A DNA stretch of 64,000 nt, from positions 499,484 through 563,483 of the forward strand of contig NZ_KZ857174.1 in NCBI RefSeq assembly GCF_003350925.1. Reading direction: 5' to 3'. The notes under the pieces are model-generated. The model saw only the letters and a list, made by a program, of their open reading frames with translations. It had not been told where the DNA came from and did no database searches. The position numbers and the translations under genes were made by a program. This document shows, one piece after another, positions 1 to 64,000 of the stretch. The stretch comes from Dyella tabacisoli (GTDB taxonomy: Bacteria; Pseudomonadota; Gammaproteobacteria; Xanthomonadales; Rhodanobacteraceae). The number at the start of each line of letters is the position of its first letter. Positions within the stretch are counted from its first letter, which is position 1.

Positions 1-1023
1 ACCGCCGATGCCGGGCGCGAGGCGGAAGAGCTGTCCTGGATGCTCAAGCGCGGCTACTCCGTCAACCTGTATATGTTTCATGGCGGCACCTCGTTTGGTT
101 GGATGAACGGTGCTAATTGGGACAACGAGAGCTATCAGCCTGACGTTACCAGTTACGACTACGACGCACCGTTGAATGAGAGTGGCCGGCCGACGCCGAA
201 ATACTTCGCCATGCGCAAAGCGATTGCCGACGCCGCAGGAGTTACGCCACCGGCCGTGCCGGCGACACCTGCGACTCAGGCGATCGATGACATCAAGCTC
301 GGCGAGTCGGCCTCGCTCTGGAACAATTTGCCGGCACCGGTCAGCGCATCCGAACCGCGCACCATGGAAGATCTCGATCAGGCTTACGGTTACATCTTGT
401 ATCGGAAAGTTATCGCTGCCGACCGGCCTGGCGATCTGGTGATCCACGGGTTACACGACTACGCCGCGATCTACGTGAACCAGGTACTGATCGGCACGCT
501 GGATCGCCGGCTGAAGCAGGACACATTGGCGGTCAAGCTCGCCAAGGGCGATACCCTGGACATCCTGGTCGAGAATGCCGGCCGCATCAATTTCAGCACG
601 GAGATGCTCAAGGAGCGCAAAGGCATTACTGGCGAGGTCGCCCTGCGCGGTGAGGCATTGCACGACTGGAAGATCTACTCATTGCCGCTGACGCACGTCG
701 ATGGATTCACTTACAGCAGCAGGCCGTGCCTGCATGGCCCTTGCTTCTATCGCGGAAGCTTCCGCGCACCTGCGGCGGGGCGTGCGTCAGCGGATACGTT
801 CCTCGACACCGCCGGACTCAACAAAGGTTTTGTCTGGTTGAACAGCCGGGCATTAGGGCGCACCTGGAAAATCGGCCCGCAACGCACCTTGTACGTCCCC
901 GGCGCCTGGCTCAAGAACGAAGGCAACCAGCTCATCGTGTTCGATATGTTCGGCACCGACCACACCACCCTGCGGACATTGAAACAACCTGTTCTGGATG
1001 CGCCAGCGTCAGCAGCGCCTTGA
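1..1023 (+). CDS. beta-galactosidase, glycoside hydrolase family 35, C-terminal portion (5' end lies outside window)
   Basis: Frame is open to the window edge. Translation (…RGYSVNLYMFHGGTSFGWMNGANW…) matches the end of the GH35 catalytic domain and its C-terminal beta-sandwich domains. Stop codon at 1021-1023. Confidence 0.7.
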   Translation, partial: TADAGREAEELSWMLKRGYSVNLYMFHGGTSFGWMNGANWDNESYQPDVTSYDYDAPLNESGRPTPKYFAMRKAIADAAGVTPPAVPATPATQAIDDIKLGESASLWNNLPAPVSASEPRTMEDLDQAYGYILYRKVIAADRPGDLVIHGLHDYAAIYVNQVLIGTLDRRLKQDTLAVKLAKGDTLDILVENAGRINFSTEMLKERKGITGEVALRGEALHDWKIYSLPLTHVDGFTYSSRPCLHGPCFYRGSFRAPAAGRASADTFLDTAGLNKGFVWLNSRALGRTWKIGPQRTLYVPGAWLKNEGNQLIVFDMFGTDHTTLRTLKQPVLDAPASAAP

Positions 1024-1117
1024 AGCGACTTTCGTCCACAACCTGTCATGCCGTGACGCCAGGTACCGGCATATACGCATGCTTCCTCTTTGAATTGCAG
1101 CTACTTGGAGAAACTCG

Positions 1118-2323
1118 ATGAAAGGCACCACCTCAACGATGGCCTGTATGGCGATGTTGTCCGCTTGTGTATTCGTCACCGCCGCCGGCGCAGAAGAAGG
1201 CAAGAAGATCGAGTTCAACGCCGACCTGCCGCAGATGGGATTCAATAATTGGAACTCCACGCACTGTCGCGACGAATTCAATGAAACGATGATTCGCGAA
1301 GTCGCTGACAAGTTTGTCAGCCTCGGCCTGCGCGACGCGGGTTACCGGCACATCAATATCGACGATTGCTGGGCTAGCTGGAAGCGCGATAAGGACGGCA
1401 ACCTCACCGCCAATGCCACGCGTTTTCCGCACGGCATCAAAGCCCTTGCCGACTATATCCATGCACGCGGCTTTGCCTTTGGTCTCTACTCCAGTGCCGG
1501 CACCAATACCTGCGAACCGAACGAGCGCAATCGTGGCTTCCCCGGTGGCCTCGGTCACGAAAAACAGGATGCGGCGTTCTTTGCCTCGGTGGGCGCTGAC
1601 TATCTGAAATACGACAATTGCAACAACCAGAAGGTACCGGCCAAGCAGCGTTATCAAGCGATGGGTGAGGCTCTTCGCGCGACCGGCAAGCCCATCTTCT
1701 ACAGCCTCTGCGAATGGGGCGAGAACAAGCCATGGTTGTGGGCGAAAGATCCCGCCATCGGTGCATCCTCATGGCGTACCACCGGCGACATCAGTGACAA
1801 ATACGCCTCGATGCTGAAGATCTTCAAAGAGAATGTGGTGCTGGATGCGTATGCCGGCCCCGGCCATTGGAACGATCCCGACATGCTCGAAGTCGGCAAC
1901 GGCGGCATGACGGACGTAGAGTACCGATCCCATTTCAGTCTGTGGGCGATCATGGCCGCGCCGCTACTGATCGGTACCGATATACGCAAGATCAAGCCCG
2001 ACGCCTTGGAGATTTTGCTCAACAAAGAAGTGATTGCGGTGGATCAGGATTCGTTAGGCGTGCAGGGCAAGCGCGTACGCGATGCTTCAGGCATCCACGT
2101 GATAGTCAAGCCGCTCAAGGATGGTAGCCGCGCTGTTGCAGTGTTCAACGAAGCGGACGCCGCGCAGGATGTTGCCGTGAGCGTCAAAGAGCTTGGCTTG
2201 CCGGCATCGGCCAAGTACCGCATGCGCGATCTTTGGCAGCACCGAGACACGCAGGGCGACGGCTCCGTCAAGCTGCGCCTGGAGCCTCATGCGACCGTCA
2301 TGTATCGGATTTCTGCACCGTAA
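1118..2323 (+). CDS. alpha-galactosidase (GH27 family), secreted
   Basis: 401 aa with an N-terminal signal peptide. GH27 hallmarks are present: NNWNSTHC, DDCW, the catalytic region YLKYDNC and a C-terminal beta domain. A GGAG-like Shine-Dalgarno lies upstream. Confidence 0.8.
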   Translation: MKGTTSTMACMAMLSACVFVTAAGAEEGKKIEFNADLPQMGFNNWNSTHCRDEFNETMIREVADKFVSLGLRDAGYRHINIDDCWASWKRDKDGNLTANATRFPHGIKALADYIHARGFAFGLYSSAGTNTCEPNERNRGFPGGLGHEKQDAAFFASVGADYLKYDNCNNQKVPAKQRYQAMGEALRATGKPIFYSLCEWGENKPWLWAKDPAIGASSWRTTGDISDKYASMLKIFKENVVLDAYAGPGHWNDPDMLEVGNGGMTDVEYRSHFSLWAIMAAPLLIGTDIRKIKPDALEILLNKEVIAVDQDSLGVQGKRVRDASGIHVIVKPLKDGSRAVAVFNEADAAQDVAVSVKELGLPASAKYRMRDLWQHRDTQGDGSVKLRLEPHATVMYRISAP

Positions 2324-2628
2324 GGTCGATGCATAAAGACGCAAGGGAGCATGGATGTCCCTTGCGTTTGAAGCTTTCGTCCAACGAGCGGTAAGCATTC
2401 AGTTGGGCAACTGCGTGGTGAACTTGTAAACGATCAGATGGCGATAAGTCTGTTCCGAAGCAAGCCGTGCAAAGTCGAACTCTGGCTGGTTCGGTACAGG
2501 TCTACGGCATCTGGCAAGTTCACAATGAAGTACTTATAGTTTATTTGTATGATAAATGTCCGGTGTCGATGAAAGCACATCCTGGACGTGTCGCTCGCGG
2601 CAAGCAGCATCACGAGGAAGCCCATTTC

Positions 2629-3354
2629 ATGAGGAAGCCGAACGCCGTTCGCAATCTGTATGGACACGTGATGCAAGAGATTGGTCAGCGCATCGTGAGC
2701 GGGAAAGTACGGCCGGGCGAGGTGCTTCCACGTGAAGAAACACTCGCAGAAAACCTGCAAGTCAGCCGCACCGCTTTGCGCGAAGCCATGAAGGTACTTT
2801 CCGCCAAGGGGCTGATCGAGTCGCGCGCCGGCGTAGGCGCGCGCGTACTGGAAGAACGTTTCTGGAATCAGCTCGACGCTGATGTGCTGACCTGGCGTTG
2901 CGCCTCCATGCCCACCGACGATTTCGTCGACAAGCTGGTGGAGATGCGCGAGATCATCGAGCCGGCTGCCGCCGCCGCCGCTGCGCGCCGCCGCACGGCG
3001 GAACAACTGGCGGATATCGAAACGGCCTATAAAGCGATGGATGCGGCACAGACGCTAGACGCGTGGGCCGAAGCGGATCTGCAATTCCACGATGCCGTAT
3101 TGCAGGCCGCCGGCAACGAACTGATGTCATCGCTGTTCTCGGTGGTCGAGAGCGCGCTTGGCACGTTCTTCGTACTGTCCGCGCGCACCGCGAGTAACTT
3201 CAAGTATTCGTTGCCACATCACCAGAAGGTGCTGGAAGCTATTCGCCGCAAGCAGCCAGACGTCGCGCGCAAAGCTATGTTGGCCATGATCGCGGACTCC
3301 CAGTCGAACCTGCAGCGCAATCGCAGTCGCGCACGCAAGAAGGCGCATGCGTGA
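2629..3354 (+). CDS. GntR-family transcriptional regulator (FadR/FCD subfamily)
   Basis: An N-terminal winged-helix motif (VSRTALREAMKVLSAKGLIESRAGVGARV) is followed by an all-helical FCD-like C-terminal domain. Start was chosen at ATG 2629 (241 aa); the ORF is open from 2467. Confidence 0.7.
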   Translation: MRKPNAVRNLYGHVMQEIGQRIVSGKVRPGEVLPREETLAENLQVSRTALREAMKVLSAKGLIESRAGVGARVLEERFWNQLDADVLTWRCASMPTDDFVDKLVEMREIIEPAAAAAAARRRTAEQLADIETAYKAMDAAQTLDAWAEADLQFHDAVLQAAGNELMSSLFSVVESALGTFFVLSARTASNFKYSLPHHQKVLEAIRRKQPDVARKAMLAMIADSQSNLQRNRSRARKKAHA

Positions 3355-3636
3355 TGACTCGCCTGCATGGGAGAGCAGACATGCCAATACCTGTTTGCGC
3401 ACATCAGTACGACCCGACTCGAACGGAGCGACCGAGCCGGGCTGACATTTGACCCGCGATCATGACGCGCCGATCACCACCGAAGCTAACGGCTACGATT
3501 CGTACGAAGTATCTGACCAGCGAATACCAGTACTGACGATCTAAGCCATTTGGCTTGCTGGTCGCACCTGTGGCGAGGCTCCAGTATGCGCACGGCCATC
3601 TCGGCGATAGTCGCCGGTGTGCGAGGGAGGGAGGGC

Positions 3637-4914
3637 ATGCAAGCTTCTGGGGAGATCGCTGGCGCGGATGCCTTGCCGTCGGTGCCGTTGGACGAACGTA
3701 TCCAGGCATTGGACGTGCTGCGCGGGTTCGCCTTGCTTGGCATCTTTTTGATGAATGTGGACTACATGGTGCGCCCGCTGGCAGCACTCGACGGCAGCGT
3801 GCCGGCGAACCTGCGCGGACTGGACTACGCCGCCGGCTGGCTGATCTATACCTTCGTGCAGGGCAAGTTCTGGACTCTGTTCAGCCTGTTGTTCGGCATG
3901 GGCTTCGCGGTGATGATGACCCGCGCTGAGCGCGCCGGACGCGACTTCGTGCGGCCTTATCTGCGACGCAGCCTGGCCTTGCTGGGATTCGGCCTGATCC
4001 ATGCCTGCCTGATCTGGGGCGGCGACGTGCTGATGAATTACGCCCTGGTCGCCTTTGTACTGTTGCTCGGTTTTCGGCGCATGCGACTGAACTGGCTATG
4101 GCGTTTTGCGCTGCTGCTGTTTCTGGTGCCGGTGCTGATGTCCGCGGTCGGCCTGGCGACGACGTACCACGCTCTGCACAGCAGCCCTGCGGCATACACC
4201 GAGAAAATGCACGAGCGCGAGCAAACCCATCAGAAGTGGCTGACCGAAGTGGGGGCAGCGGAGCAACTGCAGCGGCACGGCAGCTATGCGGCGATGTCGC
4301 GCCAGCGCGCCCAGGACATGATTAAAAGCCTGCCATGGATGGCTATAGGTGGCATGCAGATTCTCGGCGTGTTTCTGTTCGGCGCGTGGTTGATCCGTTC
4401 CGGTCGCATGGTTAAACCGCAAGCCCATCTACCGTTTTTCCGCGGCATGTTGATTTTGACGTTGCCGCTCGGCAGCCTGCTCGCACTGTGCAGCGCCTGG
4501 TGCGGCGTCACCACCATTCCCGGCGCAAGCACGCTGCGAGTCGGCATCGGCACAAGCCTGATGGACATCGCCAGTATGCTGATGTGCCTGGGCTACCTCA
4601 GCGTCATCGTGCTGTGGTTGCAGCACCCGCGCGGCGCGCGGGTGCTGGCCTGGCTGGCACCGGCTGGGCGCATGGCGTTGACTAATTACCTGCTGCAGTC
4701 GCTGCTCGGCACCTGGCTGTTCTATGGCTACGGTCTCGGTCTCGCCGGATACTTTTCGCGTGCATGGCAGGTGGTCTATGTACTGGTGTTCTATATCTTG
4801 CAGCTGCTGCTCAGCCGCTGGTGGCTGAGCAGCCATCGCTACGGTCCGATGGAATGGCTGTGGCGTTACCTGACCTATCTGCGCCAGCCGATTTGGTCTT
4901 CATCTCCTAGATGA
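3637..4914 (+). CDS. polytopic membrane protein, DUF418/YeiB-like family
   Basis: About 425 aa with 8 or more predicted TM helices. The N-terminal LDVLRGFALLGIFLMN motif is typical of DUF418/YeiB acyltransferase-like membrane proteins. The start is uncertain (ORF is open from 3550). Confidence 0.5.
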   Translation: MQASGEIAGADALPSVPLDERIQALDVLRGFALLGIFLMNVDYMVRPLAALDGSVPANLRGLDYAAGWLIYTFVQGKFWTLFSLLFGMGFAVMMTRAERAGRDFVRPYLRRSLALLGFGLIHACLIWGGDVLMNYALVAFVLLLGFRRMRLNWLWRFALLLFLVPVLMSAVGLATTYHALHSSPAAYTEKMHEREQTHQKWLTEVGAAEQLQRHGSYAAMSRQRAQDMIKSLPWMAIGGMQILGVFLFGAWLIRSGRMVKPQAHLPFFRGMLILTLPLGSLLALCSAWCGVTTIPGASTLRVGIGTSLMDIASMLMCLGYLSVIVLWLQHPRGARVLAWLAPAGRMALTNYLLQSLLGTWLFYGYGLGLAGYFSRAWQVVYVLVFYILQLLLSRWWLSSHRYGPMEWLWRYLTYLRQPIWSSSPR

Positions 4915-5048
4915 GGATGCTTTCGCTGTACCTAACCTTGCTTGTAAGTCCGCTTCGGGCGGTGGACTTTGTTGCATAGCCGCGGCGTGTCGGTAGCGTC
5001 TGGTAGAGCGCGTCTGAGCACCGGTGGGTTTGATCTGACGAACCTTAC

Positions 5049-5585
5049 TCACTGGGTTGCGGGAGTTGCCTGATAAAACACGTTGAGCCATTTTCCGTCG
5101 CGTTTTATCCACAAGGACGAAGCGTGACTGTCGAGTTGGAATGCCTTGCCATGATCGAGCCCCGATGCCTTCACAAGGTAAGTAATAAGCACTGCGTTCT
5201 CTGCAACGTAGTGAATGTCGAATCCTGAAAGATCGCATTGCTCAAACTGAATATTCGCATCCATGGCAGAAGCCTCGCTGAGTACTCTGTCCGCGGCGCC
5301 TGTTCCTGAGACCGTAAAGAAATCTGGCGCGTGGAAAGCTTTGTAGGAAGCTGCATCTCGCTTTATTGCTAACTCCCAGCTCAATCTCTCTTTGGCCATC
5401 AAGTGCTGCCCAATCACATCCCTCGATGTGACTGGTGGCTGGGTTTGGCTTTGCGGCGCGGCATAACAGGCGGCCGGGACCGAGACATTGAGCACCAACG
5501 CAAACGCCATCGAGGCAAGGAATGCGTTGCCCCGTTGCACGCACAGGGGAGCGTTCTTTTGAGTAAAAATTCGTTTATTTGTCAT
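5049..5585 (-). CDS. secreted NTF2-fold (DUF4440/SnoaL-like) protein
   Basis: 178 aa with a signal peptide. The C-terminal …LWIKRDGKWLNVFYQAT is typical of DUF4440/NTF2-like domains. The gene is divergent from an Lrp regulator. Confidence 0.45.
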   Translation of the reverse strand: MTNKRIFTQKNAPLCVQRGNAFLASMAFALVLNVSVPAACYAAPQSQTQPPVTSRDVIGQHLMAKERLSWELAIKRDAASYKAFHAPDFFTVSGTGAADRVLSEASAMDANIQFEQCDLSGFDIHYVAENAVLITYLVKASGLDHGKAFQLDSHASSLWIKRDGKWLNVFYQATPATQ

Positions 5586-5640
5586 ATAGATAGAATGATA
5601 TTAGAGTGTCACTACTGTCAATCGAATATATTTCGTAAAT

Positions 5641-6129
5641 ATGGCTATAGAGGCGGATGTTGACCGAATAGACTTCGCCATTCTTCGGCTTTTGATGAAG
5701 AACGCGTGGCTATCAAATAAAGAGGTCGCGGCAGCTGTGGGCCTCGCACCATCAAGTTGTCATGAGCGCATCAAATCACTCAGGGCACGCGGCGTCCTTA
5801 TGGGGGCGCACGCTGAGGTGAACCTTCAGGCGATCGGCTTCGCTCTGGGAGCTGTTCTGTTCGTGCAGCTGGGCAAGCTCGAAGGCCGAGTCGTTGACGC
5901 GTTTCTGAGTTCAACGGCCGCAGTTCCAGAAGTTCGTGGCGTATTTCTGGTGTCCGGCCGGTTTGATCTGATTGTCCACGTAGCTGTTCGCGATATGGAG
6001 CACTTGAAGGAAATCATTTCGCAACATTTCAATCGGCACGCTGTAGTGATACGCGTTGAAACATCCGTCGTGTTCAACCACGAAACACGGCATGCCATGC
6101 CGATTTCCGAGAGCGATGCACTTGCCTGA
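5641..6129 (+). CDS. Lrp/AsnC-family transcriptional regulator
   Basis: 162 aa. An N-terminal HTH (DRIDFAILRLLMKNAWLSNKEVAAAVGLAPSSCHERIKSLRARGVL) is followed by a RAM/AsnC_trans C-terminal domain. Confidence 0.85.
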   Translation: MAIEADVDRIDFAILRLLMKNAWLSNKEVAAAVGLAPSSCHERIKSLRARGVLMGAHAEVNLQAIGFALGAVLFVQLGKLEGRVVDAFLSSTAAVPEVRGVFLVSGRFDLIVHVAVRDMEHLKEIISQHFNRHAVVIRVETSVVFNHETRHAMPISESDALA

Positions 6130-6160
6130 CTAAGTTGGTTGCAACTTAGGGCGCCATATT

Positions 6161-6196
6161 TGAGAAGGCCTTGCAGTGATGCGAGGCCTTTTTTTG
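6161..6196. terminator. hairpin plus T-run between convergent genes (lrp and the pseudopilin gene)
   Basis: gaaggcc ttgcagtgatgcg aggcct followed by ttttttt. Confidence 0.45.
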
Positions 6197-6204
6197 TCCT
6201 GTCA

Positions 6205-6765
6205 TCAGGAGGTGGCCGCGCAGCGCACTGCCTGATCGGCCGTTGCACGGGCGCCACGAATCCGGCCGGCGTTGGATACGACTACGCTCAGGGCCTGGTC
6301 GGACTTACCGCGGACACAAAGAAGCAGGGTGATATTGCTGCCGCCGGCGCTGCCGTCGGCCTGGAATTGGATGCGGCGCCGGCCGGCGGTACCGAGAATG
6401 TTGATTTGTTCGCCATGGCTGTGCCCGGCCCGTGATGGGGCGCCGTCCGGCTGGTCTTTGTATTGCCGGTTATGGCCGAGCAACCAGCCGCCGCCCCACT
6501 GTATTTCATCGCTGCAGCTATGGCTGTCGCGAGTAGGGCAGAAGATGGTGCGGCTGCCGGTATGCACGGCTAGTCCGCGTGCATGTTGCAAGGCGGCGAT
6601 GAAATCTGCTTGTGCGGTTCGCAGTTGATTGCGTGTGAGCACAGAGCCTAGGGATGGCAGGGCTACGCAGGTCAGTGTCGCCAGTATCGTCAGCACCATG
6701 ATCTGCTCGATCAGCGTGGCGCCACGATTTCTGCGGAATCTGCTTGGTCCGGTGAGCATGTCCAT
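6205..6765 (-). CDS. FimT/GspH-family type IV minor pseudopilin (orphan)
   Basis: N-terminal prepilin motif RNRG/ATLIEQIMVLTILATL with Glu at +5 and a hydrophobic helix. The length fits FimT/GspH. No pilus or T2SS genes are adjacent. Confidence 0.6.
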   Translation of the reverse strand: MDMLTGPSRFRRNRGATLIEQIMVLTILATLTCVALPSLGSVLTRNQLRTAQADFIAALQHARGLAVHTGSRTIFCPTRDSHSCSDEIQWGGGWLLGHNRQYKDQPDGAPSRAGHSHGEQINILGTAGRRRIQFQADGSAGGSNITLLLCVRGKSDQALSVVVSNAGRIRGARATADQAVRCAATS

Positions 6766-6919
6766 TGCATCGCCTCCCTAAGTGGCTGGAGGATCATGCT
6801 AGGCGTAGCCCTGGCCGCCGCGGCAGCAGCCATCAGGCTGGCGTAGCGTCAGATACTGCTGACAAGCGTTGTCAGCATGGGCGATTTAGAATGAGGTTCC
6901 ACGCCCACATATGTGTGCC

Positions 6920-8938
<2,019 letters not shown>

Positions 8939-9025
8939 GTGGCCCCGTCAGCCAGCTTTCTTGCACGACATTGGCAAAACAGGCTTGTGTCCGTGGCGGG
9001 AGCTTTGCTATTCTTCGCGGCTCTC

Positions 9026-9100
9026 GGGCGGTTAGCTCAGCGGTAGAGCACTACCTTGACATGGTAGGGGTCACAAGTTCGATCCTTGTACCGCCCACCA
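9026..9100 (+). tRNA. tRNA-Val (anticodon GAC), CCA encoded
   Basis: Cloverleaf: acceptor gggcggt/accgccc, D arm gctc-agcggta-gagc, anticodon arm ctacc-ttGACat-ggtag, T arm acaag-ttcgatc-cttgt, 3' terminal CCA. Confidence 0.85.
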
Positions 9101-9109
9101 ATACCGACG

Positions 9110-9149
9110 AAACGGCGCGGCCCTCGGGTTCGCGCCGTTTCTTTTTTTA
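9110..9149 (+). terminator. rho-independent terminator after tRNA-Val
   Basis: aacggcgcggccctcgggttcgcgccgtt followed by tcttttttta. Confidence 0.7.
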
Positions 9150-9179
9150 TTGAATCTGTTGCTTTCGGCGGGGAGAGTC

Positions 9180-9626
9180 ATGGCCTACCTGTGGATCAAG
9201 AGTTTTCATTTGCTTTTCGTGATGGCCTGGGTGGCCACGGTGTTCTATCTGCCGCGAATTTTGGTGAATATCGCCGAAACTCGTGACGAACCGGCCGTGC
9301 AAGCACGGTTGGAGTTGATGGGGCTGCGGTTATTCCGCTTTGGACGCATCATGTTTGGCCTGGCATTTTTGTTTGGCCTCACGCTGTGGCAAGGCTGGCG
9401 GCTGTTTCCGGGTGTCTTGCCGAACTTCGGCGAGCCGGGCTGGTTGCACGCCAAGTTTGGCCTGGTGCTGCTGCTATTGGCTTACTTTATTTGGGCCGGT
9501 CGCCTGGTAAGGCGGAGCGCGCAGGGCGGGACCTTGCCCTCATCGAATACACTGCGCTTGCTCAACGAGCTGCCGATCCTGTTGTTGCTGGCGGTGATTT
9601 ACCTGGTGCTGGCCAAGCCATTCTAA
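9180..9626 (+). CDS. hemJ: HemJ-family protoporphyrinogen IX oxidase / UPF0093 membrane protein
   Basis: MAYLWIKSFHLLFVMAWVATVFYLPRILV closely resembles the HemJ (slr1790-type) N-terminus. About 148 aa with 4-5 TM helices. The ORF is open from 9150. Confidence 0.7.
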   Translation: MAYLWIKSFHLLFVMAWVATVFYLPRILVNIAETRDEPAVQARLELMGLRLFRFGRIMFGLAFLFGLTLWQGWRLFPGVLPNFGEPGWLHAKFGLVLLLLAYFIWAGRLVRRSAQGGTLPSSNTLRLLNELPILLLLAVIYLVLAKPF

Positions 9627-9813
9627 GAGTTGCACAAGCACAGTTTGGGTTAGACTGCGTCGCTATACCGTCCATCAGAGGCAAGGTGGCCCGCGCTTTG
9701 CGCCGGTCGAGTGTGTGACATGGCAACTACGTACTCTCACCACTGATTCTGTCGTGCCTCAGGCTATTTGAGGGGCGCGTAGCGCCCTTTGTGTTTTTTA
9801 GAGAAACGTTTCC

Positions 9814-11715
9814 ATGATTGAAATCACGCTACCCGACGGCAGCAAACGCCCGTTCGATCATCCCGTTACCGTGCAAGACGTGGCTGCCTCCATTGGCGCC
9901 GGTCTGGCCAAGGCGACCTTGGCTGGCAAGGTGGATGGCGCACTGGTCGATGCCAGTTACTCCATCGATCACAACGCCAGTCTTGAGATCGTTACCGAGA
10001 AAAGCCCCGAGGCGCTGGAAATTCTGCGCCACTCCACCGCGCATTTGCTGGCGCAAGCGGTGCAGCGTCTGTATCCGGGTGCGCAGGTCACCATCGGTCC
10101 GGTGATCGACAACGGCTTCTTCTACGACTTTGCTTACGAGCGCCCGTTTACCCCCGACGATCTGCTGAAGATCGAAGCGGAGATGGAAAAGATCGTCAGA
10201 GAGCAGTTGCCGGTGTCGCGCAGCGTGAAGTCGCGCGATGAGGCGGTGGCGTTCTTCCGCGGGCTCGGTGAGGCTTACAAGGCCGAGATCATCGAAAGCA
10301 TTCCGGCTAACGAGGCGCTGTCGCTGTATACGCAGGGCGAGTTCACCGACTTGTGTCGTGGCCCGCATGTGCCCAACACCGGCAAGCTGCGCGCGTTCAA
10401 GCTGATGAAGGTGGCTGGCGCCTATTGGCGTGGCGACTCCAATAACGCGATGTTGACCCGCATCTACGGTACTGCCTGGCTTAACGACAAAGACCTCAAG
10501 GCTTACCTGCTTCAGTTGGAAGAGGCCGAAAAGCGCGATCACCGCAAGATCGGCAAGGCTCTGGATCTGTTTCATCAGCAGGAAGAAGCGCCAGGCATGG
10601 TGTTCTGGCACCCGAACGGCTGGGCGATCTGGCAGGTTGTGGAGCAGTACGTGCGTAACGTGTACCGCACCAGTGGCTACCAGGAGGTGCGCGGCCCGCA
10701 GATCATGGACGTGAGTCTGTGGAAGAAATCGGGGCACTGGGATAACTACCAGGAGAACATGTTCTTCACTGAGTCGGAGAAGCGCACCTATGCGCTGAAG
10801 CCGATGAATTGCCCGGGTCATATCCAGATTTACAACACCAGCCTGCATAGCTATCGCGATTTGCCGGTGCGCTACGGCGAGTTCGGTGGCTGCCACCGCA
10901 ATGAGCCATCCGGTGCGCTGCACGGCATCATGCGAGTGCGCGCGTTCACCCAGGACGACGGCCATATCTTCTGCACCGAGCAGCAGATCGAGTCCGAGGT
11001 GACTGCCTTCCATGCTCAGGCGATGAAGGTGTACAGCGATTTCGGTTTTGCCGATATCGCACTGAAGATCGCGCTGCGCCCGGACAAGCGTATCGGCAGC
11101 GATGAGGTGTGGGATCGCACCGAGAATGCCTTGCGCGCCGCATTGCAGAGTGTCGGCGTGGCTTGGGAGGAACTGCCGGGCGAGGGTGCCTTCTACGGCC
11201 CCAAGATCGAGTACCACATGAAAGATTCGATCGGCCGTGCCTGGCAGGTCGGCACCATGCAGGTGGACCCGATGATGCCCGAGCGCCTTGGCGCCGAGTA
11301 CGTCGACGAACACAGCCAGCGCCAGCACCCGGTGATGCTGCATCGGGCCATTGTGGGCTCGATGGAGCGTTTCATTGGTATCCTGATCGAGCATCACGCA
11401 GGCCTGCTGCCAGCTTGGCTGGCGCCAGTGCAGGCGATGGTGTTCAGTATTACGGACGCGCAGGCCGGTTATGCTGGCGAAGTGGCGCAAGCCCTTGTCG
11501 ATAAAGGCTTCCGCGTAAAGGCCGATTTGCGCAACGAAAAGGTCGGCTATAAAATCCGCGAGCACACGTTACAAAAAGTGCCTTACCTGCTTGTGGTCGG
11601 TGACCGCGAGAAGGAGGCGGGGGCCGTTTCAGTGCGTACCCGTTCCGGTGAAGATCTGGGCAGCATGCCGCTGGCCGCCTTCATGGAGCGTCTGGAGACC
11701 GAAAGCCGGCGCTAA
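9814..11715 (+). CDS. thrS: threonyl-tRNA synthetase
   Basis: 633 aa. The N-terminus [24 protein letters not shown] is like E. coli ThrS. Class II motifs and the C-terminal anticodon-binding domain are present. Confidence 0.95.
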
Positions 11716-11757
11716 TCGCCGAACGGTCGTCATCAATTTCTTCTGGAGGATAGTGGT

Positions 11758-12285
11758 ATCGCAACCACCGACAACAAGGGCAATCGCCGTAATCTCGAAA
11801 TCCGCGTCCCGCGCGTACGCGTGATTGGCGCTGATGCAGAGCAGCTAGGCATTCTCACCCGTGACGAGGCCTTGCGCCTGGCCGAAGAGGTCGGCATGGA
11901 TCTGGTTGAGATCCAGCCCAACGGCGATCCGCCGGTCTGCCGCATCATGGACTACGGCAAGTTCAAGTTCGAAACCCAGAAGAAGGCCCAGGCGGCCAAG
12001 AAGAAGCAAAAGCAGGTCGAAATCAAGGAAGTGAAGTTCCGTCCGGTAACGGATGTGGGCGACTACCAGATCAAGCTGCGCAATATGCTTCGCTTCCTTG
12101 AGGAGGGTGACAAGGTCAAAGTCACCATTCGCTTCCGCGGTCGCGAGATGTCGCATCAGGATCTGGGCCAGAATCTGGCTAGAAAGATCCAGGAAGACAT
12201 TGGCGAGAGCGGTCAAGTCGAGTCGTTCCCGCGTCTCGAAGGCCGTCAGATGGTCATGATGATCGGACCGAAGAAAAAGCAGTAA
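11758..12285 (+). CDS. infC: translation initiation factor IF-3, probably with a non-AUG (AUC/AUU-type) start
   Basis: The IF3 family sequence (…[20 protein letters not shown]…KFKFETQKK…) is open in frame upstream of the ORF-finder GTG at 11821. GGAGGA at 11745-11750 is followed 7 nt later by an in-frame ATC at 11758. E. coli infC uses an AUU start. Confidence 0.75.
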
Positions 12286-12540
12286 AGCTAATGGCAGCCT
12301 TCGGGCTGCCGTTTGGTTTTGGGCTGCCAACCCGCTTATCCAGGGTGATGTCTCCCCGCCAGGGGAGGGCCTTGCTGCATTAATTGCTGGCGTTTACGTG
12401 GGTTCCCCCGTACAATCGCCGGTTCGACCCCTATGGACGGGTCGTGAACCGATCCCGGCAGGACGGAAAGTGTGGCTTTAAGGAGCCACCGCCAGATCAG
12501 TCAGAAACCGGGGGTTATTCCCCACCTATGGAGCATTTCC

Positions 12541-12738
12541 ATGCCCAAGATCAAGACCAACCGGGCGGCGGCGAAGCGTTTTCGCAAAACCGCATCCGGC
12601 AAAATCAAATGCGGTCACGCCTTCAAGTCACACATCCTGACCAAGAAGTCGACCAAGCGTAAGCGCGGCCTGCGTGCTACGAATCATCTCAAAGCTTGCG
12701 ACACCAAGGGTGTAGCTCGCATGTTGCCGTACTTGTAA
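12541..12738 (+). CDS. rpmI: 50S ribosomal protein L35
   Basis: [23 protein letters not shown]…; 65 aa. Confidence 0.95.
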
Positions 12739-12754
12739 GGCGGGGAGATAAACC

Positions 12755-13114
12755 ATGGCTCGTGTAAAGCGCGGTGTTACCGCTCGTCGTCGTCACAAGA
12801 AAATCATCGGTCGTGCAAAGGGCTATTACAATGCCCGCCGCAAGGTCTTCCGCGTTGCTAACCAGGCCGTCATCAAGGCTGGTCAGTACGCTTATATCGG
12901 TCGTAAGCAGCGCAAGCGTCAGTTCCGCGCGTTGTGGATCGTGCGTATCAATGCTGCCGCCCGTCAGTTCGGTCTGTCCTACAGCCGTCTCATCAACGGT
13001 TTGGCCAAGGCCGGCATCACGGTCGACCGCAAAGTGCTGGCGGACATCGCCGTGCACGACATCAAGGCGTTTGGCGCGATTGCAGAGAAGGCCAAGGCCA
13101 GTCTGGCCGCTTGA
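12755..13114 (+). CDS. rplT: 50S ribosomal protein L20
   Basis: [18 protein letters not shown]…; 119 aa. Confidence 0.95.
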
Positions 13115-13140
13115 CCGTCCGGTGCGTCGCGTTTAGTTAA

Positions 13141-14229
<1,089 letters not shown>

Positions 14230-14334
14230 TGGCGGTGAATCGTCAATCGGGAGTGGCAAGCCGGCAACGCCAGTGCATCGCGGCTTGCGGTTTTCTCACC
14301 CCTTGTTTCCATTCCCTATTCCCGGCTTCCCAAC

Positions 14335-16701
14335 ATGAAATTCTCTGAGAACTGGTTACGTGAGTTAGTCGAGGTCAAGGCCGATCGCGCCGCGCTGGCG
14401 CATGCGCTGACCATGGCAGGGCTGGAAGTAGAAGAGTTGACTGTGCTGGGTGAAGGCCTGGCCGGTGTGGTGGTGGCTGAAATCATTGCCGCCGAAAAAC
14501 ATCCCGAAGCGGATCGCTTGCAGGTGTGCAAGGTCGATACGGGGCGGGGCGAGTTGTTGCAGATTGTGTGCGGTGCGCCGAATGCACGCGTCGGCATCAA
14601 GGTACCGTTGGCCACCGTAGGTGCGAACCTTCCGGGCGGCATGGCCATCAAGGCGGCCAAGCTGCGTGGAGTGGAATCGTTCGGCATGCTGTGTTCGGCG
14701 AAAGAGCTGGGTATCGATAACGATGCTTCCGGCTTGCTGGAGTTGCCGGCAGAGGCCACGGTCGGCCAGTCGCTGGCCGACTATCTTGGTTTGCCCGATG
14801 CCAGCATCGAACTGAAACTCACGCCCAATCGCCCCGACTGCCTTGGCCTGGTGGGTCTGGCCCATGACGTCGCGGCGCTGTTCGGCAGCACGGTGAAGGT
14901 GCCGGCACAGGCGGACATCACTGTCACCAGTGAGGCGCGCCGTGGTATCCGGCTTGAGGCGGGTGCCGATGCCCCACGCTACCTCGGCCGTATCGTCGAG
15001 GGTATCGACCCGGCCGCGCGCACGCCGTTGTGGCTTGCCGAGCGGCTGCGTCGTGCAGGTTTGCGTCCGATCAGTGCGGTGGTCGATATCACCAATTACG
15101 TGATGCTGGAGCTTGGCCAGCCGATGCATGCCTTCGACAACGATAAGTTGCAGGGCGACATCGTGGTGCGGCATGCCCGCGCTGGCGAGACCTTGAAACT
15201 GCTGGACGGCAGCGAAGCCAAGTTGGATGCCGGCTTCGTCTTGATCGCCGATGAGCACCATCCGCTAGCCGTAGCGGGCGTGATGGGCGGCTTTGATTCC
15301 CGCGTTACCGACGCCACGCAGCATATTTTCTTGGAGTCCGCACACTTTGCGCCGGCGGCGATCATGGGGCGCGCGCGCAAGCTAGGCATGCACACCGATG
15401 CTTCGCATCGCTTTGAGCGCGGCGTGGACCCGGAGCTGCCACGCCGTGCGCTAGAGCGCGCCACAGAATTGCTGCTGTCTATTGCCGGTGGCAAGGCCGG
15501 ACCGGTACTGATCGCCGAGAATCTGGCTGACCTGCCACCACCAGCCGCGGTCATCCTGCGTCGCGCACGTCTTAAGCGCGTACTAGGCGTGGATGTGGCC
15601 GACGTAGAAGTAGTGCGCATTTTCACGGCGCTGGGTATGAAGGTTGAGTCGTTGGCGGATGGCTGGCGTATCACAGCGCCAAGCAGCCGTTTCGACATCG
15701 AGCGCGAAGAGGACCTGATCGAAGAGGTTGCACGCATCTTCGGTTACGACAACATTCCAACGTATACCCCTGCCGGGGCGCTGACCCTGGCGATTGAGCC
15801 GGAAGGTCGCCTCAATGAGTTGGCGGTGCGCGAACAACTGGCGGCACGCGGCTATTACGAGGCGGTGAATCTTTCCTTTGTCTCGATGGAGCTGCTTACG
15901 CAGTGGGGTTTCAGCGAGCACTTGGTGCCGCTGCTCAATCCGCTTTCAGCGGACTTGGCGGTCATGCGTCCCTCGCTGCTGCCGGGTTTGATCGAGGCCT
16001 TGCGCCACAACAGCGCACGTCAGCAAGAGCGCGTGCGCTTGTTCGAGTTGGCTCGCGTGTTTGGTGAAACCGAAACGCCCAGTCTGGCCATCGTCGCCAG
16101 CGGTGCTGCGCGTGCGGAGCAATGGGGCGAGCCGGCCCGCATGCTGGACTTTCATGATCTCAAGGGCGACCTTGATGCGTTGATCGCCTGGGGCGGTGAG
16201 CCGCAACGCTGGTCGGTGCACGCCGACGGCTTGCCGAGCTGGTTGCACCCAGGGCGTGCGGCACGTGTGGCGCGGGATGGCGGCACGGTCGGTTATCTCG
16301 GCGCCTTACATCCGCAACTGGCCAGGGCGCTCGATCTGGGTCCCGATGTGCACGTGCTTGAGCTGGCTTTGGAGCCGCTGTTGGCCCGCCGTCTGCCCAG
16401 GGCGCTACCCGTACCGCGCTACCCTTCGGTGCGTCGCGATATCGCCATGGATTTACCGGAAGAGGTGAGCTGGGTCCAGGTCGAGCATGCCGTGCGTGGC
16501 AGCCTTGGCGGTTTGCTCAAGGAGCTGCGGCTGTTTGACCGCTACAGCGGCAAAGGGGTCGAGGCGGGCCGAAAAAGTCTCGCTATGGGCTTGATTTTAC
16601 AGGACGCTTCACGCACCCTTACCGACGTTGACGCCGACCAATGCGTAGGGGAAGCGGTCGCTGCGTTGGAGAAAGCATGCAAGGCAAGATTGCGAGGATG
16701 A
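14335..16701 (+). CDS. pheT: phenylalanyl-tRNA synthetase beta subunit
   Basis: 788 aa. N-terminus [14 protein letters not shown]. tRNA-binding, B3/B4, B5 and FDX-ACB domain order. Confidence 0.95.
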
Positions 16702-16702
16702 C

Positions 16703-17002
16703 ATGGCGCTGACCAAGGCGGAGATGGCAGAGCGCCTTTTCCTCGAGGTGGGTCTCAACAAGCGTGAAGCGAAGGAATTCGTGGATGCTTATTTTGAGGT
16801 GATCCGCGAAGCGTTGGAAAAAGGCGAGCAGGTGAAGTTGTCCGGTTTCGGCAATTTCGACCTGCGCGAGAAGAACCAGCGGCCGGGGCGCAACCCCAAA
16901 ACCGGTGAGGAGATTCCGATCTCCGCCCGGCGAGTAGTGACGTTCCGACCAGGTCAGAAACTCAAGGTGAGAGTCGAGGGCTATGCTGGATCAAGGGAAT
17001 AA
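16703..17002 (+). CDS. ihfA: integration host factor alpha subunit
   Basis: 99 aa. [13 protein letters not shown]…[26 protein letters not shown], a DNABII-fold signature. Confidence 0.95.
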
Positions 17003-17339
17003 CACCGAACTACCCGCTATCCCGGCCAAGCGCTATTTCACCATTGGTGAAGTCAGCGACTTGTGTGGGGTGAAGCCGCACGTGCTGCGCTACTGGGAGC
17101 AAGAGTTCCCGGCGCTCAATCCGGTCAAGCGGCGCGGTAACCGCCGTTATTACCAGCGCCACGACGTGCTGATGATTCGGCAGATCCGCTCGTTGCTGTA
17201 TGACGAGGGTTTCACCATCACCGGTGCCCGTGCCCGGCTGGAAGGCCCGCAGGCGCGGATGGAAGCAAGCATCTCGCATCAAATCGTGCGCCAGGTGCGC
17301 ATGGAGTTGGAAGAAGTTTTAGGGCTATTGCGGCGCTGA
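16983..17339 (+). CDS. MerR-family transcriptional regulator (conserved ihfA-downstream gene)
   Basis: [25 protein letters not shown]…[11 protein letters not shown]. It overlaps the ihfA 3' end by 20 nt. The ihfA-MerR-tRNA-Pro order matches what I recall from Pseudomonas and relatives. Confidence 0.8.
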
Positions 17340-17412
17340 ATACGGCTCGCTTTAAAAGATAGCTTCCGAAGTTGTCGCGCGAGCTGTTAAACTCGCCGAC
17401 TTGCCGTATCGT

Positions 17413-17489
17413 CGGGGCGTAGCGCAGCCTGGTAGCGCATCTGCCTGGGGGGCAGAGGGTCGTGGGTTCGAATCCCGCCGCCCCGACCA
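17413..17489 (+). tRNA. tRNA-Pro (anticodon GGG), CCA encoded
   Basis: Acceptor cggggcg/cgccccg, anticodon arm tctgc-ctGGGgg-gcaga, T loop ttcgaat, terminal a-cca. Confidence 0.85.
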
Positions 17490-17523
17490 ATTCGGAACCC
17501 GAGCAACTCGGGGCATAAATAAG

Positions 17524-17552
17524 AAACGGCGCCGATGGCGCCGTTTTGCATT
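17524..17552 (+). terminator. rho-independent terminator after tRNA-Pro
   Basis: aaacggcgcc gat ggcgccgttt followed by tgcattt. Confidence 0.65.
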
Positions 17553-17785
17553 TCGGGGCCAGGCAATGGCACATAGACGGTTGGCTCCCGGATCGGTTGA
17601 CCCTTTTGTCACCCCGTTATTTCCTTCGTTTAAGCCGCCCATGGCTAGATGAACTCAGAGCCATCAGGCGAGCAGCGCCCCACTGGCGCCGCGGCCGAGC
17701 GTGAGTAGGATGCGCATCACGGACAGCGAGGGGCGCTCTCCGATGATGCAATCCAACCTGACTTAATCTGATCCGAGGGGAATCC

Positions 17786-18121
17786 ATGATGAAGCTGAAA
17801 TCCACGCTAGTCGCCGCCGTGCTGCTTGCTGCAAGTTTGACGGTTGGTGCCGCGCAGGCTGCCGATACCAAATGGCAAAAAAATCACCCGCGTCGCGAAC
17901 AGGTCAATAACCGGCTGCAGAACCAGAATAAGCGTATTCACCAAGAGGTGAAGGAAGGCGATCTGACCAAGGCACAAGCGGCCAGCTTGCACAAGGACGA
18001 TCGGCAGATCCGCCAGGAAGAGCGCGATATGGCCAGCCAGAACCACGGCCATATCACCAAACAGGAACAGCGCACGTTGAATCAGCAGGAAAACCAGGCC
18101 AGCAAGCAGATTGGGAAATAA
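17786..18121 (+). CDS. small secreted protein with an LTXXQ-like motif (Spy/CpxP-like?)
   Basis: 111 aa. Signal peptide with AQA/AD cleavage. The mature part is K/Q/E-rich and helical, with DLTKAQ and ITKQEQ motifs. Confidence 0.4.
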   Translation: MMKLKSTLVAAVLLAASLTVGAAQAADTKWQKNHPRREQVNNRLQNQNKRIHQEVKEGDLTKAQAASLHKDDRQIRQEERDMASQNHGHITKQEQRTLNQQENQASKQIGK

Positions 18122-18262
18122 GGAAGGGCGGGGAATGGGAATAGGGAACGGGGAACGTGAAGTTTGAGTGGCTACTGGGCGCCGCGTTCATTTTGATCTT
18201 GACGTGTTTTTGCTCTTGCTTTTTCGCTTCTGCTTTTTAGGCCGTTCCCCGTTCCCCGTTCC

Positions 18263-19498
18263 TCAATACAGCACCCGGCTCCGCAACGTGCCGGGGATCG
18301 CAGCGAGTTGGTCTTTGAGCAAGACGGCCTGTGCTTCGGTCGTCGACACATCGATGACGACGTAGCCGACTTGCGGATCGGTTTGCAGGAACTGCGCATC
18401 GATATTGATATTGCCGGCGGAAAACAGCTCGTTAATGCGCGACAGCATGCCCGGCACGTTCTTGTGGATATGCAACAGGCGGCGACTGTTCGGATGCTCT
18501 GGTAGCGACACCTCAGGGAAGTTCACTGCCGACAGCGTCGAGCCGTTATCGCTATAGCGCACCAGTTTGTTAGCCACCTCGATACCGATATTGTCCTGCG
18601 CTTCCAGCGTGCTGCCGCCGATGTGCGGGGTGAGAATCACGTTGTCCATGCCGACCAGTGGCGAAACGAAGGCGTCGTCGTTGCCCTTCGGCTCGATCGG
18701 GAACACGTCCACGGCCGCGCCAGCCAAATGGCCGCTGCGCAGCGCGGCGGCAAGTGCATCGATATCCACCACGCTGCCGCGCGAGGCGTTAATCAGCATG
18801 GCTCCAGAGCGCATACGCGCAATCTCGCTTGCGCCGATCATCATCTGCGTGGCGGGCGTTTCGGGGACATGCAGAGTTACCACGTCGGCACGTTCGAGCA
18901 GATCGTTAAGCCCTGCGGACGCACGTGCGTTGCCTAGCGACAGCTTCGATTCGATGTCGTGGAAGATCACCCGCATGCCGAGGCCTTCGGCCAGCACACC
19001 GACCTGGGTGCCGATATGGCCGTAGCCGACGATGCCAAGCACTTTGTCGCGAGTCTCAAAGCTGCCGGCGGCTGATTTGGTCCAGCCGCCACGGTGGCAA
19101 AGGGCGTTTTTCTGCGGAATGCCGCGCAATAACATGATCGCCTCGGCAATCACCAGCTCGGCCACGCTGCGGGTATTGGAGTAGGGCGCGTTGAACACCG
19201 GGATGCCGAGCCGCCGGGCCGCTTCCAGGTCCACCTGGTTGGTGCCGATGCAAAAGCAACCTACCGCGATCAGCCGCTTTGCCTGCGCCAATACCTCGCC
19301 GGTCAGGTGCGTGCGCGAGCGGATGCCGACGAGGTGAGCATCGGCGATGCGTGCTTTGAGCTCCGCCTCGGGCAGGGATTTTTCGTGGAATTCGATTTGG
19401 CTGTAACCGGCGCGCCGGAAATTTTCCACGGCGTTTTGACTGACCCCCTCCAGCAGCAGGACTTTGATGTCTTGTTTGGGAAAGGAGGTTTTCATGCC
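18263..19498 (-). CDS. serA: D-3-phosphoglycerate dehydrogenase with a C-terminal ACT domain
   Basis: Aligns along its full length with E. coli SerA (…IGCFCIGTNQVDL…GYGHIGTQ…SDNGSTLSAVNFPEVSL…IPGT(I/L)R(A/S)R(L/V)LY). Start chosen at MKTSFPKQDIKVLLLEG. Confidence 0.93.
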   Translation of the reverse strand, partial: GMKTSFPKQDIKVLLLEGVSQNAVENFRRAGYSQIEFHEKSLPEAELKARIADAHLVGIRSRTHLTGEVLAQAKRLIAVGCFCIGTNQVDLEAARRLGIPVFNAPYSNTRSVAELVIAEAIMLLRGIPQKNALCHRGGWTKSAAGSFETRDKVLGIVGYGHIGTQVGVLAEGLGMRVIFHDIESKLSLGNARASAGLNDLLERADVVTLHVPETPATQMMIGASEIARMRSGAMLINASRGSVVDIDALAAALRSGHLAGAAVDVFPIEPKGNDDAFVSPLVGMDNVILTPHIGGSTLEAQDNIGIEVANKLVRYSDNGSTLSAVNFPEVSLPEHPNSRRLLHIHKNVPGMLSRINELFSAGNINIDAQFLQTDPQVGYVVIDVSTTEAQAVLLKDQLAAIPGTLRSRVLY

Positions 19499-19615
19499 GG
19501 CCGCCGCTGATTGGAGGGCCATCACTATGCCAGATGTTTTGCCTTTTGCGGCGGCGCACCACTAGACCGCAACGCCTGCGACTGGCAGGCTGCGCTCATG
19601 TCTTGTGGAGCTGTC

Positions 19616-20998
19616 ATGACCGATGCCCGTCTCGCCGAACTTATCGGCCGGTTGCCCAACTTGCGCCTGCTTACCGAGCCGGGGGATCTCGAACACTACG
19701 GTCGGGACTGGACCCGGCGCTGGACGCCGGCGCCGTTGGCTATTGCCTTGCCGGCAAGCATCGACGAAGTGCAGGCGATCATTCGCTGGGCCAATGCGCA
19801 CCACGTCGCCATCGTGCCTTCCGGTGGTCGCACTGGGCTTTCCGGCGGGGCGGTGGCAGCGCAAGGTGAGCTGGTACTCAGCCTGGAGCGGATGAATCGC
19901 GTAATGGCTTTCGATGCAGTGGATCGCACACTGACCGTGCAATCAGGTATCACCTTGCAGGCAGTACACGATGCGTCACACGCCCATGGCTTGATCTACC
20001 CAGTGGATTTCGCGGCGCGTGGCTCGTGTTCCATCGGCGGCAATATCGCCACCAATGCCGGCGGTATCCGCGTCATTCGCTATGGCAATACGCGCGAATG
20101 GATCGCCGGACTCAAAGTGATCGCCGGCAATGGCGAACTGCTGGAGCTCAATCGCGGCCTTATCAAGAATTCCAGCGGCTATGACTTGCGCCAGTTGATG
20201 ATCGGTTCGGAAGGCACCTTGGGTGTGGTGGTGGAGGCAACGCTCCGGCTTACCGATCCGCCGCCGCCATCCCAGGTGATGTTGTTGGCGCTGCCGGATA
20301 TGGACGCCTTGATGCAGGTTTTTGCGGTGTTTCGCGAGAAATTGTCCTTACAGGCTTTTGAATTTTTCACTGATGTCGCCCAGCGTCATGTACTGGCACA
20401 TGGTGCGCAGCGTGCCATCGACGGCGACTACCCGTACTACGTGGTGACCGAATTCGATGCCATCGACGAGCAGGCGATGGAGGCGGCGCTGGCCGCGTTT
20501 GAACACTGCGTCGAACAAGGCTGGGCCAGCGACGGTGTGATTGCACAGAGCGAAGCGCAGGCAGCGGCTTTGTGGCGGTTGCGTGAAGGCATTACCGAAA
20601 GCCTCGCGCCGCATCGTCCGTACAAGAACGATATTTCGGTGCGGATCGCTGCCGTGCCGGCTTTTCTGCAGGAAATGCAGGAGTTGCTGGCGCGCGAGTA
20701 CCCGCATTTCGACGTGGTCTGGTTTGGTCATATCGGCGATGGCAACCTGCACATCAATGTGCTCAAGCCGGATGCGTTGGCCGATGCCGAGTTCATCAGT
20801 CAATGCGAACACGTGACCAAGCTGCTCGCAGAGACGCTGCATCGTCACGGCGGCAGTATCTCGGCCGAGCACGGTATCGGGCTGGTCAAGCGCGCCTATC
20901 TGGAAAGCACCCGCAGCGCGGCGGAAATTGCGCTGATGCGTGGTGTGCGCCAGGTCTTCGATCCTAATGGCGTGCTGAATCCGGGCAAGTTGTTTTAA
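19616..20998 (+). CDS. FAD-linked oxidase (GlcD/D-lactate dehydrogenase family), probable D-2-hydroxyglutarate dehydrogenase
   Basis: FAD_binding_4 (…IVPSGGRTGLSGGAV…) plus an FAD-oxidase C-terminal domain. Divergent from serA. Start chosen at MTDARLAEL; the ORF is open from 19511. Confidence 0.75.
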   Translation: MTDARLAELIGRLPNLRLLTEPGDLEHYGRDWTRRWTPAPLAIALPASIDEVQAIIRWANAHHVAIVPSGGRTGLSGGAVAAQGELVLSLERMNRVMAFDAVDRTLTVQSGITLQAVHDASHAHGLIYPVDFAARGSCSIGGNIATNAGGIRVIRYGNTREWIAGLKVIAGNGELLELNRGLIKNSSGYDLRQLMIGSEGTLGVVVEATLRLTDPPPPSQVMLLALPDMDALMQVFAVFREKLSLQAFEFFTDVAQRHVLAHGAQRAIDGDYPYYVVTEFDAIDEQAMEAALAAFEHCVEQGWASDGVIAQSEAQAAALWRLREGITESLAPHRPYKNDISVRIAAVPAFLQEMQELLAREYPHFDVVWFGHIGDGNLHINVLKPDALADAEFISQCEHVTKLLAETLHRHGGSISAEHGIGLVKRAYLESTRSAAEIALMRGVRQVFDPNGVLNPGKLF

Positions 20999-21072
20999 TC
21001 GCCGACAAGCAGGGTGACATGACGTCCATGCTAGCCTTTGCGGCCCTTATCGCCACTTGAGGAGCGCCAGGC

Positions 21073-22029
21073 ATGGCCGAGGACCGTCGTTCGCTATACC
21101 CCGAGATCGAGCCGTTCGACAGCGGCATGCTCGCGGTTTCGCCGTTGCATACGTTGTACTACGAGCAGAGCGGCAACCCTCATGGCAAGCCGGTGGTGTT
21201 TCTGCATGGCGGCCCCGGTGGTGGGACCAACCCCAAATGCCGGCGTTTCTTTGATCCGGCGGTCTACCGTATTGTGCTGTTCGATCAGCGCGGCTGCGGT
21301 AAATCCACTCCGCACGCGGAACTCACCGACAACACCACTTGGGATCTGGTGGCGGATATTGAGCGCCTGCGCGAGCATCTGAGCATCCAGCGCTGGCAGG
21401 TGTTTGGCGGTTCGTGGGGTTCGACCCTGGCGCTTGCATATGCGCAGACTCATCCAGACAAAGTCACCGAACTGGTTCTGCGCGGCATTTTCATGCTGCG
21501 TCGCTGGGAATTGGAATGGTTTTATCAAAAGGGCTGCGACGCGCTTTATCCCGACGCGTGGGAAACCTATCTCAGCGTGATTCCTGAAGCGGAGCGCGGC
21601 GACCTGATGAGTGCCTACCATCGACGCCTCACCAGCAGCGATGCGAAAACCCGTGTCGATGCGGCTCGCGCATGGTCGGTGTGGGAGGGTGCCACCAGTT
21701 ATTTGTATCAAGACACCGCGCACATTGTTTCCAGTGGCGAAGACGAATTTGCCTTGGCCTTTGCGCGCATCGAATGCCATTACTTCGTGCATGGCGGCTT
21801 CTTCGAGCATGACGACCAGCTACTGCGTCATGTCGAGCGTATTCGGCAAATTCCCGCAGTGATCGTGCAAGGGCGTTACGACGTGGTCTGTCCGATGCGC
21901 AGTGCCTGGGATTTGCACCGCGCCTGGCCGCAGGCCGATCTGCGCGTGGTGCAGGATGCCGGCCATTCGGCGTTCGAGCCGGGCATTATCCATGAGCTGA
22001 TCGAGGCGACGGATCGCTTTCGTCGCTGA
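21073..22029 (+). CDS. pip: proline iminopeptidase (S33 family)
   Basis: LYPEIEPFDSGMLAVSPLHTLYYEQSGNPHGKPVVFLHGGPGGG…GGSWGSTLAL, a typical prolyl aminopeptidase. Confidence 0.9.
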   Translation: MAEDRRSLYPEIEPFDSGMLAVSPLHTLYYEQSGNPHGKPVVFLHGGPGGGTNPKCRRFFDPAVYRIVLFDQRGCGKSTPHAELTDNTTWDLVADIERLREHLSIQRWQVFGGSWGSTLALAYAQTHPDKVTELVLRGIFMLRRWELEWFYQKGCDALYPDAWETYLSVIPEAERGDLMSAYHRRLTSSDAKTRVDAARAWSVWEGATSYLYQDTAHIVSSGEDEFALAFARIECHYFVHGGFFEHDDQLLRHVERIRQIPAVIVQGRYDVVCPMRSAWDLHRAWPQADLRVVQDAGHSAFEPGIIHELIEATDRFRR

Positions 22030-22065
22030 GTCGACGATAGTGAGCTACGGCGGGCGAGCGCCGAT

Positions 22066-22710
22066 TTACTCGGTGCTCGGTAGCTGCTTGGTCCCGAAAA
22101 TCTTGTCGCCGGCATCGCCAAGGCCCGGCAAGATGTAGCCGTGTTCATTGAGCCGCTGATCGATCGATGCCGTGTAGATTTCGATATCCGGGTGAGTGGC
22201 GATGACCCGTTCGATACCTTCGGGCGCGGCAACCAGAAATAGCCCCTTGATGCGTTTGCAGCCGGCGGCTTTGAGCATGTCCACGGTGGCGATCAAGGTA
22301 CCGGCCGTGGCCAGCATCGGGTCGACGATCAAGGCGATGCGCTCATCCATGCGCCCACTGAGCTTTTCGTAATAAGCGACCGGCTTGAGCGTTACCTCGT
22401 CGCGCTGCACGCCCACCACGCTGACCTTGGCGGCGGGAATCATATCGAGTACGCCAGGCAACATGCCAAGGCCGGCGCGCAGAATCGGCACGATGGTGAT
22501 TTTTTTGCCCTTGATCTGCTGGACATCCAGTGGTCCGGCCCAGCCCTCGATACGCTGCTCGATGGTTTCCAGATCCTTGGTGGCCTCATAGGTAAGCAGA
22601 GCGGCGACCTCGGAGGCCAATTCGCGAAAATCTTTAGTGCTGATACCGGCGCGACGCATCAAGCCGAGCTTGTGTTGAATCAGCGGGTGGCGGACTTCGA
22701 CGATTTTCAT
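22066..22710 (-). CDS. upp: uracil phosphoribosyltransferase
   Basis: [19 protein letters not shown]…ILRAGLGM…DPMLATAGT, canonical Upp. Confidence 0.93.
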
Positions 22711-22873
22711 GGCTGGACCTGTCAACAAGGCAGGTCAGATTGTGACTCAGCATCGATGTTCCGGGCGAGCGAATCGATGCGGGCAATGAGATAAGGCAGG
22801 CAAGTCGAAGTAGAGAAAGGGGGTGCCGAGGACAAGCCAAGGCGCGGCACCCCGCCAAGCTACGCGTGCCGAT

Positions 22874-23245
22874 TTACGGCGTAGCCGGGGCTGCTTTGAG
22901 GCAGTCGCTCATAAAGCTCTTGCGTGCAGCGCCCTTCAATGCCTTGGTTTTGGCATCGACGTTACAGCTCTTCATTCTTTCTTGTGGCGTCTGCTTGGTC
23001 GCTGGCGCGGCCGCCGTTGCGGTGGGGCTTTCACCCTTCATGCAGGCGCTCATAAAGGCTTTGTGATCGGCGCCCTTGTGGCCTGCGGACTGCTTGTTGC
23101 AGTCGGCCATATGCTGCTGTGCCGGGGTGAGTACTTTCGTGGCCGTGGGTGCGGCAGTGCTCGCGGCTTGCGGTGCAGCAAAAGCGGTAGTGGCAGCTAA
23201 GGCCAGCACGGCGCTGACGGCAATCAAGCTCAAACGCATAGACAT
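22874..23245 (-). CDS. PsiF-repeat periplasmic protein (two tandem PsiF repeats)
   Basis: Signal peptide. Two copies of …Q(Q/E)(H/R)M(A/K)(D/S)CN…A…KG…(K/R)K(A/S)FMS(A/D)C(M/L)K, matching PsiF repeats. Confidence 0.7.
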   Translation of the reverse strand: MSMRLSLIAVSAVLALAATTAFAAPQAASTAAPTATKVLTPAQQHMADCNKQSAGHKGADHKAFMSACMKGESPTATAAAPATKQTPQERMKSCNVDAKTKALKGAARKSFMSDCLKAAPATP

Positions 23246-23362
23246 GACGGATACCCTCCTGAGATAGCCGGCGACTGCCGGTGGCGCTAAGTCTATGCCG
23301 GCTGAGGCCCGACATGTGTGTCTTTGACGTATGCCGTATTCAGATTGGGGAAGGGTAGGGGG

Positions 23363-23400
23363 AGGCCGCGGAGACGCCTGATCGGCGCCTCCGCGGCCGA
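23363..23400 (-). terminator. GC-rich hairpin downstream of the aminotransferase gene
   Basis: ggccgcggagacgcc tgatc ggcgcctccgcggcc, a 15-bp stem with one mismatch. Confidence 0.4.
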
Positions 23401-23405
23401 TGCCT

Positions 23406-24917
23406 TCAGGCTGCTTCGGCCTTGAGCTTGCGCGGCCCTTGCAACAGCGCCTTGCGCAGGTGTTCCACCACCAGGTCCACTTCGGCGCTGGTCACGTTGA
23501 AGTGCGGAGTGAAGCGCAGCGAGTTAGTGCCGCCATGGATCACCCCGATGCCGCGCTCGCGCATGTATTCCTCGGTGGAGTTGGCGCCGTAGCACTTGAA
23601 CTCCGGCGATAACTCGCAGGAGAACAGCAGGCCGGTGCCTTGCACCTTGGTGATGAGTCCGCCCAATTCATTCTTTAGTGCGTTGAGCTTGTCGACGAAC
23701 TCTTTGCCACGCTCACGGATATTGCTGCGCACGGCGTCGGTGAGCTGATCCAGGGTGGCCAGCGCCACGTCGAGCGCGCGCGGGTTGGCGGTCATGGTGT
23801 TGCCGTAGATGCCCTTGCGATAAAGCGCGGCGGTACGTTCGCTCACAGCCAGCACCGACATCGGGTATTGCCCGGCGTTAAGTGCTTTGGAGAAGGTCTC
23901 CATGTCCGGCGCCGGCAATTTCTCGAAGCCTGGATAGTCGGTCAGCGAAAGCACACCATGTGCGCGCAAGCCAGCCTGGATCGAATCGATCAGCAGCAAG
24001 GTGCCGTGTGCTTCGGTGAGCGTACGCGCGGCTTTGTAGAACTCCGGCGTGACGGCTCGGCCCGGATCGCCTTCGCCCATCACCGGCTCAAGGAACATCG
24101 CTTCGATAAACCAGCCGTGCTTGTCGGCATCGGCGAACACCGCTTCGAGTTGGCCGATGTCATACGGCGTCACGGTGAGCAAGGTGTCTTCGTGGCGATA
24201 GCTGGCCAGATGCTGCTGATAGGTTTTGCGGGTGGAGTCCGAATACAGCGCGGGCTTGTCGGTGCGGCCGTGGAAGGCGCCCTTCACAGCGAGCCGCTTG
24301 ATGCTGCGTCCGGCATAGCGGCCACCGGCGTCGGTCATGATCTTCGCGTTGACATCGGCGATGCGGCAGGCCAGCGATACCGACTCTGAGCCGGAGTTAA
24401 GGCACAGGTAGCGCGCATACGGATTGCGACTGCGCAGATCGCCTTCGCGGTTGCGGCCAAGCTCTTTATTCAACGCTTGCGCGAAACGCAGTTGCGAAAC
24501 ACTCGGCGTCATCACGTTCGCCATTACCTGCGGCTGGCTCATCGCCGTTTGAATGGCTTCATTGTTATGGCCGAAGCCAAGCATGCCGTAGCCGCCGTTG
24601 TCGTGAATGACCGCGCCCTTTAGCGTGATGACCCAGGGGCCGCGCGCAGCGGCCGGCAAATAATGATTTACTGCATCGTCGGGATAAAAGTTGACGAAGC
24701 CGGCTTGCGCCTGCGCCATCTGCTCGACTTCGTCCAGCTTGAGAAAGTCACTCAAGTCGGCGCGCAAGGCGCGATGCCGTGCTACGGCTTCACTAATCGC
24801 TTGCGCCAGTTGGGGATAGCTGGCGGCAAAGCGTTCGATGGATACGTCATCCATACCTGTAGTACGCGGCGTACCGCCGAATTCGCGCAGTTCGCGCAAC
24901 TGTTCGATGACACCCAT
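23406..24917 (-). CDS. class-III (omega) aminotransferase family PLP-dependent enzyme with an N-terminal extension of about 90 aa
   Basis: 503 aa. The AT-III fold runs from about aa 95 (…GGYGMLGFGHN…), with a lysine-containing PLP region downstream. Substrate unknown. Confidence 0.6.
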   Translation of the reverse strand: MGVIEQLRELREFGGTPRTTGMDDVSIERFAASYPQLAQAISEAVARHRALRADLSDFLKLDEVEQMAQAQAGFVNFYPDDAVNHYLPAAARGPWVITLKGAVIHDNGGYGMLGFGHNNEAIQTAMSQPQVMANVMTPSVSQLRFAQALNKELGRNREGDLRSRNPYARYLCLNSGSESVSLACRIADVNAKIMTDAGGRYAGRSIKRLAVKGAFHGRTDKPALYSDSTRKTYQQHLASYRHEDTLLTVTPYDIGQLEAVFADADKHGWFIEAMFLEPVMGEGDPGRAVTPEFYKAARTLTEAHGTLLLIDSIQAGLRAHGVLSLTDYPGFEKLPAPDMETFSKALNAGQYPMSVLAVSERTAALYRKGIYGNTMTANPRALDVALATLDQLTDAVRSNIRERGKEFVDKLNALKNELGGLITKVQGTGLLFSCELSPEFKCYGANSTEEYMRERGIGVIHGGTNSLRFTPHFNVTSAEVDLVVEHLRKALLQGPRKLKAEAA

Positions 24918-25212
24918 GATGGCTCCTCCTAAAAGTCTGCATGCCTGTCGCCCGGCAGGCCGGTGCGAACACGTTATGTTTTAGCGATACATGCGGGAAA
25001 CGCGCCCCGACGGCGTTTCTCGGGCCTGTTCGTTCAGGCGGGTCGTGCATCAGACCTGTGGGGGCTAAGGATGCGGCGACGATGGCACTGAGGATAACTC
25101 GCCCGCGCCGCCGCCGGTACCCCAGGTGACGCTTGTCACCCCCGTCGACTGACGCTGGCGACTACGCGCAAAGCCTTGCCAGGCCTAGCCTGATGAACAA
25201 GGAGGAAACACC

Positions 25213-26139
25213 ATGTCAAACCATGTCGCACCAATCGCCCGGCTTGCCGGAGCAATCAAGCACTACGGTTCACTCACCGCGCTGGATGGGCTGGATCTCA
25301 TGTTGCATCGCGGCGAATTGCTCGCTTTGTTGGGACCAAACGGCGCCGGGAAAAGTACCGCGATCAGTTTGTTGCTTGGCTTGATTCGTGCCGATGCAGG
25401 CACGGTCGAGTTATTCGGGCTCGATCCGCAGCAACTCGTGGCGCGCCGCCGCATTGGCGTGATGCTGCAGGCGGCCAGCTTGCCGCCGACCCTGCGTGTC
25501 GAGGAGTTATTGCGGCTGACCGCCAGCTATTACCCGGCACCGCGCGCGCTGCTTGAAAGCGCCGAATTGGCCGGGATCGGTGATCTGCTCAAACGGCCCT
25601 ACGCAAAACTTTCCGGCGGGCAACAGCGGCGCGTGCAGTTCGCCATGGCTTTATGTGGACGGCCTGAGTTGCTGTTTCTCGACGAGCCGACCGTGGGCAT
25701 GGATATCGAGGCAAGGCAAAAACTATGGACAACGATCCGTCAACTGGTAGCCGAAGGCTGCGCGGTGGTACTTACTACGCACTATCTGGAAGAGGCCGAA
25801 GCCCTGGCGGATCGCGTTTGTGTGATGGCGCGCGGCAAAGTCATTAGCGAGGGCAGTGTGGATGAGTTGCGCGCGCGGGTATCGCTCAAGCGAGTGCGCT
25901 GCGTCACGCGCCTGGATGTGCAAGCCGTGGCAGCGTGGCCAGAAGTGGTCGAGGCGCGGCAAGAAGGTTCACGCCTGTGGATGTCCACCGATGCCGCTGA
26001 AGTACTCGTACGCCGGCTGTTGTTGGCAGATGCGCAACTCAGCGAACTGGAGGTGCAGCGTGCCGGTTTGGCCGAAGCTTTCACTGAACTCACCCGCGAA
26101 GCCGACAGTTCGGTCAGCGATCAACGCGAGGCTGCCTGA
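25213..26139 (+). CDS. ABC transporter ATP-binding protein (ABC-2 subfamily)
   Basis: Walker A GPNGAGKST, ABC signature LSGGQQRRV, Walker B LLFLDEPT. The C-terminal extension is typical of ABC-2 ATPases. Confidence 0.9.
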   Translation: MSNHVAPIARLAGAIKHYGSLTALDGLDLMLHRGELLALLGPNGAGKSTAISLLLGLIRADAGTVELFGLDPQQLVARRRIGVMLQAASLPPTLRVEELLRLTASYYPAPRALLESAELAGIGDLLKRPYAKLSGGQQRRVQFAMALCGRPELLFLDEPTVGMDIEARQKLWTTIRQLVAEGCAVVLTTHYLEEAEALADRVCVMARGKVISEGSVDELRARVSLKRVRCVTRLDVQAVAAWPEVVEARQEGSRLWMSTDAAEVLVRRLLLADAQLSELEVQRAGLAEAFTELTREADSSVSDQREAA

Positions 26140-26933
26140 TGAACACCATCGTTTCCACCTTCGATTCGAGTCACGCCGTGGCCGACATGTCATCGCGCCG
26201 TGTATGGGGCGCCTACCTGGAGGAGGCACGCAGTGAATGCCTGCGCTATCTGCGCAGTCCGGGTTTTCTACTGCCGACGCTGTTGTTTCCTTCAGTGTTT
26301 TATCTGATGTTCGGCATCTTTCTGGGCCATGCCAACGGACCCGATGCACCGCGCTATTTGCTGGCTTCTTATGGAACCTTCGGCGTGATGGCGCCAGGGC
26401 TGTTCGGTTTTGGTGTGTCGCTGGCGTTAGAGCGCGATAGCGGTTTGCTGACACTTAAGCGCGCCCTGCCGATGCCGCCTGGCGCCTATCTGCTGGGCAA
26501 AATGGCGATGGCCATGGTGGTGGCTGCTACTGTGTCGATCTTGCTGCTGAGCATGGCGACCTTTCTGGCGCATGCTTCGTTGACACTGTCGCAGATGTTG
26601 TCACTGTTCGTGACCGATCTGTTGGGTGTGCTGCCATTCTGTGCGCTGGGCTTGCTGCTGGGCACCTTAATCAAAGGGCAAGGTGCGCCGGGACTGGTCA
26701 ACATGATTTACCTGCCGATGGCCTTCCTGTCGGGGTTGTGGTTTCCGCTTTCGATGATGCCCGCCTTACTGCAGCAGTTGGCACCGATATGGCCTAGCTA
26801 CCACCTCAATCAGCTTGCGCTTAGCGCGGTAGGTTTGGGGCAGGGCCCGGTATGGCCACATGTGCTGGCGCTAAGCGGTTATACCGTGGTCCTGGTGTGG
26901 CTGGCTGCGCGCCGCTTGCGTCGATACGGCTGA
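26139..26933 (+). CDS. ABC-2 type transporter permease
   Basis: 264 aa with 6 TM segments. Start overlaps the upstream stop (ATGA). Confidence 0.8.
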   Translation: MNTIVSTFDSSHAVADMSSRRVWGAYLEEARSECLRYLRSPGFLLPTLLFPSVFYLMFGIFLGHANGPDAPRYLLASYGTFGVMAPGLFGFGVSLALERDSGLLTLKRALPMPPGAYLLGKMAMAMVVAATVSILLLSMATFLAHASLTLSQMLSLFVTDLLGVLPFCALGLLLGTLIKGQGAPGLVNMIYLPMAFLSGLWFPLSMMPALLQQLAPIWPSYHLNQLALSAVGLGQGPVWPHVLALSGYTVVLVWLAARRLRRYG

Positions 26934-26941
26934 GGGGTAGC

Positions 26942-28168
26942 ATGCGGACCATGAATACTGCATCCAGACTGTTCCGCGCATGGTTTACCCCGGCGCCAGA
27001 TTCCGAAGCGCTTACCAACATACGGCGCGGCAAATCGCCGTGGGTCGATGCAGTGCACTTGCTTTGGTCGGCATGGGTGTTCATCACGCCGGCTTTCGGT
27101 GAGCACTACAGTTGGGGATGGGTCACATTGACCCTGGTTTCTTATCCGCTGTTTTTGTTGTTGTATGCGAAGGTTTTTCTCGTATCGCGGCGTACCTCGA
27201 AGTATTACGCACTGGCTCTGGCGGCCCTGGGCTTGCTGTTGCTGCCGTGGTACTCCAGCGCAGTCAGTTATTTCATTTACGGCTGTGTACTGCTGCGCGA
27301 CTGCAGGGTAAGTCTTCGTCGATACCTGTTGCAGCTATCACTGCTCAATGGCTGTTTTCTGGTAGTGGCGGCATCAGTCGGTTACCCATGGCAAGTGCTG
27401 GTGATGATGCCGTTCATGACCTTCGTCATCGGCACGATCATCACCGTGGAGCGGGTGAATGAGGAGAAGGACGCCGCGCTCAAGCTTTCTCATGACGAGG
27501 TACGCCGACTTGCCGCGACTGCCGAGCGCGAGCGCATTGGTCGTGACTTGCACGATCTGCTGGGCCATACGCTGTCGTTGATTACCCTCAAGCTGGAGCT
27601 GTCGCGCAAGCTGTTCGACCGTGATACCGAGGCGGCGCGGCGCGAGGTGGAGGAGGCCGAAAAAGTGGCCCGTCACGCGCTTGCCGAAGTGCGCTCCGCC
27701 GTCACTGGCATTCGCGCTACCGACCTGGCCGCTGAGTTGGCTTCCGTGCGTTTGTTGCTGGAATCCTCAAGCGTACATTTGGATTATCGGCTGCCGACAT
27801 TGAGTTTGCCGGTGGAGATCGAGCGCGGGCTGTCGTTGATTATGCGCGAGGCGGCAACCAACATCGCTCGTCATGCAGAGGCAAGTCAGGCCAGCATGAG
27901 CGTGGATGTCGACAATGGTCGGGTGCAATTGCAAGTCACCGACAACGGTCGCGGCGGTGTCAGCGAGGATGGCAACGGCCTGGTCGGCATGCGTGAGCGA
28001 GTACGCGCCTTGGGCGGCACGCTGACCATCGAATCGCCTCGCGGTCAGGGCACGACCCTGCAAGTCCAGCTACCGCTTCCCGAAATGCGAAGCCTGAACG
28101 TATCCATGAATAGCCGTCCAGAAAATTTTCCGATCTCCCCGGCCGATGATGCAAGGAGCATCGCATGA
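26942..28168 (+). CDS. membrane-embedded sensor histidine kinase (HisKA_3/DesK-like)
   Basis: 4-5 N-terminal TM helices with no periplasmic domain. HisKA_3 H-box ERERIGRDLHDLLGHTLS. HATPase_c (…DNGRGG…GLVGMRERV…GG). Confidence 0.85.
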   Translation: MRTMNTASRLFRAWFTPAPDSEALTNIRRGKSPWVDAVHLLWSAWVFITPAFGEHYSWGWVTLTLVSYPLFLLLYAKVFLVSRRTSKYYALALAALGLLLLPWYSSAVSYFIYGCVLLRDCRVSLRRYLLQLSLLNGCFLVVAASVGYPWQVLVMMPFMTFVIGTIITVERVNEEKDAALKLSHDEVRRLAATAERERIGRDLHDLLGHTLSLITLKLELSRKLFDRDTEAARREVEEAEKVARHALAEVRSAVTGIRATDLAAELASVRLLLESSSVHLDYRLPTLSLPVEIERGLSLIMREAATNIARHAEASQASMSVDVDNGRVQLQVTDNGRGGVSEDGNGLVGMRERVRALGGTLTIESPRGQGTTLQVQLPLPEMRSLNVSMNSRPENFPISPADDARSIA

Positions 28169-28767
28169 TCCGAGTGTTGCTGGCCGAAGACCAGGCGATG
28201 GTGCGTGGCGCCTTGTCGGCATTGCTCAACCTGGAGTCGGATATCGAGGTACTCGGTACCGCCGCCGATGGCGAAGCGGCCTGGCGCGAAATACAGCGAT
28301 TGAAGCCCGATGTACTGGTTACCGATATCGAGATGCCGGGCTTGACCGGGCTGGAGTTGGCGCAGCGCATTCAACGACAAGAGTTGCCGATCAAAGTCAT
28401 TATCGTGACTACGTTCGCACGGCCGGGGTTTCTAAGGCGCGCTTTGGATAGCGGGGTATCGGGCTATCTATTGAAGGATGCCCCGGCCGAGAACCTTGCG
28501 GAAGCCTTGCGCACCGTGCAGCGTGGCGGTCGAGCGATTGATCCGCAGCTAGCCTTGGAGGCGTGGTCAGAAGCCGACCCGTTGAATGATCGAGAGCGCC
28601 AGGTATTGCGTCTGGCCGGTGAAGGTATGTCGGCCAGCGATATCGCGACCCATTTCAATCTTTCGCATGGCACCGTGCGTAATTATCTGTCGGAGGCGAT
28701 CGGCAAACTCGGTGTGGCCAATCGCATCGAAGCCTATCGATTGGCGCGGCAGAAAGGCTGGCTATAG
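28165..28767 (+). CDS. NarL/LuxR-family response regulator
   Basis: REC domain (LLAEDQAMVR…VLVTDIEMPGLTG) plus a C-terminal LuxR HTH (LNDRERQVLRLAGEGMSASDIATHFNLSHGTVRNY). Start overlaps the kinase stop. Confidence 0.9.
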   Translation: MIRVLLAEDQAMVRGALSALLNLESDIEVLGTAADGEAAWREIQRLKPDVLVTDIEMPGLTGLELAQRIQRQELPIKVIIVTTFARPGFLRRALDSGVSGYLLKDAPAENLAEALRTVQRGGRAIDPQLALEAWSEADPLNDRERQVLRLAGEGMSASDIATHFNLSHGTVRNYLSEAIGKLGVANRIEAYRLARQKGWL

Positions 28768-28817
28768 CGACACATCAGCGAGGCCTCTTTGCATTTTCGT
28801 TACGTTAAAGGGGCATC

Positions 28818-30251
28818 ATGAATCGCTACTTGTCATCACGATCGCAGCTCAAAGCTCGGCTACGCAGTGGATTTCTCCGCGTTTGCCTGCTGGCATGTTT
28901 CGCAGCTCAGGCGCATGCACAAAGCAGCACGGCCAACGTTACTGTCGACTTTACTCAGCCGGGCATGTCGACCTCGTCGTGGTCGCTCGGCGCCACCATT
29001 TCCACCTATGCCGACGGCGGCAGCAATCTCATCAAGGGGGCTGCCCAGCCGCTGTGGCAGCAATACCTGCAAGATCTCGGTCCCCTGGTCTGGCGTATTC
29101 CGCTGTACTACCACGCAGGGCAGGTGGGCTCTTCTGCCGGTGGCATTCACGGGGGCAACGAGGGTGAGGCTTATATTCGAGCGATCAAGGCGATAGGCGG
29201 TGCGCCGATGATCGCTATCGGCGGCACGACCAGCGACAACGACATTCAAGCGTCCGATGCCTTCGATCTTGTTCACTATTTCAACGATGGCGATGGCCAG
29301 CATGGCGGCCCGGTGGATGCCTACATCGTTGGCAACGAGCCGGATAACGGTTTCGGTCTCGGCAATTACATTGCAGGCGGCAACGGCAGCTCCGGGTTCC
29401 ATGCCATTGTGGCGGGACTGCGTCAGGCTACGACGCGTCAGCTCTCCATTGCGGGCCCGGCATTCACCACGTGGGCGTCCTACAAATACGCCGATTTCCA
29501 GACGTTTTTCGCTGCCGACAACACAGACGTCGACATCGTGGATTTCCACAAGTATGGCGACGGGCAGCCGGACGCCAATTTGCAGCGCACCGGGCAGTAT
29601 GAAGACGGCATCAACTGGTTGCGCAATCAGGTGACACTGAATTTTGCCGGCCGCGCCAGCCAGATAGGTTTTCAAGTCGGCGAGTTCAACTACAACTCTT
29701 ACTACGGCTCGCAGTGGCGCAACGCGTTCTACACCTCACGCAATCTGGTGCATACCGCATCGGTGATCGGCCACGTGTTGCGTGCGGGCGGCAGGGCCTA
29801 TCAATACGCCGATAACAACGGCCCGCTGGGCTTGATTACCGACGGCACTTCGCGCAATGACCAGCCGCAGGGCCAGAACATTCGCCTGCCGGCTTATTGG
29901 GGAGTGTCGGTTTGGAGTGGCGGGGCCTGGACGCGTCGATTCGGTCAAGTCATGGTGGCAGCCTCGACGACGCTGCCGGATGTCGAGGTGTTCGCCACTG
30001 ATAACGCCAAAAAGATCGTTCTGATAAATAAGTCCGTCGATACGGATCGCCACGCGGTATTGGCATTGACGGGCAGTGACAGCGGCACTTACTCAGCCTG
30101 GCAATATGTGCGCGGCATGGACCCAGGCGCTTTCATGGCGGGACCACAGTTTCAGCCGCCGCTGAATATCGTTTCGAGCATACCTTTTGCACAGGGTGGT
30201 TTAGAGGTCGATCTGCCATGGATGAGTGTCGTGGTTATCACCATAGATTAA
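28818..30251 (+). CDS. secreted protein, putative clan GH-A (TIM-barrel) glycoside hydrolase; family unresolved
   Basis: Signal peptide. YIVGNEPDN (an NEP acid/base-like motif) and a later VGEFN candidate nucleophile segment are spaced as in clan GH-A enzymes. Confidence 0.35.
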   Translation: MNRYLSSRSQLKARLRSGFLRVCLLACFAAQAHAQSSTANVTVDFTQPGMSTSSWSLGATISTYADGGSNLIKGAAQPLWQQYLQDLGPLVWRIPLYYHAGQVGSSAGGIHGGNEGEAYIRAIKAIGGAPMIAIGGTTSDNDIQASDAFDLVHYFNDGDGQHGGPVDAYIVGNEPDNGFGLGNYIAGGNGSSGFHAIVAGLRQATTRQLSIAGPAFTTWASYKYADFQTFFAADNTDVDIVDFHKYGDGQPDANLQRTGQYEDGINWLRNQVTLNFAGRASQIGFQVGEFNYNSYYGSQWRNAFYTSRNLVHTASVIGHVLRAGGRAYQYADNNGPLGLITDGTSRNDQPQGQNIRLPAYWGVSVWSGGAWTRRFGQVMVAASTTLPDVEVFATDNAKKIVLINKSVDTDRHAVLALTGSDSGTYSAWQYVRGMDPGAFMAGPQFQPPLNIVSSIPFAQGGLEVDLPWMSVVVITID

Positions 30252-30880
30252 GACGCGAAAAATAATTTTAAATAATGCTTGCAAGCAATGCTGGGTCGAA
30301 GTAATGTTCGCGTCCTCGCTCACCTGAGCGAATAACCAAGAGATGAAACCCCATGTCGTTCGTTTTCGCCATTGCAGCTAAACCCAATATGTCGCGCCAG
30401 GCGTGCGATGCGGGTCTGTTTGCGCCAAGCGAACGGCATGATTTAGTTAGCGACGTTTCATTACTCGACTGATCCTCTCGCGGAGATCGGTCACCCCGAT
30501 CTCCCGAGGCAACGCGAACGCCCTCGGGTCGCCATACCCGGGGGCGTTTTGTTTTGTCTTCGATAAAGGCACGCGTTCGCAGGGGATGGCATGGATCGAA
30601 GAACGTTTACGAATCCGGTTCTGGGAGTAACCACTCCGCCCTGAAGTATCCGGCTGTCCGCACAGCCAAGGCAGGGGCATCAGGGTGCTTCGGTGCGAGT
30701 GGTGCGGGAACAGGGTTTACAAGGTATTTGGGCGCTCGCGCTCATAGGGATTGCCGGTTGGCGACAGCCGGTAATACGGAGCATCAGTTTGAACAGACTC
30801 AGCGGTACAGGCTCTTGGCCTGTCCGGTGCGCGCGGCTGTGCCGTGGCGTATGCCGAGGCCTGCGAGACGGTGTTTCGCG

Positions 30881-30950
30881 ATGACGTTAGCTCAGCGGTA
30901 GAGCGGCAATCTTACGGTTGCAGTCGCCGGTTCGACTCCGGTACGTCAAA
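30881..30950 (+). pseudogene. tRNA-like element, Val(UAC)-like but degenerate (6-nt anticodon loop, A·A at 1:72, no CCA)
   Basis: atgacgt ta gctc agcggta gagc g gcaat cttacg gttgc agtc gccgg ttcgact ccggt acgtcaa a. D and T arms are canonical. The anticodon loop is one nt short compared with tRNA-Val(UAC), which has cttacaa. Confidence 0.5.
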
Positions 30951-31023
30951 CATTGGATAGCTCAGTGGGTAGAGCATCGGACTGTTAATCCGACTGTCGC
31001 GGGTTCGACCCCCGCTCCAAACA
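30951..31023 (+). pseudogene. tRNA-Asn(GUU)-like element with a defective acceptor stem (C·C, A·A at 1:72 and 2:71) and no CCA
   Basis: cattgga ta gctc agtgggta gagc a tcgga ctGTTaa tccga ctgtc gcggg ttcgacc cccgc tccaaac. The internal cloverleaf is perfect. The acceptor pairs for only 5 of 7 positions. Confidence 0.5.
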
Positions 31024-31430
31024 TGACCTGTCACGTCATGACCAGGAACGAAAGTTCCACACCAGGAAACGCCTCGTGCGTTGCAGGGCGCGTACATAAA
31101 GGAAGCGCGTGCCCTGCAAAGCAGCGCTATTGTCGCCGGATTTTTGTTGTAGATACGGGCGGGTGAGTATCGAATGTGAGGCATAGCGTAATAGTGCGAT
31201 GCCTGACGGGAAATATGAGCCTCCCCGCGAAAACCACATGGGTTTCGCGACTTTATCGTCAAGAGGCGTTTCCACCTTATTTATCTTTGCGAATAACACC
31301 GTGAGATCGGTTTATTCGTAAGGCGAAGTATTGCCTTATTTATGGATTTAATTCATTGCGTGGAAACGATCCGGCCATGTAATGAAATACCTTACGGGTC
31401 GACCACCCAGAATAACCAAGGAGTATCGCC

Positions 31431-40575: not shown

Positions 40576-41607
40576 GTGAAAAAGTCTGATTTCAATTTTG
40601 AATTACCGCCTGAGTTGATTGCGCAGGCACCTTTGGCTGAGCGCTCAGCCAGCCGCTTGCTGCTTCTCGATGTGGTGGCGCAGCGGCGGCAGGATCACTA
40701 CTTTCGCGAATTGCCCGATTTTCTACGGGCCGGCGATCTATTGGTATTCAACGACACGCGTGTCTTGCCGGCGCGATTGCATGGACGCAAAGACACCGGC
40801 GGCGCGACCGAGATCTTGATCGAACGCGTCACCGGCGAGCATGAAGCCACCGTGCAACTGGGCGTGAGCAAAAAGCCGAAAGAGGGCGGGCGTATCGAGT
40901 TGGCTGATGGTAGCTACGCTACGGTGCTTGGGCGTGAGGGCTCGTTCTTTAAGCTGCGTTTTGAATCTCCTGAGCCCTTGGCGCAATTACTGCTGAAGCT
41001 CGGCGAGATGCCATTGCCGCCGTATATCGACCGGCAGGCCGATGCCAGCGACCTTGAGCGCTATCAAACTATCTATGCGCGTGAACCGGGGGCGGTTGCC
41101 GCGCCTACCGCAGGTCTGCATTTTGACGAGTCGCTGCTGGCGAAATTGCGCGAGCGCGGCGTGGATTTCGGCTATGTGACCCTGCATGTGGGGGCCGGTA
41201 CCTTTCAGCCTATCCGCGTGGACGACATTAAAGACCATCAAATGCACCGCGAGTGGTTAAACGTGGGCGCCAGCCTGGTCGAGAAAATTCAGCGTACCCG
41301 CGCTGCTGGCGGCCGCGTGATCGCTGTGGGCACCACCGTGGTGCGTGCGCTGGAAAGCGCCAGTTACGAGGGCGAGCTGCATCCGTTTGCCGGCGAGACG
41401 CAAATTTTCATTTTCCCCGGCTATCGCTTCAGCAGCATTGACGGTTTGATTACCAATTTCCATTTGCCGCAATCGACCTTATTGATGCTGGTTTCGGCAC
41501 TGGCCGGCCGCGAATTCATGCTCGACTCCTACCGGTACGCGGTAGATCAGCATTACCGCTTCTTTTCCTATGGCGACGCGATGCTGATCTTGCCGACAGG
41601 CGACTGA
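40576..41607 (+). CDS. queA: S-adenosylmethionine:tRNA ribosyltransferase-isomerase
   Basis: MKKSDFNFELPPELIAQAPLAERSASRLL…, GTG start, 343 aa. Confidence 0.93.
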   Translation: MKKSDFNFELPPELIAQAPLAERSASRLLLLDVVAQRRQDHYFRELPDFLRAGDLLVFNDTRVLPARLHGRKDTGGATEILIERVTGEHEATVQLGVSKKPKEGGRIELADGSYATVLGREGSFFKLRFESPEPLAQLLLKLGEMPLPPYIDRQADASDLERYQTIYAREPGAVAAPTAGLHFDESLLAKLRERGVDFGYVTLHVGAGTFQPIRVDDIKDHQMHREWLNVGASLVEKIQRTRAAGGRVIAVGTTVVRALESASYEGELHPFAGETQIFIFPGYRFSSIDGLITNFHLPQSTLLMLVSALAGREFMLDSYRYAVDQHYRFFSYGDAMLILPTGD

Positions 41608-41620
41608 CCCGTGCAGCTAA

Positions 41621-42757
<1,137 letters not shown>

Positions 42758-42942
42758 CAGTCACGTTTTCCGTATGTCGGTAGCCTCCGGGGGCTTGGAA
42801 AGCGGCACTATCGTCGCCAAAGCATTGTGCGGGCTGGCCTTGCGGTGCATGCAGGGCCTTGGGGCGCATGGCATAATCCACGATCTTTTTTCAGGCGCAG
42901 GGAAGAAATTCCTGTTGGCGCCGCAACTTGCGAGACAAAACG

Positions 42943-43284
42943 ATGAATCTTCCAATCTCCTTTGTGATCGCTCAGGCCGCTCCGGCAGCCGCCGGCGCTC
43001 AGGCGGGGAACCCGCTGATGACCTTTCTGCCGCTCATTCTGTTGTTCGCGGTGTTCTATTTCCTGATGATCCGCCCGCAGATGAAGCGGCAGAAGGAGCA
43101 CCGCACTATGGTCTCGGCCCTGTCTAAGGGTGACGAGGTAGTGACCAACGGCGGCATCGCCGGGCGCGTGGAAGAAGTCGGCGAGTCGTTCATCACCGTC
43201 GAGATCGCACCGAACGTGTCGATCAAATTGCAGAAGGGCGCGGTGTCGCAAGTGTTGCCCAAGGGTTCGCTGAAGTCGTCCTGA
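42943..43284 (+). CDS. yajC: preprotein translocase subunit YajC
   Basis: …LILLFAVFYFLMIRPQMKRQKEH…GDEVVTNGGIAGRV…, 113 aa. Confidence 0.9.
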   Translation: MNLPISFVIAQAAPAAAGAQAGNPLMTFLPLILLFAVFYFLMIRPQMKRQKEHRTMVSALSKGDEVVTNGGIAGRVEEVGESFITVEIAPNVSIKLQKGAVSQVLPKGSLKSS

Positions 43285-43385
43285 TGGGGCGAAAGGCGGC
43301 CTGGTGCCGCCTTTCAACACTCTAGGATCTACGCAATGACGCTACCGCTGCGGCTTATAAACTGCGGCTTTGACGGATTTTAGGC

Positions 43386-45266
43386 ATGAGTGATTTTCCA
43401 CGCTGGAAGTATGTGCTAGTCGCGATCGTACTGGTGCTTGCCACGTTCTATGCGTTGCCCAATGTGTTCCAGCCCGTACCTGCTGTGCAGATCATCGCCA
43501 ACCACAATGGTGTGGTCGATGCTGCGCTACAGCAGAAGGTGGCCGGCGCGTTGAAGCAGCAAAACGTGGCCTATAGCAACATGGCCATCAATGGCGATCA
43601 CCTGCTGACTAGCTTCGCCAATGGCGATGCGCAGAAGAGCGGTGCTGATGCCATCAAGGCCGCGCTAGGCGATGACTACACCGTTGCATTCAACCTTCAG
43701 TCGACCGTGCCGGGCTGGCTGCGTGCCATCGGCGCCCGCTCCATGCCATTGGGTCTGGACTTGCAGGGCGGCGTGCACTTCCTGATGGAGGTGGACCAGA
43801 ACGATGTGCTCGACAAGAAAGAGGCCGGCTACGCGGACGATATCCGTACTCTGCTGCGCCAGAAAAACATCCGCTACGATTCGGTCAACCGCAATGCCAC
43901 TCGCGGCCAAGGCGTGGCCGTGGTGCTGCGTTCGGCCGAGGACCGCACGGCGGCGGCCAACGCGATTGCGGTCGAATACCCCGACCTCAGCGTGCAAGAC
44001 GGCGCCACCACCGGCGACCGCTTTTTGCTCAATGCCGCGGTAAAACCGGAAAAACTGCGCGAACTGTCGCTCAATACCATTCGCCAGAACCTTGGCACCT
44101 TGCGTAACCGTATCAATGCGCTGGGCGTATCGGAGCCGATCATCCAGCAGCAAGGCGATAGCCGCATCGTGGTCGAGTTGGCCGGCGTGCAAGACACCAC
44201 CGAGGCGAAGAAGCTGATTGGCGCTACCGCGACGCTGCAATATCGCGCAGGCATCGGCTTTGCCGGCGACCCGCAGGCCGTCGAGGCTGCGCGTACCGGC
44301 AATATTCCGCCGAATGCCAATTTGTATTACATGCGCGATACCCGTCAGCCGGTGCTGGTGGACAAGAAAATCATCGCCACCGGCGACGAGCTGATCGACG
44401 CCTCCTCGACCTTCGACCAGACCAGCGGCTCGCCCGCGGTGTCGGTTTCGCTGAACTCCAGCGGCGCTCGAAAGATGCAGGATTTCACCAACGGCAACGT
44501 CGGCAAGCCGATGGCCGTGGTGTATATCGAGCGTGTGGTCGATACCAAGATCGTCGACGGCAAGCAGGTTCGCACGCCTACCATCACCTATTCGGTGATT
44601 AACGACGCGCGTATCAGCAGCCCTTTCGGCAAGCAGTTCCAGACCACCGGCCTGCGTAGTCCCAAAGAAGCCTCCGAGCTGGCCTTGCTGCTCAAGGGCG
44701 GCGCACTGGCGGCGCCGGTCGATATCGTCCAGGAGCGTGTTATCGGCCCCAGCCTGGGTCAGGACAATATCGCCAAGGGTTTCAAGGCGGTCATGATCGG
44801 TCTGGGGCTGGTGCTGTTGGCGGCGGCGATCTACTACAAGCTGTTCGGCCTGGTGGCCGACATCGCGTTGTTCTTCAACCTGGTGGTGCTGGTGGCGATC
44901 ATGTCGATGATCGGGGTCACCCTGACCATGCCGGGCATCGCCGGTATCGTGCTTACCCTGGGTATGGCGATCGATGCGAACGTGCTGGTTTGCGAACGTA
45001 TCCGCGAAGAACTGCGCAATGGCTCGACACCGCATGCCTCGATCCGCGCCGGCTACGAAAAAGCCTGGGCGACCATTCTGGATGCCAACGTAACCCACCT
45101 GATCGCCGCGCTGGCGCTGACCACGATGGGCTCAGGCCCGATCAAAGGCTTCGGCGTCACTCTGCTGATCGGTATTCTGACCTCGATGTTCACCTCGGTC
45201 ACCGTGACTCATGCCATCACCGCATTGATCCACGGCCATCGCAAGCTCAAGACGCTGTCGGTCTGA
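43386..45266 (+). CDS. secD: protein translocase subunit SecD
   Basis: 626 aa. N-terminus …FPRWKYVLVAIVLVLATFYALPNVF, a large periplasmic domain and 6 TM helices. Confidence 0.95.
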   Translation: MSDFPRWKYVLVAIVLVLATFYALPNVFQPVPAVQIIANHNGVVDAALQQKVAGALKQQNVAYSNMAINGDHLLTSFANGDAQKSGADAIKAALGDDYTVAFNLQSTVPGWLRAIGARSMPLGLDLQGGVHFLMEVDQNDVLDKKEAGYADDIRTLLRQKNIRYDSVNRNATRGQGVAVVLRSAEDRTAAANAIAVEYPDLSVQDGATTGDRFLLNAAVKPEKLRELSLNTIRQNLGTLRNRINALGVSEPIIQQQGDSRIVVELAGVQDTTEAKKLIGATATLQYRAGIGFAGDPQAVEAARTGNIPPNANLYYMRDTRQPVLVDKKIIATGDELIDASSTFDQTSGSPAVSVSLNSSGARKMQDFTNGNVGKPMAVVYIERVVDTKIVDGKQVRTPTITYSVINDARISSPFGKQFQTTGLRSPKEASELALLLKGGALAAPVDIVQERVIGPSLGQDNIAKGFKAVMIGLGLVLLAAAIYYKLFGLVADIALFFNLVVLVAIMSMIGVTLTMPGIAGIVLTLGMAIDANVLVCERIREELRNGSTPHASIRAGYEKAWATILDANVTHLIAALALTTMGSGPIKGFGVTLLIGILTSMFTSVTVTHAITALIHGHRKLKTLSV

Positions 45267-45282
45267 AGAGGAACGGAAACAC

Positions 45283-46239
45283 ATGGAAATCTTCAACCAC
45301 AACAGTAATGTCAACTTTCTTGGCATGCGCAAATTCAGTATCGGCATCGCCGCCCTGCTGATGATCGCCTCGATCGCACTGATCGCGACCAAGGGTCTCA
45401 ACTATGGCCTGGACTTCACCGGTGGCGTGTCCATCGTGGCGGACTACCAGCAGCCGGTAGCCATCGCCGACGTGCGCGCCGCGCTGGAGAAGGGCGGCAT
45501 CGAGAACGCGGTGGTGCAGAGCCTCGGCGGTACCAAAGAGGTCTCGATCCGTTTGCAGCCAACGGCAGCCATGCTCGACGAGAAGGGCAAGGTAAGCCTG
45601 GACAAGGCCGCTGACGATGTCACCAAGGCCCTGCGGGCGATCCGCCCGGATGCCGCGCTGACCAGTCGCGACTATGTCGGCTCGCAGGTCGGCGAGGAGC
45701 TGCGCAGCGACGGTGTGGTGGCTGTGATCGTGGTAATCATCGGCATCATGGGCTATCTGTGGATCCGCTTCGAACGCCGCTTCGCGATCGCGGCGGTGGT
45801 CACCGAGGTGCACGATGCGTTGGTTACCGTAGGCATCTTTGCGCTGACCCAGCGCGAGTTCGACCTCACCGTGCTGGCCTCGGTACTGGCGGTGGTCGGT
45901 TACTCGATCAACGACAAAGTGGTGGTGTTCGACCGCATCCGCGAGCTGTTCCGCCTGGCCCGCAAGGCCGAGCCGGAGGAGATTCTCAATCGCTCGATCA
46001 ACAACACCCTGTCGCGAACCATCATCACCTCCACCTTCACGGCCATCACCATGGCGGCGCTGTACTTCTTCGGCGGTCCGGTAGTGCACGGCTTTGCCAT
46101 CACCATGCTGATCGGCATCCTGGTCGGCACCTTGTCCTCGATCTTTGTCGCTAGCCCGATCCTGCTGTGGCTGGGGGTATCGAAGAAGGATCTGATGCCG
46201 CAAGTCAAAGGAAATCCTGAGCTGGAACGGCGTCCGTAA
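45283..46239 (+). CDS. secF: protein translocase subunit SecF
   Basis: 318 aa. …GLNYGLDFTGG… SecF signature. Confidence 0.95.
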   Translation: MEIFNHNSNVNFLGMRKFSIGIAALLMIASIALIATKGLNYGLDFTGGVSIVADYQQPVAIADVRAALEKGGIENAVVQSLGGTKEVSIRLQPTAAMLDEKGKVSLDKAADDVTKALRAIRPDAALTSRDYVGSQVGEELRSDGVVAVIVVIIGIMGYLWIRFERRFAIAAVVTEVHDALVTVGIFALTQREFDLTVLASVLAVVGYSINDKVVVFDRIRELFRLARKAEPEEILNRSINNTLSRTIITSTFTAITMAALYFFGGPVVHGFAITMLIGILVGTLSSIFVASPILLWLGVSKKDLMPQVKGNPELERRP

Positions 46240-46268
46240 GGCGAAACATATTACGAAGTCTTAACACT

Positions 46269-46294
46269 AGAGGCCCGGTTTCCGGGCCTTTTTT
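46269..46294 (+). terminator. rho-independent terminator after secF
   Basis: gaggcccgg ttt ccgggcc followed by tttttt. Confidence 0.8.
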
Positions 46295-46500
46295 ATGCGC
46301 GTCGATAAACCTGAACGTGTTTTCACACGAATCGACCCAAGGACGATCGGCCCTTGTGGTCCCGGCACCGTAGATGGTTGCTTATATGCAAGTTAATACG
46401 CTTATAAATCGTAATAACTAATGGCAAAAGTTATTCGTATTTTCTTTTGATGAACGCAAATAAATGCGCATATCTCGTGCGAACGCACATTAAAATGTTG

Positions 46501-46529
46501 TTGACTTGACGTAAAAAATACCATTATGT
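46501..46529 (+). promoter_or_regulatory. sigma70-like promoter of TonB-dependent receptor 1 (TTGACT, 17 nt, TTATGT)
   Basis: ttgact tgacgtaaaaaatacca ttatgt. The same architecture recurs upstream of receptor 2 at 50148-50177. Confidence 0.5.
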
Positions 46530-46611
46530 TTCATCACATTCCTGCGCAAACATACTGCTGACTGGGACTAAAAGCCGGTCATTAGGACTGCGTCGGGGAG
46601 GGCGAGAGATC

Positions 46612-46653
46612 GGCTGAAAGGGAGCCTTCCGCGCAGCGGAACGGGTTTCAGTC
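46612..46653 (+). promoter_or_regulatory. conserved structured 5' leader element (nested hairpin) of receptor 1
   Basis: ggctgaaaggg agccttccgcgcagcggaacgg gtttcagtc. Outer stem ctgaaa/tttcag, inner palindrome ttccgc/gcggaa. A homologous element sits at 50247-50288 with a compensatory C to T (G·U) change. Confidence 0.45.
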
Positions 46654-46744
46654 GATTACTGGCGGATCACCTGGCCAATCGATTCATAAATCGATTGCCT
46701 GGATTATTTTTGCTCATTCATGAGCTGCAATGGGGAGATACATA

Positions 46745-49700
46745 ATGAGTTTTGGTTCGATGAATCGCGGTTATTTGCTGCGACGCTCGGCGTTAGCAGT
46801 AGCCTTGACCATGGGGATGGCGGGCGTAGCGTTTGGCCAGTCCACCACCGGCGGTATTTTCGGCCAGGCCGAAGCCGGCGAGACCGTCAGCGTCAGCAAT
46901 ACCACCGGTTTGACGCGTCAGGTTCAGGTCGACGATAGCGGCCGTTACCGCATCGGCAATCTGCCGTTGGGTACATACACCGTCTCCCTGCAGAAGGGCG
47001 GCACCACGGTCGATACGCGTAAGGACGTGAACCTTACCGTGAACTCGAACACCGAGGTTTCCTTCGCCAGCGCCGCGCATGCAGCGTCGTTGTCGGCCGT
47101 AACGGTCACTGCGAACTCGTTGCCGTCGATCGACGTGAGCGGCGTGGACTCGCGCACCGTCATCACCTCGCAGCAGTTGGCGCGCCTGCCGTTGGCACGC
47201 AGTGCCGAAGCCATCGCCTTGCTCGCACCGGGCGTGGTTGCCGGTAGCGGCCTGTTCAACGGCCTTGGCCCGTCAGGCGGTAACGTCGTTTCGTTCAGCG
47301 GTTCGTCGGTGACCGAGAACGCTTACTACATCAACGGCTTTAACACGACCGATCCGCTCAGCGGCTTCGGCGGCATCACCCTGCCATACGGCGCGATCGA
47401 CCAGCAGGAAATCATCAGCGGCGGCTACGGTGCGGCTTACGGTCGTTCTGACGGCGGCGTGATCAACCAGGTCGGCAAGCGCGGTACCAACGAATGGCAT
47501 TTCGGCGGTCAGGTGCAGTGGACTCCGACCGATCTGAAGAGCGATCCGGTCAACTATTTCTTAGTCAACAAGAAAGACAATTCGCAAGGCAAGATGTACC
47601 GCTACAACAACGACAGCAAGACGTCGACAACGACCTACGACGCCTACGTCGGCGGCCCGTTGATCAAGGACAAGCTGTTCTTCTTCGCCGCGGTGGAAGC
47701 CGAGCGTGTGGCGGGCAAGAGTGTCGGTTCAATCGCCGCACCGCAGGACACCCACACGACGTTCAGCAATCCGAAATGGTACGGCAAGCTGGATTGGAAC
47801 ATCACCGACAGCAATATTTTCGAGCTGACCACGGCCTCCAACAAATCGTCTTATCGCGGCTCGCTGCATAACTTTAGCTACGCCACGAAAACGGATGGCG
47901 CGTTCACAGGCTATGACACGTCGACCAAGACGGGCGCGGATGTCTACTCGGGCAAGTTCACCAGCTACATCACCGATGATCTGACCCTGACGGCCCTGTA
48001 CGGCAAGATGAAGGGTACGTACTACAGCAATACGCCCGGTTTCGATCCGACCTTGATCCATCTGTTCACACCGGATCAGCAGAATCCCGCGCTGAACGGC
48101 GGCAACCCGATCACCAACAGTCAGAACATCTCGACGGTCAACCTGCCGAGCCACAAGTCGACCAACACCAATCTGCGCATCGATCTGAGCTACAAGCTGG
48201 GCAGCCATACGCTCACGGCCGGTCTCGATAACCAGGACGTGAAAAATATCGACGGTGGTACCCAGTTCCCAGCATCCGGTGCGGGCTACGCCTGGGAATA
48301 CACCAATTTCGGCGATCCGAATGGCTATATCGTCGGTGGCCCAGGTACCGCCCCAGGCACTGCCGATTGGCACAATTTCCCGTGGGTCGCCAACACTGGC
48401 GCGACACCGGGCGGTGCGACCGGCTACTACGTCGACAGATACCGTTACCACGACAATGCCTCGGTCCGCGTGGCACAGCGCGCGCAGTACATCCAGGACG
48501 ACTGGCAGATCAACGATCGCTGGTTGGTCAAGCTGGGTCTGCGCAATGACCAGTTCACCAACTACAACGCCGCAGGCCAGCCGTATCTGCGTCTGACCAA
48601 GCCGCAGTGGGCTCCTCGTGTCGGCTTTAGCTGGGACGTGAACGGCGACTCCAGCTTCAAGGTCTACGGCAATGCCGGTCGCTACTACCTCGCCTTGCCG
48701 ACCAGCGTGGCATTGCGTTCCGCCGGTTCGTCGCTGTACACCCGCGAGTACTACACCTATACGGGTATCGATTCGAACGGTGTCCCGACTGGCCTGACTC
48801 CGATCGCAACCAGCCAGGGCTTGGGTGCGCCCTTCTCGGCCAACGGCGAATATGGTCAGCCGCGCGATCCGAAAGTGGGCGCCGCCCAGGGCCTCAAGTC
48901 GGAGTACCAGGATGAGTACATCCTCGGTTTCGACAAGAAGCTGGGTGATTCGTGGGTTTACGGTGCCAAGGCAACCTACCGCAATCTGCGCAATGCGATC
49001 GACGATATTTCGGACGTCAGCTCGATCATCAACAAGATGAACAACATGGGTATTGATCCAAATACCTATGATCCGTCGGCGATTCCGGGCAGCATCCTGA
49101 TAAATCCGGGCAAGAATGCGACCTTCAGCATTGCCAAGCTGGCTGGCGGTTACTACAACGTGCCGATGGATTGGAAGAAGGATTTTGGCTTCGACCAGGG
49201 CCTGAAGCGCAAGTACTACGCCTTGAACCTCTTCCTTGAGCATCCGTTTGATGGCAAGTGGTTCGGCCGGGTCGACTACGTGTGGTCGCGCAGCTACGGC
49301 AACAGCGAAGGTCAGGTCAAGTCCGATATCGGCCAGACCGACGTTTCGGCCACGTCTGACTGGGATTACTCGCAGTTGATGGTCTCGTCCAACGGCCAGC
49401 TCTCCAACGACCGTACGCACCAGATCAAGGCCTACGGTTCGTATCAGGTCGCGCCTGAGTGGATGGTATCCGGCAACCTGGCCATCTTGTCCGGCTCACC
49501 GAAGGAATGCCTGGGTCTGTACGGTCCGCTTGGAACCGACCCGGCGGGCTACGGTACGAACTACCACTTCTGCAACGGTCAGCCGGTCATTCCTGGCTTC
49601 AAGCACAACCCCTGGACATATTTGCTCAGCCTGAGTGCCGAGTACCGTCCAGAATGGGCTGACAAGAAGCTTGGCTTCAACGTGATGGTTTACAACGTGT

Positions 49701-49813
49701 TCAATAAGCAGGCCATCACGCAGACCTATGCTCATTACACCTCCAGCTATCAGCGTCCGTACACCTCACAGACGCCGCGGTATGTGCGTTTCGGTGTCAA
49801 CTACGACTTCTAG
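46745..49813 (+). CDS. TonB-dependent outer-membrane receptor, Oar-like (N-terminal carboxypeptidase-regulatory-like domain)
   Basis: 1022 aa. Signal peptide, TonB-dependent plug/barrel, terminal aromatic residue (…RFGVNYDF). Confidence 0.85.
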   Translation: MSFGSMNRGYLLRRSALAVALTMGMAGVAFGQSTTGGIFGQAEAGETVSVSNTTGLTRQVQVDDSGRYRIGNLPLGTYTVSLQKGGTTVDTRKDVNLTVNSNTEVSFASAAHAASLSAVTVTANSLPSIDVSGVDSRTVITSQQLARLPLARSAEAIALLAPGVVAGSGLFNGLGPSGGNVVSFSGSSVTENAYYINGFNTTDPLSGFGGITLPYGAIDQQEIISGGYGAAYGRSDGGVINQVGKRGTNEWHFGGQVQWTPTDLKSDPVNYFLVNKKDNSQGKMYRYNNDSKTSTTTYDAYVGGPLIKDKLFFFAAVEAERVAGKSVGSIAAPQDTHTTFSNPKWYGKLDWNITDSNIFELTTASNKSSYRGSLHNFSYATKTDGAFTGYDTSTKTGADVYSGKFTSYITDDLTLTALYGKMKGTYYSNTPGFDPTLIHLFTPDQQNPALNGGNPITNSQNISTVNLPSHKSTNTNLRIDLSYKLGSHTLTAGLDNQDVKNIDGGTQFPASGAGYAWEYTNFGDPNGYIVGGPGTAPGTADWHNFPWVANTGATPGGATGYYVDRYRYHDNASVRVAQRAQYIQDDWQINDRWLVKLGLRNDQFTNYNAAGQPYLRLTKPQWAPRVGFSWDVNGDSSFKVYGNAGRYYLALPTSVALRSAGSSLYTREYYTYTGIDSNGVPTGLTPIATSQGLGAPFSANGEYGQPRDPKVGAAQGLKSEYQDEYILGFDKKLGDSWVYGAKATYRNLRNAIDDISDVSSIINKMNNMGIDPNTYDPSAIPGSILINPGKNATFSIAKLAGGYYNVPMDWKKDFGFDQGLKRKYYALNLFLEHPFDGKWFGRVDYVWSRSYGNSEGQVKSDIGQTDVSATSDWDYSQLMVSSNGQLSNDRTHQIKAYGSYQVAPEWMVSGNLAILSGSPKECLGLYGPLGTDPAGYGTNYHFCNGQPVIPGFKHNPWTYLLSLSAEYRPEWADKKLGFNVMVYNVFNKQAITQTYAHYTSSYQRPYTSQTPRYVRFGVNYDF

Positions 49814-49872
49814 TAGTTAGTTGCTGTGATGCCTCATCAACGAAGCTAGTTGTCTTCGTTGATGAAACTCTA

Positions 49873-49904
49873 GCCGCCAGGGATTTCCCTGGCGGCTTTT
49901 TTTG
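49873..49904 (+). terminator. rho-independent terminator after receptor 1
   Basis: gccgccagggatttccctggcggc followed by tttttttg. It is preceded by a second hairpin catcaacgaag…cttcgttgatg. Confidence 0.8.
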
Positions 49905-50147
49905 TGGCCGAGGGATTGGGGCCGGTGAAGTCTCCATCCAGCCCTGACCAGCCTGTGAATAATTACGAGCCGACTGTTCATAGAAGCCAACGTCGTAGGG
50001 ATTTGAGGTTTGTTCATTGGGCAAACTTGAGAATCTGTTCATATTTAAGTTATTGAGTTATAAAAACATATTATTTTTACCAGTCGATTTTCGTAAAATA
50101 TTGCGGCTCAAGTGCACAAAGTAACATTAAAATATTGTTGACTTGCC

Positions 50148-50177
50148 GCAAAAAATCCAACTATGTTCCGTCACGTT
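50148..50177 (+). promoter_or_regulatory. sigma70-like promoter of receptor 2
   Basis: ttgact tgccgcaaaaaatccaa ctatgtt, homologous to 46501-46529. Confidence 0.45.
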
Positions 50178-50246
50178 CTTGCCCCATGTTCTTGCTGGTT
50201 GGCATTGAGGCTAATCGCTCGACATGTGGCAGGCGGTGCAAGAGAT

Positions 50247-50288
50247 GGATTGAAAGGGAGCCTTCCGCAAGTCGGGATGGGTTTCAGT
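50247..50288 (+). promoter_or_regulatory. conserved structured 5' leader element of receptor 2
   Basis: gattgaaaggg agccttccgcaagtcgggatgg gtttcagtc. Confidence 0.4.
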
Positions 50289-50381
50289 CCGCCTCTTGCA
50301 GGTCATTTTGGTCAGCCGATTCATTGATTGGTTGCCTTGATTACTTTTGCTCAATTTGTGAGCTGCTATGGGGAGATACAC

Positions 50382-53300
50382 ATGAGTTTTAGTTCGATGA
50401 ATCGCAGCTATTTGCTGCGGCGCTCGGCATTGGCGATGGCCTTGACCCTCGGGATGGCGGGCGTGGCTTTCGGCCAGTCCACCACCGGCGGTATTTTTGG
50501 CCAGGCCGAAGCCGGCGAAACCGTCACCATCAGCAATACCACCGGCCTGACGCGTCAGGTCCAGGTCGATAGCAGCGGCCGTTACCGGGTCGCCAATCTG
50601 CCCTTGGGTACGTACACCGTCTCCTTGCAGAAGGGTGGCGCCACGGTCGATACGCGTAAGGAAGTGAACCTTACGGTGAACTCGAACACCGAGGTTTCCT
50701 TTGCCACCGCCGCGAATGCTTCGTCGCTGTCGGCCGTAACGGTCACTGCGAACTCGTTGCCGTCGATCGACGTCAGCGGCGTGGATTCGCGCACCGTCAT
50801 CACCTCGCAGCAGTTGGCGCGTTTGCCGTTGGGCCGCAGTGCCGAAGCGATCGCCTTGCTCGCACCGGGCGTGGTTGAAGGTAGCGGCCTGTTCAGCGGC
50901 CTTGGCCCGACAGGCGGTAACGCGGTTTCGTTCGGCGGTTCGTCGGTAACCGAGAATGCTTACTACATCAACGGTTTCAACACGACCGATCCGCTCAGCG
51001 GCTTTGGTGGTTTGAGCCTGCCGTATGGCGCGATCGACCAGCAGGAAATCATCAGCGGCGGCTACGTTGCGGCTTACGGTCGTTCCGATGGCGGCGTGAT
51101 CAACCAGGTCGGCAAGCGCGGTACCAACGAATGGCATTTCGGCGGTCAGGTGCAGTGGACCCCGAGCGATCTGCAGGGCGACCCGAAGAACTATTTCTAC
51201 GTCAAGAAAGATGGTTCGCAGGGCAAGATGTATCGCTACAAGAATGACAACAAGTCGACGACGTCGACTTATGACGCTTACATCGGCGGTCCGTTGATCA
51301 AGGACAAATTGTTCTTCTTCGCGGCGGTGGAAGCCGAGAAGGTTGGCGGTAAAGGCGACTCTGGTTCCACCAGGGGCGTCGGTCCGGTCAGCGTTCCGCA
51401 GGACACGCATACGTCCTATAGCAATCCGAAGTGGTACGGCAAGCTGGATTGGAACATCACCGACAGCAATATCCTTGAGCTGACCACGGCGTCCAGCAAG
51501 CAGTCCTACCGTGGCACGAACCACTCGTTCAGCTACGCCACGCTCAAAGATGGCCCGTTCACCAGCTACGATCCGTCGACCAAAGACGGTGCCGATCTTT
51601 ATTCGACCAAGTTCACCAGCTATATCACCGATGACCTGACCGTCACGGCGATGTACGGCAAGATGAAGGGTACGTTCTACACCGAAGCGCCTGGTTACGA
51701 CACGAATACCCCTTACATCTTCCAGGCTAACCAGCAGAACCCGGATGTGACCAACGGCAAGGTCGTCACCAATAACCAGCCGATCTCGACACTCGGCCTG
51801 CCGGGGCATAAGTCGACCAATACCAACCTGCGCATCGACGTCAGCTACAAGCTGGGCTCGCATACGCTGACGGCTGGTATCGACAACCAGGACGTGAAGA
51901 ATTCCATGGCCGGCACCAAGTTCCCGGACAATGGTTTGGGTTATGCCTGGGAATACAACGATTTCGTTTCCGCCGGTGGCGACCCTGGCTCGTATATCGT
52001 CGGCGGTCCGGGTTCGGCTCAGCCCGGTGCCGATTGGCACAACTCTCCTTGGGTAGCTAATCCGAACGCTACGCCGGGTGGCGCCACGGGTTTCTACGTC
52101 GATAAGTACCGTTATAACGACAGTGCTTCGGTGCGTGTATCGCAGCGCGCGCAGTACATCCAGGACGACTGGCAGATCAACGATCGTTGGTTGGTCAAGC
52201 TGGGTCTGCGCAACGACCAGTTCACCAACTATGGCTCCTCGGGCGCGGCATTTCTGCGTTTGACCAAGCCGCAGTGGGCGCCGCGCCTCGGCTTTAGCTG
52301 GGACGTGAACGGTGATTCCAGCTTCAAGGTCTACGGTAACGCCGGTCGTTACTACCTCGCGATGCCGACTAGCGTTGCCCTGCGCTCCGCGGGTCAGTCG
52401 ATGTATACCCGCGAGTACTACACCTATACCGGTATCGACTCGAACGGCGTGCCGACTGGCCTGACCCCGATCAATACCAGCCAGGGCTTGGGTGCGCCTT
52501 TCTCGGCCAATGGCGAGTACGGTCAGCCGCGTGATCCGAAGGTCACTTCATCGACCAATCTGAAGTCGGAGTACCAGGATGAGTACATCCTTGGTTTCGA
52601 CAAAAAGCTTGGCGACTCGTGGGTCTATGGTGCCAAGGCGACTTATCGCAATCTGCGTAATGCGATTGACGATATCGCCGACAGCGCCTCGATCATGGCG
52701 AAGATGAGCAAGATGGGCATCGATCCGAACACCTTCGATCCTTCCAAGATTCCGGGTAGCCTGCTGATCAATCCAGGCAATACGTCCAACTTCAATATTC
52801 CGAAGATTGGTGGCGGTTACTACAACGTCACTATGGATTGGACCAAGGACTTTGGCTTCGATCAGGGCATGAAGCGCAAGTACTATGCCTTGAACCTCTT
52901 CCTTGAGCATCCGTTTGATGGCAAGTGGTTCGGCCGGGTCGACTACGTGTGGTCGCGCAGCTACGGCAACAGTGAAGGTCAGGTCAAGTCCGATGTCGGT
53001 CAGACCGACGTTTCGGCTACGTCCGATTGGGACTTCGCCTCGCTCATGGTCAGCTCCAACGGTGTGTTGGCCAATGACCGTCGCCATCAGATCAAGGCCT
53101 ATGGCTCGTATCAGATCGCGCCGGAGTGGATGGTGTCAGGCAACGTGCAGATCATGTCCGGCTCACCCAAGGATTGCATGGGTCTGTACGGTGCCAACCA
53201 GACCGATCCGGCCGGTTACGGTGCCTACTACCACTTCTGCAAAGGCCAGCCGTCACCTCCTGGTTCGGCGCGTAATCCGTGGACCTACTTGCTGAGTCTG

Positions 53301-53480
53301 AGCGCCGAGTACCGCCCGGAGTGGGCTGACAAGAAGCTTGGTTTCAACATGATGGTTTACAACGTGCTCAATAAGCAGGAGACCACCCAGATCTACGCGC
53401 GTTCGAACATCAACTATCTGCGTCCATTCACCTCGCAGACGCCGCGCTACGTTCGTGTGGGCGTTACCTACGACTTCTAA
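50382..53480 (+). CDS. TonB-dependent outer-membrane receptor, Oar-like paralog
   Basis: 1032 aa, collinear with 46745-49813 over the whole length. The ORF is open from 50328. Confidence 0.85.
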   Translation: MSFSSMNRSYLLRRSALAMALTLGMAGVAFGQSTTGGIFGQAEAGETVTISNTTGLTRQVQVDSSGRYRVANLPLGTYTVSLQKGGATVDTRKEVNLTVNSNTEVSFATAANASSLSAVTVTANSLPSIDVSGVDSRTVITSQQLARLPLGRSAEAIALLAPGVVEGSGLFSGLGPTGGNAVSFGGSSVTENAYYINGFNTTDPLSGFGGLSLPYGAIDQQEIISGGYVAAYGRSDGGVINQVGKRGTNEWHFGGQVQWTPSDLQGDPKNYFYVKKDGSQGKMYRYKNDNKSTTSTYDAYIGGPLIKDKLFFFAAVEAEKVGGKGDSGSTRGVGPVSVPQDTHTSYSNPKWYGKLDWNITDSNILELTTASSKQSYRGTNHSFSYATLKDGPFTSYDPSTKDGADLYSTKFTSYITDDLTVTAMYGKMKGTFYTEAPGYDTNTPYIFQANQQNPDVTNGKVVTNNQPISTLGLPGHKSTNTNLRIDVSYKLGSHTLTAGIDNQDVKNSMAGTKFPDNGLGYAWEYNDFVSAGGDPGSYIVGGPGSAQPGADWHNSPWVANPNATPGGATGFYVDKYRYNDSASVRVSQRAQYIQDDWQINDRWLVKLGLRNDQFTNYGSSGAAFLRLTKPQWAPRLGFSWDVNGDSSFKVYGNAGRYYLAMPTSVALRSAGQSMYTREYYTYTGIDSNGVPTGLTPINTSQGLGAPFSANGEYGQPRDPKVTSSTNLKSEYQDEYILGFDKKLGDSWVYGAKATYRNLRNAIDDIADSASIMAKMSKMGIDPNTFDPSKIPGSLLINPGNTSNFNIPKIGGGYYNVTMDWTKDFGFDQGMKRKYYALNLFLEHPFDGKWFGRVDYVWSRSYGNSEGQVKSDVGQTDVSATSDWDFASLMVSSNGVLANDRRHQIKAYGSYQIAPEWMVSGNVQIMSGSPKDCMGLYGANQTDPAGYGAYYHFCKGQPSPPGSARNPWTYLLSLSAEYRPEWADKKLGFNMMVYNVLNKQETTQIYARSNINYLRPFTSQTPRYVRVGVTYDF

Positions 53481-53543
53481 GTAGCTAGCTTTACCGTACT
53501 GCCTCATCGACGAAGCCAAGTCGTCTTCGTCGATGAAACACTA

Positions 53544-53575
53544 GCCGCCGGGGATTTCCCCGGCGGCTTTTTTTA
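53544..53575 (+). terminator. rho-independent terminator after receptor 2
   Basis: gccgccggggatttccccggcggc followed by ttttttta. Confidence 0.8.
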
Positions 53576-53605
53576 TGTCCCCGATAGCGGATCAAAGCCG
53601 GCCCA

Positions 53606-54724
53606 TCAAGCCGACGAAGCACCTTCGCTCACTGGCGTATTACTCGCAGCCGGGGTTTCGCTGGTATGCGCCGGTATGGATTGGTGATGAGCCAGGGCAT
53701 GCAGATCCAACTGATCCACGGGAATCGGCTCATAGTTTGGTCCGAACGCAACCTCGCCCAGTTTCCAGCCTGCCGGCCGTCTTACGGCGCCCCAGAAACG
53801 CTTGAACGCATTCCAGTGCAGGCCGACCAGGCCAAACTCGTTGTCTGAGTCGACCACCGGATCGCCCACGCCGGTCGGACGCGGTGGTTCGCCGTAAAGC
53901 GCGGTGCCGAATACGACGTCCCAGATCGAGAAGACTTGGCCGAAGTTGCAGTTATGCAGTTTCGGTCGGGTGGGGTCGACCAGCATGTGATGCAGGCGAT
54001 GGAATTTCGGCGCGACGAAAACGCGGCCGAGCACACTGCCGAAGCCGATGCGCACATTGGCATGCGAGAAGTTTTGCACCAGCTCGCCGAGCAGCATCAG
54101 CCAGGCGAATTCAGCCGGCGCCACGCCAATCAGCAGGCCGACCACAGCCAGTACCATCGACTGCAAAAAGCCGTCTATAAGGCTGCCGCGGTCGTTGGTC
54201 CAGCAACTCATCTGACGCTGGCTGTGATGCATGCTGTGCAGCGCCCACCACCACGGCAGTGCGTGCTGCAGGCGATGCATCCAGTAATAGACCAGATCGT
54301 AGATGAGGTAATAAATCACGAACAGCAGCAACGGATGGCCGTTGAGCGCGGGGATCCAGCGCGTGATGCTCAGTAGCGAGTCGTCAACACTGGCGCCGGC
54401 GGGGTCGGCGCCGCCGCCGAAATAATTGCTGATCGGGGTGAGTACGAGATAGGCGAACAGCGGAAAGATGCCGCCCAGCATCAGCACCGTGTACTGCCAG
54501 TCGACCCGAGTCAGGCGTCGATCGGCCCATTGCTCGGCGGGCAGCAGGCTTTCCAACGGACGGAAAATCAAGGCGATGATGCCGATCTGCAGTGCGGCAA
54601 TCAGCAGCGCTTCGGAGATCTCGCTCGGATTCCCGGCCAGGCCATTGAGATGCAGGAAATTCAGAACCGGGATCACTCCGTGGCTGCTTAGCCAGGCGAT
54701 CAGGTGGGACCACAGTTCGGACAT
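53606..54724 (-). CDS. sterol desaturase/fatty-acid hydroxylase superfamily membrane protein
   Basis: Di-iron histidine boxes HRLQH, HSMHH, HRLHH. Several TM helices. Confidence 0.75.
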   Translation of the reverse strand: MSELWSHLIAWLSSHGVIPVLNFLHLNGLAGNPSEISEALLIAALQIGIIALIFRPLESLLPAEQWADRRLTRVDWQYTVLMLGGIFPLFAYLVLTPISNYFGGGADPAGASVDDSLLSITRWIPALNGHPLLLFVIYYLIYDLVYYWMHRLQHALPWWWALHSMHHSQRQMSCWTNDRGSLIDGFLQSMVLAVVGLLIGVAPAEFAWLMLLGELVQNFSHANVRIGFGSVLGRVFVAPKFHRLHHMLVDPTRPKLHNCNFGQVFSIWDVVFGTALYGEPPRPTGVGDPVVDSDNEFGLVGLHWNAFKRFWGAVRRPAGWKLGEVAFGPNYEPIPVDQLDLHALAHHQSIPAHTSETPAASNTPVSEGASSA

Positions 54725-54899
54725 CGTTACACCATACGTATCGGGCTGGTTGGCTGTGCATCGCCATCAGCGTGGGGGAGGGGCTACAAAACTGAGCGGT
54801 TTAGGATACTGCTGGTGCGGCGCGAGGCCAACGTTGGGCTGGCGCTGGGCATGGCGCCGTTCAGTCGGGGCTTCGCCCCGGAGTATGTGGACGCAAGTT

Positions 54900-55601
54900 T
54901 CAGCGTAATTGGGCGTCGAGTTGAGTCAGTCGCTCGGCGGTGCCGACATCGATCCAGGCGCCGCTGTGCCTGGTGCCATGGACTTGGCCTCGGGATATTG
55001 CGGCGCGCAACAATGGCGCTAACCGAAAGCGTGGCGGCTTATCGGTGGCACCCGGTGCGTCGCCGATCACTTCACGCCAAGGCGTCAATATGTCGCGGCG
55101 ATAGACGCCAAGACCGCTGAACGTGAGTTTGGCATCGCCGTCTTCATGCAGTACGCCATGGGCATCCAGGGCGAAATCGCCTTGCGGATGATGCGCCGGG
55201 TTGTCGACCATGCATAAGTGCGCGAGACCTTGTGGCTCGGCGGGAAGGGCGGCGAAATCGGCATCCGTCCAGATATCGCCGTTTACCGCGATAAAGGGTT
55301 CCGGGCCGAGCAACGGCAGCGCATTCAGCATGCCGCCGCCGGTTTCCAGGGATGTCGCACCTTCATAGGCATAGCGAATACGCAAACCCCAGCGCGAACC
55401 ATCGCCAAGGGTTTCGGGAAATTGTTCGGCTAGATGCGAGGTATTGATGACGACGTAGTTCACGCCGATCGCGGCGAGCTTTTCCAGATGCCATGCGATC
55501 AGTGGTTGGCCGCCCACCTCAAGCAAGGGCTTGGGTATGCGATCAGTGAGCGGGCGCATGCGTTCGCCCAGGCCGGCGGCGAAGATCAGCGCGTGTCTCA
55601 T
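54900..55601 (-). CDS. murU: N-acetylmuramate alpha-1-phosphate uridylyltransferase
   Basis: Nucleotidyltransferase N-terminus ALIFAAGLGERMRPLTDRIPKPLL. 233 aa. Immediately downstream of, and overlapping, the amgK-type kinase gene. Confidence 0.75.
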   Translation of the reverse strand: MRHALIFAAGLGERMRPLTDRIPKPLLEVGGQPLIAWHLEKLAAIGVNYVVINTSHLAEQFPETLGDGSRWGLRIRYAYEGATSLETGGGMLNALPLLGPEPFIAVNGDIWTDADFAALPAEPQGLAHLCMVDNPAHHPQGDFALDAHGVLHEDGDAKLTFSGLGVYRRDILTPWREVIGDAPGATDKPPRFRLAPLLRAAISRGQVHGTRHSGAWIDVGTAERLTQLDAQLR

Positions 55602-56623
55602 ACCTTGATAGTCAGGTCGCGTTTGCCCACGCAGCGCTCAAGCAAGGCTACGAACTCGGTTAGCTCGGGGTAACGGCTAGCCACGCCGATCACGTAGTCG
55701 TAGACGCGCGGCAGATCATTCAGATAACCGGGTTTGCCGTCGCGATAACACAGCCGGCAAAACAGGCCGAGCACCTTGATGTGCCTTTGTAGGCCGATCA
55801 AATCGAACCAACGCAGAAAGCGCTCGCGGTCTATACCGTCGGCGATTAAATGCGCCGCTTGCAGGCGCATGCGGTAGTTTTCAACCCAGCCTTCGACGCG
55901 TTCGCGATCCCACACGATGTAACAGTCGCGCAATAGCGAGGCGAGGTCATAAGTGATTGGGCCGATAAGTGCGCCCTGGAAATCAATCACGCCAGGGCTA
56001 CGTTGTTCGGTTATCAACAAATTACGGCTATGAAAATCGCGGTGTACGAAGCAGCGCGGTTGCGCCAGCGCGTTGTGCAACAAGACGCCAAAGGCGGACT
56101 CAAGCACATCCCATTCCTCGCACTCCGGCGTGTAGCCAAGATGACGGCCGAGAAACCACTCCGGCATGATCTCCAGCTCACGGCTGAGAAAGGCGTAGTC
56201 GTAAGGCTGCAGATCGCTGGCATCCACCGAGGTTTGCATGCGCAGCAGCGCATTCATAGCGTCGCTGTACAAGGCATCGACACTTTGATCGTTCAGTGCC
56301 GGCAGATATAGCTTGGCGCCGAGATCCTCGATAAGCAGCAGTCCTTGTTCGAGATCATGCGCGTGTACGACAGGGACATGCAGCCCTGCCGCAGCGAGTC
56401 GCGCGCCGATATCCAGCCAGGGGTGCGGATCTTCCTGTGCCGGCGGCGAATCCATCACGATCCAGCTCTGGCCGGCATGCGATGCGCGCCAGTAGCTGCG
56501 GAAGCTGGCATCGGCGGATGCGGGTTCAAGCGTCAGCGCGGGGGCATGCAATACCGATCTGGCCCAGGCAAGGCGGGCCGCGGCGCGGTCGATGGGGGGC
56601 GTGCACAGGGAGGACGAGGACAT
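55598..56623 (-). CDS. amgK: anhydro-sugar / N-acetylmuramate kinase of the aminoglycoside-phosphotransferase fold
   Basis: APH-fold motifs (…HRDFHSRNLL…D…). 341 aa. Paired with murU as in the Pseudomonas peptidoglycan-recycling bypass. Confidence 0.7.
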   Translation of the reverse strand: MSSSSLCTPPIDRAAARLAWARSVLHAPALTLEPASADASFRSYWRASHAGQSWIVMDSPPAQEDPHPWLDIGARLAAAGLHVPVVHAHDLEQGLLLIEDLGAKLYLPALNDQSVDALYSDAMNALLRMQTSVDASDLQPYDYAFLSRELEIMPEWFLGRHLGYTPECEEWDVLESAFGVLLHNALAQPRCFVHRDFHSRNLLITEQRSPGVIDFQGALIGPITYDLASLLRDCYIVWDRERVEGWVENYRMRLQAAHLIADGIDRERFLRWFDLIGLQRHIKVLGLFCRLCYRDGKPGYLNDLPRVYDYVIGVASRYPELTEFVALLERCVGKRDLTIKV

Positions 56624-56668
56624 GAGTGCAATTGTCTAACAGACGGCGCGTCACCTAAAGTGCCCGCC

Positions 56669-57100
56669 ATGTTTGCGCAGCCAGCCTCGCTCAGCCGTAT
56701 CCACCGCCGTGCCCACGGCGCGCGCTGGCTGTTCGCGTTGCTGATCTTGTTAAAGCTGGCAGTGGGCACGTTTTGCCTTGCCAATGATGCGTTGCTGTCT
56801 GACTCCGTGCAGGCTACGGCGGCACAGACCACGCAGTTGAGTGCAGCCTCAGTCACAACGGATGACGATGCAGCCCTTTGCTGGCATGACGGTGCGGGCG
56901 GCTGCCATTGCAATTGCATGCATGCCACCCCCTTGGCCGGCGCCACATTGGCGTCCTTGCCGCGATTGACACCGCTGCATGTATTCGCCGCCATGCGGCC
57001 GGCCACCCAGCGGCCCGCGGCACGGAATCCGCTACGTCCTCCGATCGCTCTTGTAGGAGCGCACTTTGTGCGCGAAACCTATGGAGTCGTAACGCTGTAA
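56669..57100 (+). CDS. small Cys/His-rich membrane protein (DUF2946-like), putative metal-binding accessory of the downstream efflux operon
   Basis: 143 aa. One TM (WLFALLILLKLAVGTFCLA), then CWHDGAGGCHCNCMH. Sits 150 nt upstream of the outer-membrane factor gene. Start chosen at the in-frame ATG 56669, beyond the amgK start. Confidence 0.4.
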   Translation: MFAQPASLSRIHRRAHGARWLFALLILLKLAVGTFCLANDALLSDSVQATAAQTTQLSAASVTTDDDAALCWHDGAGGCHCNCMHATPLAGATLASLPRLTPLHVFAAMRPATQRPAARNPLRPPIALVGAHFVRETYGVVTL

Positions 57101-57253
57101 TACCCATCACCCCGTGGCCTATCGCCATCAGGTGATCGCACGCCGAGCCGGCTCCTACTTCGGTTTTCCCGTACAAGCGGCGCTCCTGCCATCGCTTCAG
57201 TCACGCCTGCCGTTTTCGGCATGGCGTCCCGATCGGTTTCAGGAGTTTCAGTC

Positions 57254-58582
57254 ATGCGATTCAAAATAAGGATGCCCCGATCATGGGCATTCCTCGGCGT
57301 CTTGTGCGCACTTGCTGGTAGCGGCGTTATCGCTGCTCCCGCAGAGCCATCACGGGTGACTGCGCAAGCAGGACCTTCAGCGGACCTCACGCGTGCTGTG
57401 CGCGCATTGTGGACGGGCAACCCAGAGGTTCAAGTGGCCCGTGCCGAGCTGGAAGCGGCGCGCGCCCGCGCCCGCGCCGCCCATCAGCCGCTATACAACC
57501 CCAGTCTTGAACTGGCTGCCGAGAACGCCGATGTCGATCGACGCACCATCGGCGTCAGCCTCGCACTCGATCTATCCGGCAAACGTCGCGCGCGCGGCGC
57601 GGTGGGTGATGCCGAGCTGGATGTGGCGCAGGCTGCGTATGAGGTGGTTCGCCGAGATGTCGCTGCGCGTTGGCTGAAAGTCTGGTTCGAGACAACGCTA
57701 GTGGTGCAGGAAAGTCGCCTTGGTCAGCGTCGTGTCGAATTGATGGCACGCTTCGCCGAATTGGCCGAGCGTCGGCTCAAGGTAGGTGACATCAGCAGTA
57801 CCGAGCGCGATCTGGCCGCGCTGGCCTTGACCGAGGCGCAGGCCCAGCAGGCAGCGCTACTTGGCAAGGCCCCTGGCGTACAGGCCAGCCTGGCTGCGTT
57901 GGGTGGCCCGGCCGATGCATCGCTGCCGACGCCGCCACGCGAATTGCCGCCCATGCCGCGCGACGATGCGGCGGTGGCCATGGAGCGGTTGCCGGAATGG
58001 CGGCTGGCGCAGGCGCGCACGAGCAGCGCCGATGCCAGCGTTCGCGCCGCGCAGCGCGATCGTATTCCCGACCCCACCATCGCACTCACCGGTGGACGCG
58101 TGCGCACCGGCTCCGCTGCCGGGATGAGTCAGAACGTGGTGGGCGTGAGCCTCAGTGTGCCGTTGCCGATCCGCAATAACTATCGAGCGGAGGTGGATGC
58201 GGCGCGTGCCGAATCCGATGCCGCCGCCGCGGGATTCAGCGGCCAGCGATTGACGCTACGTGCGCGAGCCAACGAAACCAGCGCCCGCTATCGGGCCCTG
58301 CGTGAAGCAAGTGCTGCGTTTCGCGGGGGCCGTGCCGCTGCATTTGATGAACGTACCGGCTTGCTGGAGCGATTGTGGGGCGCTGGCGAAATCGGCACGT
58401 CCGATTACCTGGTGCAGCTCAAGCAAAGCCTCGATACCGCGCTGTCGGGCATGCAACTGGAAAACGAGACCTGGCAAGCGTGGATCGATTACCTCGGTGC
58501 TCACGGTCAATTGACGGCATGGGGTGAGGGGCGGGACGACGAGGGCGATAACAAGCCATCACTTAGGGATTCAAATCGATGA
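57254..58582 (+). CDS. outer-membrane efflux protein (CusC/CzcC family)
   Basis: Signal peptide. TolC-like repeated helical/beta-barrel halves. The ORF is open from 57221; AGGAG lies before ATG 57254. Confidence 0.85.
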   Translation: MRFKIRMPRSWAFLGVLCALAGSGVIAAPAEPSRVTAQAGPSADLTRAVRALWTGNPEVQVARAELEAARARARAAHQPLYNPSLELAAENADVDRRTIGVSLALDLSGKRRARGAVGDAELDVAQAAYEVVRRDVAARWLKVWFETTLVVQESRLGQRRVELMARFAELAERRLKVGDISSTERDLAALALTEAQAQQAALLGKAPGVQASLAALGGPADASLPTPPRELPPMPRDDAAVAMERLPEWRLAQARTSSADASVRAAQRDRIPDPTIALTGGRVRTGSAAGMSQNVVGVSLSVPLPIRNNYRAEVDAARAESDAAAAGFSGQRLTLRARANETSARYRALREASAAFRGGRAAAFDERTGLLERLWGAGEIGTSDYLVQLKQSLDTALSGMQLENETWQAWIDYLGAHGQLTAWGEGRDDEGDNKPSLRDSNR

Positions 58583-59700
58583 AGATCTTCAAAATTAAAG
58601 CCTATGGCCTGCCGCTGCTGCTCGTGCTCGGTTTGTCCATGACGGTCAATGCCAGTGCACAGACCAAGCAAGACCACACGGAGTCCGCGAGCCCGCTCAC
58701 GCTGGATGCGGCGGCTATCCGCGATGCCGGCATCGTCACGGCACCGGCCTCGGTACGCCGACTCGAAGGTGAGATCAAGGCGCCCGGCGAAGTGCGTGCC
58801 AATGGCTATGCCACCGTGCAAGTCACGCCGCGCGTACCAGCGCAGATCGTGCGCAGACATGCGCGCCTGGGCGATAGCGTGAAAGCCGGCGCGCCGCTGG
58901 TCACTTTATCCAGCGTCGAGGTGGCCGAGGCACAAGGTGCTTTGATCGTGGGTGAGCGCGAATGGCAGCGTGTCAGTGCGCTGGGTCCGCAGGCTGTGTC
59001 CGAGCGGCGTTACACGGAAGTGAGAGTGCAGCGCGATCAGGCGCGTGCACGCCTGCGTGCTTATGGTTTGAGCGATGCTCAGGTCACCGCTATGTTGCGT
59101 GCCGGCTCAGCGCGCGCAGACGGTAACTTCGAGCTGCTTTCACCGGCGGCAGGGCGGATCACCAGCGATGAATTCGTGCTGGGTGAGCGGATTGAGCCGG
59201 GCCGCGCGTTGTTCACCTTGGTCGATGAAGACAGTGTGTGGATACAAGCGCAGTTGACCCCGGCCGATGCGGCGCGTGTGCGGCGAGGTGGCGTGGCACG
59301 GGTGGTTGCGCATGGTCAAACATTGAGTGGGAAGATTGTGCAGCTTCCCCATCAGGCTAGTGAACAAACCCGCACCGTGCCGGTGCGCATTGAAGTCGCC
59401 AATCGCGACGATCTGCTGCACAACGGCGAGTTTGTCGACACCTATCTCGCTACTGGCTATGCGCGCGAAGCATTGGCGGTACCGGTGGACGCGGTGCTGC
59501 TGCTGCAGAACCAGGCCAGCGTATTCATCGCCCATGGGCAGGGCCGTTTCGAGCCGATTCCGGTGGTAGCCGGAATCACTCAGGGCGGCTGGACCGTGAT
59601 TGCCGAAGGCCTGAAACCAGGCTCGCAGGTGGTGACCAAGGGGGCCTTTGCCTTGAAGGCGCGCTTGCTGAAATCGCAAATCGGCGGGGACGGGCATTGA
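58579..59700 (+). CDS. membrane fusion protein (CusB/CzcB family) of heavy-metal RND pump
   Basis: 373 aa. HlyD-like biotinyl/beta-barrel domains. Overlaps the upstream stop. Confidence 0.85.
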   Translation: MKIFKIKAYGLPLLLVLGLSMTVNASAQTKQDHTESASPLTLDAAAIRDAGIVTAPASVRRLEGEIKAPGEVRANGYATVQVTPRVPAQIVRRHARLGDSVKAGAPLVTLSSVEVAEAQGALIVGEREWQRVSALGPQAVSERRYTEVRVQRDQARARLRAYGLSDAQVTAMLRAGSARADGNFELLSPAAGRITSDEFVLGERIEPGRALFTLVDEDSVWIQAQLTPADAARVRRGGVARVVAHGQTLSGKIVQLPHQASEQTRTVPVRIEVANRDDLLHNGEFVDTYLATGYAREALAVPVDAVLLLQNQASVFIAHGQGRFEPIPVVAGITQGGWTVIAEGLKPGSQVVTKGAFALKARLLKSQIGGDGH

Positions 59701-59701
59701 C

Positions 59702-62700
59702 ATGCTGAATCGTCTCGTCGAATTCTCATTGCGCTACAAAGTGCTGGTGATCGTCCTATTTGCGGTGATCGCTTTTCTAGGCTGGAAGGCGGTGCGCAAT
59801 GTACCGATCGATGCCTTTCCCGATGTCACTCCGGTACAGGTCAACGTCTATACCGAGTCGGCCGGCCTGGCCGCGGAGGATGTCGAGCAGTTGCTCACTT
59901 TTCCGGTGGAGTCTGCCCTGGCCGGCCTGCCGAAGGTGCAGGAGATTCGCTCGGTCAGTCTGTTTGGCTTGTCCTATGTATCCGTGTATTTCGATGACGA
60001 TATGGACATCTATTTCGCGCGGCAACTGGTCAACGAGCGCCTGCAGCAAGTGGGCGATCGATTGCCGGCGGGCTACGGCAAGCCCGAAATGGGGCCGAAT
60101 GCCTCGGGCCTCGGGCAGGTGTTCTGGTACACCGTGGAACGTGCCGATCGACAATTGAAAGAGGCGGCTGACATCGGTGGAAAAGCCATCGACGATATGG
60201 ATCTGCGCACCCTGCAGGATTGGACCGTGCGGTTGATCTTGCGTACCGCGCCAGGTGTAGACGATGTCACCTCATGGGGCGGTGGCGAGCGGCAGTATCA
60301 AGTACGCATCGATCCGAACAAGCTGATCGCCCAAGGTATCGGTTTTCGCGAGGTGATGGCTGCGCTAGAAGCGAACAACGCACAGGTCGGCGGTAACTAT
60401 GTCGACGTTGGCCGCGAGCAATACCTCGTGCGCGGGCTGGGCTTGCTCAAGGACGCCAAAGACATCGGCAACATTGTGCTCAAGAGCGCCGGTGGTACGC
60501 CGGTCTACGTACGCGATGTGGCCAGCGTGGTCGAGGCGCCGGCACCGCGTTTCGGCGCGGTTACCCGCGATGGCAAAGAAGTGGTGATGGGCCAGGCGCT
60601 CGCACGCATCGGCGAAAACGCCAAGAGCGTGGTCGATGCAGTTAAGGCTCGGCTCGATACCGTGCGCCAGGCGTTACCGGCCGGTGTCGAGGTCAAACCG
60701 GTTTATGACCGCACCGAGTTGGTCAATCAGGCTGTCGGTACGGCGGTGCGTGCCTTGGTCGAAGGCTCGCTGCTGGTTGCCCTGGTGTTGTTTTTGTTTC
60801 TCGGCGAACTACGTTCGGCCCTGGTGGTGATCGTGACTTTGCCATTGGCGATGCTGATGGCTTTTATCGGCATGGGGCAGGCCGGTCTCTCGGCCAACCT
60901 GATGTCGCTGGCTGGCCTGGCGATCGGCATCGGCATGATGGTGGACGGTGCGGTGGTGATGGTGGAGAACGCGTTCCGCATCATGGCCGAACAACATGCT
61001 CACGGCGAAAAAGTCGATCGCACGGCCGCTGTGCTGAAGGCCGCGCGTGAGGTGGCCAATCCGATCGCCTTCGCCATCATCATTATCGTGGTGGTGTTCT
61101 TGCCGTTGTTCAGCCTGCAAGGGCTCGAAGGCAAAATGTTCAAGCCGATGGCCTTCAACATCAGCTTCGCGATGATCGGTTCGCTGCTGTTGTCGCTGAC
61201 CCTGATCCCTGTGCTGGCCGCTTTGTTACTCAAGCCCAAACAAGAGAAAGATACCTGGCTGGTAGCGAAGATCAAACGCGGCTACGCGCCCTTGCTGGCG
61301 TGGGCGTTGCGTCGGCGCCGAACGGTATTGGCGGCGGCATGTCTCGCTTTGATCGGCAGCCTGGCGCTGTTTCCGTTCCTGGGTAAAGAGTTCATGCCCA
61401 ACCTGCGTGAAGGCGCGATCATGTGGCGGGTCACCTCGATTCCATCGGCGTCGCTGGATGAGTCGATCGATATCTCGGCGAAGATCGCTCGCTTGTTCAA
61501 GCAAAAATTTCCAGAAGTGGAAACGACGCTGGCGATGATCGGTCGTGCGGAAAAAGGCGAGACCGCCGACGTGAACTACATGGAGATCTACACGCCGCTC
61601 AAGCCCAAACAAACCTGGCGTAAAGGCGTCAGCCTGGAAAGCCTGGAAAGCGAGATGCAGGAGGCCTTGGAAAAAGAACTGCCGACATCGGTGGTCGGCT
61701 TCACTCAGCCGATTCAGATGCGGGTGGAGGAGTTGATCTCCGGCGTGCGGGCGACCCTGGCGCTGAAAATCTACGGCCCCGATCTGGGCCAGCTCGATCG
61801 CCTGAGTGCGCAGTTGAAAAATGCACTGTCCGGCGTGCCCGGCGTGGCGGATCTCGCCTTGGAAGCAAACCTCGGCAAGCCACAGATCCGCGTGCAGGTA
61901 GATCGCGAAGCGCTGGCCCGCTATGGGCTCAATGCCGACGATGTGTTGACCGTAGTAAAAAACGGTATCGGCGGCGAGGCGGTCACCAGTTTGCTAGATG
62001 GGGTGCGGCGCTTCGATATCACGGCGCGGCTGGATGAAGATTCAAAACGCTCGATAGCGGCGATACGCACGATCCCATTGCGTGCGGCGAATGGCAGCAT
62101 GGTGCCATTGGACAAGGTCGCCGAAGTAACCACTGCCGAAGGCTATTCCTTCGTACGGCGTGAGCAACTGCAACGCTATGCGGTGATCCAGATGGACGTG
62201 CGCGGTCGTGATATCGACAGCTTCGTCAAAGATGCCAACGCCGCGATCGCACGGGAGCTGAAGCTGCCGGCAGGCTATTGGACCGAGTGGGGTGGAGCTT
62301 TCGAAAATCAGCAGCGTGCGCTCGGCCGCCTGGCCTTGATCGTGCCGGCGACGATCTTCTTTATCTTCATGCTGTTGTATACCGCATTCAATTCGGTCAA
62401 ATACGCCGCGCTGATTCTCGCCAACGTACCGTTTGCGACGATTGGTGGTCTGGTGGCCTTGGCGATCACCGGCCAATACCTATCGGTGCCTTCGGCTATC
62501 GGTTTTATTGCAGTGTTTGGCGTGGCCATGCTCAACGGCATCGTGCTGGTGAGTTTCCTCAATGAGCGGCGCGAGCAAGGCAGTAGCGTGCGTGATGCCG
62601 TAGTGCAGGGTACGGCGTTGCGTTTGCGGCCAGTGTTGATGACTGCCAGCGTGGCGATCCTCGGTCTTGTGCCCATGTTGTTATCGAGTGGTGTGGGTGC

Positions 62701-62833
62701 CGAGACGCAACGGCCTTTGGCGACGGTGGTGGTGGGCGGCTTGATAACCTCCACCTTGCTCACCTTGGTGCTGTTGCCGGTGTTGTATGACTGGATTGAG
62801 GGGCGAAAGGCCGGCAAGGCCGCGACGCTATAA
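59702..62833 (+). CDS. heavy-metal efflux RND transporter (CusA/CzcA family)
   Basis: 1043 aa, 12 TM helices and two large periplasmic loops. Methionine-rich HME-RND features. Confidence 0.9.
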   Translation: MLNRLVEFSLRYKVLVIVLFAVIAFLGWKAVRNVPIDAFPDVTPVQVNVYTESAGLAAEDVEQLLTFPVESALAGLPKVQEIRSVSLFGLSYVSVYFDDDMDIYFARQLVNERLQQVGDRLPAGYGKPEMGPNASGLGQVFWYTVERADRQLKEAADIGGKAIDDMDLRTLQDWTVRLILRTAPGVDDVTSWGGGERQYQVRIDPNKLIAQGIGFREVMAALEANNAQVGGNYVDVGREQYLVRGLGLLKDAKDIGNIVLKSAGGTPVYVRDVASVVEAPAPRFGAVTRDGKEVVMGQALARIGENAKSVVDAVKARLDTVRQALPAGVEVKPVYDRTELVNQAVGTAVRALVEGSLLVALVLFLFLGELRSALVVIVTLPLAMLMAFIGMGQAGLSANLMSLAGLAIGIGMMVDGAVVMVENAFRIMAEQHAHGEKVDRTAAVLKAAREVANPIAFAIIIIVVVFLPLFSLQGLEGKMFKPMAFNISFAMIGSLLLSLTLIPVLAALLLKPKQEKDTWLVAKIKRGYAPLLAWALRRRRTVLAAACLALIGSLALFPFLGKEFMPNLREGAIMWRVTSIPSASLDESIDISAKIARLFKQKFPEVETTLAMIGRAEKGETADVNYMEIYTPLKPKQTWRKGVSLESLESEMQEALEKELPTSVVGFTQPIQMRVEELISGVRATLALKIYGPDLGQLDRLSAQLKNALSGVPGVADLALEANLGKPQIRVQVDREALARYGLNADDVLTVVKNGIGGEAVTSLLDGVRRFDITARLDEDSKRSIAAIRTIPLRAANGSMVPLDKVAEVTTAEGYSFVRREQLQRYAVIQMDVRGRDIDSFVKDANAAIARELKLPAGYWTEWGGAFENQQRALGRLALIVPATIFFIFMLLYTAFNSVKYAALILANVPFATIGGLVALAITGQYLSVPSAIGFIAVFGVAMLNGIVLVSFLNERREQGSSVRDAVVQGTALRLRPVLMTASVAILGLVPMLLSSGVGAETQRPLATVVVGGLITSTLLTLVLLPVLYDWIEGRKAGKAATL

Positions 62834-62848
62834 CGTCCATAACGCACG

Positions 62849-62877
62849 GCCCCCTCCCTACATGTAGGGGAGGGGGC
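62849..62877. terminator. near-perfect GC palindrome immediately after the cusA-like stop
   Basis: cccctcccta catg taggggaggggg. Confidence 0.45.
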
Positions 62878-63430
62878 GTAGGTTGGGCTGAACGAAGTGA
62901 TGCCAGCATGGCGAACCGTTGGGGTTCGCTTGCGCTCACCACCAACCTACACAAGCACGAATCCAGGCGAACAGGCTCTCAGGTCACGCCGAGCATCTGC
63001 TGCGCCAAAGCTTCGGCCACCTTGATGCCATCCATCCCGGCCGAAAGAATGCCGCCCGCATAACTCGCGCCGGCGACGAGGTACGTGTTGTAGGTTGGGC
63101 TGAACGAAGTGATGCCCAACATGGCGGATCGTTGGGGTTCGCTTGCGCTCACCACCAACCTACGCAAGCACGAATCCAGGCGAACAGGCTCTCAGGTCAC
63201 GCCGAGCATCTGCTGCGCCAAAGCCTCGGCCACCTTGATGCCATCCACCCCTGCCGAAAGGATGCCGCCCGCATAACCCGCGCCGGCGACGAGGTACGTG
63301 TTGTAGGTTGGGCTGAACGAAGTGATGCCCAACATGGCGGACCGTTGGGGTTCGCTTGCGCTCACCACCAACCTACGGAAGCACGAATCCAGGCGAACAG
63401 GCTCTCAGGTCACGCCGAGCATCTGCTGCG
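62878..63430. repeat. 3-copy tandem repeat (unit about 206-217 bp); each unit is a 73-bp inverted-repeat-bounded element plus a copy of the last roughly 130 nt of the downstream minus-strand gene
   Basis: Units start at 62878, 63084 and 63301. The element has 9-bp terminal inverted repeats (gtaggttgg / ccaacctac) and an internal palindrome cccaac…gttggg. The B segments re-encode …GAGYAGGILSAG(M/V)DGIKVAEALAQQMLGVT*. Confidence 0.85.
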
Positions 63431-64000
63431 CTAGAGCCTCGGCCACCTTGATGCCATCCACCCCTGCCGAAAGGATGCCGCCCGCATAACCCGCGCCTTC
63501 GCCCGCCGGGTAGAGACCGCGCACGTTCAAGCTTTGGCAGTCGTTGCCACGTGTAATACGCAGCGGCGACGAGGTACGTGTTTCCACGCCTGTCAGCACG
63601 GCATCGTGCATGGCGAAGCCTTTGATCTGTTTATCGAAGGCCGGTAGCGCTTCGCGTATGGCGGCGATGGCGTAGTCGGGCAGGCTGGGGGAGAGATCGC
63701 CCAGCTTCACGCCCGGTTTGTAAGACGGCTCCACTGAGCCGAGTTGAGTCGAGGGTTTGCCGGCGATGAAATCGCCCACCAATTGGGCCGGGGCCTCGTA
63801 ATTGCCGCCGCCCAGCTCGAATGCCTTCGATTCCAGCGCGCGTTGAAAGGCGATGCCGGCCAAGGCGCCGCCGGGATAATCAGCCGGCGTAATGCCGACG
63901 ACAATACCGGCGTTGGCATTGCGCTCGTTGCGCGAGTACTGGCTCATGCCATTGGTGACCACGCGGTTTTCTTCCGATGTTGCCGCAACCACCGTGCCGC
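63405..64000 (-). CDS. FAD-dependent dehydrogenase (COG2509-like), C-terminal part; 5' end outside window
   Basis: C-terminus …GLYPAGEGAGYAGGILSAGVDGIKVAEALAQQMLGVT, typical of the FAD-dependent protein C-terminal domain. Stop at 63405-63407. Confidence 0.65.
   Translation of the reverse strand, partial: GTVVAATSEENRVVTNGMSQYSRNERNANAGIVVGITPADYPGGALAGIAFQRALESKAFELGGGNYEAPAQLVGDFIAGKPSTQLGSVEPSYKPGVKLGDLSPSLPDYAIAAIREALPAFDKQIKGFAMHDAVLTGVETRTSSPLRITRGNDCQSLNVRGLYPAGEGAGYAGGILSAGVDGIKVAEALAQQMLGVT

Follow-up and report, generated by a model that had tools for sequence, protein, structure and literature searches.

A candidate structured RNA with tandem tRNA-like units upstream of the Band-7 and RtcB genes of Dyella tabacisoli

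Gene content and organization of the Band-7/RtcB locus

The window analyzed in the current study comprises 64,000 nt of the forward strand of contig NZ_KZ857174.1 (positions 499,484-563,483) from the Dyella tabacisoli assembly GCF_003350925.1, and all coordinates given below are positions within this window. Two adjoining tRNA-like elements, designated unit A (30881..30950, + strand) and unit B (30951..31023, + strand), are located upstream of a gene for a Band-7/SPFH (slipin) protein of 379 aa (31431..32570, + strand; Pfam PF01145, E=5e-29), which starts 408 nt 3' of unit B on the same strand and is followed by the gene for the RNA ligase RtcB (32627..33847, + strand; Pfam PF01139, E=2e-124). 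RtcB joins 3'-phosphate or 2',3'-cyclic-phosphate ends to 5'-OH ends. The protein search retrieved a Dyella tabacisoli protein with 100% identity to the Band-7 protein of the window, whose residues 177-361 are similar to stomatin structures and which is regarded as soluble and cytoplasmic; an obvious hydrophobic segment was not seen in its sequence. Its structure model, computed with 25 close homologues as input, is of low confidence (mean pLDDT 57.6), and the N-terminal 72 residues score below 50.

Neighboring genes identified with Pfam in the range of ~25.2-42.8 kb encode an ABC transporter, a two-component system, Band-7, RtcB, DUF3142, a PIN/AbrB pair, QueA and Tgt; three more large neighboring ORFs are without a match to any Pfam family, and a PADLOC search returned no match for Band-7, RtcB and their neighbors. 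A small upstream ORF that was checked for peptide conservation among the relatives exhibits a weak pattern only. The hallmarks of the RtcR/sigma-54 type of rtc operon, i.e., a divergent RtcR gene and a sigma-54 promoter upstream, were not recovered at the Dyella locus, and an RtcR homologue is absent from the window as well as from the flanks of every Xanthomonadales locus. The comparison of related loci showed that RtcB is located after Band-7 in 72 of 80 cases, while the other neighbors differ between loci. The conserved part of the locus consists of the genes to the right of the tRNA-like pair (Band-7, RtcB), and the variability among relatives is confined to the stretch after RtcB, which in the window harbors DUF3142, two unknown paralogues and a VapBC-like pair.

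Architecture of the tRNA-like pair

The presence of two adjoining tRNA-like cloverleafs at 30881-31023, which had been proposed in the initial annotation, is corroborated by ARAGORN and Rfam. ARAGORN called the stretch 30881-30951 as “tRNA-???” with a two-base “anticodon” (ta), reflecting a loop of less than 7 nt, and 30951-31023 as tRNA-Asn(gtt). Both units exceed the gathering score of the Rfam tRNA family RF00005 (29 bits) with 48.0 bits for unit A and 59.6 bits for unit B, compared with 68.2 bits for the genuine tRNA-Val(gac) at 9026 and 63.5 bits for the genuine tRNA-Pro(ggg) at 17413 of the same window. The tRNA family is the only one in Rfam 15 that matches the RNA by sequence or structure. 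The canonical D and T arms described for both elements were recovered, and so were the A.A apposition at position 1:72 of unit A and the C.C and A.A mismatches at the base of the unit B acceptor stem, which are all present in the Rfam alignment.

Unit A has an acceptor stem of 6 bp (30882-30887/30943-30948), and its position 1:72 never pairs across the family. Its anticodon arm is capped by UUAC. The anticodon loop of 6 nt that had been described initially may just as well be interpreted as a UUAC tetraloop on a 6-bp stem. A 4-nt loop, often of the GNRA type in the relatives, is present in 48 of 79 loci, and the label “Val-UAC-like” that had been attached to unit A is therefore without meaning. 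The acceptor stem of unit B (30954-30957/31016-31019) consists of the invariant sequences TGGA and TCCA, which form four conserved base pairs, and a fifth pair (U-A) is present in the window. Its D and T arms are invariant, the anticodon stem covaries and the 7-nt loop CUGUUAA is Asn-like. Unit B shares 82-88% identity over ~58 nt with phage tRNA-Asn genes.

The calls of the two elements adjoin at 30950/30951, as had been stated, but their paired acceptor stems are separated by a linker of 5 nt (AACAT; 30949..30953, + strand). The family consensus of this linker is ACCAC (44 of 79 loci), and the more general form N-CCA-C/T is present in 66 of 79 loci. It reads as a discriminator-like base followed by CCA, although the register of the CCA after unit A in the relatives is wrong for a 7-bp acceptor stem. 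The supposed lack of CCA accordingly holds for the window, where it is absent after either unit and the tail 3' of unit B reads AACATGA, but not for the family. The genuine tRNA-Val and tRNA-Pro genes of the window both encode ACCA, in agreement with the earlier statement.

Conservation and covariation of the pair

The tandem pair is located upstream of Band-7 and then RtcB in all 78 Xanthomonadales loci with enough upstream sequence (two-cloverleaf covariance model, 106-176 bits), and this recurrence at one position in 78 related loci is far above chance. Conservation of the pair extends over eight or more Xanthomonadales genera, without exception in this location 5' of the two genes and on the same strand, with a distance to Band-7 of 356-643 nt in nearly all loci and 101 nt in a single one. 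Only close relatives were among the matches listed by the protein search, and the distant loci discussed below were drawn from a plasmid and chromid collection. Based on secondary structures that were built from the same alignments on which pairing was then counted, 98.6% of the cloverleaf cells are paired as compared to 89.4% in shuffled alignments (none of 500 reached the observed value) and 32-44% in the slid controls. Compensatory (double) changes were found in 24 of the 38 cloverleaf pairs. The short acceptor stems of 6 and 4 bp represent conserved features of the family.

A predicted larger RNA around the pair

In Dyella tabacisoli and throughout the Xanthomonadales, the pair would form the center of one long, highly structured non-coding RNA of ~0.7 kb (about 30570-31288), whose minimum-free-energy z-score is -4.98. 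The semi-conserved box GCGTTCGCAGGG (30572..30583, + strand; alignments of 78 and 39 loci), which is located directly after the upstream terminator, may lie near the 5' end or the promoter of this large RNA. Neither a sigma-70 nor a sigma-54 consensus was detected in the stretch 30556-30880. The distal 5' region (30636..30715, + strand) contains two short covarying hairpins (30652-30655/30664-30667 and 30677-30681/30692-30696), and the alignment shows a deletion in the window relative to most relatives. Further downstream, the hairpin ATTGCCGG...CCGGTAAT (30748..30777, + strand) comprises 12 predicted pairs, nine of them with compensatory changes. The adjacent junction domain (30778..30877, + strand) is closed by the helix GGAGCAUC/GGUGUUUC (30778-30785/30870-30877), ends 4 nt before the paired stem of unit A (30882) and holds the hairpin ACAGGC..GCCUGU as well as an invariant motif. 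The proportion of paired cells in its helices is 95.9%, compared with 85.8% in shuffles and 32-45% with partners slid, and the 5' flanking domain shows double changes in 32 of 58 pairs.

The invariant motif GGTGCGC-N-GCGTATGCC (30826..30855, + strand), encloses a small hairpin by pairing of GUGCGC with GCGUAU, two of the pairs being G.U, and no other piece of the RNA is conserved as widely. A single + strand copy immediately 5' of unit A is present in 78 of 88 loci, among them those of Burkholderia, Photobacterium and Subdoligranulum, with a chance expectation of 0.05 per 64 kb. Judged from its sequence conservation, the helix looks like a protein-binding site.

Downstream of unit B, a free-standing mimic of an anticodon arm (H1; 31022..31040, + strand) consists of a 5-6-bp stem and the 7-nt loop CUGUCAC, which is the loop of Escherichia coli tRNA-Asp(GUC). 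All four core pairs of its stem show compensatory changes. H1 is present in 57 of 79 loci, with CTGTCAC (25), CTGTAAA (8), CTTTCAC (8) and CTGTTAC (6) as loops, and an alternative H1 arm matches the arm of E. coli tRNA-Tyr in 15 of 17 nt. The E. coli tRNAs served as comparators because a “tRNA-Asp” that was called by ARAGORN in the related locus L067 is a false positive without Rfam support. H1 is followed by the GNRA-tetraloop hairpin GGAAC-GAAA-GUUCC (H2; 31045..31058, + strand), which covaries with GGGAC-GCAA-GUCCC and GGGC-GCAA-GCCC in the relatives. The 3' domain (31065..31273, + strand) is delimited by an 11-bp closing helix, GGAAACGCCUC/GAGGCGUUUCC (31065-31075/31263-31273), that encloses a hairpin (31078-31122) and a long interrupted rod (31124-31259). 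Its 54 predicted pairs include 42 with compensatory changes, and 93.9% of the cells are paired as compared to 80.0% in shuffles and 39-49% in slid controls. The pyrimidine-rich tail ACCUUAUUUAUCUUU (31274..31288, + strand) directly after the closing helix is a possible terminator tail and would then mark the 3' end of the RNA. Tails of the ACCTTnTT type follow the closing helix in most loci, and the distance between tail and Band-7 start codon amounts to 85-260 nt in most loci and reaches ~360 nt in a few. A simple terminator scan made no call at 31274..31288.

Variable anticodon loops

The anticodon loop of unit B has a length of 7 nt in 73 of 79 loci, and U33 and A37 are present in 55 and 67 of these 73, respectively. 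Positions 32, 33, 37 and 38 are retained and positions 34-36 vary, resulting in 31 different “anticodon” triplets among the 73 loci, including a stop anticodon. Unit B can hence not be the Asn decoder of the genome, and the outcome that would have spoken against the initial annotation, namely orthologous loci with these units as the only Asn or Val genes, is the opposite of what the 31 triplets among orthologues document. The divergence at positions 34-36 in 31 closely related pairs is 0.47 per site versus 0.035 in the core. One example is the comparison of the loci L055 and L064, whose unit B loops differ at six of seven positions, whereas only 12% of the third-codon positions of Band-7 are different. 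Diversifying selection on the loop is nevertheless unproven, since loss of constraint also results in free variation and the unit B loops of some fairly diverged locus pairs are identical. The change of the loop from species to species suggests that unit B interacts with tRNA-cutting and tRNA-mending enzymes, as their bait or partner.

Distant relatives and known systems

The core of the locus, i.e., the invariant helix and two tRNA-shaped units followed by Band-7 and RtcB, is also present in Photobacterium and Burkholderia, where an RtcR gene and a sigma-54-type promoter precede it, and a reduced form was found in a Firmicute. A scan of viral contigs with the unit B signature retrieved two contigs with tRNA-like matches that are devoid of Band-7 and RtcB.

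[quoted passage not shown] The only further literature that we found on it is the preprint bioRxiv 10.1101/312249, and experimental tests of the Band-7 version were not found in the literature. The relevant passages of this preprint describe the b7a-tRNA as a predicted, strongly tRNA-like RNA adjoining Band-7 and RtcB, which is based on comparative genomics only and “has not been validated experimentally” (bioRxiv 10.1101/312249). The Dyella pair agrees with these passages in its adjacency to Band-7, the presence of RtcB in the locus and the strong resemblance to tRNA. A single tRNA-like RNA is described there, whereas the Dyella locus has two units with shortened acceptor stems and, beyond the b7a-tRNA as quoted, the H1 mimic, the invariant 5' helix and ~500 nt more of covarying structure. 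Relative to this description, the embedding of the pair in a covarying RNA of ~0.7 kb, the invariant helix GGUGCGC/GCGUAUGCC just 5' of unit A and the third anticodon-arm mimic after unit B, with the loop of tRNA-Asp or tRNA-Tyr, may be new.

The second system for comparison is YrlA and its partner Ro60 (Rsr), which likewise combines a non-coding RNA with a tRNA-like domain beside RtcB and is thought to involve a ring- or cage-forming protein. A further likeness to the YrlA operon is that RtcR and a sigma-54-type promoter also precede the locus in Photobacterium and Burkholderia. [quoted passage not shown] Membership of the Dyella RNA in the YrlA/Y RNA family was rejected based on a score of 23.7 bits for RF02553 (gathering score 69), and no Ro60/Rsr (TROVE) gene was detected among the Pfam-scanned ORFs at ~25.2-42.8 kb. 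YrlA has one tRNA-like domain with the anticodon arm replaced by a Ro-binding stem, whereas unit B and H1 retain complete anticodon loops.

Canonical tRNAs (RF00005) share the D arm, the T arm, the variable region and the overall cloverleaf with both units, which score above the gathering threshold. They differ by their 7-bp acceptor stem, compared with 6 bp in unit A and 4-5 bp in unit B, and the two units form part of a larger folded RNA. Moreover, the anticodon is not conserved among the orthologues of unit B, and unit A usually displays a tetraloop. Large “ornate” bacterial non-coding RNAs such as OLE, GOLLD, ROOL and raiA are comparable regarding a size of ~0.6-0.8 kb, dense covariation and a multi-domain organization, but the Dyella RNA is distinguished by its fixed Band-7/RtcB gene partner and its tRNA-shaped modules. 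The vault particle provides a parallel for the combination of an SPFH-type protein of a ring- or cage-forming family with a small structured RNA: the shoulder domain of the major vault protein is SPFH-like, and the protein pairs with vault RNAs. A comparable assembly would be putative in Dyella, where the Band-7 structure model is of low confidence.

Probable tRNA mimics at an RNA-repair locus

We consider it likely that units A and B are conserved non-decoding tRNA mimics within an RNA that is tied to the Band-7/RtcB repair locus, and this assessment refers to their identity and general role. The alternative mentioned in the initial annotation, namely that of tRNA-like regulatory or decoy elements, is hence supported in kind. 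In analogy to known systems, the Band-7/RtcB repair module would have this RNA as its partner, and the role of the RNA would resemble that of YrlA with Ro in the rsr-yrlBA-rtcBA operon of Salmonella. Binding of the RNA by Band-7 is suggested by the gene linkage.

The mimics may function as bait or decoy for anticodon nucleases, a mechanism that we prefer but consider clearly less certain than their identity and general role. The displayed anticodon arms would imitate cellular tRNAs, in the Dyella window those for Asn and Asp, and anticodon nucleases would bind or cut them; RtcB, kept nearby by Band-7, could then rejoin the cut ends. Where RtcR is present, the nicked mimic could serve as a tRNA-like ligand with a 2',3'-cyclic phosphate that switches the operon on, a step that cannot apply in Dyella because RtcR is absent from the window and from all Xanthomonadales loci. 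The lack of an anticodon loop in unit A of most species is a counterpoint to a pure bait model, and we know of no anticodon nuclease that targets these bacteria.

The most serious alternative is possible, if rather improbable in our view: the RNA might be a pure scaffold or cofactor, a tether comparable to Y RNA on which Band-7 oligomers and RtcB are brought together, perhaps along with other enzymes that handle tRNAs. The tRNA shapes would then be docking modules that are never cut, with a triplet that varies because it is unconstrained. The gene linkage to Band-7 and RtcB, the tetraloop of unit A in place of an anticodon loop and the analogy to YrlA and Ro in rtc operons are all in accordance with this scenario, and conservation is highest in a helix whose sequence is invariant, as is typical of a protein-binding site. 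The maintenance of loop positions 32, 33, 37 and 38 with concomitant change of positions 34-36, the match of the loops with real anticodon loops (Asn, Asp, Tyr), the additional third free-standing anticodon arm (H1) and a loop turnover that can far outpace third-codon divergence argue against it, since none of these four observations is expected of a passive docking module.

A cis-acting leader of the Band-7-rtcB mRNA is unlikely, but it would account for several aspects of the locus. The tRNA shapes would be signals for RNase P or RNase Z or part of an attenuator, and the closing helix together with the U-rich tail (31263-31288) would form a conditional terminator. Strand and order are fixed, Band-7 starts 85-260 nt downstream in most loci, the RNA ends in a terminator-like helix with a pyrimidine tail, and there is a possible antiterminator pairing for the invariant upstream terminator. 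Furthermore, the only promoter evident ahead of Band-7 in Photobacterium, Burkholderia and E. coli is of the sigma-54 type and lies 5' of the RNA. A processing signal or attenuator would nevertheless need far less than ~150 covarying base pairs and three mimics of anticodon arms, and with acceptor stems of just 6 and 4 bp the units would be poor substrates of RNase P. A leader would also be compatible with a role in trans after processing.

The two remaining scenarios are highly improbable. Decayed tRNA genes or attachment-site remnants of a genomic island, as envisaged in the initial annotation, could explain the acceptor-base mismatches of both units, the absence of CCA in the window and the variable segment after RtcB, but the pair is maintained at the orthologous position in different genera and even different orders and has undergone compensatory changes, its apparent defects (6- and 4-bp acceptors) are themselves conserved, and the variable segment does not begin at the pair. 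The predicted direct repeat of the tRNA 3' segment near 40531 was not recovered, as each 25-nt segment occurs once in the 64-kb window (up to three mismatches allowed); relevant direct repeats are absent from 30500-41200, and no integrase is present among the Pfam-scanned genes at ~25.2-42.8 kb. Functional tRNAs of unusual structure, i.e., a tRNA-Asn and a second one with a short anticodon loop, would be in line with the Rfam scores above gathering and with the resemblance of unit B to phage tRNA-Asn genes, yet they are at odds with the 31 triplets among orthologues including a stop anticodon, acceptor stems of just 4-5 and 6 bp, the absence of CCA or a discriminator context from unit B and the usual tetraloop of unit A.

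Implications

Returning to the tRNA mimics at the repair locus, a farther-reaching proposal that we regard as doubtful is that the ~0.7-kb RNA represents a class of non-coding RNAs not previously described as a whole, which has the invariant helix and the two tRNA-shaped modules as its cross-phylum core and serves as an exchangeable “anticodon display”. Such an RNA would present the anticodon arms of those cellular tRNAs that are attacked (Asn, Asp, Tyr, His, Met and others). Nucleases would cut the displayed arms instead of, or besides, the real tRNAs, and the cut arms would be rejoined by RtcB held in a Band-7 assembly. The outcome would be a renewable decoy or a damage sentinel, with loops engaged in an arms race with the nucleases.

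The locus described here bears on what bacterial RtcB repairs and on why this ligase is so often associated with tRNA-like RNAs and proteins that form rings or cages. It provides a testable object with defined domains, an invariant helix and up to three fast-changing anticodon arms that copy specific tRNAs. In genome annotations, such elements regularly appear as tRNA genes to which arbitrary anticodons (Asn, Met, Ile, “Stop”, “SeC”) are assigned, and they should not be counted as decoders. If the RNA is only a scaffold, it would still be a large, well-supported structured RNA that is missing from Rfam. If it is a bait or decoy, it would represent a new way to cope with tRNA-cutting toxins, and likely substrates of RtcB would be identified directly.

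Tandem tRNA-like modules upstream of the Band-7 and RtcB genes

Of four tRNA-like genes predicted by ARAGORN in the window, tRNA-Val(gac) at 9026-9100 and tRNA-Pro(ggg) at 17413-17489 are ordinary, with 68.2 and 63.5 bits in the Rfam tRNA model (gathering score 29). The other two are unit A (30881-30951; 48.0 bits), called as 'tRNA-???' with a two-base anticodon, and unit B (30951-31023; 59.6 bits), called as tRNA-Asn(gtt). The two cloverleafs recognized at 30881-31023 in the initial annotation were thus recovered above the gathering score, the mismatches that it described are visible in the Rfam alignment, and a CCA is indeed missing 3' of both units and present 3' of tRNA-Val and tRNA-Pro. 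The pair precedes, on the same strand and by 408 nt, a Band-7/SPFH gene (31431-32570; 379 aa) that is followed by the RtcB gene (32627-33847). The Band-7 protein, which matches one from Dyella tabacisoli at 100% identity, harbors a stomatin-like region (residues 177-361), and sequence inspection revealed no obvious hydrophobic segment.

A Band-7 protein scan with one genome per species retrieved 80 related loci (72-84% identity), nearly all of them labelled Xanthomonadales/Lysobacterales (Rhodanobacter, Dyella, Frateuria, Lysobacter, Luteimonas, Pseudoxanthomonas, Xanthomonas, Thermomonas and others). Band-7 is kept in 80 and RtcB in 72 of them, and in most loci ARAGORN reported one or two tRNA-like genes with assorted 'anticodons' about 350-570 nt 5' of Band-7. 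A two-cloverleaf covariance model built from 36 pairs detected the full tandem pair in 78 loci (106-176 bits), in every case on the strand of the gene; in the two loci without a match the upstream sequence ends 231 and 367 nt before the gene. In the 79-sequence alignment, standard pairs occupy 98.6% of the cells of the two cloverleafs vs 89.4% in column shuffles, none of 500 shuffles reached the observed pairing, sliding of the 3' partners reduced it to 32-44%, and 24 of the 38 pairs show changes on both sides.

The acceptor stem of unit A consists of six conserved pairs with position 1:72 unpaired throughout, and its D and T arms are canonical. Its 'anticodon' arm is a 5-bp stem whose loop has 4 nt in 48 of 79 loci (GCAA 12, GAAA 8, GCAT 6, GCGA 3, and others) and 7 nt in only 12; a UUAC tetraloop on a 6-bp stem is the best reading of this arm in the window. 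The linker between the units mostly reads N-CCA-C/T (ACCAC in 44 and CCA in 66 of 79 loci), of which AACAT in the window (30949-30953) is a degenerate form. Unit B has four invariant acceptor pairs (TGGA/TCCA), a fifth pair in the window, and nearly invariant D and T arms. The acceptor stems had been regarded as damaged and the units as possibly decayed tRNA genes, but the same features recur across the relatives; the 'defects' are conserved and therefore represent design features rather than decay.

Hypervariability of the unit B loop

The anticodon stem of unit B covaries, with A-U (40 loci), U-A (27) or C-G (10) as the loop-closing pair, and 73 of 79 loci have a 7-nt loop. Its frame is conserved (U33 in 55, A37 in 67 and A38 in 52 of these 73), and positions 34-36 carry 31 different triplets (GTT 17, CAT 7, CAG 6 and many others). 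Among 31 pairs of closely related loci, which differ at no more than six of 141 core columns, divergence at positions 34-36 amounts to 0.47 per site vs 0.035 per site in the core. Four comparisons illustrate the range: six of seven loop positions differ between L055 and L064, four between L043 and L075, three between L048 and L050, and none between L015 and L012, with Band-7 third-codon differences of 12%, 11%, 7% and 26%, respectively. Loop turnover is episodic and can far exceed that of near-neutral sites. This pattern fits, but does not prove, diversifying selection or small conversion events.

Structure of the large RNA

Alignment of the whole intergenic region from 78 loci revealed conservation over about 800 nt. 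Downstream of unit B, 57 of 79 loci contain hairpin H1 (31022-31040), in which a stem of 5-6 bp carries a 7-nt loop; the stem covaries (ATGAC/GTCAT, ACGAC/GTCGT, CCAGA/TCTGG, CTGC/GCAG). Its most frequent loop, CTGTCAC (25 loci; CTGTAAA 8, CTTTCAC 8, CTGTTAC 6), equals the loop of the E. coli tRNA-Asp(GUC) anticodon arm, and the H1 arm CCAGACTGTAAATCTGG is identical to that of E. coli tRNA-Tyr(GUA) at 15 of 17 positions. In eight Pseudoxanthomonas loci (L043, L048, L053, L054, L056, L070, L071, L079), unit B and H1 are separated by an additional small hairpin, GCCTGCAAGGGC or a variant of it. Several Dyella loci (L006, L011-L013, L015, L034) carry a GNRA hairpin CAGGGCGAAAGCCCT in place of H1, and ARAGORN assigned a His anticodon (GUG or AUG) to their unit A, except in L011 with its 4-nt loop.

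The GNRA-capped hairpin H2 (31045-31058) is followed by a 3' domain with an 11-bp closing helix (31065-31075/31263-31273; GGAAACGCCUC/GAGGCGUUUCC), which covaries in many lineages, spans 185-207 nt, encloses one hairpin and a long rod, and is directly succeeded by a pyrimidine-rich tail. On the other side, a hairpin (30748-30777) precedes a junction domain (30778-30877), which ends 4 nt 5' of the paired acceptor stem of unit A (30882). Because these flanking structures were predicted and counted on the same alignments, the pairing percentages of the 3' domain (93.9% of cells vs 80.0% shuffled and 39-49% slid) and of the region 5' of unit A (95.9% vs 85.8% and 32-45%) lean towards structure, and compensatory double changes, present in 42 of 54 predicted and 32 of 58 counted pairs, respectively, are the more robust measure. 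The 731-nt stretch of the window folds with z = -4.98 vs shuffles, and Rfam 15 contains no family matching the large RNA besides tRNA.

A compact unit (30289-30556), conserved in all sampled Xanthomonadales loci, precedes the large RNA. It comprises a sigma-70-like promoter (cTTGCa-N17-GTAAnGT), a small ORF of 39 codons (ATG 30353, stop 30470-30472) whose peptides share only the loose pattern M-K-x-x-F-x-I-A...ID, an invariant hairpin GGAGATCGGTCACCCCGATCTCC (30481-30503) and an intrinsic terminator (30516-30549) that is more than 90% identical across genera. Since CCGAGG (30504-30509) can pair with the 5' arm of the terminator, the unit may be an attenuator permitting read-through into the large RNA.

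Distant loci and an invariant 5' motif

Distant Band-7 homologues (37-45% identity) from a plasmid and chromid collection provided four more loci. Photobacterium sp. GJ3 shows the order divergent RtcR, sigma-54-type promoter (TGGCAC-N5-TTGA), tandem pair, Band-7 and RtcB; the pair scores 115.6 bits in the covariance model and its units 54 and 46 bits in the Rfam tRNA model. Gene and promoter order are the same in Burkholderia cenocepacia, where only an acceptor-plus-T-arm minihelix is left of unit A and unit B has a GAAA tetraloop. In Subdoligranulum (Firmicutes), a GNRA hairpin and two T-arm hairpins are located 5' of Band-7 and RtcB. In some E. coli, as in the STEC639 replicon CP061233.1 (L081), the Band-7 homologue (44% identity) is partnered by a nucleotidyltransferase instead of RtcB; the region upstream (3680-3830) contains a sigma-54-type promoter (CTGGCAC-N5-TCGCA) and a lone T-arm-like hairpin ATGGGTTCGATTCCCAC, which may be a reduced relative of the large RNA. 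RtcR was found neither in the window nor near any Xanthomonadales locus, which have a greatly expanded RNA instead.

The motif GGTGCGC-N(3-33)-GCGYATRCC occurs as a single copy on the plus strand directly 5' of unit A in 78 of 88 loci, including those of Burkholderia, Photobacterium and Subdoligranulum (chance expectation 0.05 per 64 kb), and pairs as GUGCGC/GCGUAU with two G.U pairs. Because its sequence is invariant across phyla, we infer that it is the likeliest protein-binding site.

Genomic neighborhood

The pair had also been proposed to mark the boundary of an inserted island. Accessory DNA is present, but it is not bounded by the pair; neither 3' half of the units recurs in the window, and no integrase was found among the Pfam-scanned neighboring genes. 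The truly variable part of the proposed island is the block at 33980-39702, shared by only few relatives, with a DUF3142 gene (nine of the 80 loci) and two large paralogous genes without Pfam match (35151-37166 and 37177-39702; zero and six loci), whose products have hydrophobic N-termini and whose DNA repeats are 72-73% identical. A 477-aa ORF without Pfam match (28818-30251), located between a LuxR-type response regulator and the RNA module, has no counterpart in the 80 loci, where the regulator, when present, adjoins the module; the ORF has the appearance of an insertion specific to the window.

The gene for a PIN-domain (VapC-like) toxin (39998-40531) overlaps that for an AbrB/MazE-type antitoxin (39757-40068). 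Because the anticodon loop of tRNA is the target of some VapC toxins, a toxin that cuts tRNA may be encoded roughly 6 kb away from the RtcB module. QueA and Tgt (40576-42757), at the right edge of the proposed island, act in queuosine insertion at G34 of GUN anticodons and are found within the 4-kb flank of Band-7 in 8-10 related loci. GUN-type mimics are frequent (GUU in unit B, GUC or GUA in H1, GUG in unit A of some Dyella) and carry the U33-G34-U35 element recognized by Tgt. This adjacency, which is lacking in the Photobacterium and Burkholderia loci, could be a coincidence or a functional link.

Identity and possible function of the RNA

The comparison establishes a conserved RNA whose structure covaries. 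It combines two tRNA-shaped modules with up to three mimics of anticodon arms and is in tight genetic linkage with RtcB and a soluble Band-7 protein. RtcB seals breaks with 2',3'-cyclic-phosphate and 5'-OH ends. The RNA would act as a partner of Band-7 and RtcB: its arms would imitate cellular tRNAs, anticodon nucleases would bind or nick them, RtcB would reseal the nicked mimics, and in loci with RtcR the ligand for induction could be a nicked mimic. In Salmonella, the rtc operon is induced by RtcR once it has bound nicked tRNAs or 5' tRNA halves with cyclic-phosphate ends, and for the tRNA-like domain of the Y RNA YrlA competitive inhibition of an anticodon nuclease has been suggested (PMC7790460; PMC10159003). 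Judged from sequence comparison, this bait-and-reseal mechanism is a tentative proposal that falls somewhat short of being probable; the tetraloop on unit A argues for caution, and the unit B triplet may simply be unconstrained. A passive scaffold is less favoured, given the conserved U33/A37 frame around a free triplet, the mimicry of real tRNA loops and the bursts of loop turnover.

The large RNA very probably belongs to the band-7-associated tRNAs (b7a-tRNAs), a kind of element predicted in 2016 (Burroughs and Aravind, as quoted in bioRxiv 10.1101/312249), where it appears without experimental validation, and it is therefore not categorically new. With the 2016 study represented second-hand in our sources, we provisionally found no description of the tandem units, whose short acceptor stems are fixed, the invariant helix 5' of them that is common to several phyla, the extra anticodon-arm mimic H1, the hypervariable unit B loop, or the Xanthomonadales elaboration of about 0.7 kb, which is absent from Rfam.

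The identities that ARAGORN assigned to the mimics of the 80 loci (L001-L080) are arbitrary (Asn, Met, Ile, Leu, Pro, Tyr, Cys, 'SeC', 'Stop'). With such gene-finder identities, tRNA genes at this locus are probably over-counted in the annotations of these bacteria.

Follow-up and report, generated by a model that had tools for sequence, protein, structure and literature searches.

A tandem REPIN array that includes copies of the 3' end of a neighbouring dehydrogenase gene

Near the right end of the window (the whole 64-kb stretch of DNA that was analysed), two convergent genes are separated by a gap of 571 bp (62834-63404). The left border of this intergenic region is a cusA-like gene coding for an RND efflux transporter, whose upstream partners matched the Pfam families HlyD_D23 (the barrel-sandwich domain of CusB or HlyD membrane-fusion proteins) and OEP. 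On the right, a gene coding for a FAD-dependent dehydrogenase is read from the opposite strand, with its stop codon placed by translation at 63405-63407. All copies of a small hairpin element are contained in this gap. Tandem Repeats Finder delimited a tandem array at 62878-63497, with a period of 213, 2.9 copies, 96% matches, 0% indels and a score of 1149. Three 213-nt copies at 213-bp spacing were returned by a repeat search, and a three-way alignment placed the units in register without breaks. The three tandem units of about 210 bp reported in a preliminary description of this DNA were therefore recovered, within limits that differ from the 62849-63430 given there. The features of the region are collected in Table 1.

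Table 1. Features of the array and of its two flanking genes, with the evidence for each.
Feature	Position in the window	Strand	Evidence and remarks
RND efflux transporter gene (cusA-like)	59702-62833	+	ORF; Pfam ACR_tran PF00873, E = 1.6e-289
G+C-rich palindrome CCCCCTCCCTACATGTAGGGGAGGGGG, adjoining REPIN copy 1, outside the repeat unit	62849-62876		Inverted repeat; DNA fold
REPIN copy 1 (73 nt), the most decayed	62878-62950		Alignment; model 18.7 bits (left half) and 32.3 bits (right half)
Spacer copy 1 (28 bp), between stop codon and REPIN	62951-62978		Alignment
Pseudo-3' end 1 (111 nt: stop and 30 codons, then 18-nt piece)	62979-63089	-	Translation; G to S, V to M
REPIN copy 2 (74 nt)	63090-63163		Model 42.5 and 33 bits; long hairpin fold like copy 3
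Spacer copy 2	63164-63191		Alignment
Pseudo-3' end 2 (111 nt)	63192-63302	-	Peptide identical to the real tail over 30 shared codons; 4 differences between units 2 and 3
REPIN copy 3 (74 nt), directly downstream of the real gene	63303-63376		DNA hairpin fold; model 42.5 and 32.3 bits
True spacer (28 nt), dehydrogenase stop codon to REPIN	63377-63404		Sequence; alignment
Real dehydrogenase 3' end (stop and 30 codons), the part copied into the units	63405-63497	-	Translation; right limit of the array 63497 (Tandem Repeats Finder)
67 nt of the real gene absent from both pseudo-tails	63498-63564	-	Alignment
18 nt GGCGACGAGGTACGTGTT, marking the gene-side breakpoint of the proposed original duplication of ~280 bp	63565-63582	-	Direct-repeat family
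FAD-dependent dehydrogenase gene, running past the window end, intact through its stop	63405-64000	-	Pfam FAD-depend_C PF21688, E = 1.9e-51

Three parts make up each unit of the array: a hairpin element of 73/74 bp, a spacer of 28 bp and 111 bp of the 3' end of the minus-strand dehydrogenase gene. In all three copies the element has ends GTAGGTTGG…CCAACCTAC and an internal CCCAAC…GTTGGG. These terminal inverted repeats and the internal palindrome had been correctly described; the length of 73 nt assigned to the element applies to copy 1 only, copies 2 and 3 having 74 nt, and the rest of the unit measures 139 bp (28-bp spacer and 111-bp tail) instead of the 133 bp first counted. A pseudo-tail consists of 93 bp that run unbroken from the stop and of 18 bp (GGCGACGAGGTACGTGTT) which, in the real gene, are found 67 bp further in. 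Both pseudo-tails thus have in common an internal, frame-shifting deletion of 67 bp. They translate as NTYLVAGA(G/S)YAGGILSAG(V/M)DGIKVAEALAQQMLGVT followed by the stop, in agreement with the G/S and V/M variation read earlier. Alignment and translations also bear out the initial view that, past the one real gene end, the locus contains two decaying pseudo-3' ends, both accompanied by a palindromic element of their own.

A plus-strand ORF of 171 aa spans all units as an internal repeat; it stays open through the array because 213 = 3 x 71. Neither this ORF nor the short minus-strand ORFs of the array reached a Pfam cut-off, and their first interpretation as repeat artefacts was upheld, the 171-aa ORF being a read-through of the repeat. 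None of these ORFs and neither of the two pseudo-tails should be annotated as a gene; the dehydrogenase gene itself is intact. The near-perfect palindrome noted before the array was also found at its place, where it folds with -13.3 kcal/mol (z = -4.0). Its two GTAG-headed arms stand face to face (CCCCCTCCCTAC AT GTAGGGGAGGGGG), which is the reverse of REPIN polarity. No exact second copy of it was present in the window, where one arm had five matches with 2 mismatches.

Other repeated segments were observed in the window. A tandem pair of paralogous segments of ~3.65 kb (46589-49909 and 50225-53580; 74-88% DNA identity) contains, in each segment, an ORF of ~1030-1050 aa with weak TonB-dependent-receptor-like matches, together with a conserved upstream leader (46589-46653 and 50225-50289) and a conserved terminator made of a hairpin and a T-run (49848-49909 and 53519-53580). 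Stretches 35862-36331 and 38305-38783 show 72-75% DNA identity and lie inside the adjacent long ORFs 35151-37166 and 37177-39702, which suggests that these ORFs are tandem paralogues. Finally, a tRNA-like sequence with an abnormal anticodon loop (30881-30951; ARAGORN 'tRNA-???', Rfam tRNA 48 bits) adjoins tRNA-Asn (30951-31023) and may be a degenerate tandem tRNA copy.

According to the published definition, a REP is a palindrome of 20-50 nt preceded by GTAG, and BIMEs often occur as consecutive tandem copies (PMC8266576). By this definition the 73/74-bp element is a REP doublet (REPIN/BIME). It is made of two inverted REP halves, each consisting of GTAG and a GTTGGGnn…nnCCCAAC stem-loop, and the extragenic location of its copies also matches the definition. 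The halves measure 32-35 nt and all six in the array start with GTAGG. As single-stranded DNA, the 74-nt element folded into one end-to-end imperfect hairpin of -17 to -18 kcal/mol (z = -3.0 and -4.4). A covariance model (8-bp stem, GTTGGGnn/nnCCCAAC) was built solely from REP halves of other genomes and then applied to the window. The six halves were recovered with scores from 42.5 down to 18.7 bits (Table 1) and E from 0.013 down to 2.6e-08. The lowest score belongs to the left half of copy 1, which has lost one base and carries CCAGC in place of CCCAAC. With filters off, the search of the whole 64-kb window gave no further copy, and nothing outside the six halves exceeded 10.5 bits. The half-element consensus derived from the foreign doublets is GTAGGTTGGGTTGAGCnnAGCGAAACCCAACAn.

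The distribution of the element outside the window was studied with an element-derived pattern, scanned against one genome per bacterial species. At least 120 genome loci matched, as compared to ~14 expected by chance (an estimate from the specified bases and the gap lengths). Among the matches listed were Cyanobacteria, alpha-, beta- and gamma-Proteobacteria, Desulfobacterota, Chloroflexi and Poribacteria. From the genome loci listed, 80 full doublets of 68-96 nt were extracted, which have in common the far CCAACCTAC end and a loop consensus, neither of them demanded by the pattern. In addition, the exact left half, with two positions freed, was found in at least 120 metagenome contigs at many unrelated loci. 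A subtype among these contigs has the mixed halves of the window, GTGATGCCCAAC on the left and GTTGGGGTTC… on the right, and one contig (L227) carries a right half nearly identical to that of the window. The family is dispersed in public genomes and metagenomes; the 64-kb window contains no copy outside the array.

A link with genes for REP-associated tyrosine transposases (RAYTs) was visible in three loci, where the element directly abuts a RAYT ORF. In a Nostoc MAG (L081), the ORF scored 209 bits with NCBIfam NF047646 (cut-off 80) and passed Pfam Y1_Tnp. In Methyloglobulus (L019), it scored 168 bits with NF047646 (cut-off 80), and in Crenothrix (L061) it was identified by BLASTP similarity only. 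No RAYT was found in the 64-kb window, the best tblastn match being unconvincing (E = 0.002, 22% identity). Of the initial label 'REP/MITE-like', the REP part is thus supported by the GTAG-headed hairpin halves, the covariance model and the RAYT neighbours elsewhere; the MITE part was abandoned, since no target-site duplication is present and the associated enzyme class is the Y1/HUH transposase.

Among the matches listed, the GTAGGTTGGG…CCCAAC type of REP keeps nearly the same core across several bacterial phyla, with covarying stems. This breadth is notable, since REPIN-RAYT systems are generally regarded as specific to a lineage and passed on vertically. A literature search with the motif strings returned primers only. 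Two further arrangements were seen among the retrieved loci. Six contigs (L133, L156, L218, L219, L224, L231) contain a single REP half followed by the same sequence (AAATTTCTTTGGCCCAGCTGCTGG…), at a spacing of ~0.8-1.7 kb within contigs. This sequence was considered, in L133, L219 and related contigs, as a possible REP-targeting insertion sequence, which the ORF list of L219 does not favour: its ORFs are short (100-340 aa) and none is transposase-sized. Pure head-to-tail doublet arrays with no flank between them, of 74-bp and 41-bp periods, were observed in a Microcoleus MAG (L039, 7700-7925; L113, 2153-2354).

When 240 retrieved loci were compared with themselves, further tandem arrays that combine this REP family with a flank came to light, and the upstream genes were identified by Pfam. 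The architecture of the dehydrogenase array recurs at other genes. Downstream of hrpA, a tail of 114 nt, a 29-nt spacer and a 78-nt REPIN form two units of period 227 with 93% identity (L204); the same two-unit array is present in L146, which is 99.94% identical to L204 over 3.3 kb and comes from an independent metagenome assembly. At a carbon-nitrogen (CN) hydrolase gene (L212), a tail of ~52 nt is repeated with a 15-nt spacer and a 76-nt REPIN at a period of 153, and a third, decayed tail is also present. At glnE (L220), a tail of at least 35 nt is repeated three times in a composite REP array. At nadC (L194; period 165), the stop codon is the only part of the gene that is included. An array of Vulcaniibacterium thermophilum (L072, 2431-3107; period 207) is purely intergenic and contains no gene tail. 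It lies between convergent genes, response-regulator and DnaJ-like, and interleaves the GTAGGTTGGG-type REP with a second REP family (GTAGGGCGGG…). Tail lengths in such arrays range from 4 to 114 nt, as expected if duplications of ~150-300 bp arise around REPINs near stop codons and those that spare the gene survive. Overall, the arrays of the window, hrpA, the CN-hydrolase gene, glnE and nadC indicate that REPIN clusters often include the end of the upstream gene.

The three units of the window were then compared with one another. Over about 195-213 positions, units 2 and 3 differ at 4 positions, units 1 and 2 at 10, and units 1 and 3 at 12, that is by 2-6%. Changes specific to one unit number 9 in unit 1, 1 in unit 2 and 3 in unit 3. 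Unit 1 is the most degenerate, with its broken left REP half and its G to S and V to M replacements. The sole private coding differences of the real tail are two bases of a synonymous TTG to CTA change (Leu). Because units 1 and 2 have the 67-bp deletion in common, they are sisters, and a 9:1 split of changes between sister units has a two-sided binomial p of ~0.02. The skewed 9:1:3 split suggests that unit 2 was later overwritten through gene conversion from the neighbouring real copy, in a tract that ends at the indel. Recombination among the units, raised as a possibility in the preliminary description, thus gains some support from the distribution of the changes. A single unequal crossover was also considered as the origin of unit 2; the exchange would have to be confined to a 6-nt interval (from column 189 to the deletion), and gene conversion was preferred.

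The same comparison bears on the reliability of the assembly. Short-read assemblers can mis-count short tandem repeats, and the array might be a repeat that was mis-assembled, expanded or collapsed. Given a divergence of 2-6% between units (4-12 positions, an indel among them) and a pattern of decay, the array is not an assembly artefact in our view, and the concern voiced at the outset over a collapsed or expanded repeat is largely removed. The hrpA array, of the same architecture, was moreover assembled identically in two independent metagenomes. An artefact is accordingly very improbable, and the divergence of the units argues that the array is genuine and fairly old.

The junctions between units were examined at the nucleotide level (a slash marks the joint). 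The unit junction reads …GGTACGTGTT/GTAGGTTGGG, or CCTAC/AACACG in the sense of the gene, and the ancestral flanks read …GGGGGC/GTAGG on the left and …GTGTT/TCCACG on the right. Of the two breakpoints, one coincides with the outermost base of the REPIN hairpin and the other falls within the gene. No microhomology was found at either breakpoint of the window, and the CT dinucleotide, which is the reported cleavage dinucleotide of TnpAREP, 5' or 3' of REPs (PMC8266576), was absent as well. As a consequence, neither slippage nor RAYT cleavage is positively supported at this junction. The far breakpoints of other arrays lie 3-10 nt past the REP foot and beside CT: …CCTACGCG/CT in L204, …CCCTACGAGCT/CTG in L194 and …GTGCT/ in L212. 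In L204 and L194, this CT is equally a microhomology of 2-3 nt. A breakpoint signature (CT or microhomology) common to all arrays was looked for; it is present in L204, L194 and partly L212 but absent in the window. Together, these arrays provide a small set of junctions that can be used to test how clusters are formed. The sequence of the window junction suggests that the first event was illegitimate and involved the foot of the hairpin; fork stalling or an enzyme could be the cause.

Related loci were also sought, and no close relative of the locus turned up for comparison. An exact 36-mer made of spacer and stop had 0 matches in metagenomes. Protein identity to the nearest homologues of the dehydrogenase was 84-90%. 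On the contigs of three of these homologues the DNA downstream of the gene is unrelated, and the one contig that was read closely showed no copy of the element.

The reading that we favour, with a probability of about 0.78, is that tandem duplication, in a stepwise history, affected a REPIN located downstream of the dehydrogenase gene and took along the gene's last ~30 codons, and that the pseudo-tails are non-coding debris. At the start, the gap between the convergent genes would have contained a REPIN, 28 nt past the stop codon of the FAD-dependent dehydrogenase, a housekeeping gene. A homology-independent tandem duplication would then have copied ~280 bp, from precisely the outermost base of the REPIN hairpin to a breakpoint within the gene at 63582/63583; besides the REPIN and the spacer, this stretch would include the gene's final 178 nt with the stop codon. 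The size of ~280 bp follows from the 67 bp that are missing from both pseudo-tails and present in the real gene. With the gene intact, the extra tail would have been neutral, and the spare tail would have lost its 67 bp. The shortened unit of 213 bp would have been duplicated again by unequal homologous recombination, and gene conversion may finally have brought the middle unit into line with the real gene end, as far as the barrier formed by the 67-bp indel. As the gene would never have been interrupted, each step could be neutral; neutrality is assumed here, the order of events is inferred from three copies only, and the hairpin or a RAYT might have had a part in the first break. The three REPIN hairpins and the neighbouring palindrome would probably act only as 3' structures between convergent transcripts.

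Two alternatives attribute the array to an enzyme or to a mobile element. A RAYT (Y1/HUH) could have made it by cutting at the REPIN end and at a second site in the gene, strand transfer joining the two, so that the REPIN was copied with its upstream flank (flank transduction). Arrays of REPIN and flank would then be made directly by RAYT activity, and not by faults in replication or recombination. The window breakpoint flush with the outer nucleotide of the REPIN and a joint without homology are what phosphotyrosine strand transfer would give, and the far breakpoints of L204, L194 and L212 lie near the REP foot, next to the CT cleavage dinucleotide of TnpAREP (PMC8266576). Yet the window has no CT at either breakpoint and no RAYT in its 64 kb, the CT of L204 and L194 also fits slippage as microhomology, the sample amounts to only four to five junctions, and the passage from two to three units requires no enzyme. 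We therefore regard this origin as possible but doubtful. If it were true, RAYT strand transfer would be the long-sought 'second mechanism' of REPIN cluster formation and would give REPINs a route to repeatedly duplicate the 3' ends of housekeeping genes (dehydrogenase, hrpA, glnE, CN-hydrolase), and new C-termini could evolve from the spare tails. Integration hot-spots at the ends of genes typically show series of decaying gene 3' ends. The series observed here could accordingly be read as the footprints of integrative elements that target the gene 3' end, bring a replacement tail and leave att-type duplications. However, the 28-bp spacer and the REPIN recur behind every tail, showing that whole units were copied head to tail. 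There is no DNA between the repeats that could be the remnant of an island, no other tail copy in the window, and no integrase among the left neighbours checked (the RND efflux operon, murU, amgK, a lipid-hydroxylase-like gene and the two receptor-like paralogues). An integrative origin is hence hardly credible.

It may also be asked whether the array has a function, with tails serving as C-terminus cassettes or with hairpins selected as a multi-hairpin terminator or insulator. In favour of a function, the real tail and unit 2 may have exchanged sequence by gene conversion, and the RNA of the gap folds strongly on either strand (z = -4.3 and -4.5), with discrete hairpins at the REPINs and the palindrome. 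The gap has no canonical terminator: a scan of 62834-63404 for intrinsic terminators, palindrome and REPINs included, gave no site with a hairpin and a T-run. The absence of a canonical terminator speaks for a function of the hairpins, and their lack of T-runs speaks against it. With only 0-2 residues separating them from the real tail, the copies would have no diversity to donate. Rfam gave no match in 62-64 kb, and tRNAs only in the whole window; neither a reverse transcriptase nor an invertase was present among the neighbours examined. Similar arrays take arbitrary tail lengths, as expected for accidents. A diversity-generating retroelement was considered in this context and rejected, as the differences are of mixed types (C/T, A/G, G/T, indel) and not confined to adenines, and the region has no Rfam match. 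Overall, the hairpins could plausibly act as 3' structures between convergent transcripts, a cassette role of the pseudo-tails appears unlikely from their sequences, and a selected function of the array is improbable. As part of the duplication history that we favour, the array would probably be a neutral, non-functional by-product.

The array can be set against several known systems. Tandem REPIN clusters "including the flanking sequences" were described by Bertels & Rainey 2011 (PMC3116915), who inferred an unknown second mechanism of formation. The array of the window is a further example of such a cluster, with the modest twist that its flank is coding and gave rise to dead gene tails. Like the ordered REPIN clusters of Pseudomonas fluorescens SBW25, it has near-identical REP doublets and flank in tandem (here with a period of 213 and 96% matches), in units of a few hundred bp, present in two to four copies between genes. 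In contrast with SBW25, the flank here includes 93+18 nt of a protein-coding 3' end, the units abut without an unrepeated linker, the REP family is different (GTAGGTTGGG…CCCAAC), and no RAYT or other REPIN lies within the 64 kb of the window. The BIMEs of Escherichia coli and other REP/iREP tandem arrays (PMC8266576) resemble it in having a GTAG-headed palindrome and an inverted copy over a short linker, in consecutive tandem copies that are intergenic and commonly at gene 3' ends; BIMEs consist of REPs and short linkers only, whereas 139 of the 213 bp of each unit here are non-REP and include coding sequence. As in RAYT/TnpAREP REPtrons, the same element family flanks RAYT genes in the Nostoc MAG, Methyloglobulus and Crenothrix, but the window is without RAYT. 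Finally, att duplications also present a real gene end followed by non-functional copies of the same end; here, however, there is no island, no integrase among the neighbours scanned and no unique DNA between the copies, and the spacer and REPIN are repeated too. Current understanding is left unchanged by the array. For REPIN biology, it offers one clean, fairly old REPIN cluster with a coding flank, a breakpoint at the hairpin foot and signs of gene conversion.
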